64,000 bases of DNA, from assembly GCF_039654945.1 (NCBI RefSeq), contig NW_027361821.1, positions 21,576,001 to 21,640,000 of the forward strand, written 5' to 3'. Below, one piece after another: positions 1 to 64,000 of the stretch. The notes beneath the pieces were generated by a model. The model was not told the origin of the DNA. It worked only from the letters and a program-made list of their open reading frames with translations, and did not search any database. Source of the DNA: Dendrobates tinctorius (lineage: Eukaryota). Numbering within the stretch: the first letter of the stretch is position 1; each line of letters begins with the position of its first letter. The translations under genes were made by a program, and so were the position numbers.

Positions 1-1440
1 GGCCCAGAGGGTCCACTCTATGAAGAAAAAAGACTCAGCGTAAGCTGATGCTCGTCACAGCGGGAATGAGGTTAAGATAAGCAATGCCCTCTCGAAACCA
101 CAGCAATGGGAGGCTACAAAATTAGTGCAGCAAAATACGGATGTATTCTTGGAGTTGCCCGGCCGTACATCTGTGATCCACCATGACATTATCACCGAGC
201 CTCAGGTAAAAGTACAAATGAAACCGTTCCATGTGTCAGAGGCAAGCCATTGCTGCTGAGCTGAAACAAATGCTCCAGCTAGGTGTTATAGAAGAGTCCA
301 AGAGTGAGTGGGTTAGTCCCATTGTAGTGATTCCTAAGCTGGTCAGATCGTTACGACTTTATAATGATTTCTGGAAATTGATTGTGAAAGTGTCAAAAAT
401 TGACCATTACCAATGCCCCAGGTAGATGAGCTGATTTAGAGACTAGGGCAGGCCCAGTACTTAACGACGCTCGATCTGACCAAGGGTTACTGGCAGGTGC
501 CTCTGACAGAGTCGGCGAAAACACCACCTGCCGGAGGATCTACTGTATATCACAATGTCGTTTTGCCTTTCGGGTTACATTGGGTCCTGGCCACATTCCA
601 GAAGCTGATGGACATAGTTTTAGAGCCACATCAGAAGTGTGTGTCAGCATACTTGGATGATATTATCATCTATTGCATACCCACTTGTCCCAGGTACAAG
701 CAGTAGTGGATTCATTCAGGTCTTCGGGCTTAACTGCAAACCCCAAAAAATGTGCAATAGGCCTCGAGGAAGCCCGGTACTTAGCATATATGTATGGCTG
801 CAGGGTTATCAAACCATCAAATAAACAAGATTGAGGCCATTCAAAACTGGCCCAGGACTTTTACTACGAAACAGGTAAGAGCGTTCATCATTGAAACCTA
901 ATTTTTTGGGAGATCTCGGCACCTTTGACTGATTTCTTAAAAGGAAGGAAATTAGTCATGATTAAGAGGAAGCAATCTAGTTCATAAAGTTGGTGTTGTG
1001 CTGACAGCCTGTCCTCACCAGTCCCAACTTCAAGAAAGGCTTTATCGTGCAAATGGTGTTATCACAGGATTTGGACGGAGAACAACATCCAATCACTTAC
1101 TTGAGTAGGAAACTTACTCCGGCAGTGAAAAATGATAGCGTAGTGGAGAAAAATTATTGCATAGTGGAGAAAGAGTGTTTGGCCATTAAATTGGCCTTGG
1201 AGTCCCTTCATTATTATTTACTCAGGAGACAGTTTCACTTGGTAATGGTCCTTCGCCTTTGGTCTGGATGAGAAATGCCAAGGAGAGGAATGGTTGAGTC
1301 ACCAGATGGTTTATGTGATTGCAAAACTTATTCGCTGTAACATTGAGCTGAGAAGGCACAAGGAAATGCAGATGCCCTATCAGGGGCACCCAGTATGGTT
1401 ACAGCCGGTGTTAAAACTCTCAAGTTTGAACAGAGGGGGG
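1..1440 (+). mobile_element. Degenerate Gypsy (Gmr1-like) LTR retrotransposon pol 3' end: RT then RNase H, followed directly by a polypurine tract
   Basis: Fragmented ORFs give RT motifs (LGVIEESKSEWVSPIVVIPK, VLPFGLH, AYLDDIII) and RNase H motifs (HPITYLSRKL, EKECLAI; ADALS encoded near 1368-1385). Purine run GAGGGGGG at 1433-1440 followed by TG, with no integrase after RNase H. Many stops and frameshifts. Confidence 0.85.
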
Positions 1441-1958
1441 TGCTTTTTGAGGCAGTAAGGGTAATCATATATGATTATCCCCAAGGATGTGTCCTCCAAG
1501 GATGTGCATAGATGCAAACTAAGACCACTGGATAGCGTAATTACAGCCACAGCTGTAAACAGTGTGTGGATTTGGTCAAACTATTTGACCAAGTCAGATT
1601 TAAAGAAAACCTGAAATGGGTTTTTATTTTTGTAGAGATCTGTAGGATGATAGCAGGATGGATCTCTCCCTCCTCATCGGGTCTTGGGAGTGCCCACGAT
1701 TCCCATTTAAACTTTCAGTTAATGTTTGGGTGTGTCAGTATTGGGTTTTGCAAGCAACAGAACAAGAGCTCTGTGCAGACCTGTGTGTGTGAAACTAAAC
1801 ACAGACCAGAGACTTGAGCAACCCATTACCACACGCACGGATAATGCGGTGGTGCAGTCGTCCATGGCAACAGACTGAGATGGACTGACCTGAACGTTCT
1901 GGTTGCAAACAGGAGGATAAAGTTTTGGATTTGTTTATAAGTTGGAAAATAAAGTTGT
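1441..1958 (+). mobile_element. 3' LTR of the Gmr1-like element, left part (continues at about 9852-9905 after two TTAA insertions)
   Basis: Starts TG right after the PPT. AATAAA at 1948-1953 is cut at TTAA 1959-1962. After TTAA 9848-9851 the sequence continues gttgaac...ccttACA (9905), an LTR-like end. Confidence 0.55.
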
Positions 1959-2527
1959 TTAAAGGGAAGGTGTTTTTTCATAATTTAATGTAAAAAAGAA
2001 AATAGTATAAAAAGATATTGTCCCCGGAGCTTGACTCAGTGGTGTGTATGTTTTTTTTTTTTTACTGTATTAATGCAGCCACTGGGGGCTGCCATCTTAC
2101 CTGTCTGGCTGCTGAACGACACTTTCCATGCTCATTTACGGCAGTCCCTGGGCATAAGAGACAAGAGTCGGCTCCTGATCCCTACCTGTATCATTGCAGC
2201 AGCAGCAGCTGTGAACTGGGCACGCCTCTGTGGGCAGCTCAATTCACAGCTGTAGGTGTGGCCAGGCGCCATCTTATTAGAGCTCAGTGCTTTTCTTTTA
2301 GATTCATTTACACTCTATTGCAAGCCCTGGATGCTGTACTACTGTTCCAGCATAACAGTGCTTGGATGTTCACTCTGCACATACCAGCTGCAGGAGAGGA
2401 TACAGGACGAGCTCCTGGAGACCAAGCTACTCTTTCCAAAACACCCGACCAGTCGCTGCCCCTGCTCTTGCAAAATATAGGAGGAGCTGCTCCCTGCTGT
2501 TTCAAAACACTTGGCCATCTGCTGGAC

Positions 2528-4597
2528 ATCTAATCCTATCCTGTGTGACACTGACTGCTGAGCTGTGTATCTAAACCGCTTGTGTGATACTGTCTGCTGA
2601 GCCATGTATCTAATCCTATCCTGTGTGATACTGTCTGCTGAGCCATGTATCTAATCCTATCATGTATGATACTGACTGCTGAGCCGTATATCTAATCCTC
2701 TCCTGTGTGATACTGACTGCTGAGTCGTGTATCTAATCCTATCCTGTGTGATACTGACTGCTGAGCCATGTATCTAATTCTATTCTGTGTGATACTGTCT
2801 GCTGATCCGTGTATCTAATCCTCTCCTGTGTGATACTGACTGCTGAGCCGTGTATCTAATCCTATCCTGTGTGATACTGTCTGCTGAGCCATGTATCTAA
2901 TCCTCTCCTCTGTGTTACTGACTGCTGAGCCGTGTATCTAATCCTCTCCTGGGTGATACTGTCTGCTGAGCCGTGTATCTAATCCTATCCTGTGTGATAG
3001 TGACTGCGGAGCCGTGTATCTAATCCTATCCTGTGTGATACACAGCTCACCAGACTGTATCTAATCCTCTCGTGTGATACTGACTGCTGAGCCGTGTATC
3101 TAATCCTATCCTGCGTGATACTGTCTGCTGAGCCGTGTATCTAATCCTCTCCTCTGTGTTACTGACTGCTGAGCCGTGTATCTAATCCTATCCTGTGTGA
3201 TGCTGTCTGCTGAGCCGTGTATCTAATACTATCCTGTGTGATACTGACTGCTGAGCCGTGTATCTAATCCTATCCTGTGTGATACTGTCTGCTGAGCCGT
3301 GTATCTAATCCTCTCCTGTGTGATACTGACTGCTGAGCCATGTATCTAATCCTATCCTGTATGATACAGTCTGCTGAGCTGTGTATCTAATCCTCTCTTG
3401 TGTGATACTGACTGCTGAGCCGTGTATCTAATCCTATCCTGTGTGATACTGTCTGCTGATCCGTTTATCTAATCCTATCCTGTGTGATACAGTCTGCTGA
3501 TCCGTGTATCTAATCCTATCCTGTGTGATACAGTCTGCTGAGCTGTGTATCTAATCCTCTCTTGTGTGATTCTGACTGCTGAGCCGTGTATGTAATCCTA
3601 TCCTGTGTGATACAGTCTGCTGATCCGTGTATCTAATCCTATCCTGTGTGATACTGAGAGCTGAGCTGTGTATCTAATCCTCTCCTGTGTGATACCGTCT
3701 GCTGAGCCGCATATCTAATCCTATCATGTGTGATACTGACTGCTGAGCCGTGTATCTAATCCTCTCCTGTGTGATACTGACACCTGAGCCGCGTATCTAA
3801 TCCTATCCTGTGTGCTACTGTCTGCTGAGCCGTGTATCTAATCCTATCCTGTGTGATACTGACTGCGGAGCCGTGTATGTAATCCTCTCCTGTGTGATAC
3901 TGACTGCTGAGCCGTGTATCTAATCCTATCCTGTGTGATGCTGACTGCTGAGCTGTGTATCTAATCCTTTCTTGTGTGATAGAATTAGATACACGGCTCA
4001 GCAGAAAGTATCACACAGGATAGGATTAGATACACAGCTCAGCAGACAGTAGCACACAGGAGAGGATTAGATACACGGCTCAGCAGTCAGTATCACTCAT
4101 GATAGGATTAGATACACGGATCAGCAGACTATCATGAGTGATACTGACTGCGGAGCCGTGTATCTAATCCTCTCCTGTGTGATACGGACTGCTGAGCCAT
4201 GTATCTAATCCTCTCCTGTGTGATACTGACTGCTGAGCTGTGTATCTAATCCTATCCTGTATGCTACTGTCTGCTGAGCTGTGTATCTAATCCTCTCTTG
4301 TGTGATACTTTCTGCTGAGCCATGCATCTAATCCTATCATGTGTGATAGTGACTGCTGAGCTGTGTATCTAATCCTATCATGTGTGGTACTGTATGCTGA
4401 GCTGTGTATCTAATCATATCCTGTGTGATACTTACTGCTGAGCCGTGTATCTAATCCTATCCTGTGAGATACTTACTGCTGAGCCCTGTAGCTAATCCTC
4501 TCCTGTGTGATACTGACTGCTGAGCCGTGTATCTAATCCTATCCTGTGTGATACTGACTGCTGAGCCGTGTATCTAATCCTATCCCGTGTGATACTG
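2528..4597 (+). repeat. 41-bp satellite, about 50 copies (consensus gagccgtgtatctaatcctatcctgtgtgatactgactgct), with an internal inverted block at about 3981-4128
   Basis: Directly visible period of 41 nt (e.g. gagcc at 2640 and 2681). Confidence 0.95.
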
Positions 4598-5000
4598 CTC
4601 TCCTGAAATACTCTGTGCTGCTGTCACCCTGCTGGTTTTATGTGCGATCTACATGGTGGTATTGTGTATGATCTATATGGCGGTATGATGTGTGAAGTAT
4701 ATGGCGGCATTATGTGTGAAATATATGGCGGTATTATGTGAGAACCCTATGGCAGTATTATCTGCTAAAAGGGGACCCATTCTAGGGTGGTTCTGGCTGA
4801 GCACCTGCACACGGGTCAGGGGTAATAGTTAGGTGCAGTCAGGGGAGGGCTGGTGAGGCAGCTGAAGAGAAGGGTCTCATTTTTATCGTTACTATATGGC
4901 TACATTTCCCCCAGCCTGCTTCCCAGCGTCACCCCGGACTGCACCTGTCGCCTCGCTTTCACACATCGCCAGGACGGGATCTGAGGAGGGGAATGGGGTT

Positions 5001-5708
5001 CTGGATCAGAACAGGCCATCAATAAGCAGAAATGTTTCCTGGATTTCCGTGGTGCTGTCACCCTGCTCCTCCCCATATATCTGCCTCTGTGCCCCCCATA
5101 GACCAGCGCACTGCTCTCCTGAAATATTCTGTGCTGCTATCACCTTGCTCCCAGAATCCTTGCTGCCTGCCATCCTCGGTGACCGAGACCCCATTCCCCT
5201 CCTCAGATCCTGTCCTGGCGATGTGTGAAAGCGAGGCGCCAGGGGCCTGATATATGGCGGAAGGAGCAGGGTGACAGCAGCACAGAGTATTTCAGGAGAG
5301 CAGTGTGCTGGTCTATGGGGGGGGTCACAGAGGGAGATGTATGGGGGAAGGAGCAGGGTGACAGCAGCACAGAGTATTTCAGGAGAGCAGTGTGCTGGTC
5401 TATGGGGGGGTCACAGAGGGAGATGTATGGGGGAAGGAGCAGGGTGACAGCAGCACACAGTATTTCAGGAGAGCAGTGTGCTGGTCTATGGGGGGGGGGT
5501 CACAGAGGGAGATGTATGGGGGAAGGAGCAGGGTGACAGCAGCACAGAGTATTTCAGGAGAGCAGTGTGCTGGTCTATGGGGGGCACCCTGTTCGGTGCC
5601 AGGGATTGTACATAGAGCGCTGTGTTTTATACACATGGATGGACCGTCTTTCTGCTCGACAGAAATCCAGGAAACATTTCTGCTGATTGATGACCTGTTC
5701 TGATCCAG
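5001..5708. repeat. Fold-back module: about 50-bp outer inverted repeats enclosing four ~87-bp tandem units and one inverted unit
   Basis: 5001-5050 (ctggatcagaacagg...tttcctggatttc) is the imperfect reverse complement of about 5659-5708. The unit marker aaggagcagggtgacagcagcac occurs at 5261, 5348, 5434 and 5523; an inverted unit lies at about 5050-5150. Confidence 0.85.
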
Positions 5709-6094
5709 ACTTTGCATGCAAAGACAGTCAGTAACTTTGCAGGCTCCATCAAAATGGCTGATCACTGTGTTCCTAAATGTCATCCTCTCTTTTCCCTTAC
5801 CAAACACCCAGAAAGGAAGGAGAGGAGTGACATCACACCCATGTCAGCAGATTCCGCCCATAATTATTGCAGGGCAGTAATGTGAGCTAGTCGTACACTA
5901 GGTTTTTGTGCCAAATTTCAGTAGCTGCTCCCCCTAGTGTTAAAGAGTGGAAATGCCAAACTCTTTAAAAATATTTTTGATATTTTGCAAAATTAAAAAC
6001 AAATGATAATATTTTTTAAGAAAATGTAAACATTAATTCTTTCTATTTTTTCAATTGCGGAAAAAAATTTTTTGGGATGGCACCTTCCCTTTAA

Positions 6095-9000
6095 CCCCTT
6101 ACTGCCATGTGACGTACTATCCCATACATGTGCCCTGGGACTTAATTCCTAGGGACGGGATAGTACGTCACAATGATCAGCGGCGCCCACGTGGTGAGCG
6201 CCGCTGATCGCGGACGGGTGTCAGCTGATTAACCCCTTGCACACCGCAATCAAACACGATCGCAGTGTGCTGGGGGTTAAAGGGAAGCATCGGCAGGGAG
6301 GGGGCTCCCTCCGTGCTTCCCTGAGCCCCCCACAGCAGCGCAATGTGCAGCGCTGCTGCGGGGGGCTCCATCCCTTCAGGTCCCCGAATCCAAGATGGTG
6401 ACGGGGACCTTCGGGGGACTGCAGGTAGCTGGCCTCCTCAGTGCCTGCAAAGCGCCAAGTGCAGCTAACAAAAAAAAAAAAAAAGTGTAAAAGTATTTTT
6501 TTTTTTAAAAAAAATCGCTAAATAAAAAAAAAAAAATTCCCTAATAAATTCATTTTTTGGAAATAAAAAAACAAAAAAACAATAAAAGTACACATATTTG
6601 GTATCACCACGTCCGTAACGACCAGCCCTATAAAACTGTCCCATTATTTAACCCCTTTAGGGAACCCCTTAAAAAATAAAAATAAAAAACGAAGCAAAAA
6701 ATAATGATTTATTATCATACCGCCGAACAAAAAGTGCAATAACGCGCGATCAAAAAGACGCATACAAATATCCATGGTACCGCTGAAAACGTCATCTCGC
6801 CCCGCGAAAAACGAGCCGCCATACAGCATCATCAGCAAAAAAATTAAGTTATAGCTCGCAGAATAAAGCGATGCAAAAATAATTATTTTTTATATAAAAT
6901 TGTTTTCATTGCATAAAAGCGCCCAAGCATAAAAAAAGACCTAAATGAGGTATCGCTGTAATCGTACTGACCCGAAGAATAAAATCGCTTTATCAATTTT
7001 ACCGCACGCGGAACGGTGTAAACGCACCCCCCAAAAGAAATTCATGAAACGCTGGTTTTTATTCATTCTGCGTCCCAAAAATCGGAATAAAAAGCGATCA
7101 AAAGATGTCACATGCCCGAAAATGATACCAATAAAACAGTCAACTCGTCCCGCAAAAAATAAGACCTCACATGACTCGGTGGGTCAAAATATGGAAAAAT
7201 TGTAGCTCTCAAAATGTGGTGATGCAAAAACTATTTTTACAATAAAAAGCGTCTTTTAGCGTGCGACAGCCGCCAAACATAAAAACCCACTATAAATAGT
7301 AAATCAAACCCCCCGTTATCACCCCCTTAGTTAGGGAAAAATAATAAAATAAAAAAAATGTATTTATTTCCATTTTCCCCTTAGGGCTAGAGCTGGGGTT
7401 GGGGCTAGGGTTGGTGTTATAATTGGGGGGTTTCCACTGTTTGGGCACATCATGTGCTCTCGAAATGCAACATGGCGTCTGATCTCAATTCCAGCCAATT
7501 CTGCGTTGAAAAAGTCAAATGGTGCTCCTTCCCTTCCAAGCTCTGCCATGTGCCCAAACAGTGTTTTACCCCCACATATAGGGTATCAGCCTACTCAGGA
7601 CAAATTGCAAAACAACTTTTGGGGTCCAATTTCTCCTGTTACCCTTAGGAAAATAAAAAATTGGGAGCAAAATTATCATTTTTGTGGAAAAAAACGATTT
7701 TTTCATTTTCACGCCCGGGCGTTATAAACTTCTGTGAAGCACTTGGGGGTTCAAAGTGCTCACCACACATCTAGATAAGTTCCTTAGGGGGTCTAGTTTC
7801 CAAAATGGGGTCAATTGTGGGGAGTTTCAATAGTTTAGGTACATCAGGGGCTCTCCAAACGCGACATGACACCCGCAGACCATTCCATCAAAGTCTGCAT
7901 TCCAAAACGTCACTACTTCCCTTCCGAGCCCCGACGTGTGCCCATACAGTAGTTTTCTCCCACATATGGGGTATTAGCCTACTCAGGACAAATTGGACAA
8001 CAACTTTTGGGGTCCAGTTTCTCCTGTTACCCTTGGGAAAATAAAAAAATTGGGGACTAAATGATCATGTTTGTGGAAAAAAAACGATTTTTTTATTTTC
8101 ACGCCCAGGCGTTAGAAACTTCTGCGAAGCCCTTGGGGGTTCAAAGTGCTCACCACACATCTAGATACAGTAAGTTCCTTAGGGGGTCTAGTTTCCAAAA
8201 TGGGGTCATTTGTGGGGGGTTTCTACTGTTTAGGTACATCAGGGGCTCTCCAAAAGCAACAGGACACCGGCAGACCATTCCATCAAAGTCTGCATTCCAA
8301 AACGTCACTACTTCCCTTCCGAGCCCTGACAGTAGTTTTCTTCCACATATGGGGTATCAGCGTACTCAGGACAAATTGGACAACAACTTTTGGGGTCCAA
8401 TTTCTCCTGGTTCCCTTGGGAAAATAAAAAAAAAATTGGTGACTAAAAGATCATGTTTGTGGAAAAAATACGATTTTTTTATTTTCACGCCCGGGCGTTA
8501 TAAACTTCTGTGAAGCACGGGGGGGTTCAAAGTGCTCACCACACATCTAGATAAGTTCCATGGGGGGGTCTAGTTTCCAAAATGGGGTCATTTGTTGGGG
8601 GTTTTCACTGTTCTGGTACATCAGGGGCTTTCCAAACGCGACATGGTGTCCGATCTCAATTCCAGCCAAAAAAAATAAAATGGCGCTGCTTCCCTTCCGA
8701 GCTCTGCCATGCGCACAAATAGTGGTTTACCCCCACATGTGGGGTATCAACGTACTCAGGACAAATTGCACAATAACTTTTAGGGTCCTGTTGCCCTTGG
8801 AAAAATAAGAATTGAGGGTGAAAAGATCATTTTTGTGGAAAAAAATATGATTTTTTAATAGTACGGCTGTACGTTATAAACTTCTGTGAAGCCCTTGTGG
8901 GTTCAAAGTTCTCACCACATATCTAGATAAGTTCCTTGGGGGGGGTCTAGTTTCCAAAATGAGGTCACTTGTGGGGGGTTTCCACTGTTTAGGTACATCA

Positions 9001-9847
9001 GGGGCTCTCCAAACGTGACATGGCATCCGATCTGAATTCCAGCCAATTTTGCATTCAAAAAGTAAAACGGCGCTCCTTCCCTTCTGAGCTCTGCCTTGCG
9101 CCGAAACAGTGGTTCCCCCCACATATCAGGTATCCGCGTACTCAGGACAAACTGCACAATAACTTTTGCAGTCCATATTCTCCTGTTACCCTTGGTAAAA
9201 TAAAAAAAATTGAACCTGAAGTATTTTTTTTGTGAAAAAAAGTTAAATGTTCATTTTTTTTAAATATTCAAAAAAAATTCCTGTGATGCACCTGAAGGGT
9301 TAATAAACTTCTTGAATGTGGTTTTGAGCACCTTAAGAGGTGCAGTTTTTAGAATGGTGTCACTTTTGGGTATTTTCTATCATATAGACGCCTCAATGTG
9401 GCTTCAAATATGATGTGGTCCGTAAAAATAAAATGTTGTTGCAAAAATGAGAAATCGCTGGTCAACTTTTAACCGTTATTACTTCCTAACAAAAAAAAAA
9501 TTTTGGTTCCAAAATTGTGCTGATGTAAAGTAAACATGTGGGAAATGTTACTTAAGTTTTTTGTGTGCCGTATTTCTGTGATTTAAGGGCATAAAAATTC
9601 AAAGTTGGAAAATTGCGAAATTTTCAAAATTTTCGCCAAATTTCCATTTTTTTCACAAACAAACGCAAGCTATTTGATTGAAATTTTACCACTAACATGA
9701 AGTACAATATGTCACGAGAAAAAATTGTCAGAATCACCGGGATCCATGGAAGCGTTTCAGAGTTATTATTTCTTAAAGGGACAGTGGTCAGAATTGTAAA
9801 AATTGGCCCGGTCATGAAAGTGCAAACCACCCTTGGGGGTTAAGGGG
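6095..9847. mobile_element. Non-autonomous piggyBac-like element with internal ~380-bp tandem repeats
   Basis: TTAA-CCCCTTA at 6091 and TAAGGGG-TTAA ending at 9851. The internal marker ttataaacttctgtgaagc...caccacacatctagata recurs at about 7722, 8112, 8498 and 8874. No transposase ORF. Confidence 0.8.
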
Positions 9848-10053
9848 TTAAGTTGAACTTTTTTTGGTCCCTGCCTCTTTTTGACATGAAAGCCGCTACC
9901 TTACAACAGCTAATAACACAGGATCCTACATTCACAATTGGTGATGTCACAACTCCTCCTGCTTTCATGATAACACTAGCACAGGCTCATTAGATGCTTT
10001 AATACAAAAGATAGGGTCTATCTATTGCTGCTAATATACATTTGGATTCCTTA

Positions 10054-10344
10054 GGCCAGGTTCACATAGCGTAACAGCCCGTTCAACACATAGCGTTGAC
10101 GGACTGCGTTAGCGCTATAGCATAACGCGATATGTGTTAGCGCTATAGCATAACGCGATATGCGTTATGCTATACCGCTAGCGCTGATGGAGCCTCAGAC
10201 GCTGCAGTCTGGGTCCGAGGCTCCGTCAGTGAATAACGGCACGTCGTGAACGTATGCCGCTTTACAGCATACGTCGCGATGCGCCACATAATGGGGGTCT
10301 ATGGCGGCGTTAACGGACTGCCATAACGCAGTGTGACCCCAGCC
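10054..10344. mobile_element. Harbinger/PIF-type MITE
   Basis: TTA TSD on both sides; termini GGCCAGGTTCACA and TGTGACCCCAGCC. Confidence 0.7.
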
Positions 10345-10610
10345 TTAAAAGACAAGGAAGTATTATTCTAGAATAGCCTCAATGTCCAGCGTGAAAATTG
10401 AAAGCCTTCTCATTTTTATTTGCAGACTGTGAAGTGTAAGAAAAAATAAATAAAACTGGTAATGAAAAAAAATCTGACTTAAACATTAGGTCATTTACTG
10501 ATTTACTCCTACAAGCCCCTGTGAATAGAGTTGTGATGATCATGCGATCCTCCATTCCATTCCTTCCTAACGGGAGTGCTGGTCTCGGCTATCTCTGGCG
10601 CTCTCATTAA

Positions 10611-10803
10611 GGTCACTTTCACACGTTCAGTATTTGTAGAGTTCTTTACCTCAGTATCTGTAAGCCAAAACCAGGAGTGGAACAATCAGAGGAAAGCTTA
10701 ATAGAAACCCATCACCACTTCTGTATTTATCATCAACTCCTGGTTTTGGCTTACAGATACTGAGGTAAAATACTGACCAAATACTGAACGTGTGAATGTG
10801 GCC
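10611..10803. mobile_element. Palindromic Harbinger-type MITE
   Basis: Arms ggtcactttcacacgttcagtatttg and caaatactgaacgtgtgaatgtggcc; most of the element is an inverted repeat. Confidence 0.7.
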
Positions 10804-12373
10804 TTGGAATGAATTTAGCAGAGGGTGTTTAGAGAAACAAACTCTGTAGAACCCTGTCTGAAGGGAGCAGTGATCGAGCATGTGCAGATCTGCTCCTTCA
10901 TTTTTCTGTTGTAAGGCCGGGGTCACACTAGCGATTAAATCGGACGAATGCAATGCGATAAAAAATCTCATTGCATCAAATGTTATTCTATGGTGCTGCT
11001 CTCATCATGCGATTTTTGATCAGATCCGATCCTCGGACCGAGACAATCGCAGCATGCTGCGATTGTCACCGATTCTCGGATCGGATTCGACAATACAAGT
11101 CTATGGGGGCGAGAAAAAATTGGACTAAAAACGGACCAGATGTGTGACTTGCGATAAAATCGCACCCGGTGTCCTTTAGCAAAAGCCGGCAATTCTTCCA
11201 ATACAGTAAAATCACACTGACCGGTTAAATAAAGAATGAATAGATCTAGACACACACACACATATATACATACATACATATTTTATACATGTCATAGAGA
11301 CACATTAATATATATATTACAAATTCATACAGTTCATCATAGCAGAATAGCCGCAGAAACATTTGCCGGCTTTTGTATAATTATTCTCCTTCCCGACATG
11401 AAATGACACATGGTTTACATATAGTTAACCATTTCATTTCATGTTTTTTTTGTTATGTCTATCACAATTAATTAGATGAGGGTTTGTGGGTAAAATTTTG
11501 GACTTGTAGGGGTTAATTTAAGGGGTTAATTCGTTGTATGAAATTGCAGGGACTCCTGCTGACGTCACTGAGGCTGCTCCAGTGACGTACCACTTACTGG
11601 GCTGCTTGGTGCAGTTTTGATAGAATCCGTTTTCTTTGTTTTAGATCTAGCAGTGCTCGGAATCCAGAGCTCTGTATAACCCTGCCCTCACCACTGATTG
11701 ACAGCTTCATGTGTACATTATGCATGGTCAGCAATCTGCTAATCAGTGATGGCAGGGTTACTCAGATTAGCTGCACTGCCTGCACGTGAGACCTAATAGT
11801 GTAGTGATAATCTCCTTCTAATAAAACACTGATTGTATTGAAACTACAGCAAGTGGCATCGCTGGAAGCAGGGTCTCTGCTACTACATTATGCTGCTCTC
11901 AGATTAAATAGCAAAAACTTGCTGACAGATTCCTTTTAACCTTGCCTATTTTACTTACAGGGTTTAATAGAACTCTGTTCTTGGGGTCGCTGAGATCTCA
12001 GTGATCTACCCTCCCAGAGATCATGGATAGGGAAATGCTTATAAACTAGATACAAAACCTTTAACCCCTTAAGGCCATGTTTAGTTATGTTTTTATTTTT
12101 TCCCCTCCTTTTTCAATTGGCCATAAATATTTTTTTTTTTTCTGCCGATACAGACATATGAGTGATTGTTTTTTGTGGGACGAATTCTAGATTTGAATGA
12201 CATCATTCATCCTATCATGTAGGCAAAGGCAAAATAGCAAAAAAAAATTCTAAGTAGTGGGAAATTTTGAAAAATAAATGCAAATCCGCCATTTTTTTTA
12301 GTTTTAGCTCTATTTTTACAGAATTAATTGTGCAGTAAAAATTACATGTAAACATGAGGTCATGGTGTAATAC

Positions 12374-12377
<4 letters not shown>

Positions 12378-12427
<50 letters not shown>
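12378..12427. repeat. (TA)n microsatellite
   Basis: Pure AT dinucleotide run; a second short run lies at about 12698-12712. Confidence 0.95.
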
Positions 12428-12431
<4 letters not shown>

Positions 12432-12935
12432 CTAATGGGTTTTGTTTGTAGAATTTCACCTGATATCTTGATCTATAAAAAGGGCATAGGGGTGTTTATC
12501 TAAACGCAATATTATCTTGCTGTAATTTACTTTATATTTGAGATGTCTGCAGCATGTGTCAGTGCCTTGGCTTTTTAGCTAATTTCACATTGTGGTGTTT
12601 TGCTTTCCTCATCTGTATGCTTTTTTATAATAAAGAATTTTTTTATGGATTTTTCATAATAACTTTGGACTTGTGATTGCTTTTTCTGTTTCGTGTTTAT
12701 ATATATATATATATTTTTTTTTTAAAATATTTTAGTGGTGAAAAAATATTCTGAACTTAAAAAAAAAATAAGGTTTGTGTATTTTTCTGTCAATTGGGCT
12801 GTATTATGGTTTATTTTGTGTGTGGTGAGCTGGTGCTGTTGTTCTTAACCTTTTGAGGTACATACTATGTGGATTGACTTTTATTACATTTTTGTGGGTG
12901 GTGCAGTGACTAAAAATTAAATTTTTTCCTTTACG

Positions 12936-13055
12936 CAGCACGGTGGCTCAATGGTTAGTGCTGTAGTCTTGCGAAGCTGGGGTCCTTGTTTCAGATCCCA
13001 CCAAAGTCAACATCTGCAAAGAGTTTGTAGGTCCTCCCAGTGTTTGTGTGTGTGT
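12936..13055 (+). mobile_element. 5' fragment of a tRNA-derived V-SINE-like element
   Basis: gcagcacggtggctcaatggttag (A box), gtttcagatccc (B-box-like), then acatctgcaaagagtttgta; same family as 23277-23515. Confidence 0.7.
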
Positions 13056-14288
13056 CTTTTTACGCTGGTACATGTAAAATGGGATTTATCATAGATTGCG
13101 GGTTTGTAATTGCATTGCATGGTGCATTAATATAGGGTGGCCAAGGCTTGGGACAAAAGTCTGCTGTCATTTTATATGACTGCAGACTGATGAATTTTGA
13201 TAGCAAGTGGTGCGCATGCTCTCGCGATTACCCGGAATTCCCAGGGTGAGCGAGTGGTCACGGGTTCACATGGATATGATTTGGGTTCTTGCGGCCACAT
13301 GACGACTAGACTCATCTGGCTTCTTTCATTTCACTTCTATTGAGAGAATGTGAATGACTCTAGTTGGAACGGGACCACAATATGGAAATTGCACATCTGC
13401 TTGCATCGGTAATGCCAGGGAATCATTGTCGTGCGAGCACTCATGCTGTCACAATTCGGAGGTCTGCAGTCACATATAGTGTCCTGGAATCCACCTTTCA
13501 CAATATAAAATGAAATACAATACAACAATGTCCCCCATGAATTACTTGAATAGACAACATGTGTTTTCCGTACAGATGGCTGTACACATTATATAAATGC
13601 TGGCCAACTTCTCTATTAATATGCACAGCCATCTCTGCTGAACACGCAAGTTGTTTTACCAGACAACGAGTGTCTGCCAGGCAATTCAGACTAGTGGCAC
13701 TTATCTCTAGAAAAACAATCAAATCAGCAAGACAAATCCAACCTCTTAGACCACGGTTTACATTGGCTGTTGGAGGACGGTCTGGAAGCCTCATATACAT
13801 TGGATTAAACTGCACTTCTTGAGCAAGGGGATCTTTATAGGAGATTATAGATAGATGATCGATAGGGTATGTTCCCAAGATGCCATCATAATGTGCTAAT
13901 TTTGCCCACATTTTCTAAAATCACTGCAAAACTGCCACATTTTGGAAACAATTTTAAAAACTTAGGACAAAAACTCTGCATTTTTACAGCGATTTTGGAA
14001 AATCGTGGGAGAAAACGTAGCAAATTTATCACGATTTAGGAAAATAGTGGAAAAAATAATGCAAGAAATGATTTACGATGCAGACGCTTTAGGACTAGAC
14101 GGCACAGCGACTATGTGCTGCTAGGCAACAGGAGAGATTGATTCAGCAGATCTGACGGGGGAGGTGTGAGCTCGGAATATGGCACCTCAGGAGAGGAGGA
14201 GGTTCCACTACGGCTGTGGGGCTGAATTACTTCTGCTAACGCATTTTGGTATAAAAAGGCTGAATTTAACATATATTCCGCCAGTTTA

Positions 14289-14789
<501 letters not shown>

Positions 14790-15298
14790 TTAGCGCCTCT
14801 GGAGACCTAAAAGAGTCATTCATGCAGAGATGAGAATGTTTCTACCGTGTCTCGCCCAGAGATACTACAAAACAGGGCAATCCCCTTGTAACATTAATAA
14901 TTCCTTTTACTTGTTACTGGCACACATTCTCATGTTACTCAAAGTTTGTAAATAATTTATACCAAAAGTGACTCAACTGAGGCATGGGGGAAAGCAGGGA
15001 TTGCTAATTGAGACAAACAGCAGCCATAACACCTGAGCCCATGCAGATCCCGGGCATTGTCTGGTCCTCAAAGATTAATGAGCTTAGTTTATTGCTGCAA
15101 AGGTGACACTTTGTCTGAGGATTTTTGTCCTAAATAGAATTTTATAGGATTAATTCCAATAACCACAAGAAAAACAGAATGGAGGGCGATTCTTGGGATA
15201 TTTCACTTATAGATACAGTTACAGTAAATTTTCTCATAGGGGGTCTACTACAGTATTAAAAGGGGTCCTTTCACTGGATATTTAATTTAAACCGACTA

Positions 15299-16015
15299 CC
15301 CTATTTTTCGGACTATAAGACGCACCCTAAATTTTCAGATGGATAATAGAGGAAAAAAAAATGCATCAAATGGGGGTCCTTCTTACAGTCCAAATTCAGC
15401 TTACCGGGAGGAGAGGGGGGTAATTGGCAGCGCTGGTGCAGTAAGTGGTCCGACTCTGAAGGGAGATGATATGACTTCCATCCTAGACTGGTGCAGCAGG
15501 TTCGGTGGTGGTCGATGGTACGGGGGCTTCACCAACATTTTGTGAAAGCCCGGAGCCCCCACACGTCCATTGCTGCAATGCGGTGGCCTCCGGGACAATG
15601 GCCGCTGTAGGCAGCGTATGCACAGATTGAGATTTCGGCATCAAGATCTCATCTCCCAAGATTTCATCGCCAAGATCTCAATCTGCGCATGCGCCATCTC
15701 CAACAGCCATTTTCCTGGAGATCACAGCAATGGAAGTGTGCGGGGGTTCTGGGCTTTCACAACATGTCGGCGGAGCCCCACCCCACCACCGAACACCGCT
15801 AAATACTGCCGCACCAGTCTGGGATGGGAGTCATATCATCTCCCTGCAGAGTGGGACCACCGAACACCCCCTCTTCCCCGACCAGGGCCAGCAGAATCAC
15901 CAAACTCCTGCTGCCACCACACTCCTGGTAACTATATTCCGACTACAAGATGCAGCCCCATTTTCCCCCAAAATTTGGGTGGGAAAAAGTGCGTCTCATA
16001 GTTCGAAAAATATGG
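15299..16015. mobile_element. Non-autonomous Tc1/mariner-superfamily (Tc2/pogo-like) element
   Basis: TA-flanked imperfect TIRs ccctatttttcggactataagacgcac and gtgcgtctcatagttcgaaaaatatgg. Confidence 0.8.
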
Positions 16016-17822
16016 TACCTCCTCCGATTGGAGATGTTTCACTTATTTTGGAAGTTTTTCTTCTTCTTCTTCTGTGCTCCTTTGTTGCAAAGTTATGTCC
16101 CTGGTAATAATGGTACAAATTTTCCCTTTAACCAACTGAGCGTGTCTTACAGAACTTCTCTGTGGGCGCTTGCTTTATACACCCAGTTGGTTGAAGGGAA
16201 AATTTGCACTATGATAACCAGGGGGCACAAGTTTGGAATAAATAGGCACAGCAGAAAAAGAAAAACTGTTCCAGAATCATCAGGGCAGCACCGATTGAAC
16301 AAGGCACTCAGTAAAAACCCATTGAAAGGTCCCTTTTAGGTAAAAAATAACAAATAAACATTTTTCTATCGGTTTTGTGTTTGGTATACAGTCATATGTC
16401 TGTAAATTTCACACTATATTACAGTAATTACCCTACATCAGGGACGGACATATCAGTGGTGCAGCCGCACAGGGGCCCAATAGGTAAGGGGGCAATGTCT
16501 ACCTCCAAAGCAGGGGGATTTGTGCATTAGGATGAGCTATTGGACTGCAAAAGGCCCTTTCATTGTTCTTGCACAGGACCCTCTTCTCTCTGTGTCCTGT
16601 GTGCCCTACATAATCTAATTCAAACACAATTTCATAAACACCCCCTTCTAGAAAAACAATAGATAATTTTTGGTCCTGAAAATATTACATAATGATGTTA
16701 TAATAGTAAGGCAGCCTCCTGCAACACTTAAGCCTACTCACAAACATAAGTTAAAAAGCATGGCATCTATACTTAAAGGGAATGTATCATCTGAAAATTA
16801 CCTATTTTAAATCAGCTTGTGGAGTTAAAAGTACTTAAAGAATGACTATTGTTTTAAAATGTTACAATCAGTATAAAAAAATAGCAATTTTCCCACTGGT
16901 TATTTGGGGCTCTTTAGACTCCTGTTCCTTTAAAAGATGACTTTCCAGAAGTCTCATTATCATCACAGGCAGGATAAAAGTGACAGGTATTCCCTTTATA
17001 CACAGCTGATAACACATTATCCACCACTCTCAATGGACAATGGCATCGGAGTTAATCTATTAACACAAAAGTACAGGTGGATTTCCTGAAAGAACAGCAA
17101 GAATAAGTGTAGAAAAGCACACTGGCCAGGGTGACAGCTGCAAGATTTCTCTTTTATCTCGCTGTCATATACTGTATAGTACCTGAAGTGATCAGGAAAT
17201 TACATTCTGTTAACAGATTGAGGATATTATGGGTATTTGGATTTTGGACTTATCCTGCCTTATGGACCAGTGCCTTATTATGGGATTGCTAGGTTTTGTA
17301 ATAATAGAAATACATGTATTGATGATTTTTTAAAGAAGTCCCATAATATACAGAACATAGTGTATGAGGAAGGAAACACCAAAGCAACCACTACAATTGT
17401 ATAGACACAAATAGGACTCATCTAAAAGTATACAATCCCTTTAAATCCATTGTGGCAGGCAGTATTTGAGCACTAGGCAGAATGTAATGAATGTGTATAA
17501 GACCCGCCTGCTTTTTCACCATGACACAGACAGCTGACAGCTTGTGTTAATTGCCAGGAACTTCATAACCGTACCAAATGTTTATGTCACTACATTACAG
17601 TTTCAAGATGATATAAAATCAGAAAATAAAAAATATTAAAAAAAAATCAGTAAAACAGTTATAGTAATGTTCCCAATAATGCTGAATATAAGTATAGGAA
17701 CTGGAGGTCTAACTTCTTACTTGTTCTGTGTTTTCGGGAACATGACAGCTGATTCATGTTGCTAGACCCATGTGCATCATGAATCAGCTCCTTACTGCAT
17801 TATTGCAGCTATAGAAGTTTAA

Positions 17823-18193
17823 GGCTGTGTGCACACGATGCAGATTTGCAGCGGTTCCGCAGCGGATTTTACCGCGCAGAAACGTTGCATTTCTGCATTG
17901 TGATGTACAGTAGCCTTTAAATCAATGTAAAAAAAAAAAACGCTGTGCAGACGCTGCAGATTTTTCCGCGCGGTTTTCCCACGGTACAAAATCCGCAGCA
18001 TGTTACTTTTGTGCGGTTTTCCATCTCCCCTGTCACCAAATCTGCAGGGGGAAAACCGCGATGGAAAACCGCACAAAAACCGCATGAAAAATGGAAGAAA
18101 TCCGCAGGAAAAATGCAGGTCATTTGACCTGCGGATTTCTTCCATTCTGCACGGAAAAATTCGCAGGTCCAAAAAGTACGTCTGCACTCAGCC
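17823..18193. mobile_element. Harbinger-type MITE with ccgc/gcgg-rich subterminal repeats
   Basis: TAA TSD; termini GGCTGTGTGCACACG and CGTCTGCACTCAGCC. Confidence 0.75.
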
Positions 18194-18203
18194 TAACTCT
18201 TAA

Positions 18204-18812
18204 AGACGTTGTCCAGTCTCAGGGTACAAGTCTGCGGTCACGCAATGTGACTGTATACTTGTGAATCCTCACATCGTGCGCACTGCGTGCTGTGAGGAAT
18301 GGATTCTCTGGCGCCGGCGGATGCGTGAACACAAATATGTGATTTGCATACTTGAAGTCACGTGCCGACTAAATGGTGCGTGGCCTCGCTAATAGAATTT
18401 GCTCGGATTCGGTTCCGAATTTGATCGGAATTGAATATTGTTTTTGCAATATTCGTTGAACACAGCCGAACATCATTAGAGTCAATGGGAGTAGAAATTA
18501 CCGAATATATTCGGAACCGATCATAAGACAAACATTCGTCACGAATATTGTTTGAATATGGCTCGAATATGTCAAAATCAAATTCGGGGCCAAAATCCAA
18601 ACAAATTCACTCATCTCTACTCGCTAAAAGGACATATATTGTGCGTGGTTTGACACAGTCTAGTTGGAATGTGGCCAGGAGTATGCAAATTACATACTTG
18701 CGGTCACAGGACCGCCCACTCCCGGTGCTGGAGAATCCTGACAGCGCACAGTGCGCACAATGTGAGGATTTACTAGTCTCCAGTCACATAGTGACTGCAG
18801 ACTTGTATCCCT
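18204..18812. mobile_element. Kolobok/T2-type MITE with long inverted arms, interrupted by a hAT-like fragment (about 18390-18619)
   Basis: TTAA flanks. Arms tacaagtctgcggtcac...gaatcctcacatcgtgcgcactg and cagtgcgcacaatgtgaggatt...gtgactgcagacttgta. The inner piece ends cactcatctcta and is rich in ttcg/cgaa. Confidence 0.65.
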
Positions 18813-21091
18813 TTAAATATTGTGGTGCAAACATAGATTTACAGGCCGACCAGCAGCCATGTTTCGTGAATGACTAGTGCAAGTGGTAGACCCTGTCTTC
18901 TTTTCTGCTGATCTGCTCTTCAAAACTGATAGTTCTTTCCTTATGTGTAAGAAGAGGGTGAGACCTGTCACTCTTGGGGAGCAAACGTGGAGAAGCTGCC
19001 GGAACATCTTAGACGCATGGTCCTCAACCGGCTTGTACTTGTTTGATTTCTCTGAAATATGCAGTGTTTACAGTAATACATACATGGCTGTATAATGCTG
19101 TCTATGGTTCAACCAACATGAATCTGCTGTCAGGTTCTTTTCAAGGTTATGGCCCAAAATTCTGGGTATCATTTCACCTGCATCATCATATAGTACATCA
19201 TCATCACGAAACAATCACTGACCTCAGGGAGACCAGTCAAAGAAAACACTGCGGCAGCCGGCAAAGGCGCTCAATCAGTGAAATCCTAGGTGCATTGCTC
19301 CCATCATATAGTACATGTAAAGTTGCTGCAAATTTATTGTCACGTCCCGTTCCATCAGTAATGACAGTGGTCTATAGCGTGGGAGAGAGAGAGCCGCCTC
19401 TTACCTGCTGATGTCATGCCACAACAAAGACGTCACGCCAGAATGGCTAATCAAAAGAAGGTGCCACGGACATCAGCAGTGGCCACAGACCACTCTCACG
19501 GGCAATGGAGTGGGCACCAAGTGCTAATAATTGGCACCAACTCTACAAGGGCAGGGCTCAAATATGGATCCACCGTATATCATAAAGCCAGAACTGGCAC
19601 TCCTTTTTAAGATGCAATAAGCATTTCTCCAGCAAATTATCGCCACACCGCCATCTCTGCTCCCTCAGTGTTACCAGCTTCTCTCTGACTTTCTTATCAC
19701 AATCTATATCTAATGAAGGTCTTATTATACAAAGGGGAAACGTCATATGGAGGATACTGGATTACTAATTGCAAATAAAACACTTAATGCATCTTAGAAA
19801 GCAGAGGCAATTTCTTCATCATCAAATAGTATACGAGCGGATCCTGCAAGCAGCTGACGTGATCGCTGTATCCTTTTAGGAGTTGTGACAGAAGTGTGAT
19901 CACCATTAAATTCTCTTCCCAAACCTTGATTTTCTATGCAGCATTGTTTTAAAGTTTGCCTATAAAAATGCTTTTATCAAGCGCAGTTGATAGCGTGTCT
20001 CACGAGTCATCTCCATGAATCGGTTTCAGTCTATCAGAAGCCACCACATTTCCGAAATATAAAAGACACTCCCAGCACATGTGGCATGATGTCATCTATT
20101 TGATTCTGCCGCAGCCTTAGTCGACACAAAAGAATCAGTTGCCATGGCTGAGAGATGCAACAAGAAAGCCAATTATCACATGGCATGTCCTGCAAGTCGT
20201 ATGACCAAAGGCAAAGCTGCCAGCCAAGGCATCGTGTAAGAGAGGACATTCGGATGGGATTAGAGGACCTGTCTAAATCTAACATGATACTGTACGAATC
20301 CGGATTACATGACTCATTTCAGAAGGAAAAGACTAAATTCCCTGCCTAGCAATGAACATTATGTATTGCAGTAATGGCTGTGTATTGCAGGAATGCTCAC
20401 TTTTCTGTATTTACAGCAGTAAGATGTCACTATTTTTAAACAAAAATGAAACAAAAAAGAATTTTGCTTAGAAATAAACAAAGTAAAATAAACTGTCCTA
20501 TAAACTAAAACATTTGTAACATTAATCACCAATATGACCAAATTCATGTCTCTTTCACTAATGTTGAGTCACCATATTGCCAAGTAAATGCCACCATCAG
20601 GGCATTAAGAAAATATTAATATGTTTTATTTATTTCCCAAGTTATTCAGCAGACAAGATTTGACCATATTAGATAGCTTTTGTACCAAAGTCAGCACCAC
20701 TGTTTTCCAATGGCTCAACATTGGTTGAGTTATGCAATTGTGGCCTCTACAATCAACCATCACATGGTCCATCTCATAAGATGATCTGTGCGGCTAGTTT
20801 TGACTATATTTTAATCAGATTTAAACTAATTTAGAGGTCTGACATGCCTGTCAATCAGCCATGATCTCCAAATAGATACCATTGATGGCTAATATTACTT
20901 GTCAAGTCAATGGCCACACATAGGTCATAAGGTTTGATAGTGGATATGTGTGTTATTTTAATATGTGTTACTTAAAGCGAAGCAATAAGTCTCTCCTGAC
21001 TCGTCTGTTTAGCTATCCTTTTCTTTATTTTTGGCCTTCTACATAGTGCGATATTTCTGTTATTCCTCATAAAAATGTATGAATAAATTAA

Positions 21092-21456
21092 AGGGCTATT
21101 CCCATCTTCAAGATCGTATCCCAATATGTAGTAGGTGTAATAACAACAATATTAGGAAATACCTCCAATTAGAAATGTAGTATAGTTCTTCTGATTAGCT
21201 ATGTCGCATACCCCATGTGCAGGCATTGCAGGACCTTAGGTATCCATGGTTATGATCACTAACAACTAGTTAACTGTCACTATATGAGTGGTCGTAACTG
21301 TGGATACCTAAGCTACAGCAATGCTCTGCACATTGGGTAAGCAACATAGCAAATCAGACGAACTATACTACATTTCTAATTGGAGGTATTTGCTAATATT
21401 ATTATTATTACACTTACTACATATTGGGATGGGATCTTGGAGATGGAAATACTCCT
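21092..21456. mobile_element. Palindromic Kolobok/T2 MITE nested inside an older MITE (about 20972-21680)
   Basis: TTAA at 21088-21091 and 21457-21460, with near-complete fold-back. The outer arms (atgtatgaataaatt / aatttattcatacat; gtctgttttag / ctaaaacagac) belong to the host MITE. Confidence 0.8.
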
Positions 21457-22523
21457 TTAAGTTACCATTTCTCTTGTCAAACAGCTACATAGTCATCAGC
21501 GATTGCAGACTGTCAGACTGTATAGGGGCTCACACCACCAGATGTTAATTTATTCATACATTTCTAAGAGAAATAATATAGGAACGGTATAACACTGTAT
21601 TCTAAGAAAAGATGTCCAAGACTTATTATATTATAGGGAATACATTATTTTCCTAAAACAGACATGACAGAGGAGCTGACGTGTATAAGGTAGCCCATAA
21701 TTATTTAATAGCTAATTTGGCCAACTTTCGCCATCAACCCAAATTCCCCCAATAACAGCCTCATGGAACGTTAGCTCAATAGAGTAAGAGAAGATGAGCA
21801 GCTGTCAGATCTATGTGACGCAGGTCATCCCCAGGGAAATATTTTCTTCCATGACAGGCCTCAGACAGGCCCTATAGACATTAGACTGCAGACAGAAGAT
21901 TGCACTAAAGTCGAATGTTTCTGAGCAGTTTATGGACTGGCTTTACACCGTAGCTGTAGACCTTGAACTTGGAACTCTTATTACCAAAAAGGTATCGCTC
22001 TCTGTAAATTGCTAACTAGTAAGTGGTCTTTATCCTGCAATGTCAAAAGTATGACTAAAATGTTGAAAAAAGTTGGAAACATGTTGATGGTAATCCGATG
22101 ATTGGTGAAAAATGTAATCTCTGGCAAAATTGGAGTACGGTATTTATCCAGAAGCTTTACACACTTCTTCATAAAGTTTCTGACTATTTCCAAGTCCTGT
22201 CTGGCCATTTTTGTGATTGGGATTAAAACATGTGTAGATCCAGAGTGGTCAATGACATAAAGAACAAGACCTGTGAGAGCACACACAGTACTTTCAGACT
22301 GGCTGCCAGGAGGAGAACGTTGTGTGGTGGAATCCAGCTCTGAATCGTGTGCCAGAAAAGGGGGAACTCTCCTAAAAACCACCTGATTAAGAAGCTCAAC
22401 CCTTTATTGAAAGAGGTTTCCCCATCTTATGAAATAATGTAATATCACTAGGAGATGCCACCACTAGGTGGAGTCCCGAGTTATTAGAATGAGGGGGGCC
22501 CAGAGAAGGTCTAGCCCTGTATC

Positions 22524-22789
22524 AAAAAATAGAAAAGTTGTATATCGTCTCAACAACTGCTGAAAAATGCCTTGAATCGAGGTGTGGTGCACGGAAGCTC
22601 CAGACTGACTTCTGGGTGTAGATATAGCAGCAAAATGGAAAAATTCAGCATCCGCAGGAAATGAGATAAGTATATTAATACATTATTTTAATAGCAACAT
22701 AGTTTAAAAAGGGAAAAATTAAAAGTCAAAACTCAGGGGATTGTGTAGTTAGTTAGTTAACTAGCTACGTTACCCCCACATCGCCATAA
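22524..22789 (-). mobile_element. Short non-coding retro-insertion (Penelope-like terminal fragment) inside a TTAA-type MITE
   Basis: 13-bp direct repeat CTAGCCCTGTATC at 22511-22523 and 22790-22802 flanks an AT-rich insert. The family assignment is inference. Confidence 0.55.
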
Positions 22790-23276
22790 CTAGCCCTGTA
22801 TCCCCTTTTCTGCACTGTGGTACTCCTGGCTCCCAACAATGCAGAAAACTACAGCTGTTCACTCAAATGGGACTGTACCACAGTTCCCTACACCACCACT
22901 GTACAGCAGAAGTGAAGTGGGTACAACACTACAACACCAGCACTGTGTCCCCTTCCTCTTCAGGATCAGTAGGGTCCCAGAGGTTAGATACCCCCCAATC
23001 ATGAAGTGATGGTATATCCTAAGAATGTGGTGCCAAGGCTTTATAATGTTGGAAAACCCCTTTAAAATCAGATTTTCTATGGCAGGTTTCACTATGTTCC
23101 CTGCATCCTTCTAATCTTCTTTGAGAGGACACCTCCTAGAAGACTATTTTCGATGCATCATCTTGCATGGTCCTCTCCAAGAGGTTTCACTGTATAGTCA
23201 GGATGACCTTTTAAGAAAACGTTCACTGCCCCATATGGTAGTATGTCACCATGCTAATGTTTGGATTACAATTGAT

Positions 23277-23515
23277 GGGCAGCATGGTGACTCAGTGGTT
23301 AGCAGTGTTACTTTGCAGCACTGGGGTTCTGGGTTCAAATCTCACCAAGGACAACATCTGCAAGGAGTTTGTATGTTCTCCCTGTGGGTTCTCTGGTTTC
23401 TTCCCACACGCCAAAGACATAGTCATAGGGAATGCTGATTATGGGGACAGGGACGATGATGTCTGTAAGGTGCTGTGTAATTAATGGTGCTATATAAGTG
23501 AGTAAAATAAATAAT
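23277..23515 (+). mobile_element. tRNA-derived SINE (V-SINE-like, L2-type tail)
   Basis: A box (tgactcagtgg), B box (ggttcaaatct), central ggagtttgtatgttctcc...ggtttcttcccac, and an aataa-rich tail. Confidence 0.8.
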
Positions 23516-25121
23516 AGTTGGTAGTGGGTTGAAGGGACACTCAGCCCAAAGTCTTACTCTTACACATTTTCTATAGAGTTTAATGCAAATAATGTCAGCC
23601 ATGTCAGGGTTAGAAGAAGTAGCCCACAGTGTTCTTGAAGGGTTTTACTGATAGGTAGTGAAGGAAAATGTATGCCTCCATGATCACTAATGCATGTCAC
23701 ATACGTGCAGTGTAGAGTCCCTATGGTGGTCCACTGATTGCCTGTGAAGGTCAGCAGTCTGGAATAAGCATGGTGTCACCGTAGCTGCTTTGTAGATGGA
23801 GGATGGGTGTGTTTCCAACATGAATCCTGAAGGCCACCTTTCCTGAATGATGCCAATCCAGACACATGCACCTGACACTATTGTTCCTGCGATGCATACC
23901 AATAAAGCATGGGTTCACAGAGGCCATCTCCCAATAACAAAGGATTATTGATCAATAGCAGACACAGCTTTCCCTCACCCATATTAGCTCTCGCACATCT
24001 GTACTAGCCAAAACAAAAAAATGCACATATGATTTGATAGCCAAATTTAAAGAAATTATGTCTTTGTCCCGTTAAGTCACTATGGAAATGCACGGTCCAA
24101 AATTAGAGCCCGTATTTGATCTATAAAAGATAATAGTTCCTGAATCCGCTCTTTGTATTGTTAAAGGGCTGAGTATGTGACAAATGTACATGTGGGTTTA
24201 TACAGACACATCTATTACATCCCGGTGAAGCACCATGCTGCAGAGAATGGGTGGAACAAGGCAACTGTTAACACATCCCATCTGCAGCATGCAATGTAAG
24301 AATGCCCAGAGAAGGGTCAATCCTGTATGACAATTGGCCTCTCCGATATGATCTACATGTTGTAGAAAAATATCAGCGACCTTCACCTCCCACTAACGTG
24401 CTGTGGGCTATAATACTATTTGGCAGCATTAACAATGGACGTCCACACCTTTCCATCCATTCATTGTCTCCATACTCTTTAATCACTAGGAAAATATTAT
24501 TAAACCCCTTGATCTACAATCATATGGGGAGGATTGTAGACCAAGATTGATTTTTTTTGTTATTTTGGTAAATATTTACTCTTGTATATGTTAAATATTT
24601 GGTGTATAATGTGACATTTTATTACACAGTGGGTTTGCTATCACACATTAGGATTTTGTAGCATTTTTTTTTAGGATTTTTTTAACACCGTCATACACGT
24701 GCGCTGCATCTACTGAAATCTTTCGGCGTTCATCCTTATTTCGCGACTCGTCTGTTAAATGTGCAGTTTCCTTAACAACCACCCTTTACGATTGCCACCA
24801 CACGGACCTGATCGCAGTCTGTCACCTATGTGACACCAGGGATGACAGCCCTCGCTAGATCTCCCCTATGCAGTCCCAGGCTTCCTATTAAAATTTACTC
24901 CGCACGCTATTAAAATGTGCGCGATATACGTGCTCCGAATACCAAGAGGCGCAACTAATAGCCAATCATTGATAATGAATGACTCGAATAAAGGAGGCGA
25001 TCAGGATGCATGCAGTACATCGTAAGATGTGTCAATAGGCGCAGGTTCTGCTCTAGACATTTCCCACACTGCTCCCTAAAATGCACATGCAGGGATGTTA
25101 CTGGAAAGCGCTGGTACTCAC

Positions 25122-25219
25122 CCTGCTAGCACTGGTACAAGCTGAGGATGCTGTTGGAATGAAGGCTATTTCCAATCTGCCTTTGTTATCCCAGCTTCAA
25201 GCCAAAGGATTCCTGCCAG
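25122..25219 (-). other. DCX: Probable non-coding exon 1 (5'UTR) of DCX
   Basis: Minus strand reads ctggcaggaatcctttggcttgaagctgggataacaaaggcagattgg...cagcatc, resembling the start of the human DCX 5'UTR as recalled from memory (not checked). It ends at a strong donor CAGG|GTGAGT (GT at 25121-25120), in unique non-repeat sequence. Confidence 0.7.
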
Positions 25220-25340
25220 GGTGGGTGAGTCTGCTCCCTGGTCCTAGTGCCTAAAATGAGCAGACTCCTCCTGCTTTGGTTTAACCGCTTGTCTGCTGCT
25301 AAATTAACTCCTAACCTGCCTGCAGAATTCCCTGGCCCAT
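25220..25340 (-). promoter_or_regulatory. DCX: Putative DCX proximal promoter
   Basis: Unique sequence directly upstream of the putative exon 1; positional inference only. Confidence 0.45.
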
Positions 25341-27322
25341 CCCAATTTTATCCAACATCTACAATACCATACAGTCACTTTATCCCTTGTGTTTGTTCAG
25401 ATATTATGTTACACCGTTCCTGAAGATGAGATCCGAGACGTCTTGATAATTGTTATGATGTTTACTGTCTATTTATCGGTAAGTATCGTAAATATAGATT
25501 CATTCTTTATGATTGCATTAAATAACGCTGGTATAAGACAACCGGATTACAGCTGAATTTTAGCATCTATATATTATAAACGCCTTAAACTCTGATGATC
25601 TAAGTTTAGTTCATGCAACTCTGAAAGAAACCTAACTCCCCCAATTAAGATTATGCAGGATTACTCATTCTCCTATAAAACAAAACAAAAAAAAAACAAA
25701 CAGTACATTGGGAAATGTTAAAGAGAACCTGACATCAAATCTAAGGCTACCAAACCACTTTTAGCATGCTACAAAAGTTCTTATCTACATGTTCTTCATG
25801 TTCAAATCATTTCTTATATAAAGAGGGAGAAATGGAAAGTATTAGGCTCCCTTCCCAAAGGTCATTTTCCTGGCAGAACTCCTGCAATTGAAATGTTCCA
25901 GAAGGTGAATACTTCTGTGATTATCGCAGCTAAAATCGTGCGCTAAACTACAATTTTTTGTGAAAGTTCCATTTAAGGCTACGGTCCCACGATGAGTTTT
26001 TTTTGTGAGTTTTTTACTCTTTATTTTAGAAAAAATGCAAGTAACCTATTTTACTTAATAGGTGCAGGAATGGTGCAGAAAATGTGCAACATCAAAAACT
26101 CTCCAAAAGCTCTTCATGTGAATGTAGTCTAAAAGTATCGTTTCACCAGAATAATCTAATGTGCAGAATTAAGAACCGCTCCCTCGGTGGCTCCCCGGCA
26201 TATCCGGGTGTTGTGTGGACAGTGACTCAGTGTTACATTACACCTGCAGAGGATGCGTAAGGGGAAATATGTGCCCACATGCCACTTCACCCATGGCTAA
26301 TCGCTGAGCACTGCACAGGCTTCTTTTTATGTGTTATTGTACATGACATTGTCCACCTTTGTCCTATGAAGAAGTGCACTGTATATACAAGTATTGACTC
26401 TTGCATAAGTAATTACCAATTAGAGGTACTGGTTTGAAAGTAAAAATATAACATAAATGCACAGTCCTGTATACAGTAGCACATGATGTCCGCGCTATTA
26501 TTTACGGTAAGTTTTTGATTCCTCTAGTTTATCTTATGCCTTTCCCCTTAGAAAACTTCTTTCGTTTCTCAGAAAAGCAAGGGGGGTGTACTGTGATACT
26601 GAGCTTGCCAGCAGTATACCCTTCTTACTTCCCTTCCCATATTTCCCATAGGACATTGCATTATATCAATGTAATTCAAAATTGTAGGAAAGCTGGGTTA
26701 CAGTGGTTGTTTCACAGCAAGCCCAGCATTGATCCAGCTTTCCCACTGCATAAAATAAAAAAGGAGGTGAAAAAGGGAAAATTGCACTGCTGAATTGCAA
26801 ATAAAAAAGGAGACAAGTTGAATAAAGGTGAAAACGGACATCGAGGTCTTGAGAAACAACCTTAAGGCGACCTGTCACCTTGGAAAATGCTATTTACCTG
26901 TTGATAAAGGGTTAATAAACTGCAGTTAAATAGCTTTAAAAGGCTGTTAGCAGGCTTGGACTGGCCCACCGGAGAACCGGAGGATTCTCCGGAGGGCCCA
27001 GGCACTGACACCTGCTGGCATACTGGCCAGCAGCTGCCTAGGGCCCCCACTGCTCCAAGAGCCCTCACTGCTCCAGGGACTCCCAGCCAGAGGCTATGGG
27101 GCCCCTGAGTCAAGGGGGCCCACCCTGTGCCAGCGTAGCAGCAGCTGGAGACAGGATCCTGTCCTGGCTGCTAAAGCGAAATGAATATTCACGCTTCCCC
27201 ACGCCCCAATGGGCATGGAGAGGCGTGAATACCATTTCTCTTTAATAGTGGGCAGCGTTAGTCGCAGGCTGCAGCTAACACTGCCTGCATGTTAAGCCCC
27301 ACCACCGCACCACACACATACA

Positions 27323-28367
27323 TGTGGCGCCCCCAGGAGTATGGTCGCCACAGTGGCATTACCTTCCTCCTAGGGAGTGTGATATCATGCTTGGAAGCAA
27401 TGAAGGGTCTATCTGTCAGTTAATCACAACACACAACACAGTTCTCATTCCAGGCCAGCAGAGGGAGCTCTGAACCAAAACAGGGGGAAGAGCTACTCTC
27501 TGGGGGCCAGGAAGGGAAAATTAGGAGTTCGTGTGAGGAGGGCAATGTGTGTGGACGTGAGGAGAGGAGCTGGAAGATTGAGCAGAGTTCAGAGCTGACT
27601 TCTAGCTATAGCGCATGATCTGGAGCCCGGTCTCCAAGGTTGTATGGATACTGATGTTCCTGCAACAGAAACCGGAGGAATACGAAGCTGTAAATGCTCT
27701 GTTCCCACATAAGACTCGGAGGCACAACAGCAACGGGTGAGCCAGAAGAAGAAGAAGGCTACAGCTGTCTGCCATACGAGGGAGTTCTAAATGAGAGCAA
27801 GCAAGTGGAACTTCAGTGTAACACAGTACTGCAAGTACCTAAAATAAGCGCTAGAAAGGAGACTGCACAACCCATCTGATAGAGAGATTCCTAAGTTGCT
27901 TCCAGGCCAGCCAGCCTCTGTTCCATCTGTAATCTGGAATTCTGGACTGCATTTACCAAGCAAAGTAAAGGTAAAAGAAACTGCACCCTGTTGTGTCCTT
28001 GCCTCCTTCCTGCAAACTCTCCAGCACTGCTACATCTCTGTGCCAGACACTACCCCCTCTTCCTCAACACCTATCCTCTTCATCTACTCTGCCCTGGGAT
28101 TGCAGCCCTGCCTGTGGAGGGTTACAACATCATTGCTGCACCACACCATCTGTTCCAGAGAATCTGCTTGCAGCGTCGGCTTAACATCTTCATTGCCGAG
28201 CACCACAGGTGGCGTCACGTATCATCCACTTATAAACTTTAACCAGCCACACTTAACCTCTTTTACATGGACGCCCAGGGCCACGGACCGGGTCACCGCT
28301 ACTGTGACACTTCCCTCTGAGTTACCGGCCCGGTACCGAGTACCCCACGGCCCTGGCGGGCGATCCA
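27323..28367 (+). repeat. 5' LTR
   Basis: Direct repeat of 35042-36088; about 32 differences by hand count (about 3%). Confidence 0.95.
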
Positions 28368-28370
28368 TTT

Positions 28371-28388
28371 TGGCGTCACGAACAGGAT
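28371..28388 (+). promoter_or_regulatory. Primer binding site complementary to the 3' end of tRNA-Ser(CGA)
   Basis: TGGCGTCACGAACAGGAT is the reverse complement of ATCCTGTTCGTGACG+CCA, the recalled 3' end of a vertebrate tRNA-Ser(CGA); it lies 3 nt after the LTR. Confidence 0.85.
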
Positions 28389-28697
28389 TTACGGAGCCCG
28401 GTGTCCCCGGGTCCTGTGTACCAGAGACTGTGTTTTGTGCCATAGACTATTTGTGCAATTGCCGCCATTACCCCGCTGCTTGGAGCGCGCGGGAAGCCAA
28501 AGGGGCGGGCCGTCGTGGGCGAAGTCAGACAAAAAGCGCAAAAAAGTGGAGTGCTGCGCGGGAAGAGGCCAGCGCACGGGAAGTGAGAAGCCAAGGCCTG
28601 CAGTCACAGCGGCCCCCGATCATCCAGCCTGTAGAGCGGCAGCCGGTAAGCCAGCGCAACCCAGGGCCTGGCCAAACGTTAACTAGGGGGGAGGAGA

Positions 28698-30608
28698 ATG
28701 TCTGAGGCAAGAGCAGATGCAGCGGAGAATGCCACCGCACCCCCCACAGCGCCGCAGGATGCAGGGGCCAGCGCAGCTGCGGCTCCAATGGCACCGCAGA
28801 ATCCAGCAGCCAGCGCTGCCTCCAGAGCACCACAAGAATCAGCGCCCACCGCAGCAGTCCCCATAATGCCGCTGTCCATGCCCTATATACTGGGAGCAGC
28901 CTGGCTACCGCAGTACTCAGGGGAGTCACATACCCTGAGTGAATTTAAAGAGAGACTGTGCAGTTTGTTTGAGGTGTATCCTCTGTCTGAAAACCAAAAA
29001 GTGAACATCCTTATTGGGAAGTAAAAGCTTGGCAGGACACTGATAAAGAGACTGTTAAAAAAATTCTGGCTAAGCTAAGAAGCACCTTTGACACCCGCAC
29101 TGCAACTGAAATAAAAATGAGATTCTTAGGGTGTAAGCAGAGAGCGCAGGACAGTATACGGGACTATGCTCTTAACCTGCAGGAGGCACTGCGAGCCATA
29201 AATTTAAACTGGAGCAGTGGGCAGCAACTAACAGAATGGTTTTTAACAGGGAAAAATGCAAAGTGCTACATCTGGGCAATAAAAATGAAAAAAGCATACA
29301 CAGAATGAGAGGAATAGGGCTAAGCAACAGCACATGTGAAAAAGACTTGGGTATACTAATAGATCACAGACTGAATATGAGTCAACAGTGTGATGCAGCA
29401 GCAAAACAGGCAAATGCAATTCTAGGATGTATTAACAGAAGCATACAGTCTAGATCACGTGAAGTCATTATTTCCCTCTACTCTTCTTTGGTCAGACCTC
29501 ATCTGGAATATTGTGTCCAGTTTTGGGCACCACATTTTAAAAAAGACATCAACAAACTGGAGCAAGTTCAGAAAAGAGCGACCAGAATGGTGACAGGTCT
29601 GCAAACCCTGTCTTATGATGAAAGGTTGCAGGATTTGGGAATGTTTAGTTTGCAAAAGAGAAGACTGAGAGGAGACTTAATAGCTGTCTACAAATATCTA
29701 AAGGGCTGTCACATTGTAGAAGGATCATCTTTATTCTCATTTGCACAAGGAAAGACTAGAAGCAATGGGATGAAACTGAATGGGAGGAGGCACAGATTAG
29801 ATATTAGAAAAAACTTTTTGACAGTTAGAGTGATCAATGAGTGGAACAGGCTGCCATGAGAAGTGGTGAGATCTCCTTCAATGGAAGTCTTCAAACAGAG
29901 GCTGGACAGATATCTGACTGGATGATTTAGCGAATCCTGCTTTGAGCAGGGGGTTGGACCAGATGGCCCAGGAGGTCCCTTCCAACTCTACGATTCTATG
30001 ATTCTATGATTCTAAAGCAAATTGACCCAGACAGTGTGAAAGATGGAGACAGACTGTTAAAGGAGCAATTTATTGAGGGACTCCTATCCAGTACCCACAG
30101 AGCACAGCTGCGCATCACAGCCCTACAGAACTCTGATCTAGACTTTGCAGACTTCAAAGACAGGGCTATTCGGGTGCTGCATGAACCAAATGTCAGCCGT
30201 CCAGCGCCCCCTAGGCGCCCAGCGATCACATACCACCAAGAAGCAGCATCTTTCCCTCCCAGCCCTGTGGGGGCTGATGCACAGACTCTGGATAATGAAC
30301 CATATACAGAACTGCGCCTTCAGGACCAAGAGCTGACCAAAAGAATGGCTGCACTTGCCAAAACTGTGCAGTCCATGCAAGTGTCCTCAAACGAGAAGAT
30401 CCAGCTGGCCTCCAGTCAACAGGATGTCCCATGGCTACGGAAAAAGAGGATCCCGCCACGCCGAGGGAGAGACAACGAACGCTATGACCAGGACGGACGT
30501 CCCATCTGTCGTCGCTGCTGCAAGGCAGGCCACATCGCAAGATTCTGCCACCCTGGGGCAGAGGGCCAATCCCCAGGAGTAGGACCACAAGGCCCAAAGA
30601 ACTGGTGA
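28698..30608 (+). pseudogene. Gypsy gag, disrupted by a frameshift and a CR1 insertion; C-terminal CCHC zinc knuckle
   Basis: MSEARADAA...; QRAQDSIRDYALNLQEALRAI|KQIDPDSV joins across the CR1; knuckle CRRCCKAGHIARFC. Confidence 0.85.
29203..30012 (+). mobile_element. 5'-truncated CR1 LINE (RT C-terminus and 3'UTR) inserted in gag
   Basis: ORF with KCKVLHLG...EKDLG...LVRPHLEYCVQFW...RRLRGDLI...NFLTVRVINEWNRLP; (ATTCTATG)n tail at about 29993-30012; TAAA on both sides. Confidence 0.95.
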
Positions 30609-30641
30609 GCCAAGTATGTTGGAGGGCGACCGATCCTCCCA

Positions 30642-33600
30642 GTGGTGATTGACGGCATCCCCATGAACGCTTTGCTGGACACTGGCTCTCAGGTGACAAC
30701 TATGCCATATATCCTTTACAAGCAGTATTGGGCTGACTCTGAACTTACCCGTGGCCCAAGTGATGAACTGACAGTAGTTGCCAGCAATGGTCAGTCTTTG
30801 CTGCAAGTAAGATGTAAAGAGATTACCATTAAAGTGGGGCGAGTAGAGTTAAAATCTCAAGGTCTGATAGTTGTAGACATTGATCGACGAGAATGTAATC
30901 CAATGATGACCTTAGGTACTAATGTGATTGAAAATTGTCTTGCCGAGGTTATTGTTTTGTTGCAACAGGTGGCCGAGACTGCTGGTTCCAGTGAACAACG
31001 AGTCCTGCAGAAGGAGATCAAGGCCCTGATGCAAAGACAGCAGGTAGAACTGTCTGGCGGAGAAATTGGCAGCGTCCGAATGAGTGATCCTTTCCCCACT
31101 GCGATACCCCCCAGATGTGAAATGTTAATTTGGTGTCAGGCAGCCATAGGCCTCAGAGGAAGAGATTACCAAGCATTGGTGGAGCCAGTGAACTCTGATA
31201 TCCGGCCCACTGTCCTGACAGCCAGAGGGGTACTTGATGTCCGCAAAGGGAGAGTACCTGTACGCCTCTTGAATTGTGGGGAGGAGGAGGCCATAATACC
31301 TCGGTATGCCACAGTTGCTAAGCTGCTTACTGTCAGTAACAACGCCATACAGGCCGCAGAGCCCTTGGTCTCATCCGACCAGGTGGAGGACAATGGCTCT
31401 GTAAAGCAGCTGGAAGAGTGGTGTCAGCAGCTGCAGGTGGGAACTGACTCCACCCCTTCATACCAAAAGAGTGGGGTTTACCGAGTGACTCAGGAGTATG
31501 AGCGGGTATTCAGTAAACACTCTTTAGACTTTGGGAAGGCAAAAGGGGTTCAACACCATATCCCCACTGGAGATCATCCACCCATTAAAGAAAGGTACCG
31601 GCCTATACCCCCAACACAATATCAATGTGCCAAAAGTATGTTGCGGGAAATGAAGGAGGCTGGGGTGATCAGAGACAGTTGTAGCCCCTGGGCAGCTCCA
31701 ATAGTCTTTGTGAAAAAGAAAGATGGTACCATGAGAATGTGTGTTGATTACCGAAAAATTAACAGCATTGCACATAAGGATGCCTACCCATTACCCAGAA
31801 TTGAAGAGTCATTAGCTGCACTTAAAACTGCTAACTATTTTTCCACCTTAGATGTCACTAGTGGGTATTGGCAGGTTCCTGTGGCAGAGGCAGACAAGGA
31901 GAAAACAGCGTTTGCTACCCCAATGGGTCTCTGTGAGTTCAACTACATGCCGTTCGGGCTCTGCACCGCCCCAGGGACATTTCAACGGCTAATGGAGTGC
32001 TGTCTTGGACACAAGAACTTCGAGACAGTCGTGTTGTACCTTGATGATGTCATTGTTTTCTCAAAGACTTATGAAGACCATCTGAAGCACCTGGCTGAGG
32101 TGTTTGAAGCCTTGTCCAACTTTGGCCTGAAAGTGAAGCCATCCAAATGCCACCTCCTGAAGCCCAAGGTTCAGTACCTCAGTCATGTAGTGAGTGCAGA
32201 AGGTGTGGCACCGGATCCAGACAAAGTCACTGTCATCTGAGACTGGGAGAAGCCCAGCAACCTCCATGAGGTATGTCAATTCCTCAGGTTAGTAGGCTAC
32301 TACTGAAAGTTCATCAAATGCTTCACTGAGATAGCCACGCCTATGCAAAATCTTCTGGTGGGCCAGCCCAAGAAAGCCAGAAAGAAGAGTCCTACATTTG
32401 AATGGAATGAGGAACTGGAGAGGTCCTTCACTCGACTGAAGATGGCTCTCACAGGATATGTAGTTCTGGCCTACCCAGATTATGACCAACCATTTGTTTT
32501 GTATACTGATGCCAGCAATGTGGGACTGGGAGCAGTACTGTCACAGGTACAGAATGGCAAAGAAAGAGTGATCTCCAACGCCAGCAGGAAGCTTCGTCAC
32601 ACTGAAAGGAACCCTGACGACTACAGTTCCTTCAAACTGGAGTTCCTCACCATAGTCTGGGCTGTGACTGAACGATTCAAGCATTACCTAGCTTCAGCCA
32701 AGTTTACCATCTTCACGGACAACAACCCGTTGACTCACTTGGAAACTGCAAAACTAGGCGCACTGGAGCAGCGATGAATGACCCGGCTGTCTAACTATGA
32801 ATTTACCATCAAGTACTGAGTGGGGCACGAGAATGCCAATGCTGATACGCTGTCCAGAATGCCCAATCTGCCAGATGCAGGAGAAGACCCTGAGGCACTC
32901 GAAGAAATAGAGTTACCTGCCTTCCACCGGCCAATTGCGGCCCAACGTGCCCAAGGAGTGAGAAACAGACGATCTATCATGAAAGAGGCCACCCTAAATC
33001 CATTGCCTCATCATGACTGGGCAGAAACGCAGGATAGCGACCCTGGTAAAGGATCTACTGTCACAAGCTGACTCACACCCAGGTCCAGATGCTCCTGAAG
33101 AAACCCAGCAGTTGTGGAAGGAAAGAGGCAGGCTGTTCCTCTATGAGGGAAAGCTGTGCTGGAGGAGTATCAATGCCCGCACTCATGAGTTGGTGTGGCA
33201 AGTGGTAGTCCCAAAGAGGGAGGCATCAATGGTCTTGGAAGCATACCACAATGGAGCTGGACACTTTGGATGGAAGAAATTGGAGGCCTTGCTCCGAGAG
33301 AGATTCTACTGGGCTGGTATGAGGAAGGCCATTGAAAATTGATGCCGGGAGTGTGGACAATGCAACCTGCGCAGGAAGGACCGTAACAGCCAGCGAGCTC
33401 CTTTGCAGCCAATAATAACCAAACAACAACTTGAGTTGGTCGCCCTGGACCATGTGAAGCTGGTCCCAAGCCGTTCAGGCTACGTTTATGCTCTTACCAT
33501 CGTTGACCACTACTCGAGATTCCTGATAGTCGTGCCTGTCAAGGATCAAACAGCCAGGTCAGCAGCCAGAGCATTCCAACAGCACTTTTGTCGACCACAT

Positions 33601-34200
33601 GGATATCCCGAGCGAGTGCTTACAGATCAAGGTCCAGCTTTTGAGGCAGAAGTGTTCCAGGAATTCTGTAACTTGTACGGCTGCAAGAAGATCAGGAAAA
33701 CACCGTACCATCCACAGACCAATGGCATGTGTGAAAAGATGAATCAGGTGGTGATTGATTTACTGAAGACCTTGCCTTTGGAAGAGAGGAATCTGTGGCC
33801 AGAGAAGATGCCAGATCTGGTCGACCTCTACAATCACATTCCACCAACTGCACTCCAGCCTACCTAATGAGAGCGAGACCTGGCAAGTTGCCTATTGATT
33901 TGGATATGGGAGTCCTTACACCTGAAGTGACATCACCAGATGCTGACTGGGATACGGAGCGGCAGCACCGTAGAGTACAAGAGTGTGTAGAAAAGAGTCT
34001 AGCTCAGGCGAGACAAAAACAGGAAAAGAGCTACAATCAACATGCACCTGCAGTTCCCTTGTCACCAGGAGAACAAGTCCTAAAGAGGAAAAGAAGGATG
34101 CATAAATTGGATGATCAATGGGAAGCTGAGCCCTACACCATCCTACCATCAAACTTTGACAACACCAAAGTGTGCCTTATCAGTAAGGATTGAGGAGAAA
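30642..34200 (+). pseudogene. Gypsy pol (protease, RT, RNase H, integrase) with stops and frameshifts
   Basis: LLDTGS (PR); MPFGLC and LYLDDV (RT); YTDASNVGLGAVL (RH); H...GHFG zinc finger, VDHYSRF, LTDQGPAF, TPYHPQTNGMCE (IN). Confidence 0.95.
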
Positions 34201-35041
34201 CCTCATCAGCAGTATCGAGGGATCATCTGAAATTGTGCCCTGACCAACTAAAGGACAGAATGGAAGAGCAAAACAACCTTCAGCCCATAGAGGAAGAAGA
34301 AGAAAAGGTCAGCACTATACTCGGAGAATTCCCTGCAAATTGGACTAGACCGAATCAAGCCATAGAGGTGCCAGTTTTGACCTTTCCCCAACTGGTAGTG
34401 CAAGATGAAGTGACTCAAGACCACTCTGAAAACCAGCAAGTACAAGCAGCGGATGCCACACCAGCAGTGGAAGAAGAGAATTCTCACCCTGCCAGTGGTG
34501 AATCTGTCATGCCCACAGTGAGTAGAAGTGGTCCTAGGAAATCTAGTATTCCTGTGCTATGCAGAACCAACAGTAATGTAGCCAGTACAACACACACTAC
34601 ACCAGTAGTTAACACCAGGCATCCAATAAGGTCCCCAACAACACCAGTGCTACGTAGGTCTGCCCGTAGTAGCCAAGTTATACCGCCCATAAGGTTTCGT
34701 ATATAAATATCTAATGTAAATGTTAAAATGTAAATATGCAACCTTTTTAAGCTTATATGACTACAGAGACTCTGTAAGAACCCTTTTGGAAATATCAGTT
34801 TGTTTTTGATGGACAATTGGGCCACAGGACTATGTGTGGTCAAAACTATCTTGTATATGGTTACCAACTGCTCAGGAAATGGACATTGACGCATGGACTA
34901 ATCGTCATCAGGACTATTTTTGATCTTTGGCTTTTGTAATTTTTCATTTTTGAAATCTTGTTACAGTTATAATTGTTCAATTGTTTATATGTTTTACTTG
35001 TTTTCTTCAGTCCGGGAGTACTGAATTGCACTAGGGGGGAA

Positions 35042-36088
35042 TGTGGCGCCCCCAGGAGTATGGTCGCCACAGTGGCATTACCTTCCTCCTAGGGAATATG
35101 ATGTCATTCTTGGAAGCAATGAAGGGTCTCTCTGTCAGTTAATTACAACACACAACACAGTTCTCATTCCACGCCAGCAAAGGGAGCTCTGAACCAAAAC
35201 TGGGGGAAGAGCTACTCTCTGGGGGCCAGGAAGGGAAAATTAGGAGTTCGTGTGAGGAGGGCAACGTGTGTGGACTTGAGGAGAGGAGCTGGAAGATTGA
35301 GCAGAGTTCAGAGCTCACTTCTAGCTATAGCGCATGATCTGGAGCCCGGTCTCCAATGTTGTATGGATATATGGATGTTCCTGCAACAGAAAACGGAGGA
35401 ATACGAAGCTGTAAATGCTCTGTTCCCACATAAGACTCGGAAGTACAACAGCAATGGGTGAGCCAGAAGAAGAAGAAGGCTACAGCTGTCTGCCATACGA
35501 GGGAGTTCTAAATGAGAACAAGCAAGTGGAACTTCAGTGTAACACAGTACTGCAAGTACCTAAAATAAGCGGTAGAAAGGAGACTACACAACCCATCTGA
35601 TGGAGAGATTCCTAAGTTGCTTCCAGGCCAGCCAGCCTCTGTTCCATCTGTAATCTGGAATTCTGGACTGCATTTACCAAGCAAAGTAAAGGTAAAAGAA
35701 ACTGCACCCTGTTGTGTCCTTGCCTCCTTCCTGCAAACTCTCCAGCACTGCTACATCTCTGTGCCAGACACTACACCCTCTTCCTCAACACCTATCCTCT
35801 TCATCTACCCTGCCCTGGGATTGCAGCCCTGCCTGTGGAGGGTTACAACATCATTGCTGCACCACACCATCTGTTCCAGAGAATCTGCTTGCAGCGTCGG
35901 CTTAACATCTTCATTGCCAAGCACCACAGGTGGCGTCACGTATCATCCACTTATAAACTTTAACCAGCCACGCTTAACCCCTTTTACATGGATGCCCAGG
36001 GCCACGGACCGGGTCACCGCTACTGTGACACTTCCCTCTGAGATACCGGCCCGGTACCAAGTACCCCACGGACCTGGCGGGCGATCCA
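35042..36088 (+). repeat. 3' LTR
   Basis: Follows PPT AGGGGGGAA; direct repeat of 27323-28367. Confidence 0.95.
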
Positions 36089-36359
36089 CATACACACGCA
36101 GGCACACAGACACACAGCACAGCACATTCCGGCATCCTGCTTCCTGCCCAGAGCTTCCTGTCTGAGACAGCCCTGTTGGATGATGTCATCATCCAGCGCG
36201 CTGTCTCAGACAGAAAGCTGCCAGTGAGGAAGAGACTGCCGGGATATGCTGCTGCTGCGGGGAGGTGAACTGTGCTGTTTGTCTGTGTGTGTATGTGGTG
36301 CGGTCCTTTGTGAGTGTGAGAGAGTGATGTGGTGCTTTGTGTGTGTGTGTGAGAGAGAG

Positions 36360-36820
36360 GGGTGGTGGGGAAAGACAATGATATTGTGGGGGAGGCACTG
36401 ATGGAGGTGATAGACAATGATGGTGGTGGGGGAGGCAATTATGGAGGTGATGGCAATGATGGTGGTGATGGACAATGATGCTGGGGGGAGGGAATGATGG
36501 AGGTGATGGGCAATGATGGTGGGGGAGGCAATGATGGAGGTGATGGGCAATGATGGTGGGGGGAGGCAATTATGGAGGTGATGGGCAATGATGGTGGGGA
36601 GAGGCAATGATGGAGGTGATGGGAGGCAATAATGGAGGTGATGGGCAATGATGGCAGTGGGGGAGGCAATGATGGAGGTGATGATGGAGGTGATGAAATG
36701 GACAATGATGGTGGTGGGAAAGGAGGCAATGATTGAGATGGTGAAATGGGCAATGATGGGGGTGGTGGGGGAGAATGGTAGGGATGGTGAGGGAGAAGGC
36801 AATGATGGAGGTGGTGATGA
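36360..36820 (+). repeat. GAT/GGT-rich minisatellite (ggcaatgatggaggtgatg-like units)
   Basis: Visible low-complexity repeat; explains the Pro/His/Ile-rich spurious ORFs. Confidence 0.9.
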
Positions 36821-38770
36821 GGACTGTTACGGGCTGGCAGAATGCACCAAATAATAAAGAAGGTACAGTATATGGTGCGTTCACTGCCACTGGACTTGGG
36901 CAGCCTCCACCACAAAGTCCTTACCGACCATCTCCCAGGGCCTGTCCGCTACCGACAGGGGGTAAAGTAGCCCAGCTGGCCGCTGCCGAGAGGACCTATT
37001 CTGGGCGCAAGAGACGCACGCCCGAATATAGTCCCTGACGTCACGGGCCATATGCGGCCACCAGTATGTCCTCACCAGAGGCTCAGAGGTCCATTTTGTC
37101 CCGAAATGTCCACCCACTCTGGACGAGTGAGCTCAAGAGAGGACCTCCAGTTGCAGACGGGCAGGGACAAATGTCTTGCCCGGAGGTACTGACTCAAGGG
37201 CGACCGAAGCCACGGTCCGCAGGCTCTCGGATGGGACAATCAGCCGAGGTTCCTTCTCCTCCGATGACACCACGGAGCGGGAGAGAGCATCGGCCCGGAC
37301 ATTCTTTTCACCGGAGAGAAAATGAAGGGTAAAGTGGAACCGGGAGAAGAACAAGAACCATCTGGCCTGGTGAGAACTTAGCCACTGAGCTGTCTGCAAA
37401 TACACCAAGTTTTTGTGGTCAGTGAACACCTGGAAAGGGTGGCAGCCCCCTCCAGGAGGTGTCTCCACTCCGAGAAGGCCAACTTCATCGCTAGCAACTC
37501 CCTGTCCCCGATGGAATAATTCCTCTCTGCCGGTGTGAAGGACCTAGAGAAAAAGATGCATGGGTGCTTCCGACCTTGCGTGTCCTCCTGGAACTGGATC
37601 GCTCCAGCACCGGCAGACGAGGTGTCCACCTTCAGAAAGAAGGGTTTATCTACATCAGGGCAATGTAGAATGGGAGCGCTAGCGAAATGGGACTTAATGG
37701 AGAAGGCCTTGGAGACAGGTTCCGACCACAACTTGAGATTTGTACCCTTCTTGGTGAGGGCCACCAAGGGGGCTACCAAAGTCGAGAAGTGGGGAATGAA
37801 TTGGCGGTAGTAGTTTATGAACCCCATAAAGCGCTGCACTGCTTTGAGAGAATTGGGCTCCTGCCAATCCATCACCGCCTGTACTTTGGCAGGATTCATG
37901 GCCAGTCCCTGGGCGGAGATGATATAGCCCAGGAAAGGCAAGGACTTCTGCTCAAACACACACTTCTACAACTTGGCATAGAGGGAGTTTGCCCGCAGGA
38001 GGTTGAAGACTTTGCAAACATCTCTCCGGTGGGAGTCAATATTTGGAGAGTAGATGAGAATATCATCCAGATAGACTACTACCAAGGTGGTAAGCATATC
38101 CCAGAAGATATCGTTCACAAAGTCTTGGAAGACAGCCAGGGCATTACAGAGCCCAAAGGGCATCACCAGGTATTCATAGTGCCCATCCCTGGTATTAAAT
38201 GCCATTCCATTCCATTCGTCCCCCTCACGAATCAGGTTGTAAGCCCCCCGCAGATCGAGTTCGGTAAACACTGTCACTCCCCGTAGCCTATAAAACAGCT
38301 CCGATATCAGGGGTGGAGGGTACTTATTCTTAACGGTGATAGCGTTAACACTCCTTTAATCGATGCAGGGACGCAGTTCTCCGTTCTTCTTCTGGACGAA
38401 GAAGAATCCTGCCCCTGCTGGTGACACTGAATTCCTAATGAATCCCCTTGCCATTGCCAGATTCTCCCTGATATACTGAGACATGGTCTCTGTCTCCGGG
38501 AGAGAAAGGGGATATACTCGACCCCGAGGAGGCTGAGCACCAGGCAAGAGGTCAATAGGACAGTCGTAGGGGCGATGAGGTGGAAAAGTCTCTGTCGCCC
38601 GCTTTGAGAACACATCTGCATACTGTTGATAGTGTTTGAGGAGAGAGGAAAGATCTGCGGGGACTTTGGTGGAAGCGACCTGAACGCACTCCCTCTGGCA
38701 TCTACCCTCACAGGCTTTACCCCAACCGAGAATCCTCCCCGAGGACCATTCTATATGGGGAGAGTGGAAC

Positions 38771-39872
38771 ATCAATTGGATTAGTCTCCACTGCCAGACC
38801 GCTCTGACCAATATGCAATCGCTCCTGATGAACCCGCAGTAGGGGGAAACGCGTTGAGAGTGTGCGGACTATATCTGAGGAATGATGTTATCATGGACCT
38901 TATGGCTATCATTATGAAGGAGTATCCATTTGCTTAGAATATCTTCATGAATGCGGTAAAACAGATTTATACAATCATGTATGGATGTGAGGAAAGGTAG
39001 AAAGTCCAGACAGTCTGAATAAACGCATAACACTCACATACAATAGAACCAGTTACATATAAATTAGTAGCAATTTATGCCCTTTTCCCAAAACCACCAT
39101 GTTATGTATATGAAGTATATATAAATTGTCACAGCAAGTACCCAGATAAAGAACTGCCCATTAAACACAATGATAAATCAATAGTAGGTAAACAAAAAAA
39201 AGGCTTATCTGCTATCAAATTGTCACAGATAAGTACTGTCTTTTTGCATGTATGGGCTTATTGTTGTCAGTATCTGGTGATTCAAACTAGGGGTATAGTA
39301 TATATCTGATATCTGCAGTGGCTGTAGTACCCCTGCTAATTTACACTGAGGCTTGTAAATCTGGCATATTCAGTGGTGTCTTTGATTGTTTCTAGGATTT
39401 CTGACAATTCTCGTTTTTCTTAGGGTACCAACCTCCGCACCTAGGTAGGTGTTCAGACAGTCATTTTGTATAGGGCCAGGTCACTCTTTTCTTCACATCG
39501 TCTGAGTGAAATTGTTATTAGATGGTAGCACGTATTATCAAATTTTATATATTCTCTTTATGTCCATTTGCCTTTTTTCCATTTTTTGAGGTTTTTGGGC
39601 TAGAATAGTATTTTGCAGTTTTTAACTGCTTGGATTCAGATTTTTCTGACCATATGATTGTATTGGCAGATCCAGCTGGTTAGATTTGGTTTAACTGTTA
39701 TACCTTATCTCTTTCCAGCATTGTAATAGCCCGTTTTTTACTAGGCTTTAAAATAAGGGACATCTGTGCAATTTTATATTGTCATTTTTGTACTTAATAA
39801 AAGTTATATTTTAATAGGGTTTTTTCAGTTAGTCGGTTATAGGTAACCCTTTTTCACATTATATTTGTAAGT
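38771..39872 (+). mobile_element. Non-coding Penelope-like/retrozyme-like insertion in the Gypsy protease region
   Basis: 11-bp TSD GAGAGTGGAAC (38760-38770 and 39873-39883); hammerhead motif near the 5' end; AATAAA and a T-rich tail near the 3' end; no long internal ORF. Confidence 0.75.
38820..38862 (+). ncRNA. Minimal type I hammerhead ribozyme motif (possibly degenerate)
   Basis: ctc-CTGATGA(38825-38831)-aCCCgcagtaGGGg-GAAA-CGCGTT-gag: both core boxes, stem II, palindromic stem III (AACGCGTT), GUU cleavage triplet, short stem I ctc/gag. Confidence 0.7.
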
Positions 39873-41769
39873 GAGAGTGGAACTGTAACCAGGGAGCCCC
39901 TAAAAGAACCTGATCGATACCCTCGGGCATGACGAGGAGGGATATTGTCTCCTGATGAAACGGAGACACCGAGAGTATCAACGGGGCGGTCTGGTGGGTA
40001 ATTTGTGAGGATAGAGTTGCGCCGTTCACCACCCTGACAGTGACTGTCTTGGCCATCATAACCAGGGGTATTGCGTGCCGTTGAGCGAATGCAAAAGACA
40101 TGAAATTGCCCTCCGCTCCAGAGCCCACGCAAACCTCCATCGCCAGCGTGGATGAACCAACCTCAAGCGTTTCCTTAAAGGTCAGTTTGGAGGAAAACGC
40201 CGCTGACTCTAGTGAGCCCCCTCCTATGACCACTAGAGGCGAGCGTTTTCTAGAACGCTGTGGGCACCGGTTGGCAAGGTGACCAGACTGCCGGCAAACA
40301 TGGCAGACCACAGGTGCTTGCGCCGACCGGGACCTGAATCCCGCGCGAGGAGCCCCCAAGGCCCCTGAGGCTCACACGTCCAATCAGGAGGTTCCAAAGG
40401 ATTAAACTAGGTGCCAACCTAAACCTCTGCGTATACTGGGCCCGTTCCAACCCTCGCTCAACGAAGCGATGGTCTATACGGGTAGAGACGGTAATAAGCT
40501 CTTCCAGTGTGGCGGGAATCTCCATGGTGGACAGAGCGTCCTTCACGTGGTCAGCCAGACCTCTCCAGAACACTGGGATAAGGACCTTGTCTGGCCACTC
40601 CAGCTCAAAGACCAGGGTCCAGAACTGGATGGCATAATGGCTGACCAAGGATGAGCCCTGTGACAGTGCAGCAGCTGGAGCGCGGTGTCATGGGTGACTC
40701 GCGGTCCCAGGAAGACCTGCTTCAGAGAAGCCAAGAACCGCGAGGCACTCTGACCACATGATCACCACACTTCCACAGCGGTGTGGCCCACTCCAAAGCC
40801 CTGCCCGACAAGAGGGAAACTACAAATCCCACCTTAGCCCGCTCGGAGGGGAATCGAGCAGCCAGCAGCTCAAGCTGAATAGCACAATGGCTGATGAAAC
40901 CCCTACAAGAAACACCATTGCCCGAGAACTTTTCAGGGAATGGAAGGCGGGACATAGTCGGGGCAGGGATGGCAGTGGTCACACGGGAGGCAGCCTCCGT
41001 AGCTGCCTGAACAGTGACCGCGGTTACATCCACGGCCGAGGTTGAGTGCTCGAGAGCCGCCAACCTGCCCTCCAGCTGCTGGATGCACCTGAGAAGTCGC
41101 TGTTTGTCCGCCATTACTAGCCAGACCCTGGCGCTAGTATAATGTTACGGGCTGGCGGAACACACCAAATAATAAAGAAGGTATAAGGTGCGTTCGCAGC
41201 CCGGGGTCCACCGTGCAGAGATGGTAACTGCTGCTCGGTAATGGCGGACGTTATATGGCTGTGTAATAGAGGAACACAAGGGGTTAACTCCACCTAGTGT
41301 GTACAGAGGCGGACTCTGTTTCCTCACAGAGCAGCCCGACTGCCAAACACAAATGCCGCAGCCTGTTTATGCTCACAGAGCTCGGCAATGTGAGCACTAG
41401 TGTATAGACACAGAGGACTCTACCCCTGATACACTGGGTTAGAGTCCCTCTAGTCACACTAATGCTTGGCACTGCATCCGTGATCCCTGAACAGACACCT
41501 ATAGGATGCTGTGCCCTGTTAGAAGTCACAGGGTACAGCTGAACGTTGCTTACCACACAACGCAGCTCTGGCGGACGCCACTAACCAGGCCAAACTCAGG
41601 CCTGGAAAGTGCATAGGACGCGCATGGCGCCGCACTAACGGATGCTGCAGTACCTGCGGTAGCGTGGTGCCTTTGATTGACAGTTTACTCTGCATAGATG
41701 CGCTGCAGGGCTGACTGTTAGTCAAAGTGCTAGGGCGTGACTACAGCTGCTGCACACAGGATAGCGAGT

Positions 41770-42145
41770 ATAGCGGTTTTAGAAGACACTTTCTTCAAGC
41801 AGTGGTACAGGAATTATCTGCATCTTCCAAGAAAACCACGACTTTTATGCAGGTGCATGCTCCATCACAGCATCGAAGACTCCACTGCTTGACTGCCAGT
41901 AAAGGCCTTATAGCTTAAAAAAATGACATAGCCCATTCTTTTTCTGACCTAACCCCTACTGAGAACTTGTGGACCCATCTTAAATGGGAAATTTATGGAG
42001 AAGGAAAAACAGTACATCTCTCTGAACAGTGTCTTGGAGGCTGTGCTTGGTGCTGCCCAAAAAGTTGATCATCAACAGATTTACAAAACTGACACACTCC
42101 GTGAATGGAAGACTTATGATTGTTAATAAAAACAAGGGTGGTGCA
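41770..42145 (+). pseudogene. Old Tc1 transposase 3' fragment
   Basis: Frame-broken LEDTFFKQWYR..., FMQ.HAPS and SDL.PTENLW-like motifs. Confidence 0.6.
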
Positions 42146-44106
42146 AACATTTATATGGGGGACCTAGCCACTAGTTATATCATACTAGAATTGTATAGTT
42201 TAACTCAATATTTTATCACAAATCAACTTTTGATAATTAAATGAGGGCGCTTCAGTGCTCCCTTGGCATGGCCTTGGACTTGATGCACCGTTAAGCCCTT
42301 CTATTTGCATAATAAAGCAGGTACCTTATAGTGATTGACATGTCTCTGAACCCGAGAGTGAATGTTGTGTCATATCATTTCATGTGTCTGTGGCTGTGCA
42401 CCCATACTGGATGAGCTCTGATGCCAAGCTCCTGCATGTCTGTGGCCACCACTTCCTGGACTCGGAAGTGTAGGGAGCAAGCAGCTTCTGTGAGGAGGAG
42501 AAGGTGTTCTGACACATAGCTGCTGTCTGTGTGGCGCCCTGCATCTTTACTGCCACAAAAGGGTTAAATATGTACTGTTTTGTATGTGTTTTGTGAGCAA
42601 TGGAAGTTATGCTTTCTCTGCTAGAGACCACAACACACACACAATTTGCCTCACTTGTCTGAAGCTGCGAGCTTTGCAGACATACCCTAACTGGGAGGGG
42701 CCGAGTGGTTGTTTCAGTGAACAAGAAGGAGGAAGAACGTATTGGAGGCCATGTTAAGACATGTGCTTGATCCAGGAGTGAGAGCTAAGAAGCATCAGCG
42801 TGTCAGTCCCTAGACCATCCATGCTTTTTTAATTTATTTTCATTAGGGTATATACACATTGTTTTTTCCTTTGGTTTTGCTTGTTTTTATGGCCAGTGTG
42901 AACATGCTCTTACATCATGCATGTCATTCAAGTCTACTCCAGTTCAGTTTTTTGTGTTTCTTTAGAATTTTTGTATTCAGTACAAATAGGGTGTGGCCTC
43001 CTTTCTACTGAGCTGTGTAGTTCATTTATAGTCCCTCTAAGCTGGGTGTCCGTTTGAGACCCAGAGACTCTGCCACTATTCACACTAGGTAGGTTTTACC
43101 GTTAGTGTAGTTATTGTCTCAAATGGGTACACCTTGCCGTGGTGGGACAGCTTTACACTTTTTTGATCAAAATAGTGTTTACCAAGTACCCTATGTTATT
43201 TAATGCACTTGCTTTTTTACTTATTTATTTTCATTAGGGTATATACACACTGTTTTTTCCTTTGGTTTTGCTTGCTTTTATGACCAGTGTGAACATGCTT
43301 TTACATCATGCATGTCATTCAAGTCTACTCCAGTTCAGTTTTTTGTATTTCTTGAGATTTACAAAACGGACATACTCCGTGAATGGAAGACTTATGATTG
43401 TTAATGAAAACAAGGGTGGTGTAAACATTTATATGGGGGACCTAGCCCCTATAGTTATATCATACTAGAAGTGTATAGTTTAACTCAATATTTTATCACA
43501 AATCAATTTTTGATATTTAAATGAGGGCGCCTCAGTGCTCCCTTGGCATGGCCTAGGACTTGATGCACCATTAAGCCCTCCTATTTGCATCATAAAGCAG
43601 GTACCTTATAGTGATTGACATGTCTCTGAACCCGAGAGTGAATGTTGTGTCATATCATTTCATGTGTCTGTGGCTGTGCACCCATACTGGATGAGTTCTG
43701 ATGCCAAGCTCCTGCAAGTCTGTGGCCACCACTCCCTGGACTCGGAAGTGTAGGGAGCAAGCAGCTTCAGTGAGGAGGAGAAGGTGTTCTGACACATGGC
43801 TGCTGTCTGTGTGGCGCCCTGCATCTTTACTGCCACAAAAGGGTTAAATATGTACTGTTTTGTATGTGTTTTGTGAGCAATGGGAGTTATGCTTTCTCTG
43901 CTAGAGACCACAACACACACACAATTTGCCTCACTTGTCTGAAGCTGAGAGCTTTGCAGACATACCCTAACTGGGAGGGGCCGAGTGGTTGTTTCAGAGA
44001 ACAAGAAGGAGGAAGAACGTATTGGAGGCCATGTTAAGACATGTGCTTGATCCAGGAGTGAGAGCTAAGAAGCATTAGGGTGTCAGTCCCTAGACCATCC
44101 ATGCTT
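42078..44106. repeat. Local duplication with 1280-bp offset (about 750-bp block duplicated around a 530-bp insert)
   Basis: Near-identical ORFs at 42380-42724 and 43660-44004; about 135-bp direct repeats at about 42827-42962 and 43222-43353. Confidence 0.9.
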
Positions 44107-44788
44107 TCAGAGCAGGGTGGTAAGCTGAGAGACTTCGTGGGATTATACAACCAGCAGAAAAGTGTTTTCCCTCAGAAAAAACTGCAACAATCTAGGATCA
44201 GTGACGGTAGTGCAAGTGGGAACTTGAGCTGCTTCACAAAGGATTCAAGCTGCAAGTTGCTGAAGGCAAAATACACAGTGAGTAGAGGCAATACTGGGAA
44301 GTTCTAAACTCTGAGAAGCCTTGGTCCCAGAAGGGATTAGAATAGCAGGAAGTTACACTGAGTCACAGCAGGGAAATATAACTCCCATTCTCCAGAGCAG
44401 ACTGTAACCTGGTGAGAGTTGTAATATCTCCTCTGAACTGCACCTGAACTACAGTAAATGATAAAGTGACTTTTCTTGTCTCCTGCCTTATTACTCCGTG
44501 CCTTCTACTTGCATCACAATCTCTGGGGGTCTGCCCTGGTTGGAGAGGGTTTAACATCTGCACTGCCATCACCATCTACTCCCCCAGGGATCATCTGCAG
44601 TGCCCGCTATACTTCAGTCGAACACTCCATCTGGCGTCACGAATCACTACATAAACTTTATCCCCATTCAATTCAACCCCTTTTAAATGACTGCCTGGGG
44701 CCATGGACCGGGTCACCGCCACTGTGACATCTCCCATTGAAGTTAACGGGCTCGGTACCGAGTATCCCACGGCCCCTCGGGCGCGTCA
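43810..44788 (+). mobile_element. Solo Gypsy LTR inserted in a Kolobok-type MITE whose right end is at about 45155
   Basis: TGTGGCGCCC...GGGCGCGTCA with 4-bp TSD TCTG; a partial duplicate starts at 42530. Confidence 0.9.
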
Positions 44789-46855
44789 TCTGCTCAAACC
44801 AACTGTCAGAGTGTGCTCACACGAACACTGAGCTCCCGCAGCGCACAGCCAGTGTCAGTGCACAGACGCAATAAAATGATATGTCTCCGACCGTGTTTGC
44901 CCTCAGCTTCAGACATGTCACTAACTCACTATAAGGAACTGGCTTTATTATGCAAATAGGAGGGCATGACGTTGCACCAAGGCATCAGCCATGCAAAGGA
45001 TACACTGAAGCGCACTCATTTGCATATCAAATAAAAGTTGATTTTTTAATAAAATATTAAGCTAAACTATACATGCCTATTATGATTTAAGTAGAGGCTA
45101 CATCCCTCATATACATTCTTAGGCAATTTACAATGTTGGGCGTGACAAACTCCCTTTAATTAGCTTACTGGTACAGAAATGCTGTAGAAAATCTGCTATA
45201 CACAAAAAGCAACAAATTCATTGTGAGAACTTAGGCTAACAAACACATCAGAACTGTCAGGTCCATCTGGGTAAATATATAGCTCTATGTCTGTGTCCGT
45301 AATAGAGCAGTAAAATCTTATATTCAGTAGCATTATGTCATGCTCGGTCTATATAATAAAGCAGAAAAGTATATATAGCACTATAGCGAGCAATATGTCT
45401 GTAATTAAATAGTATAAATAAATATATATTTATACCACTGTGTGAGACTCATGCAGCTGCTTTATTGCAGTGCTACTGGCCTAACTTAAATAGGAAGGCT
45501 TCTCATATGAGAAATCACCTTGTTCGCTGCCGCTATCAAATAATTTGTGTTGTGCTAAATGTGTCAATTCATTGTACCTTCTAGTGTTCAAAAGCAGATT
45601 TTTCACTAGATTTCACAACACAAACTTCATACATGAATATCTTACAGTTGATGAGGTTGGTGTACTTTATTGATCCCTCTCAAAATGGCTGTCAAGAGGA
45701 TACCGCAACAGATAGGGGCCAGAAGATCGCGGCATCTGGTTTCAAAAGCTCCTGCACTGGTTAGAAGTAGAGATAGGTGAACCCGAACAGTAAAGTTCTG
45801 GGTCCGTACCGAACACCTACTGTTTCGGCATGGACCCGTAACATGAACTTCACCAGAAAGTCCATGTTGCTGTTTGGGTTCGCCCCCCACAACCTGGTGT
45901 TTCTTGCTCTGACATCTGCATGACAGCGCAAGAAACACCAGCGGCTCTGAGGCGGTAAGATCATTAACACAGGTCAGAACTCTGAAGCACCCACGCTGTC
46001 AGAGCCAGTGCTGTCCTCACACAGAAATCTCCTTCCAGCCGTATGGTGACCTGCTTTTTCTTCTCTATAACCTTCTCGACCTCAGAACGCAACGGCAATC
46101 GAAAACTGTTGGAGATATAACTGGCTCTGGAGGAGTGGCACTTTCTACTTGAAGGCGCGGTTCATCCTTTAATTATCTACACGGACCACAAGAACTTGAC
46201 CTACTTGCAGTCAGTACTGCACCTAAATCTGCACTAAGCCAGGTGGTCTTTGTTTTTCTCCCGCTGTGATTTTGTCCGCCACTTCCACCTGGCAGACAAG
46301 AACATCAAATTGGACCCACTTTCCATGTCTTGTCTGTCTTCTGACCAGGAGGAGGAACCTCAGAGCACCATTGAACTCTCCAACTTGCTTACTATCACTC
46401 CACCAGACTTGTCTCAGGTTCCACCTGGAAAAACCTTTGTCTCCGAAGCAGACACGAAGTGGGTGCTTCACTGGGGTTACTCATCCAAATTAGCTGGTCA
46501 AGCCAGACAGAAGAAAACAATTCTTCTCATTCCACGGTACTATTGGTGGCTATCACTGCGCAAGGATGTTGCGTATTTCATCATGGCCTCTCCCCTCTGT
46601 GCCCAGAAGAAGACTCCAAAACAGCTTCCCACACGCCAGTTACTTCTGTTGCCCATATCATGTGCTCCCTGGCTGCATATCGCAATGATCTTTATCACCG
46701 GTCTTCCAGTATTGGCCAGAAGTACCCTCATTTGGGTAGTTGTGGATCGCTTTTCTTTCTAAGATGGCCCATTTTAAATCTGCTCTCCAGTGTTCTTTCT
46801 GCTTCTGTGATTGCTGAGATGTCATTCAACATATTTTTCGCCTCCATTGGGTACC

Positions 46856-47694
46856 TGTTGTGAATTCGCTTTCTGGCCTACCTATGGTTACTAGTGAAGG
46901 TAGTGGAGCTGGTTATATTGATAGAGGGGTCGTGAGTTCTCCTTTCAGGCTCCCTGTGGTGGAGACCTGCCACCTGATAATAAGGCGGATGACTAGAGAT
47001 CTGGAGTTTCTGACTGGATTTAAGACAGCCGACTCCCTCTATCCCTGCTGGTGATTTTTTCCTGCCTCTTGAGGTCTTAGTTTCCAGCTCAGTCCCTGCA
47101 TGGTCAGCTAAGTGTTCTTTTGCTATTGTTCACATTTGATCTGGTTTTGTCTATTTCAGTTTTGTGTGTTCAGCCAACTCTGACTGGGGCTGTGCTGAAT
47201 TTCCATCCTTATGTTAATGCATGTGCCAGTTTGTTTTTGGTCCCTTATTAGATTGGCCTCTTTTTGCTCTGCTTTCAGGATATACCAGAGTGCTGATATA
47301 GTGGGCAAAATCTAGTGACTTCAGTATTTTTCTATCAGACATGTTGGGCATTTTTTGCAGGGTTTTTTTGCCTGATGACAGACAGAGTTTTTCCTTTCCT
47401 GTCCTGTCTAGTTAGTGTGGGCCCCATCGTTTGCTCAGTCTATTTTCCTACCTGCGTTTGTGTTTTCATCTTGTCTCACCGACAATATATGTTTGGGGGC
47501 TATCTATTCCTTTGGGGTCTGCTCTGGGGCAGTTTAGATTTCCCCTTTCTTGCTTTAGGCTTATTTAGTTCTCCAGCTGTGTCGAGGCGTCTAGGATCAT
47601 CGTAGGTACGCTCCACGGCTACTGCTAGTTGTGTGGATAGGATCAGGGGTCTGCAATCCGCTTAGTTACCAACCTCTCTGGTTTTCTGTGGCTT
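46856..47694 (+). mobile_element. LTR-like insertion splitting the integrase of the 46010-49530 element
   Basis: Starts TGTTGTGAATTC. Integrase sequence on the two sides rejoins (ctccattgggtacc | gcatattgtctctgatagagg). Right end looks truncated. Confidence 0.65.
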
Positions 47695-48884
47695 AGCATA
47701 TTGTCTCTGATAGAGGCGTCCAATTTACATCTCGCTTTTGGAGGGCTACCTGCAAACTACTGTATGTCACCTTAGACTTCTCTTCTGCCTACCATCTGCA
47801 GTCCAGTGGCCAGGTAGAGCCGGTTAATCAGATCCAGAGCAACTACCTGTGGCACTTTGTCAATGCTCACTACACTCATTGGGCAAAACTCCTGCCTTGG
47901 GCCAAATTCTCATACAATAACCATGTGAGTGAATCCTCATCTAAATCCCAGTTTTTCATGGTTTACGGTCAACACCCCAATAATCCATTTCCTGTGTGTG
48001 CTATCACCGACATTCCTGATGCTGAAAATGGGCTTCTCTAAGATCTGGGAGGGCAACAAGATCATTTTAATTAAATCTTCTGAACGGATGAAGAGAAACG
48101 AGGAAAAGAAACATCTGGACCCACCTCTCTTTCACCCTGGGGATAAGGTTTGGCTTTCCTCAAAATATGTCCATTTCAAGCTACCCTCATATAAACTGAG
48201 TCCTCATTTCATCTGTCCATTTGAGGTTCTCAAATAGATTAATGCCGTAGCTTATAAGCTCAAACTCCCGAGCTCTCTATGACTCCCCAATTCATTTCAC
48301 GTGTCTCGCCTCAAGCCTGTAGTCTTCAGTCTCTTCTTCAAGGACCCAGATACCACCCCTGCTCCTGTCAACACTGAAGATGTTTTTGAAGTAGAGAGCA
48401 TTCTAGCTACTAATAGAGTAAGAGGCTAAACCTTTTTTCTTGTTGATTGGAAGGAGTTCAGTCCTGAGGAGAGGTCGTGGGAGCCCAGGAAGAACATCCA
48501 TGCCCTTCTCCTTCTGGAGAGATTTTTTGCGGGCTTGAAGAGGGGAGGCGTAAAGGAGGGGTACTGTTGCACTGGTGTCCCTGTACGCTTACTCCCTCCT
48601 CCGGCTGGGATGCTGACTTACTCACTGCTGCAACCCGTCCTGCACTCCCTCCTCTTTCTCCTGCTGCTGTTGCCTGTGGACTGCGCATGGCTCACAAATA
48701 GTGACGAGTGAGTATACTTGTTGCTCGGGTTTTCCTGAGCATGTTCAAGTGTCCTCCGAGTATTGTGGCGTGCTCGGAGATTTAGTTTTTTGTCAACGCA
48801 GCTGCATGATTTGCGGCTGCTAGACAGCCTGAATACATGTGGGGATTGCCTGTTTGTTAGGGAATCCCCAAATGTATTCAGGCT

Positions 48885-49290
48885 GCCTACCTGCCTGCAC
48901 TTGCCTGTGCCCACCTGTATGCCCTATGTACTTGCCGGAAAATGCCTGTGCCCACCTGTATTCCAGCCACACCTGCCTGCATCTGCCAGTGCCTGTCTGC
49001 ATTCCAGTCATGCTTGCCTGCACCTGTCTGTGCCCATTTGTATCCCAGCCGTACCTGCATGCACCGGCCTGTGCCCATCTGTATATCAGCCATGCTTGCC
49101 TGCACCTGGCTGTGCCCACCTGTATACCAGCTGTACCTGCCTGCATTTACCTGTGCCCACCTGTATACCAGTCGTACCTGCCAGCATCTGCCTGTGCCCA
49201 TCGGTACACCAACTGTGCTTGCCTGCACCCGCCTGCATTTGCCTGTGCCCACCTGTATACCAGCCATACCTGTCTGCACCTGCAGTGACT
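48885..49290 (+). repeat. About 39-bp minisatellite (cctgcctgcacctgcctgtgcccacctgtataccagcc) inside the LTR
   Basis: Visible tandem units; source of the Cys/Pro-rich spurious ORFs. Confidence 0.9.
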
Positions 49291-49768
49291 GCCTCTATAC
49301 CATCCGAGTCCGCTAGCACCTACCGCTCCTGGGGTCCTGCAGTGCCTGCCTGTGCCAGCTGAGCCCTTGGGGGTCAGCTGTTCTGTGTCTGAGGTTGCAC
49401 CTGGTGTCCATGTGAAGCCAAGTTTAACCCCATCATCAGGGGCTCTAGCAAAGAATCAGGTGTTCACTTAGTTACGCTCCTGCATGCTCTCTTCACACCA
49501 TGGCACAGTGGTTCCACTACTCCCGTTACACTGTCTTGCATACTCTGTTGGGCAGGTCTTCATTTTTCCATGTGTCACACAGAAAATCCATTCCGCTGTG
49601 CCATCTCCCTCTGTCCATGTGTTCACCCTTCCCTGTAGAATAGTGAATCCACCTCACCAGATGAGTCCTAACATAAAAAATATTTTTAAATGCTGTTAAC
49701 AAAATAACCAGCAAAATATCAGACCCATAATGTTTTATCTAATATATAAAGCTCAATGTGGGTATGTA

Positions 49769-50667
49769 CACTCACTGGCCACTTTATTAGGTACACCTGT
49801 CCAACTGTGTGTTAAGACTTAATTTCTAATCAGCCAATCACATGGCGGCAACTCAGTGCATTTAGGCATGTAGACATGGTCAAGACAATCTCCTGCAGTT
49901 CAAACCGAGCATCAGTATGGGGAAGAAAGGTGATTTGAGTGCCTTTGAACATGGCATGATTGTTGGTGCCAGAAGGGCTGGTCTGAGTATTTCAGAAACT
50001 GCTGATCTACTGGGATTTTCACGCACAACCATCTCTAGGGTTTACAGAGAATGGTCCGAAAAAGAAAAAAAATCCAGTGAGCGGCAGTTCTGTGGCCGGA
50101 AATGCCTTGTTGATGCCAGAGGTCAGAGGAGAATGGGCATACTGGTTCGAGCTGATAGAAAGGCAACAGTGACTCAAATTGCCACCCGTTACAACCAAGG
50201 TAGGCAGAAGAGCATCTCTGAACGCACAGTGCGTCGAACTTTGAGGCAGATGGGCTACAGCAGCAGAAGACCACACTGGGTACCACTCCTCTCAGCTAAG
50301 AACAGGCATCTGATGGCTACTTTCAGCAGGATAATGCGCCATGTCATAAAGCTCGAATCATCTCAGATTGGTTTCTTGAACATGACAATGAGTTCACTGT
50401 ACTCAAATGGCCTCCTCAGTCACCAGATCTCAATCCAATAGAGCATCTTTGGGATGTGGTGGAACGGGAGATTCGCATCAGGGATGTGCAGCCGACAAAT
50501 CTGCGCCAACTGTGTGATGCCATCATGTCAATATGGTCCAAAATCTCTGAGGAATGCTTCCAGCACCTTGTTGAATCTCTGCCACGAAGAATTGAGGCAG
50601 TTCTGAAGGCAAAAGGGGGTCCAACCCGTTACTAGCATGGTGTACCTAATAAAGTGGCCAGTGAGTG
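49769..50667 (+). mobile_element. Internally deleted Tc1 transposon
   Basis: TA-flanked perfect TIRs cactcactggccactttattaggtacacc. ORF MGKKGDLSAFEHGMIVGARRAGLSISETADLLG... jumps at about 50307 to QQDNA...PDLNPIEHLW, so the first catalytic Asp region is missing. Confidence 0.92.
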
Positions 50668-50689
50668 TATGTATGCATGTATGTATGTC

Positions 50690-51190
50690 CGAGATTGGCA
50701 TCCGCACCGTCGCAGCTACAGCCAAAAAATTTGGCACAGTCACACGTCTGGACCCCGAGAGCATCATAGGCTATGTTGTGAGGCGAAATTTTAACCCCGC
50801 GCGCTCCAATTTACCAAACAATTTTACCCCTATCTACATAATGGGGAAAAAGTGTATGTATGTATTGGCATCTGCACCGTCGTAGCTACAGCCACAAAAT
50901 TTTGCACAGTCACACGTCTGGACCCCGAGAGCATCATAGGCTATGTTGTGAGGTGAAATTTTAACCCCGCGCGTTCCAATTTCCTAAACAATTTTACCCC
51001 TATCTACATAATGGGGCAAAAGTGTATGTATGTATTGGCATCTGCACTGTCGTAGCTACAGCCACAAAATTTTGCACAGTCACACGTCTGGACCCCGAGA
51101 GCGTCATAGGCTATGATGTGAGGCGAAATTTTAACCCCGTGCATTCCAATTCACCAAAGAATTTTGCCTCTATCTACATAATGGGGAAAA
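50690..51190 (+). repeat. Three 170-bp tandem repeats inside the Helitron
   Basis: attggcatc.gcac.gtcg.agctacagcc at 50694, 50864 and 51034. Confidence 0.95.
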
Positions 51191-51686
51191 AGGGAAAGGA
51201 AATGTGTTGGAGGCAAATTGACAGCTGCCAGATGTGAACAAGGGGGGGCTTAAAGAATGAGAGCGATGGCGCCAAAGAGTATATACCGTACATTTGCTAA
51301 GGTGGGGCCCTGACATGGGATACTCACCACACACGGGGATATGAACACACACACAAAATGCGCCACACACTACCACGTGCTTCAACACATATACCACCCT
51401 CAGCACACATTTCACCACACATACACCAACCTCGCCACATAAAAGTCGAAACACAAAAGTCGCCACTGAAAACTCGCCACGCTGTCCCAGAGCTGTTTAA
51501 AAGATGAAAAATGAGCGGTAATTGGTTGCTATCAGCAACAGTTTTCTTTGTAGACAGTTGTGGTAACTGAGGTCTATTATTCTTATCATTTCTATGGGGT
51601 TATCGTCCTTCTGTAAAGCTGGAAATAACACAATTTATTACCGTGCTGACACAGACCACCCTCTGACACAGACTGCAGGGGGAGCC

Positions 51687-52005
51687 CAGTATCACACAGG
51701 ATAGGATTAGATACACGGCTCAGCAGTCAGTATCACACAGTATAGGATTAGATACACAGCTCAGCAGTCAGTATCACACAGGATAGGAATAGATACACGG
51801 CTCAGAAGTCAGTATCACACAGGATAGGAATAGATACACGGCTCAGCAGACAGTATCACACAGGATAGGATTAGATAAGCAGCTCAGCACACAGTATTAC
51901 ACAGAATAGTATTAGATACACGGCTCAGCAGACATTATCACACAGAATAGGATTAGATACACGGCTCAGCAGTCAGTATCACACAGGATAGGATTAGATA
52001 CACGG
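51687..52005 (-). repeat. 41-bp satellite (same family as 2528-4597), about 8 copies, reverse orientation
   Basis: cagtatcacacaggataggattagatacacggctcagcagt units. Confidence 0.95.
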
Positions 52006-53627
52006 TTTTTATGTGCAATATAATCATTATAATTTGTTATAACTAACCACAGTTGGTTACTATGCCCATGCAACGCCGGGCTCTTCAGCTAGTAGAAAAT
52101 AAAAATAAAAACTCTAATATCAGAAAATTAACATAGATTTGAAAATTAAAAATTGTGTGTGACTAGCTGGTTTTAATTATTCAAAACAATGTTGGTGATA
52201 CATTCCCTTTATAGGCCAGTAGCAGCTATTTCATGAATGACCTAATGGTACATTTTGCAAATCAGTAAAGAATTGTGCCAAAAATTGTAACAAGGCCTTA
52301 TTCACTTCTGCTGTCTAGTTATTTAAATATGTCACTTTTGCATCTCTAATGCAAATCCTGTACTACATCAAAGAATACATTCCAATACAACACTACAATA
52401 TAGGTATTTCAGAGGTAATATTGTACATATTAATCAAATGAGTGTGCTGGAGAACAAAGAGCCATAATTGTCTCAGAACTAGCCGGTTTGTAATCTTTTG
52501 AACCCTTTTATAATAATAGAAATCTTCCAAGGCAGGATTGATATTTATCACCACAGAAATTAAATGGTTTTGATAGCCCACATTCAGATGCAATGGCTTT
52601 TGTGCTTATTGGTATAGGAGGAAGAACAGTAGGTTCACAAAGAATTTACGTCTACATTTGTAAAATGCTTGCAGATCATCTACGAAGCTAATTCTTTCTA
52701 TTAATCCGTACCCTGGTTGGTGTGCGCTCTCAGACAGGAGCTGTTCGCTCCTGTCTGAGAGCTGCACATTGTTTGGTGGTTTATTAAGCAATCAGTAGAG
52801 GCGTCAGACCCCCACGATCTGCAAGCAATTAAAGAGCCTACCAAATTTGAAAAGACCTATTAAAAGTACATTTATTCCCAGTGGAAGTGATTAAGAATCA
52901 CAGCAACTCAGACACGAAATGGCAGTCCAAATAAAGTTACAGACCAGTTTGCCAAGTACTGAAGTGCATAGCACAGAAAATTCTCTATTACTCTTCTGAC
53001 TAAATAATTGCAAATTCGAAACCTTCTCTGGCATTAACACTAGCTCAATGGAGCTTCATGGAATGGAGATCCATAACCTATCAGCTGCATACAAACATTA
53101 CATCAGCAAGCACAATATCATGGAATAATCTGCCATATGTTGAACAATCTGCACCCTGTACTATTCCAGACCGCTTCCTTTCTCCAGCTATGAACTGCTG
53201 CAATCCTGCTGCTTGATACCATATTTCTGTCCTATAGACTCTGAATGGCTAAGCTTCTCTTCTTCTAATGTTACGAGGCTGCTGTGGTGTCCTGGGCCTA
53301 GAGCCCATGTGGACTATTCAGGCGCCCGGGTCCTTCTGACTACCTAATGAAATGTTCCTCCTACCTTACCACACAGCAGCCCCTCCTATAGTTAACTCTT
53401 TCCTACACTATACACTAGCTGAAAGCTCTGTACACTATAATGCCCCACCTAGTGGCCAATCTAAGAACTGCACTTACCCTATTATTATACACAGCAGCAC
53501 AAATATACATTCAGCAAGATGGTAATACACTTAGCAGTGTAGCAAAGCCAATACACATTTTGCAGAATGGTAATACACATACCAGTGTAGCAGTACCAAC
53601 ATAACAATATACATGGACATATATATA

Positions 53628-55217
<1,590 letters not shown>

Positions 55218-55545
55218 TATATATATATATCGGACGGTACCAGGATGAGAGAACGACAAGGCATAGCGGTAACTTTGTCTACCCCTTTACACATGCATTG
55301 GATGGAGTGGTGTAAAGCTGCCACCACTGGACTTTGGAGCAGTGGAGACTTGTTTACTTCAACGATGAACCACGTTTCTCTGCCTAGTACGTGATGGACG
55401 AGTCAGAGGTTGACGAATAGACCCCTAACATAAAACCTTTAATAATTAAGTTAAAAGTTACAAAAAACTCTCAAGAAAAACCTTAATAGAAGGTGTGTAT
55501 CCAAATATGCATTACCAGCTAAGATCTACAAGGGTCCACAAAAAT

Positions 55546-56619
55546 TGGAGCGCCCGCCATGGGCATGGGGATACTCGGTACCGGGCTGGTTCTTAAGGGG
55601 ATGTGTCACGGCAGCAGTGACCCAGTCCGTGGCCCTGGGCGTCCAATGAAAATGATGATAAAAGGGGAATAAAGTTTATAAGATATAGTTCGTGACGCCA
55701 CCTTCGGTATTCAGCAAGGGATAGCTGATGCTGCTTAAAGAGACCGCTGGGGCTGATGGTGATGCAGCAGAGTTGGTACAGCTCTCCACAGGTAGAGCTA
55801 AGTCCCAGGGCACTTATGATGTTAAAGATAGTGGTGATGGTAGTAGTGCAGAGGGGATGGTACAGTAAATAACTCTGAGGACACAGCAGGGTGCAGTCTT
55901 CATACTTTTACTCACAGTTTGTGGTGCAGTCCAGAGCACTGATTACAGATGGTAATGGAGATCCGGGCAGCCTGGAAGCAATTTGGGATCCGCCTAACCA
56001 GATGGAGTTGGAGACCTCCTTACTGCGCTGTCCTCTGAGGTCCTTGCTGCCTGAAACTACGCTCAGTCCTCTGTTCCTTTCTGTCCTTTAGTCCTTGCCT
56101 GTATGAGAAGCAGCTTGAGCCTTTTACAGGTGTCACTCCTTTGTGGTGGCTCTGGCATGCTGCTGTGCCTTCAGGTGTGTGATGTGGCCAGTTGGCCAGC
56201 AGTCTCCTACCCTCTGAATTTTACTGCTGGGACTGTTGTACCCGTGCAGCCACCATGGACTCCGGCGTCTGGTGTCAAGTGCTCTACACCCTGGGGTGAG
56301 CTTGGTCACAGCTCCAATTCCCAGGCTTTCCTAAACTTCCACTTTCCTTTCTCTTAACTCTGCTCTTGGAACGAGCTCCTCACAGCGCCTTTCCCCTGTA
56401 CAGACTCTTACAGACTGGCCAACCCCGCCTCCAGGCCAGAACTAATATGGAAGATTTCCTGAGACCAGGTTTTGAGCTCCCCCTTCTGGTCTGGAGTCAG
56501 GAAAGGTGTTGTATACTGGTGTTACCTGACTAGGGAAACCCTCGTTGCTTCCAGGCATGACATCACCCCCTGTGAGGGAGGAAATGTCATTGTGGCAACC
56601 GGAATCCTGGGGAGCAACA
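55546..56619 (-). mobile_element. Solo Gypsy LTR (reverse orientation)
   Basis: Minus strand TGTTGCTCCCC...GGGCGCTCCA with 4-bp TSD AAAT (55542-55545 and 56620-56623). Confidence 0.9.
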
Positions 56620-58370
56620 AAATGATGACAGGATATGATATGAGGGGACTATCAATCCCTAGTACTCCCTATAGGAGACCCTACATACATGCGGAGGTTG
56701 ACACACTAAATTGTACAATATGGTGCCCCCCACTTCATGACGGCTATCACATAAAACCCTGTTACACACCTTATCAAAATGTGCCGCACAGGTTTTTCTT
56801 GAGAGTTTTTTTTGTGAGTTCTTAACTTAATTATTAAAGGTTATATTTTAGGGGTCTATTTTTTTCTGATTTTGTAACCTTTTCTGTTCGACCATGGCTG
56901 AGTTCGACTGATCAAAGCAAGGTCCATAAAGACATGGTTAGGTGCATCCAGTGTGGAAGAACTTCCCTGTAATTCACAGAGCCCTGATTTCAACTCTATG
57001 AACTAGAATAAAAATTGTGAACCATGCCCTTTTGTCCAACATCAGTGTTTGACCTCACAGACGCAACACAACAAATGTTTTAGTAAGTCTTGAAGATTTG
57101 AATCTGTTATCAGTACTGAGGGGGGACCACCTCCTTATTAATGCCTATTGATTAGTGATGGGCGATCCTATGGATGTTCAAAGTCTGGCTGATCATTTTA
57201 AAAAAGTTTGATTACCAGAACAGTAACCGAACTCAGATTCCATTCAGATGAATGGGGGGCCCGAACATCCACTGTTTGCCATGCTGTCATCTGCTTGATA
57301 ATGCAGCAAACACGGGCTCTGATCGATGCCGGCCAGAGAGCTGCAGTTTTCACACTGTTAGATGACAGCATGTGAGCCAGTTGTGACCTGCGGTTAAAAG
57401 GTTACCGCTGGTCATATGCGTTGGCTGATGAGAGTACTACTCTCATCATCCTATACATGCTCTCGCTGATACAACGAGAGCAGGCAAGGCTGATTTTATT
57501 TGTATTTATTTATTTTACTCATTTATAGAGTTGAGCGACTTTTGGTTTTTTAGGGTCGCGTTTCGTTTCGTGAAACCCGACTTTTCCAAAAGTCGGGTCG
57601 AGCAAGATCGTCCGATTATAGGGAAAAGTCGGGGTCGTCCCGAAACACGAAACCCAATGTAATTCAATGGGGAATAAAAGTCGGCAGTGAGAGGAGGACA
57701 GGAAACACACCTACAGTGCCCATTTGAATGCCAAAAGCATCAATTCTTCATACTTAAGCTTGTCAACCTTAATTAACTTCATAATACAAGTTACGCACTG
57801 AAAAATGGGGGTTATTTGGCTAAAGTTGTGGGGGGGGAGGGCTGGCTGCAGGTTTTCATGTGCCCTGGGCGAAAGAGCGCCCCTTTAACACATACCACAA
57901 CTCATCATGCTCCGATACGGCAGATAAATAGCGGTATAGTACAAAGAAAAATACCTCACTTTTTACATCTCATGACGAGGCCCATCTATTTCTCCATACA
58001 GAATCATTGGTCCCATATAATGTTTGAAACAGTATATGATGAGCTCCACATAATGCTACAGTATATGTTGGTCCCCATGGATGAAGCTCCACTGTCTTAT
58101 GGGCCCAAATAATGCTCCAAACATAATGGGCCCCATTTCTAATGCTCTAGTGTATAATGGGCCCTGTAAATGCTGCTCCAGTGTCTGATGTCCACCTTTG
58201 GAATGTTCCAGTGTATGGTGGGCCCCATCTATCATTCTCCAGAGTATAGTGCTCCCCAAAAATTGCTGTCCCAACATTGAAAACAATCAAATAAGTCTCC
58301 TCGCTAGGGAATCCCTGTACTTGTCTGGACAGGTGCTCTAGCTTGCTTAACAGCTCGCCAGCCGTTCTCA

Positions 58371-59747
58371 CGCCCAGTATGGATTGCACGTGATTGCACA
58401 AAGGTTAGAAAGGGTACCGTATCCCTGGATAACATGTATGGATAGCGTACACATTCAAAATATATGTCTCAGGAGGCAGGCTCAGACGGTGTCAGGCACA
58501 GTATGGATTGCACGTGATTGCACAAAGGTTAGAAAGGGTACCGTATCCCCGGATAACATGTATGGATAGCGTACACATTCAAAATATATGTCTCAGGAGG
58601 CAGGCTCAGACGGTGTTAGGCCCAGTGTGGATTGCACGTGATTGCACAAAGGTTAGAAAGGGTACCGTATCCCTGGATAACATGTATGGATAGCGTACAC
58701 ATTCAAAATATATGTCTCAGGAGGCAGGCTCAGACGGTGTCAGGCCCAGTATGGATTGCACGTGATTGCACAAAGGTTAGAAAGGGTACCGTATCCCTGG
58801 ATAACATGTATGGATAGCGTACACATTCAAAATATATGTCTCAGGAGGCAGGCTCAGACGGTGTCAGGCACAGTATGGATTGCACGTGTTTGCACAAAGG
58901 TTAGAAAGGGTACCGTATCCCCGGATAACATGTATGGATAGCGTACACATTCAAAATATATGTCTCAGGAGGCAGGCTCAGACGGTGTTAGGCCCAGTAT
59001 GGATTGCACGTGATTGCACAAAGGTTAGAAAGGGTACCGTATCCCTGGATAACATGTATGGATAGTGTACACATTCAAAATATATGTCTCAGGAGGCAGG
59101 CTCAGACGGTGTCAGGCACAGTATGGATTGCACGTGATTGCAAAGGTTATAAAGGGTACCGTATCCCCGGATAACATGTATGGATAGCGTACACATTCAA
59201 AATATATGTCTCAGGAGGAAGGCTCAGATGGTGTTAGGCCCAGTATGGATTGCACGTGATTGCACAAAGGTTAGAAAGGGTACCGTATCCCTGGATAACA
59301 TGTATGGATAGCGTACACATTCAAAATATATGTCTCAGGAGGCAGGCTCAGACGGTGTCAGGCACAGTATGGATTGCATGTGATTGCACAAAGGTTAGAA
59401 AGGGTACCGTATCCCTGGATAACATGTATGGATAGCGTACACATTCAAAATATATGTCTCAGGAGGCAGGCTCAGACGGTGTTAGGCCCAGTATGGATTG
59501 CACGTGATTGCACAAAGGTTAGAAAGGGTACCGTATCCCTGGATAACATGTATGGATAGCGTACACATTCAAAATATATGTCTCAGGAGGCAGGCTCAGA
59601 CGGTGTCAGGCCCAGTATGGATTGCACGTGATTGCACAAAGGTTAGAAAGGGTACCGTATCCCTGGATAACATGTATGGATAGCGTACACATTCAAAATA
59701 TATGTCTCAGGAGGCAGGCTCAAACGGTGTCAGGCACAGTATGGATT
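58371..59747. repeat. 124-bp tandem repeat, 11 copies, downstream of the hAT ORF
   Basis: Period 124 nt (repeated ORF starts at 58384, 58508, 58632...); units nearly identical, no spacers. Confidence 0.97.
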
Positions 59748-60166
59748 TGTCGGCCCAGATTACACAGCGGAGGAGCAGGGAGAGGTAAAGATTGCAAATG
59801 CTGGGGCCCTGCCCAAGCAAGGGGGGCCCACTCGTGGACGTCGGTACTGGCACTGGGCCCCTCATAGTACAGCGGTGTGTCTGACGGCGGGTGTGCACCA
59901 CCACCGTCAGAGACACTTGATTGCACTATGAGGGACCCTGTGCCAGTGCCCGCGCCCAAGAGTCGGCCTACCCACCTGTCCAGGGCAACGGCACTCGCAC
60001 GGTGTCGTGCGGTAGGTGGTGACCCCGGCCATGGGGGGGGAGGCAGCACAGTTAGGGAGTTTTAGAAAGTGGCATATGTTGATGTTGGACATTCAGCTGA
60101 TGCAAAAGGCGAAATAGGTGAAGTACCAGGAAGAGGTGGACCAAAGCAAGCCATTTTTCTGTCACC

Positions 60167-63100
60167 CTATGTGTCATCAGGGGAAGGTGGGACAAAATCC
60201 TTGGAAACCCATGCGTGGTTCATTTTAATGAAGGTTAGATCATCCACATTTTGGGTTGACAGACGGGTCCTTTTTTCTGTCAGGATTGATCCAGCTGCAC
60301 TGAAGACTCTTTCCGATAGCACACTTGCAGCTGGGCAAGCGAGCTCCTGTAAGGCATATTGGGCCAATTCAGGCCAGGTGTCCAGTTTAGCGGCCCAATA
60401 GTCAAAGGGGAATGACCTGTGTGGGAGAACATCGATATGGGAGGAAAAGTAGTTTGTAACCATAGTTGACAACTGCTGTCTCCTGTCACTTTCCATCGAT
60501 GCAGTATTACCAGTTGTGTGAGCGGTATTTGAAAAATCAGTCCACAACATTGTCATGAAACCCCTGTCTCCAATGCCACTTCTGCTGTGTGCACCACGAA
60601 CACCTCTGCCAAGCTGCCCCCGGCCCGTACGGCTCGTGTGAGAACCATCACCGCTGCTGTGTGCTGGGAATGCCTCAAGCAACCGATTTACCAGAGTTGC
60701 TTGTTTATTAGCCAATATTAGGTCAAGGTTCTCCTGTGGCATGATGTTTTGTAATTTGCCTTTATAGCGTGGATCCAGGATGCTGGCCAACCAGTAGTCG
60801 TCATCGTTCATCATTTTGGCAATGCGGGGGTCCCTTTTTAGGATCCGCAAGGCATAATCTGACATGTGGGCCAATGTTCCCGGTGTCAATGATGCACTGC
60901 GAGTGCTGGGTGGAGGAGCACTTTCTGGCAAATCCACATCCCTCCAGTCACGCACAAACCCTGTACCAGACCTTGCCACGCCAACATTTTCACTTGCCCC
61001 ACGAGATGCATCCTCCTCCCCTAAGTAATCATCCCCATCATCCTCCTCCTCCTCCTCTTCTTCCTCCACCTCGTCCAGGAGAGGTCCCTGAGCAGACAAT
61101 GGCTGAATGTCATCAAGGATTCCCTCCTCCTCTTCCTCCTCATCAACATTGGCTGCAGACGCCTGCTCCTTAAGGTGCGTCAAAGTTTGCATGAGCAGAC
61201 GCATAAGTGGGATGCTCATGCTTAGGATGGCGTCGTCTGCGCTTACCAGCCGTGTGCATTCCTCAAAACACTGAAGGACTTTACAAAGGTCTTTCAGCTT
61301 CGACCACTGCACGCCTGTCAACTCCATGTCTGCTCTCAAAGTGCCTGGCCGTGTATCCTCCCACAAATGCATTATGGCCTGCCTCTGCTCGCACAGCCGC
61401 TCCACCATGTGCAGGGTGGAGTTCCACCTTGTTGCAATGTCGATAATGAGGCGGTGGTTGGGAAGGTGGAGCAATCGCTGCAGCTTCTGCATACGAACGG
61501 AGTGTACAGGCGACTGGCGGATGTGCGCGCACAGTCTTCGCACCTTCTGGAGCAGGGCTGTTAACTCTGGATAATTTTTGAGGAAGCACTGCACCACCAG
61601 GTTCAAGGTGTGAGCCAAGCAAGGTATGTGGCTGAGTTTTGAAAGGGCTATGGCTGCCACAAAATTACGGCCGTTATCACTAACTACCTTGCCTGCCTCA
61701 AGATGTACACTGCCCAGCCATGACTTAGTTTGTCGCTTCAAGTACTCGGCCAGCACCTCGGCGGTGTGTCTGTCACCCAAACACATCATCTGCAACACAG
61801 CCTGCTGACGCTTTCCACTAGCTGCTCGATAGGGGGACACATCGTGTGCAACAGTGGCAGCTGCAGATGGAGTGCTCGTACGACTGCTCTCTGTGGACGA
61901 GCTTTCGCTTCTGGAGGAGGTGGAGGAGGAGGAGGGTCGAACGCCTACAGCCAACTGTTTCCTATACCGTGGGCTAGGCAGCACTGTCCCACCACCGCTG
62001 TCCCCTGTGGACCCTGCATCCACCACATTAACCCAGTGCGCAGTGATGGACATGTAACGGCCCTGGCCATGCCGACTGGACCATGCATCAGTTGTGAGGT
62101 GCACCTTTCCGCTCACTGACTGCTTGAGTGCATGGACAATGCGGTCTTTCACATGATGGTGGAGGGCTGGGATGGCTTTGCGAGAGAAGAAGTGGCGACT
62201 GGGTAGGTCATAGCGTGGTACTGCATAGGCCATGAGTTCGCGGAAAGCTGTGCTTTCCACCAACCGAAAGGGCATCATCTCAAACGAGATTAGTTTGGCA
62301 ATGTGGGCGTTCAAACCCAGTGTACGCGGATGAGAGACTGAGTACTTTCTTGACCTACTCATAGTGTCTGGGAGGGTGAGCTGGACTTGAGAGCTGCATA
62401 TGGTGGAAGTAGCGGTGGACAGGGCGGACTGAGAGAGGGTTGATGATGGTGATGGAGTTGGTGTTCTTTCTGATGGCCTAGAATCAGTCTTTCGTTGATA
62501 TAACAGTGGGATTCCCTGACTGCTGTGGTCTTGCAACGACACCTCAACATTTGCTGCTGTGCTAACCGGTGGGCTTACAGTGGGGGAAACAATGTAGCGT
62601 TGCTGACTACCTTCGTTGTGATCAGTTGCACATGTGGCACTTGAGGTTTGGTGTTGTGTCCACGCTTGCAAGTGCATGCTGGTTAAATGTCTAAGCATGC
62701 AACTGGTATTCAAATTTTTCAGATTTTTCCCTCGGCTAAAGGTCTTTGCGCACTTCTTACAGATAACCTTGGCCTGATCATGAGGATTTTGTTCAAAAAA
62801 GTGCCACACTGCACTCTTCCTACTTTGGCAGACATTTTGCGGCCTAGCACGCTGTGATCTTTTGACCCTCTGGACAAGCTGTCCAGCAACTCTTTTGATG
62901 TTTGGAACCTGTCTTTGGAGTGCTCCGGGCCTGCCATATAACAGCTGTTGCGATGTCGATGTCTGCTGTGGATGCTCCTCATCTGAGCTATTGGAAGCAG
63001 CACCCTCTTCCCCCAATGGATGCCAATCTGGGTCAACAACTGGGTCATCCATCACCTCCTCTTCTATGTCATGTGCACCTTTCTCTGTGTCACCGTGTAT

Positions 63101-63709
63101 GGTGGTATAGTGTGCGGGAAGGGGCACCTGAGTCTCATCAGGGTCAAAATCTGGCTCTGTACACTGCGAGGACAATGTAGTGCTCTGAGTGAATGTACCA
63201 GCAGAATCATCCATCAGCGGCTGTGCATCAGTGCACTCCATGTCAGATTCATCTTGGCCTGGGTAATTCACCATTTCACTTGATAATCCAGGCATGGTAT
63301 GTGAAAACAGCTCCATGGAGTAATCAGTAGTATGGCCTGCGTCATCCTTCAATCTTGGTTGGGGTGAAGGACACAAGGAAAGGTGTGGTTCATGAACATG
63401 AGCCTCCAATGACGACTCAGTGCTTTTACTTTTTACAACTGAAGAAGAGGAGGCGATAGAGCTGGAGGCTGAGTCAGCAATGTAAGACAAAACTTTTTCC
63501 TGATGCTCTGCCTTTAAAAGCGGTTTGCCAACTCCTAGAAAACTAAGCGTTCGAGGCCTTATGTAGCCAGACGATGACGCAGGGTCAGCACCTCCTGCAT
63601 TCGGTCCTATTTTGCTCTTGCCACTACCATCAGATCCACCACCAACACCATCATTACCAGCTGCCAACCCCCGCCCAATTCCATGGCCTCTTCCACCAGC
63701 CTTCCTCAT
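60167..63709 (-). CDS. hAT transposase (BED zinc finger, RNase H-like DDE core, hATC dimerisation domain), 1180 aa from MRKAGGRG
   Basis: Uninterrupted ORF: SAVWHFF...CKKC...HLTSMH (BED), LTTDAWS (D), VVSDNGRN (D), IPCLAHTLNL (CxxH), TRWNST, LDPRYK, CPAASVLSERVFSAAG (E). Confidence 0.93.
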   Translation of the reverse strand: MRKAGGRGHGIGRGLAAGNDGVGGGSDGSGKSKIGPNAGGADPASSSGYIRPRTLSFLGVGKPLLKAEHQEKVLSYIADSASSSIASSSSVVKSKSTESSLEAHVHEPHLSLCPSPQPRLKDDAGHTTDYSMELFSHTMPGLSSEMVNYPGQDESDMECTDAQPLMDDSAGTFTQSTTLSSQCTEPDFDPDETQVPLPAHYTTIHGDTEKGAHDIEEEVMDDPVVDPDWHPLGEEGAASNSSDEEHPQQTSTSQQLLYGRPGALQRQVPNIKRVAGQLVQRVKRSQRARPQNVCQSRKSAVWHFFEQNPHDQAKVICKKCAKTFSRGKNLKNLNTSCMLRHLTSMHLQAWTQHQTSSATCATDHNEGSQQRYIVSPTVSPPVSTAANVEVSLQDHSSQGIPLLYQRKTDSRPSERTPTPSPSSTLSQSALSTATSTICSSQVQLTLPDTMSRSRKYSVSHPRTLGLNAHIAKLISFEMMPFRLVESTAFRELMAYAVPRYDLPSRHFFSRKAIPALHHHVKDRIVHALKQSVSGKVHLTTDAWSSRHGQGRYMSITAHWVNVVDAGSTGDSGGGTVLPSPRYRKQLAVGVRPSSSSTSSRSESSSTESSRTSTPSAAATVAHDVSPYRAASGKRQQAVLQMMCLGDRHTAEVLAEYLKRQTKSWLGSVHLEAGKVVSDNGRNFVAAIALSKLSHIPCLAHTLNLVVQCFLKNYPELTALLQKVRRLCAHIRQSPVHSVRMQKLQRLLHLPNHRLIIDIATRWNSTLHMVERLCEQRQAIMHLWEDTRPGTLRADMELTGVQWSKLKDLCKVLQCFEECTRLVSADDAILSMSIPLMRLLMQTLTHLKEQASAANVDEEEEEEGILDDIQPLSAQGPLLDEVEEEEEEEEDDGDDYLGEEDASRGASENVGVARSGTGFVRDWRDVDLPESAPPPSTRSASLTPGTLAHMSDYALRILKRDPRIAKMMNDDDYWLASILDPRYKGKLQNIMPQENLDLILANKQATLVNRLLEAFPAHSSGDGSHTSRTGRGQLGRGVRGAHSRSGIGDRGFMTMLWTDFSNTAHTTGNTASMESDRRQQLSTMVTNYFSSHIDVLPHRSFPFDYWAAKLDTWPELAQYALQELACPAASVLSERVFSAAGSILTEKRTRLSTQNVDDLTFIKMNHAWVSKDFVPPSPDDT

Positions 63710-63799
63710 TTTTGGTAGAAATGTAGACAAAATCCAACAAACTATATAGTAATGTAAAACAAGGTACAAGGTGTCTATAGGACAGGGGAGATTTAGAAT

Positions 63800-64000
63800 T
63801 TCTGCACACACTTGTGGACAGTGGACACTTGTGGATTGTGTGAGGCCCACTGATATCTGAGCGCTATGTGACAGGCTCGATGGCACAGCTGCCTGTGACC
63901 AAAGTGACGAGAGGATAATGGAGATTTTGAATCTCTGCGCACACTTTTGGACACTGGACACTTGTGGATTGTGTGAGGCCCACTGATATCTGAGCGCTAT
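63800..64000. repeat. About 133-bp tandem repeat upstream of the hAT ORF (truncated by the window edge)
   Basis: ggacacttgtggattgtgtgaggcccactgatatctgagcgctat at about 63823 and 63956. Confidence 0.8.

What the first reader, a model, noticed from the sequence alone, without database searches (positions are those of the whole stretch)
28210..28388. LTR-internal extra PBS / tRNA-Ser(CGA) end-mimic cassette shared by three different LTR types
Seen: about 160 nt upstream of the real PBS (TGGCGTCACGAACAGGAT, 28371), the LTR carries a second TGGCGTCACG (28210). About 96-99 nt from its start comes a GTCACcgcYactGTGAC motif. The same arrangement is in the 3' LTR (35931-36029) and in two solo LTRs with dissimilar U3 regions (44632-44728; 55605-55700 on the opposite strand). 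Read antisense, the best copy (55605-55700) starts GTCACGG and ends GTTCGTGACGCCA. These match the recalled 5' and 3' ends plus CCA of tRNA-Ser(CGA) and form the same 7-bp acceptor stem. Known: bipartite or extended tRNA contacts exist in Ty3 and Ty1. Inference: this is a conserved priming-control module. It could be a second tRNA docking site, a cis switch masking the PBS, a decoy for 3' tRNA fragments, or an antisense tRNA-like self-primer. I know of no description of it for this clade but could not check.
Basis: partly seen in the sequence, partly recalled or inferred. Interest (0 to 1): 0.75.

Follow-up and report, generated by a model that had tools for sequence, protein, structure and literature searches.

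The report
Second tRNA-Ser primer site inside LTR
A frog Ty3/gypsy retrotransposon carries, inside its long terminal repeat, a short second copy of its tRNA-Ser primer-binding site that has stayed unchanged across distant frogs and changed together with the real site when one lineage switched primer tRNA, so it looks like a working second tRNA contact rather than a dead relic.

Summary
All four LTR copies in the window carry an exact TGGCGTCACG 161 nt upstream of the true PBS position. The PBS is an 18-nt complement of tRNA-Ser(CGA). All four copies also carry a GTCAC..GTGAC motif.

New evidence:
- The internal PBS copy (i-PBS, 10-13 nt) is also present in related elements of Dendrobates, Phyllobates, Bufo and Rana, which form one RT clade. 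A separate one occurs in a fish element.
- Each i-PBS has p<=0.0005 against shuffled LTRs.
- Between genera the flanks are randomised, but the 10-mer is invariant.
- In Phyllobates, nested inside the Ser(CGA) clade, the PBS has switched to the tRNA-Ser(AGA/TGA) type. The i-PBS at the orthologous LTR position switched with it.
- The i-PBS lies in U5, at the distance from the AGTAAA poly(A)-like signal where relatives have their only PBS. It is preceded by an LTR-terminus-like ACA.

I read it as the ancestral PBS, kept inside an extended U5 as a primer-matched, weaker tRNA-3'-end annealing site.

The "tRNA 5'-end mimic / antisense tRNA" half of the finding is not supported. It is confined to dendrobatids, is not statistically tRNA-like, and sits inside a conserved U5 stem-loop.

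The scan noted a similar thing before on other DNA of this genome: a Gmr1-like LTR with tRNA-Leu motifs.

The parts
27323..28367 (+). 5' LTR (TG...CA) of a broken Ty3/gypsy element
   Evidence: Self-BLAST pair 27322-28367 / 35041-36088, 96.8% identity. Internal ORF pieces hit protease, RVT_1, RNase H and integrase in that order.
27964..27969 (+). AGTAAA poly(A)-like signal followed by a GT-rich stretch; it marks the likely R/U5 border about 20-30 nt downstream (inferred)
   Evidence: The same hexamer with a T/GT-rich tail is present in all frog LTRs of the clade and in relatives. No RNA data were available.
28205..28209 (+). ACA plus a 2-nt spacer directly upstream of the internal PBS copy; looks like a former LTR terminus
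   Evidence: ACA or CA plus 1-4 nt precedes the i-PBS in window, Dendrobates, Bufo, Rana, Phyllobates and the fish. True LTR ends of relatives are ..ACA plus 3-4 nt.
28210..28219 (+). i-PBS: internal copy of PBS positions 1-10 (complement of tRNA-Ser NCCA end plus acceptor 3' strand)
   Evidence: A prefix copy of at least 10 nt occurred in 1 of 2000 dinucleotide shuffles of the LTR. Predicted duplex with the tRNA 3' end is -18.6 kcal/mol, against -33.9 for the PBS.
28274..28357 (+). Conserved U5 stem-loop of the dendrobatid families; it contains the GTCAC(28292-28296)..GTGAC(28304-28308) motif
   Evidence: RNAalifold on 7 copies gives 18 pairs. The outer stem is CCAGGGCC/GGCCCTGG, with one pair seen as AU, UA and GC. 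The inner stem is GGACCGGGTC/GRCCCGGT.CC. The local hairpin is not part of the consensus.
28368..28370 (+). TTT spacer between the LTR end and the PBS
28371..28388 (+). True PBS, 18 nt complementary to the 3' end of tRNA-Ser(CGA)
   Evidence: 17 nt are the complement of tRF-Ser-CGA-013, TCCTGTTCGTGACGCCA (PMC9659620).
35033..35041 (+). Polypurine tract (AGGGGGGAA) abutting the 3' LTR
35042..36088 (+). 3' LTR, with i-PBS at 35931-35940 and the hairpin motif at 36013-36029
   Evidence: The apparent target duplication CATACA lies at 27317-27322 and 36089-36094.
43810..44788 (+). Solo LTR of a second type, with i-PBS at 44632-44643 (12 nt) and the hairpin motif at 44712-44728
   Evidence: TSD is TCTG on both sides.
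55546..56619 (-). Solo LTR of a third type, with i-PBS at 55688-55700 (13 nt) and the hairpin motif at 55605-55621
   Evidence: TSD is ATTT on both sides.

Best explanation
The LTR-internal TGGCGTCACG is the kept 5' part of an older primer-binding site.

Origin:
- In an ancestor the LTR ended at the ACA just upstream of it, and the tRNA primed there.
- Priming later moved to a second PBS 60-170 nt downstream, so the old site and the stretch behind it became part of U5 and are now copied into both LTRs.
- The old site did not decay. Its first 10-13 nt are held identical to the working PBS. These are the complement of the tRNA's NCCA end and the 3' strand of the acceptor stem.

Most likely function:
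- It acts in the genomic RNA as a second, weaker annealing site for the 3' end of the same tRNA-Ser.
- It could be a landing site that captures the primer and passes it to the full 18-nt PBS nearby.
- It could also be an occasional alternative start site for minus-strand DNA.

What is shown and what is inferred:
- Shown: its presence, conservation, position and co-switch with the PBS.
- Inferred: its U5 location, its ancestral-PBS origin, and tRNA binding as the selected function.

The GTCAC..GTGAC motif is a separate, dendrobatid-specific part of a conserved U5 stem-loop.
For: 1. The i-PBS is present in 6 lineages, each with p<=0.0005 against LTR shuffles.
2. The frog carriers form one RT clade, (Rana,(Bufo,(Phyllobates,(window,Dendrobates)))), with 93/97 support, which mirrors host relationships.
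3. Across genera the 10-mer is 10/10 identical, while 45-60 nt flanks align at 0.5-0.6, about background.
4. Phyllobates is nested in the Ser(CGA) clade but has the PBS TGGCGTAGTCGGCAGGAT. This matches human tRNA-Ser-AGA/TGA in PMC10359600.
5. The Phyllobates i-PBS at the orthologous LTR position is TGGCGTAGTCGG. Six adjacent bases changed, while both flanks stay homologous.
6. The distance from the AGTAAA/AATAAA signal to the PBS is 92-151 nt in four relatives without an i-PBS. The distance from the signal to the i-PBS is 87-115 nt in Bufo, Rana and the fish.
7. ACA or CA plus a 1-4 nt spacer precedes the i-PBS, as at true LTR ends.
8. The Rana and Bufo i-PBS retain 14 of 15-18 PBS positions, as a decayed full site would.
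9. Match length is always 10-13 nt, which is the NCCA end plus the acceptor strand. Predicted duplexes with the tRNA end are -18.6 to -24.8 kcal/mol.
10. Extended tRNA contacts do occur in this clade. The Rana leader has a 19/21 complement of the tRNA-Ser D arm 8 nt after the PBS.
Against: - There are no RNA data. All runs that hold the stretch are genomic contigs, so R/U5 borders and expression are inferred from motifs only.
- No binding or priming experiment exists.
- The match never reaches 18 nt, although regular use as a start site should restore it.
- No short-LTR copy (LTR ending at the ACA) was seen, but only about 12 copies were in reach.
- Within dendrobatids other U5 blocks are as invariant as the i-PBS.
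- Only one clear co-switch was sampled (Phyllobates), plus one independent fish case.
- Four relatives with Ser PBSs lack any internal copy. So do several apparent Ser(CGA)-primed elements on metagenome contigs. It is therefore not required for Ser-primed replication.
Confidence: 0.5

Rival explanations
1. Non-functional by-product. The internal copy is a fossil of an LTR-end/PBS junction. It is kept similar to the PBS by reverse-transcription errors, such as template switching or patch conversion between the two repeats 60-170 nt apart, or repeated re-creation of the junction. Selection plays no part.
For: - It has a fossil-junction anatomy, with ACA plus spacer and the canonical distance from the poly(A) signal.
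- The conversion tract in Phyllobates is short, with flanks kept.
- An earlier scan note (s1-382839) reports rows of decayed junction copies in a Gmr1-like LTR of this genome.
- Relatives do well without an i-PBS.
Against: - A repeat of 10-13 nt is a poor substrate for frequent conversion, and the expected outcome of switching between direct repeats is deletion of the spacer.
- The motif is invariant in Rana, Bufo and dendrobatids while everything around it is randomised.
- The stretch between i-PBS and PBS is not a duplicate of the older U5 or of the leader.
Confidence: 0.2
2. A cis RNA switch. The internal copy competes with the PBS for a short anti-PBS segment in U5 (CYGTGAC in dendrobatids, CCTGTTC in Bufo). 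This masks or frees the PBS, and the tRNA never binds the internal copy.
For: - GUCACG of the i-PBS or the PBS can pair with YGUGAC (6 bp).
- In Phyllobates a GACTAC that pairs with GTAGTC of its own sites lies within a few nt of the orthologous place.
- In the Bufo fold the PBS pairs with CCTGTTCC.
Against: - No common partner is seen across species in predicted folds.
- The folds are no more stable than shuffles (z -0.9 and +0.3).
- The RNAalifold consensus uses the GGGTC of the motif in another stem.
- GACTAC in Phyllobates is one insertion away from GACAC, and a 6-mer complement in 150 nt is expected about 0.25 times by chance.
- Rana and the fish show no such third element.
Confidence: 0.12
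3. An antisense tRNA-like RNA, self-primer or decoy for 3' tRNA fragments. The roughly 97-nt module read antisense would be a tRNA-Ser mimic with acceptor stem and CCA end.
For: In one solo LTR the antisense strand starts GTCACGG and ends GTTCGTGACGCCA.
Against: - There is no tRNA hit on either strand with ARAGORN, or with Rfam at E<=10, even when only 131 nt were searched.
- In the other copies pair 6 of the proposed acceptor stem is A-C.
- Likeness to the tRNA 5' end is not above shuffles.
- The distal motif is missing in Bufo, Rana and the fish.
- A decoy for 3' tRFs would lack their seed-paired part (PBS positions 11-18).
Confidence: 0.03
4. A promoter element. CGTCA is a CRE half-site and GTCACGTGAC in Rana is an E-box palindrome, lying upstream of a TATA-like TATAAA, so the likeness to the PBS would be a coincidence.
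For: An A/T-rich motif (TATAAA, TTAAAT, TTAATA) follows the site within 5-25 nt in frogs.
Against: - The motif changed to TGGCGTAGTCGG exactly when the PBS did, which no transcription-factor site would do.
- The conserved part includes the TGG that matters only for the CCA end.
- A conserved AGTAAA signal lies 87-246 nt upstream, which puts the site in U5.
Confidence: 0.03

Closest known systems
Bipartite or extended primer-binding sites of yeast Ty3 and Ty1 (Gabus 1998; Friant 1996; review PMC5371799)
   Same: The genomic RNA contacts the primer tRNA at more than one place, and the extra contacts lie in U5 (Ty1) or far away (Ty3). The Rana relative has such a contact, a 19/21 complement of the D arm after the PBS.
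   Different: In the yeast elements the extra segments pair with other parts of the tRNA (T and D arms), so one tRNA binds all of them at once. Here the extra site repeats the part of the PBS that pairs with the 3' end. It therefore competes with the PBS for the same nucleotides, or binds a second tRNA molecule.
Primer activation signal (PAS) in HIV-1 U5 (Beerens and Berkhout 2002, cited in PMC5371799)
   Same: A short U5 motif upstream of the PBS that is tied to the primer tRNA and would be expected to co-vary with primer identity.
   Different: PAS pairs with the T-arm (anti-PAS) and is not a copy of the PBS. That description rests on my own knowledge plus the citation.
Retroviral vectors engineered with two PBSs, which show dual initiation (Voronin and Pathak, 2003-2004; recalled from memory, not found in the held library)
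   Same: Two sites complementary to the same tRNA 3' end on one genome can both be occupied and used.
   Different: Those are artificial 18-nt duplicates. Here the arrangement is natural, ancient, truncated to 10-13 nt and inside the LTR.
Helenus / TRIMp3 elements with tRNA-derived sequence in the LTR (Kojima 2024, PMC10886601)
   Same: tRNA-related sequence inside an LTR.
   Different: Helenus are non-autonomous TRIMs with a sense-oriented, recognisable tRNA-like pol III promoter that is unrelated to their primer tRNA. Here an autonomous gypsy element carries only a PBS fragment matching its own primer, and no tRNA-like fold.
Tf1/sushi-type self-priming
   Same: A short LTR-region sequence related to the PBS.
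   Different: In Tf1 the first 11 nt of the transcript are complementary to the PBS and fold back on it. Here the motif is identical to the PBS, not complementary, and the PBS is a perfect 18-nt tRNA match.
tRNA-Leu PBS-like motifs in a Gmr1-like LTR of the same genome (scan notes s1-382839, s1-377260; unchecked AI notes)
   Same: PBS-like motifs of the element's own primer inside U5, some with an LTR-terminus motif, and one conserved across distant frogs.
   Different: It is a different superfamily branch and a different tRNA. A row of decayed copies was reported there, whereas here there is a single kept copy. I could not read that DNA.

Membership tests
Ty3/gypsy LTR retrotransposon (the host element) | Pol domain order protease - RT - RNase H - integrase | tested here: met
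   Pfam hits on successive ORF pieces between 30642 and 33867. The ORFs are broken.
Ty3/gypsy LTR retrotransposon (the host element) | Direct LTRs with TG..CA ends, a PBS after the 5' LTR, a PPT before the 3' LTR, and a target duplication | tested here: met
Bipartite/extended PBS of Ty1/Ty3 type | The extra genomic segment is complementary to a tRNA region other than the 3' terminal 8-18 nt (T or D arm) | tested here: not met
   The i-PBS equals PBS positions 1-10/13. A D-arm complement was found only in the Rana leader.
HIV-type primer activation signal | A U5 motif complementary to the T-arm of the primer | tested here: not met
   The motif is complementary to the NCCA end and the acceptor 3' strand.
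Tf1-type self-primer | An LTR/R sequence complementary to the PBS | tested here: not met
   The motif is identical to the PBS in sense.
tRNA gene, tRNA-like structure or tRNA-derived SINE/Helenus head | Cloverleaf sequence and structure detectable by tRNA models on one strand | tested here: not met
   ARAGORN found none. Rfam found no tRNA at E<=10 in 30 kb or in the 131-nt module.
Functional primer-binding site (as start site of minus-strand DNA) | Lies directly after the U5 end, so that LTR copies end just upstream of it | tested here: inconclusive
   An ACA terminus-like motif precedes it. No LTR copy ending there was found among the roughly 12 copies in reach.
Functional primer-binding site (as start site of minus-strand DNA) | tRNA binding and priming shown biochemically | not testable with these tools
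   Only predicted duplex energies are available.

The most novel reading that the evidence does not exclude
These elements run a two-site system. Minus-strand DNA can start at either the old site (i-PBS) or the downstream PBS, so a family toggles between short-U5 and long-U5 LTR forms. Because plus-strand DNA copies the tRNA at whichever site was used, a change of primer tRNA is written into both sites. This would be a built-in route for stepwise LTR growth and for primer switching. It would also explain the PBS-like fossils seen in other frog LTR families.
Probability: 0.2. Interest if true: 0.8.

Novelty: new variant of a known kind. Interest (0 to 1): 0.62.

Why it matters
How LTR retrotransposons choose, place and change their tRNA primer is known in detail for only a few yeast elements and retroviruses. 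In those, every extra contact uses a different part of the tRNA.

Here there is a natural second copy of the 3'-end binding site inside U5. It has been conserved since ranid and hyloid frogs diverged, and it was rewritten together with the PBS at a primer switch. That gives a clean comparative handle on primer placement and primer switching, and on how U5 grows.

It also matters for annotation. LTR finders that look for the first tRNA-complementary site can misplace the LTR end by about 160 nt in these families.

Tried and rejected
- tRNA models on the module (ARAGORN, and Rfam at E<=10 on 30 kb and on 131 nt) gave nothing.
- Public reads gave no RNA evidence. The 24 runs found are all kept as Logan contigs. 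The four I laid behave like low-coverage genomic DNA, so no transcript start or end could be read. No joint 28219->28381 appears among those listed.
- I tested whether the stretch between i-PBS and PBS is a tandem copy of the older U5 or of the leader. It was not significant, with best p about 0.01-0.02 in two of six elements.
- I tested whether an A/T-rich motif after the i-PBS is a D-arm complement. Only the Rana leader is significant.
- I tested the distal motif against the complement of the tRNA 5' 20 nt. It was not above shuffles, and the wrong tRNA type scored about as well.
- I looked for a second PBS downstream of the PBS in relatives without an i-PBS and found none.
- Single-sequence folds of the U5 region are no more stable than shuffles, and no partner of the i-PBS is shared between species.
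- Exact-pattern scans for the 18-nt PBS gave 1 hit in viral contigs (bacterial-looking coding DNA) and 29 in metagenome contigs, about the chance number. A few have an ..ACA-NN-PBS look, and none has an upstream copy. I took none of these contigs for human and did nothing further with them.
- Literature searches for a described LTR-internal PBS copy found nothing relevant in the held library. This does not prove that none exists.
- One look-up (P0022) returned no DNA. L008-L010 gave no usable LTR/PBS of this clade.
Broken ORFs were searched piece by piece, and stops were read as X in the RT tree.

Full report
**What is there**

The window holds a degraded Ty3/gypsy element.
- Its LTRs are 27323-28367 and 35042-36088, 96.8% identical.
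- A purine tract abuts the 3' LTR.
- ORF pieces hit protease, RT, RNase H and integrase in that order.
- Three nt after the 5' LTR lies TGGCGTCACGAACAGGAT.

The PBS identifies the primer tRNA.
- Its complement ends in TCCTGTTCGTGACGCCA, published as a 3' fragment of tRNA-Ser-CGA (PMC9659620).
- The matching 5' end, GTCACGGTGGCCGAGTGGTT, is published as a mouse Ser-CGA 5' fragment (PMC11551137).

- TGGCGTCACG is at 28210, 35931, 44632 and 55700(-), plus the PBS. With one mismatch allowed this is 7 hits against 1.2 expected.
- GGTCACYGCYRCYGTGAC is at four places against none expected.
- The two outlying copies are solo LTRs with 4-bp target duplications, 43810-44788 and 55546-56619 on the minus strand.
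- Upstream of the module the three LTR types hardly align.

**Relatives**

The RT-bearing ORF finds its best relatives in dendrobatid frogs (88% and 76% identity). Next come Bufo, Rana and Pristimantis, and then fishes. I fetched the DNA around nine such genes.

An LTR-internal copy of the first 10-13 nt of the element's own PBS (i-PBS) occurs in these elements:

| Element | i-PBS match | Distance upstream of the PBS |
|---|---|---|
| Dendrobates tinctorius (three LTRs) | 13 nt | 168 nt (measured in the one copy that has a PBS) |
| Bufo gargarizans | 13 nt | 142 nt |
| Rana temporaria | 10 nt | 157 nt |
| Phyllobates terribilis | 12 nt | 165 nt |
| Rhinichthys (fish) | 10 nt | 62 nt |

- In 2000 dinucleotide shuffles of each LTR, a copy this long appeared 0 or 1 times.
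- Four other relatives have Ser-type PBSs and no internal copy: Pristimantis, a second Bufo element, Alosa and Pungitius.

**The key result**

On an RT tree the frog carriers form one clade, (Rana,(Bufo,(Phyllobates,(window,Dendrobates)))). Support is 93/97 for the clade and 99/99 for the dendrobatid part.
- All members use the Ser(CGA)-type PBS except Phyllobates.
- The Phyllobates PBS is TGGCGTAGTCGGCAGGAT. This is the exact complement of the 3' end of human tRNA-Ser-AGA/TGA as printed in PMC10359600.
- The Phyllobates LTR aligns with the window's on both sides of the internal motif. At the orthologous place it reads TGGCGTAGTCGG (TGGCGTAGTCGC in the 3' LTR).
- So six adjacent bases changed in the internal copy exactly as in the PBS, while the flanks stayed. 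An A/T-rich motif right after position 13 is shared with Bufo.

This rules out a transcription-factor site and chance. It means the internal copy is tied to the primer tRNA, or to the PBS itself. Between genera the 10-mer is 10/10 identical, while 45-60-nt flanks align at 0.5-0.6, about what unrelated sequence gives with gaps.

**Where it sits**

No RNA evidence could be had. All holders of the stretch are contigs that behave as genomic DNA. The position has to be read from sequence alone.
- Every LTR of the group has a conserved AGTAAA (AATAAA in fishes) followed by a T/GT-rich stretch.
- In the four elements without an internal copy, this signal lies 92-151 nt before the PBS.
- In Bufo, Rana and the fish it lies 87-115 nt before the internal copy and 160-272 nt before the PBS.
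- In dendrobatids the distances are 209-246 nt and 377-407 nt.
- The internal copy is preceded by ACA (or CA) plus 1-4 nt. True LTR ends in the group are ..ACA/..CA plus 3-10 nt before the PBS.
- The Rana and Bufo copies keep 14 of the first 15-18 PBS positions.

I infer that the internal copy is the ancestral PBS with its former LTR end. I also infer that U5 was lengthened when priming moved to a downstream PBS. The added stretch is not a recognisable duplicate of the older U5 or of the leader.

**The distal motif**

GTCAC..GTGAC is confined to dendrobatid LTRs.
- RNAalifold on seven copies puts GGGTC of the motif into a longer conserved stem-loop, 28274-28357. One outer pair is seen as AU, UA and GC.
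- In Phyllobates a GACTAC that could pair with its own GTAGTC lies almost at the same place. It is one insertion away from GACAC, and a 6-mer of this kind is expected about 0.25 times in 150 nt.
- Local alignment of the stretch to the complement of the tRNA 5' 20 nt is not above shuffles, and the wrong tRNA type scores about as well.
- tRNA models find nothing on either strand.
- Bufo, Rana and the fish have the PBS copy without this motif.

The "tRNA end-mimic cassette" and the antisense tRNA reading are therefore not supported.

**How it most likely works**

The conserved part is exactly the complement of NCCA plus the 3' strand of the acceptor stem.
- Predicted duplexes with the tRNA end are -18.6 to -24.8 kcal/mol, against -34 to -36 for the PBS.
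- My best reading (0.5) is a second, weaker annealing site for the same tRNA-Ser in U5.
- It could capture the primer and hand it to the full PBS nearby. It could also be used now and then as a start site, which would let the tRNA re-template it and so explain the co-switch.

Points against this reading:
- The match never grows to 18 nt.
- No short-LTR form was seen in the few copies available.
- Other U5 blocks are equally invariant within dendrobatids.
- Relatives manage without it.

Rivals:
- A non-functional fossil kept similar to the PBS by reverse-transcription template switching (0.2).
- A cis switch with an anti-PBS segment (0.12).
- An antisense tRNA-like RNA or a decoy (0.03).
- A promoter element (0.03).

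**Comparison with what is known**

- Ty1 and Ty3 have bipartite PBSs, and HIV-1 has a primer activation signal. Those extra contacts pair with other arms of the tRNA (PMC5371799).
- The Rana relative has such a contact, a 19/21 complement of the D arm 8 nt after the PBS.
- Tf1 self-priming needs complementarity to the PBS, not identity with it.
- Helenus TRIMs carry sense tRNA-like pol III promoters unrelated to their primer (PMC10886601).
- Engineered two-PBS retroviral vectors, recalled from memory, show that two identical sites can both be used.
- I found no description of a natural, conserved, primer-matched PBS copy inside U5 in the held library.
- Earlier notes of this scan report tRNA-Leu PBS-like motifs in a Gmr1-like LTR of the same genome. 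This suggests the phenomenon is wider in frog LTR elements. I could not check that DNA.

**Verdict**

- I class it as a new variant of a known kind (extended primer-genome contacts).
- Interest is 0.62.

Noticed in passing
L004:7432-7452 (Rana temporaria relative): Eight nt after the PBS the leader reads ACGCCTTAACCATTCAGCCAC. This is a 19/21 complement of tRNA-Ser positions 7-27 (the D arm), an extended primer contact of the Ty1/Ty3 kind. It was not found in the other elements.
   Followed up: partly
L003:7439-7448, L004:7398-7405, L007:14907-14912; window 28368-28370: The spacer between the LTR's terminal CA and the PBS is unusually long and variable in this group (3 to 10 nt, often T-rich). 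The usual spacer is 2-3 nt. Either more bases are trimmed at the U5 end or the priming geometry is odd.
   Followed up: partly
L001:8403-8660 (Dendrobates tinctorius): An LTR with an intact internal PBS copy runs straight into leader sequence. The true PBS and about 45 nt of leader are missing, so this copy has lost its working primer site.
   Followed up: no
L003:7333-7340 (Bufo relative): CCTGTTCC lies 26 nt after the internal copy. It is a perfect 7-nt complement of PBS positions 10-16 and pairs with the PBS in the predicted fold, so it is a possible lineage-specific PBS-masking segment.
   Followed up: partly
window 27323-27340, 35042-35059, 43810-43822: The LTRs begin TGTGGCGCC.., a TGGCG-type motif at the U3 start right after the polypurine tract. 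I did not test whether this is more than chance.
   Followed up: no
window 36360-36816: A G-rich minisatellite (units near GGAGGCAATGATGGAGGTGATG, spacing 19-76 nt) starts about 270 nt after the 3' LTR.
   Followed up: no
window 2528-4606 and 58359-59747: Self-BLAST shows two long tandem arrays, with periods of about 41 nt and about 124 nt.
   Followed up: no
window 27317-27322 and 36089-36094: The full element is flanked by CATACA on both sides, inside a CA-rich stretch. The two solo LTRs have 4-bp duplications. The 6-bp match may be partly due to the repeat context.
   Followed up: no
window 38771-39872: Another first-stage note (s1-369682) flags a 1.1-kb insertion with a hammerhead motif here. 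I did not look at it.
   Followed up: no
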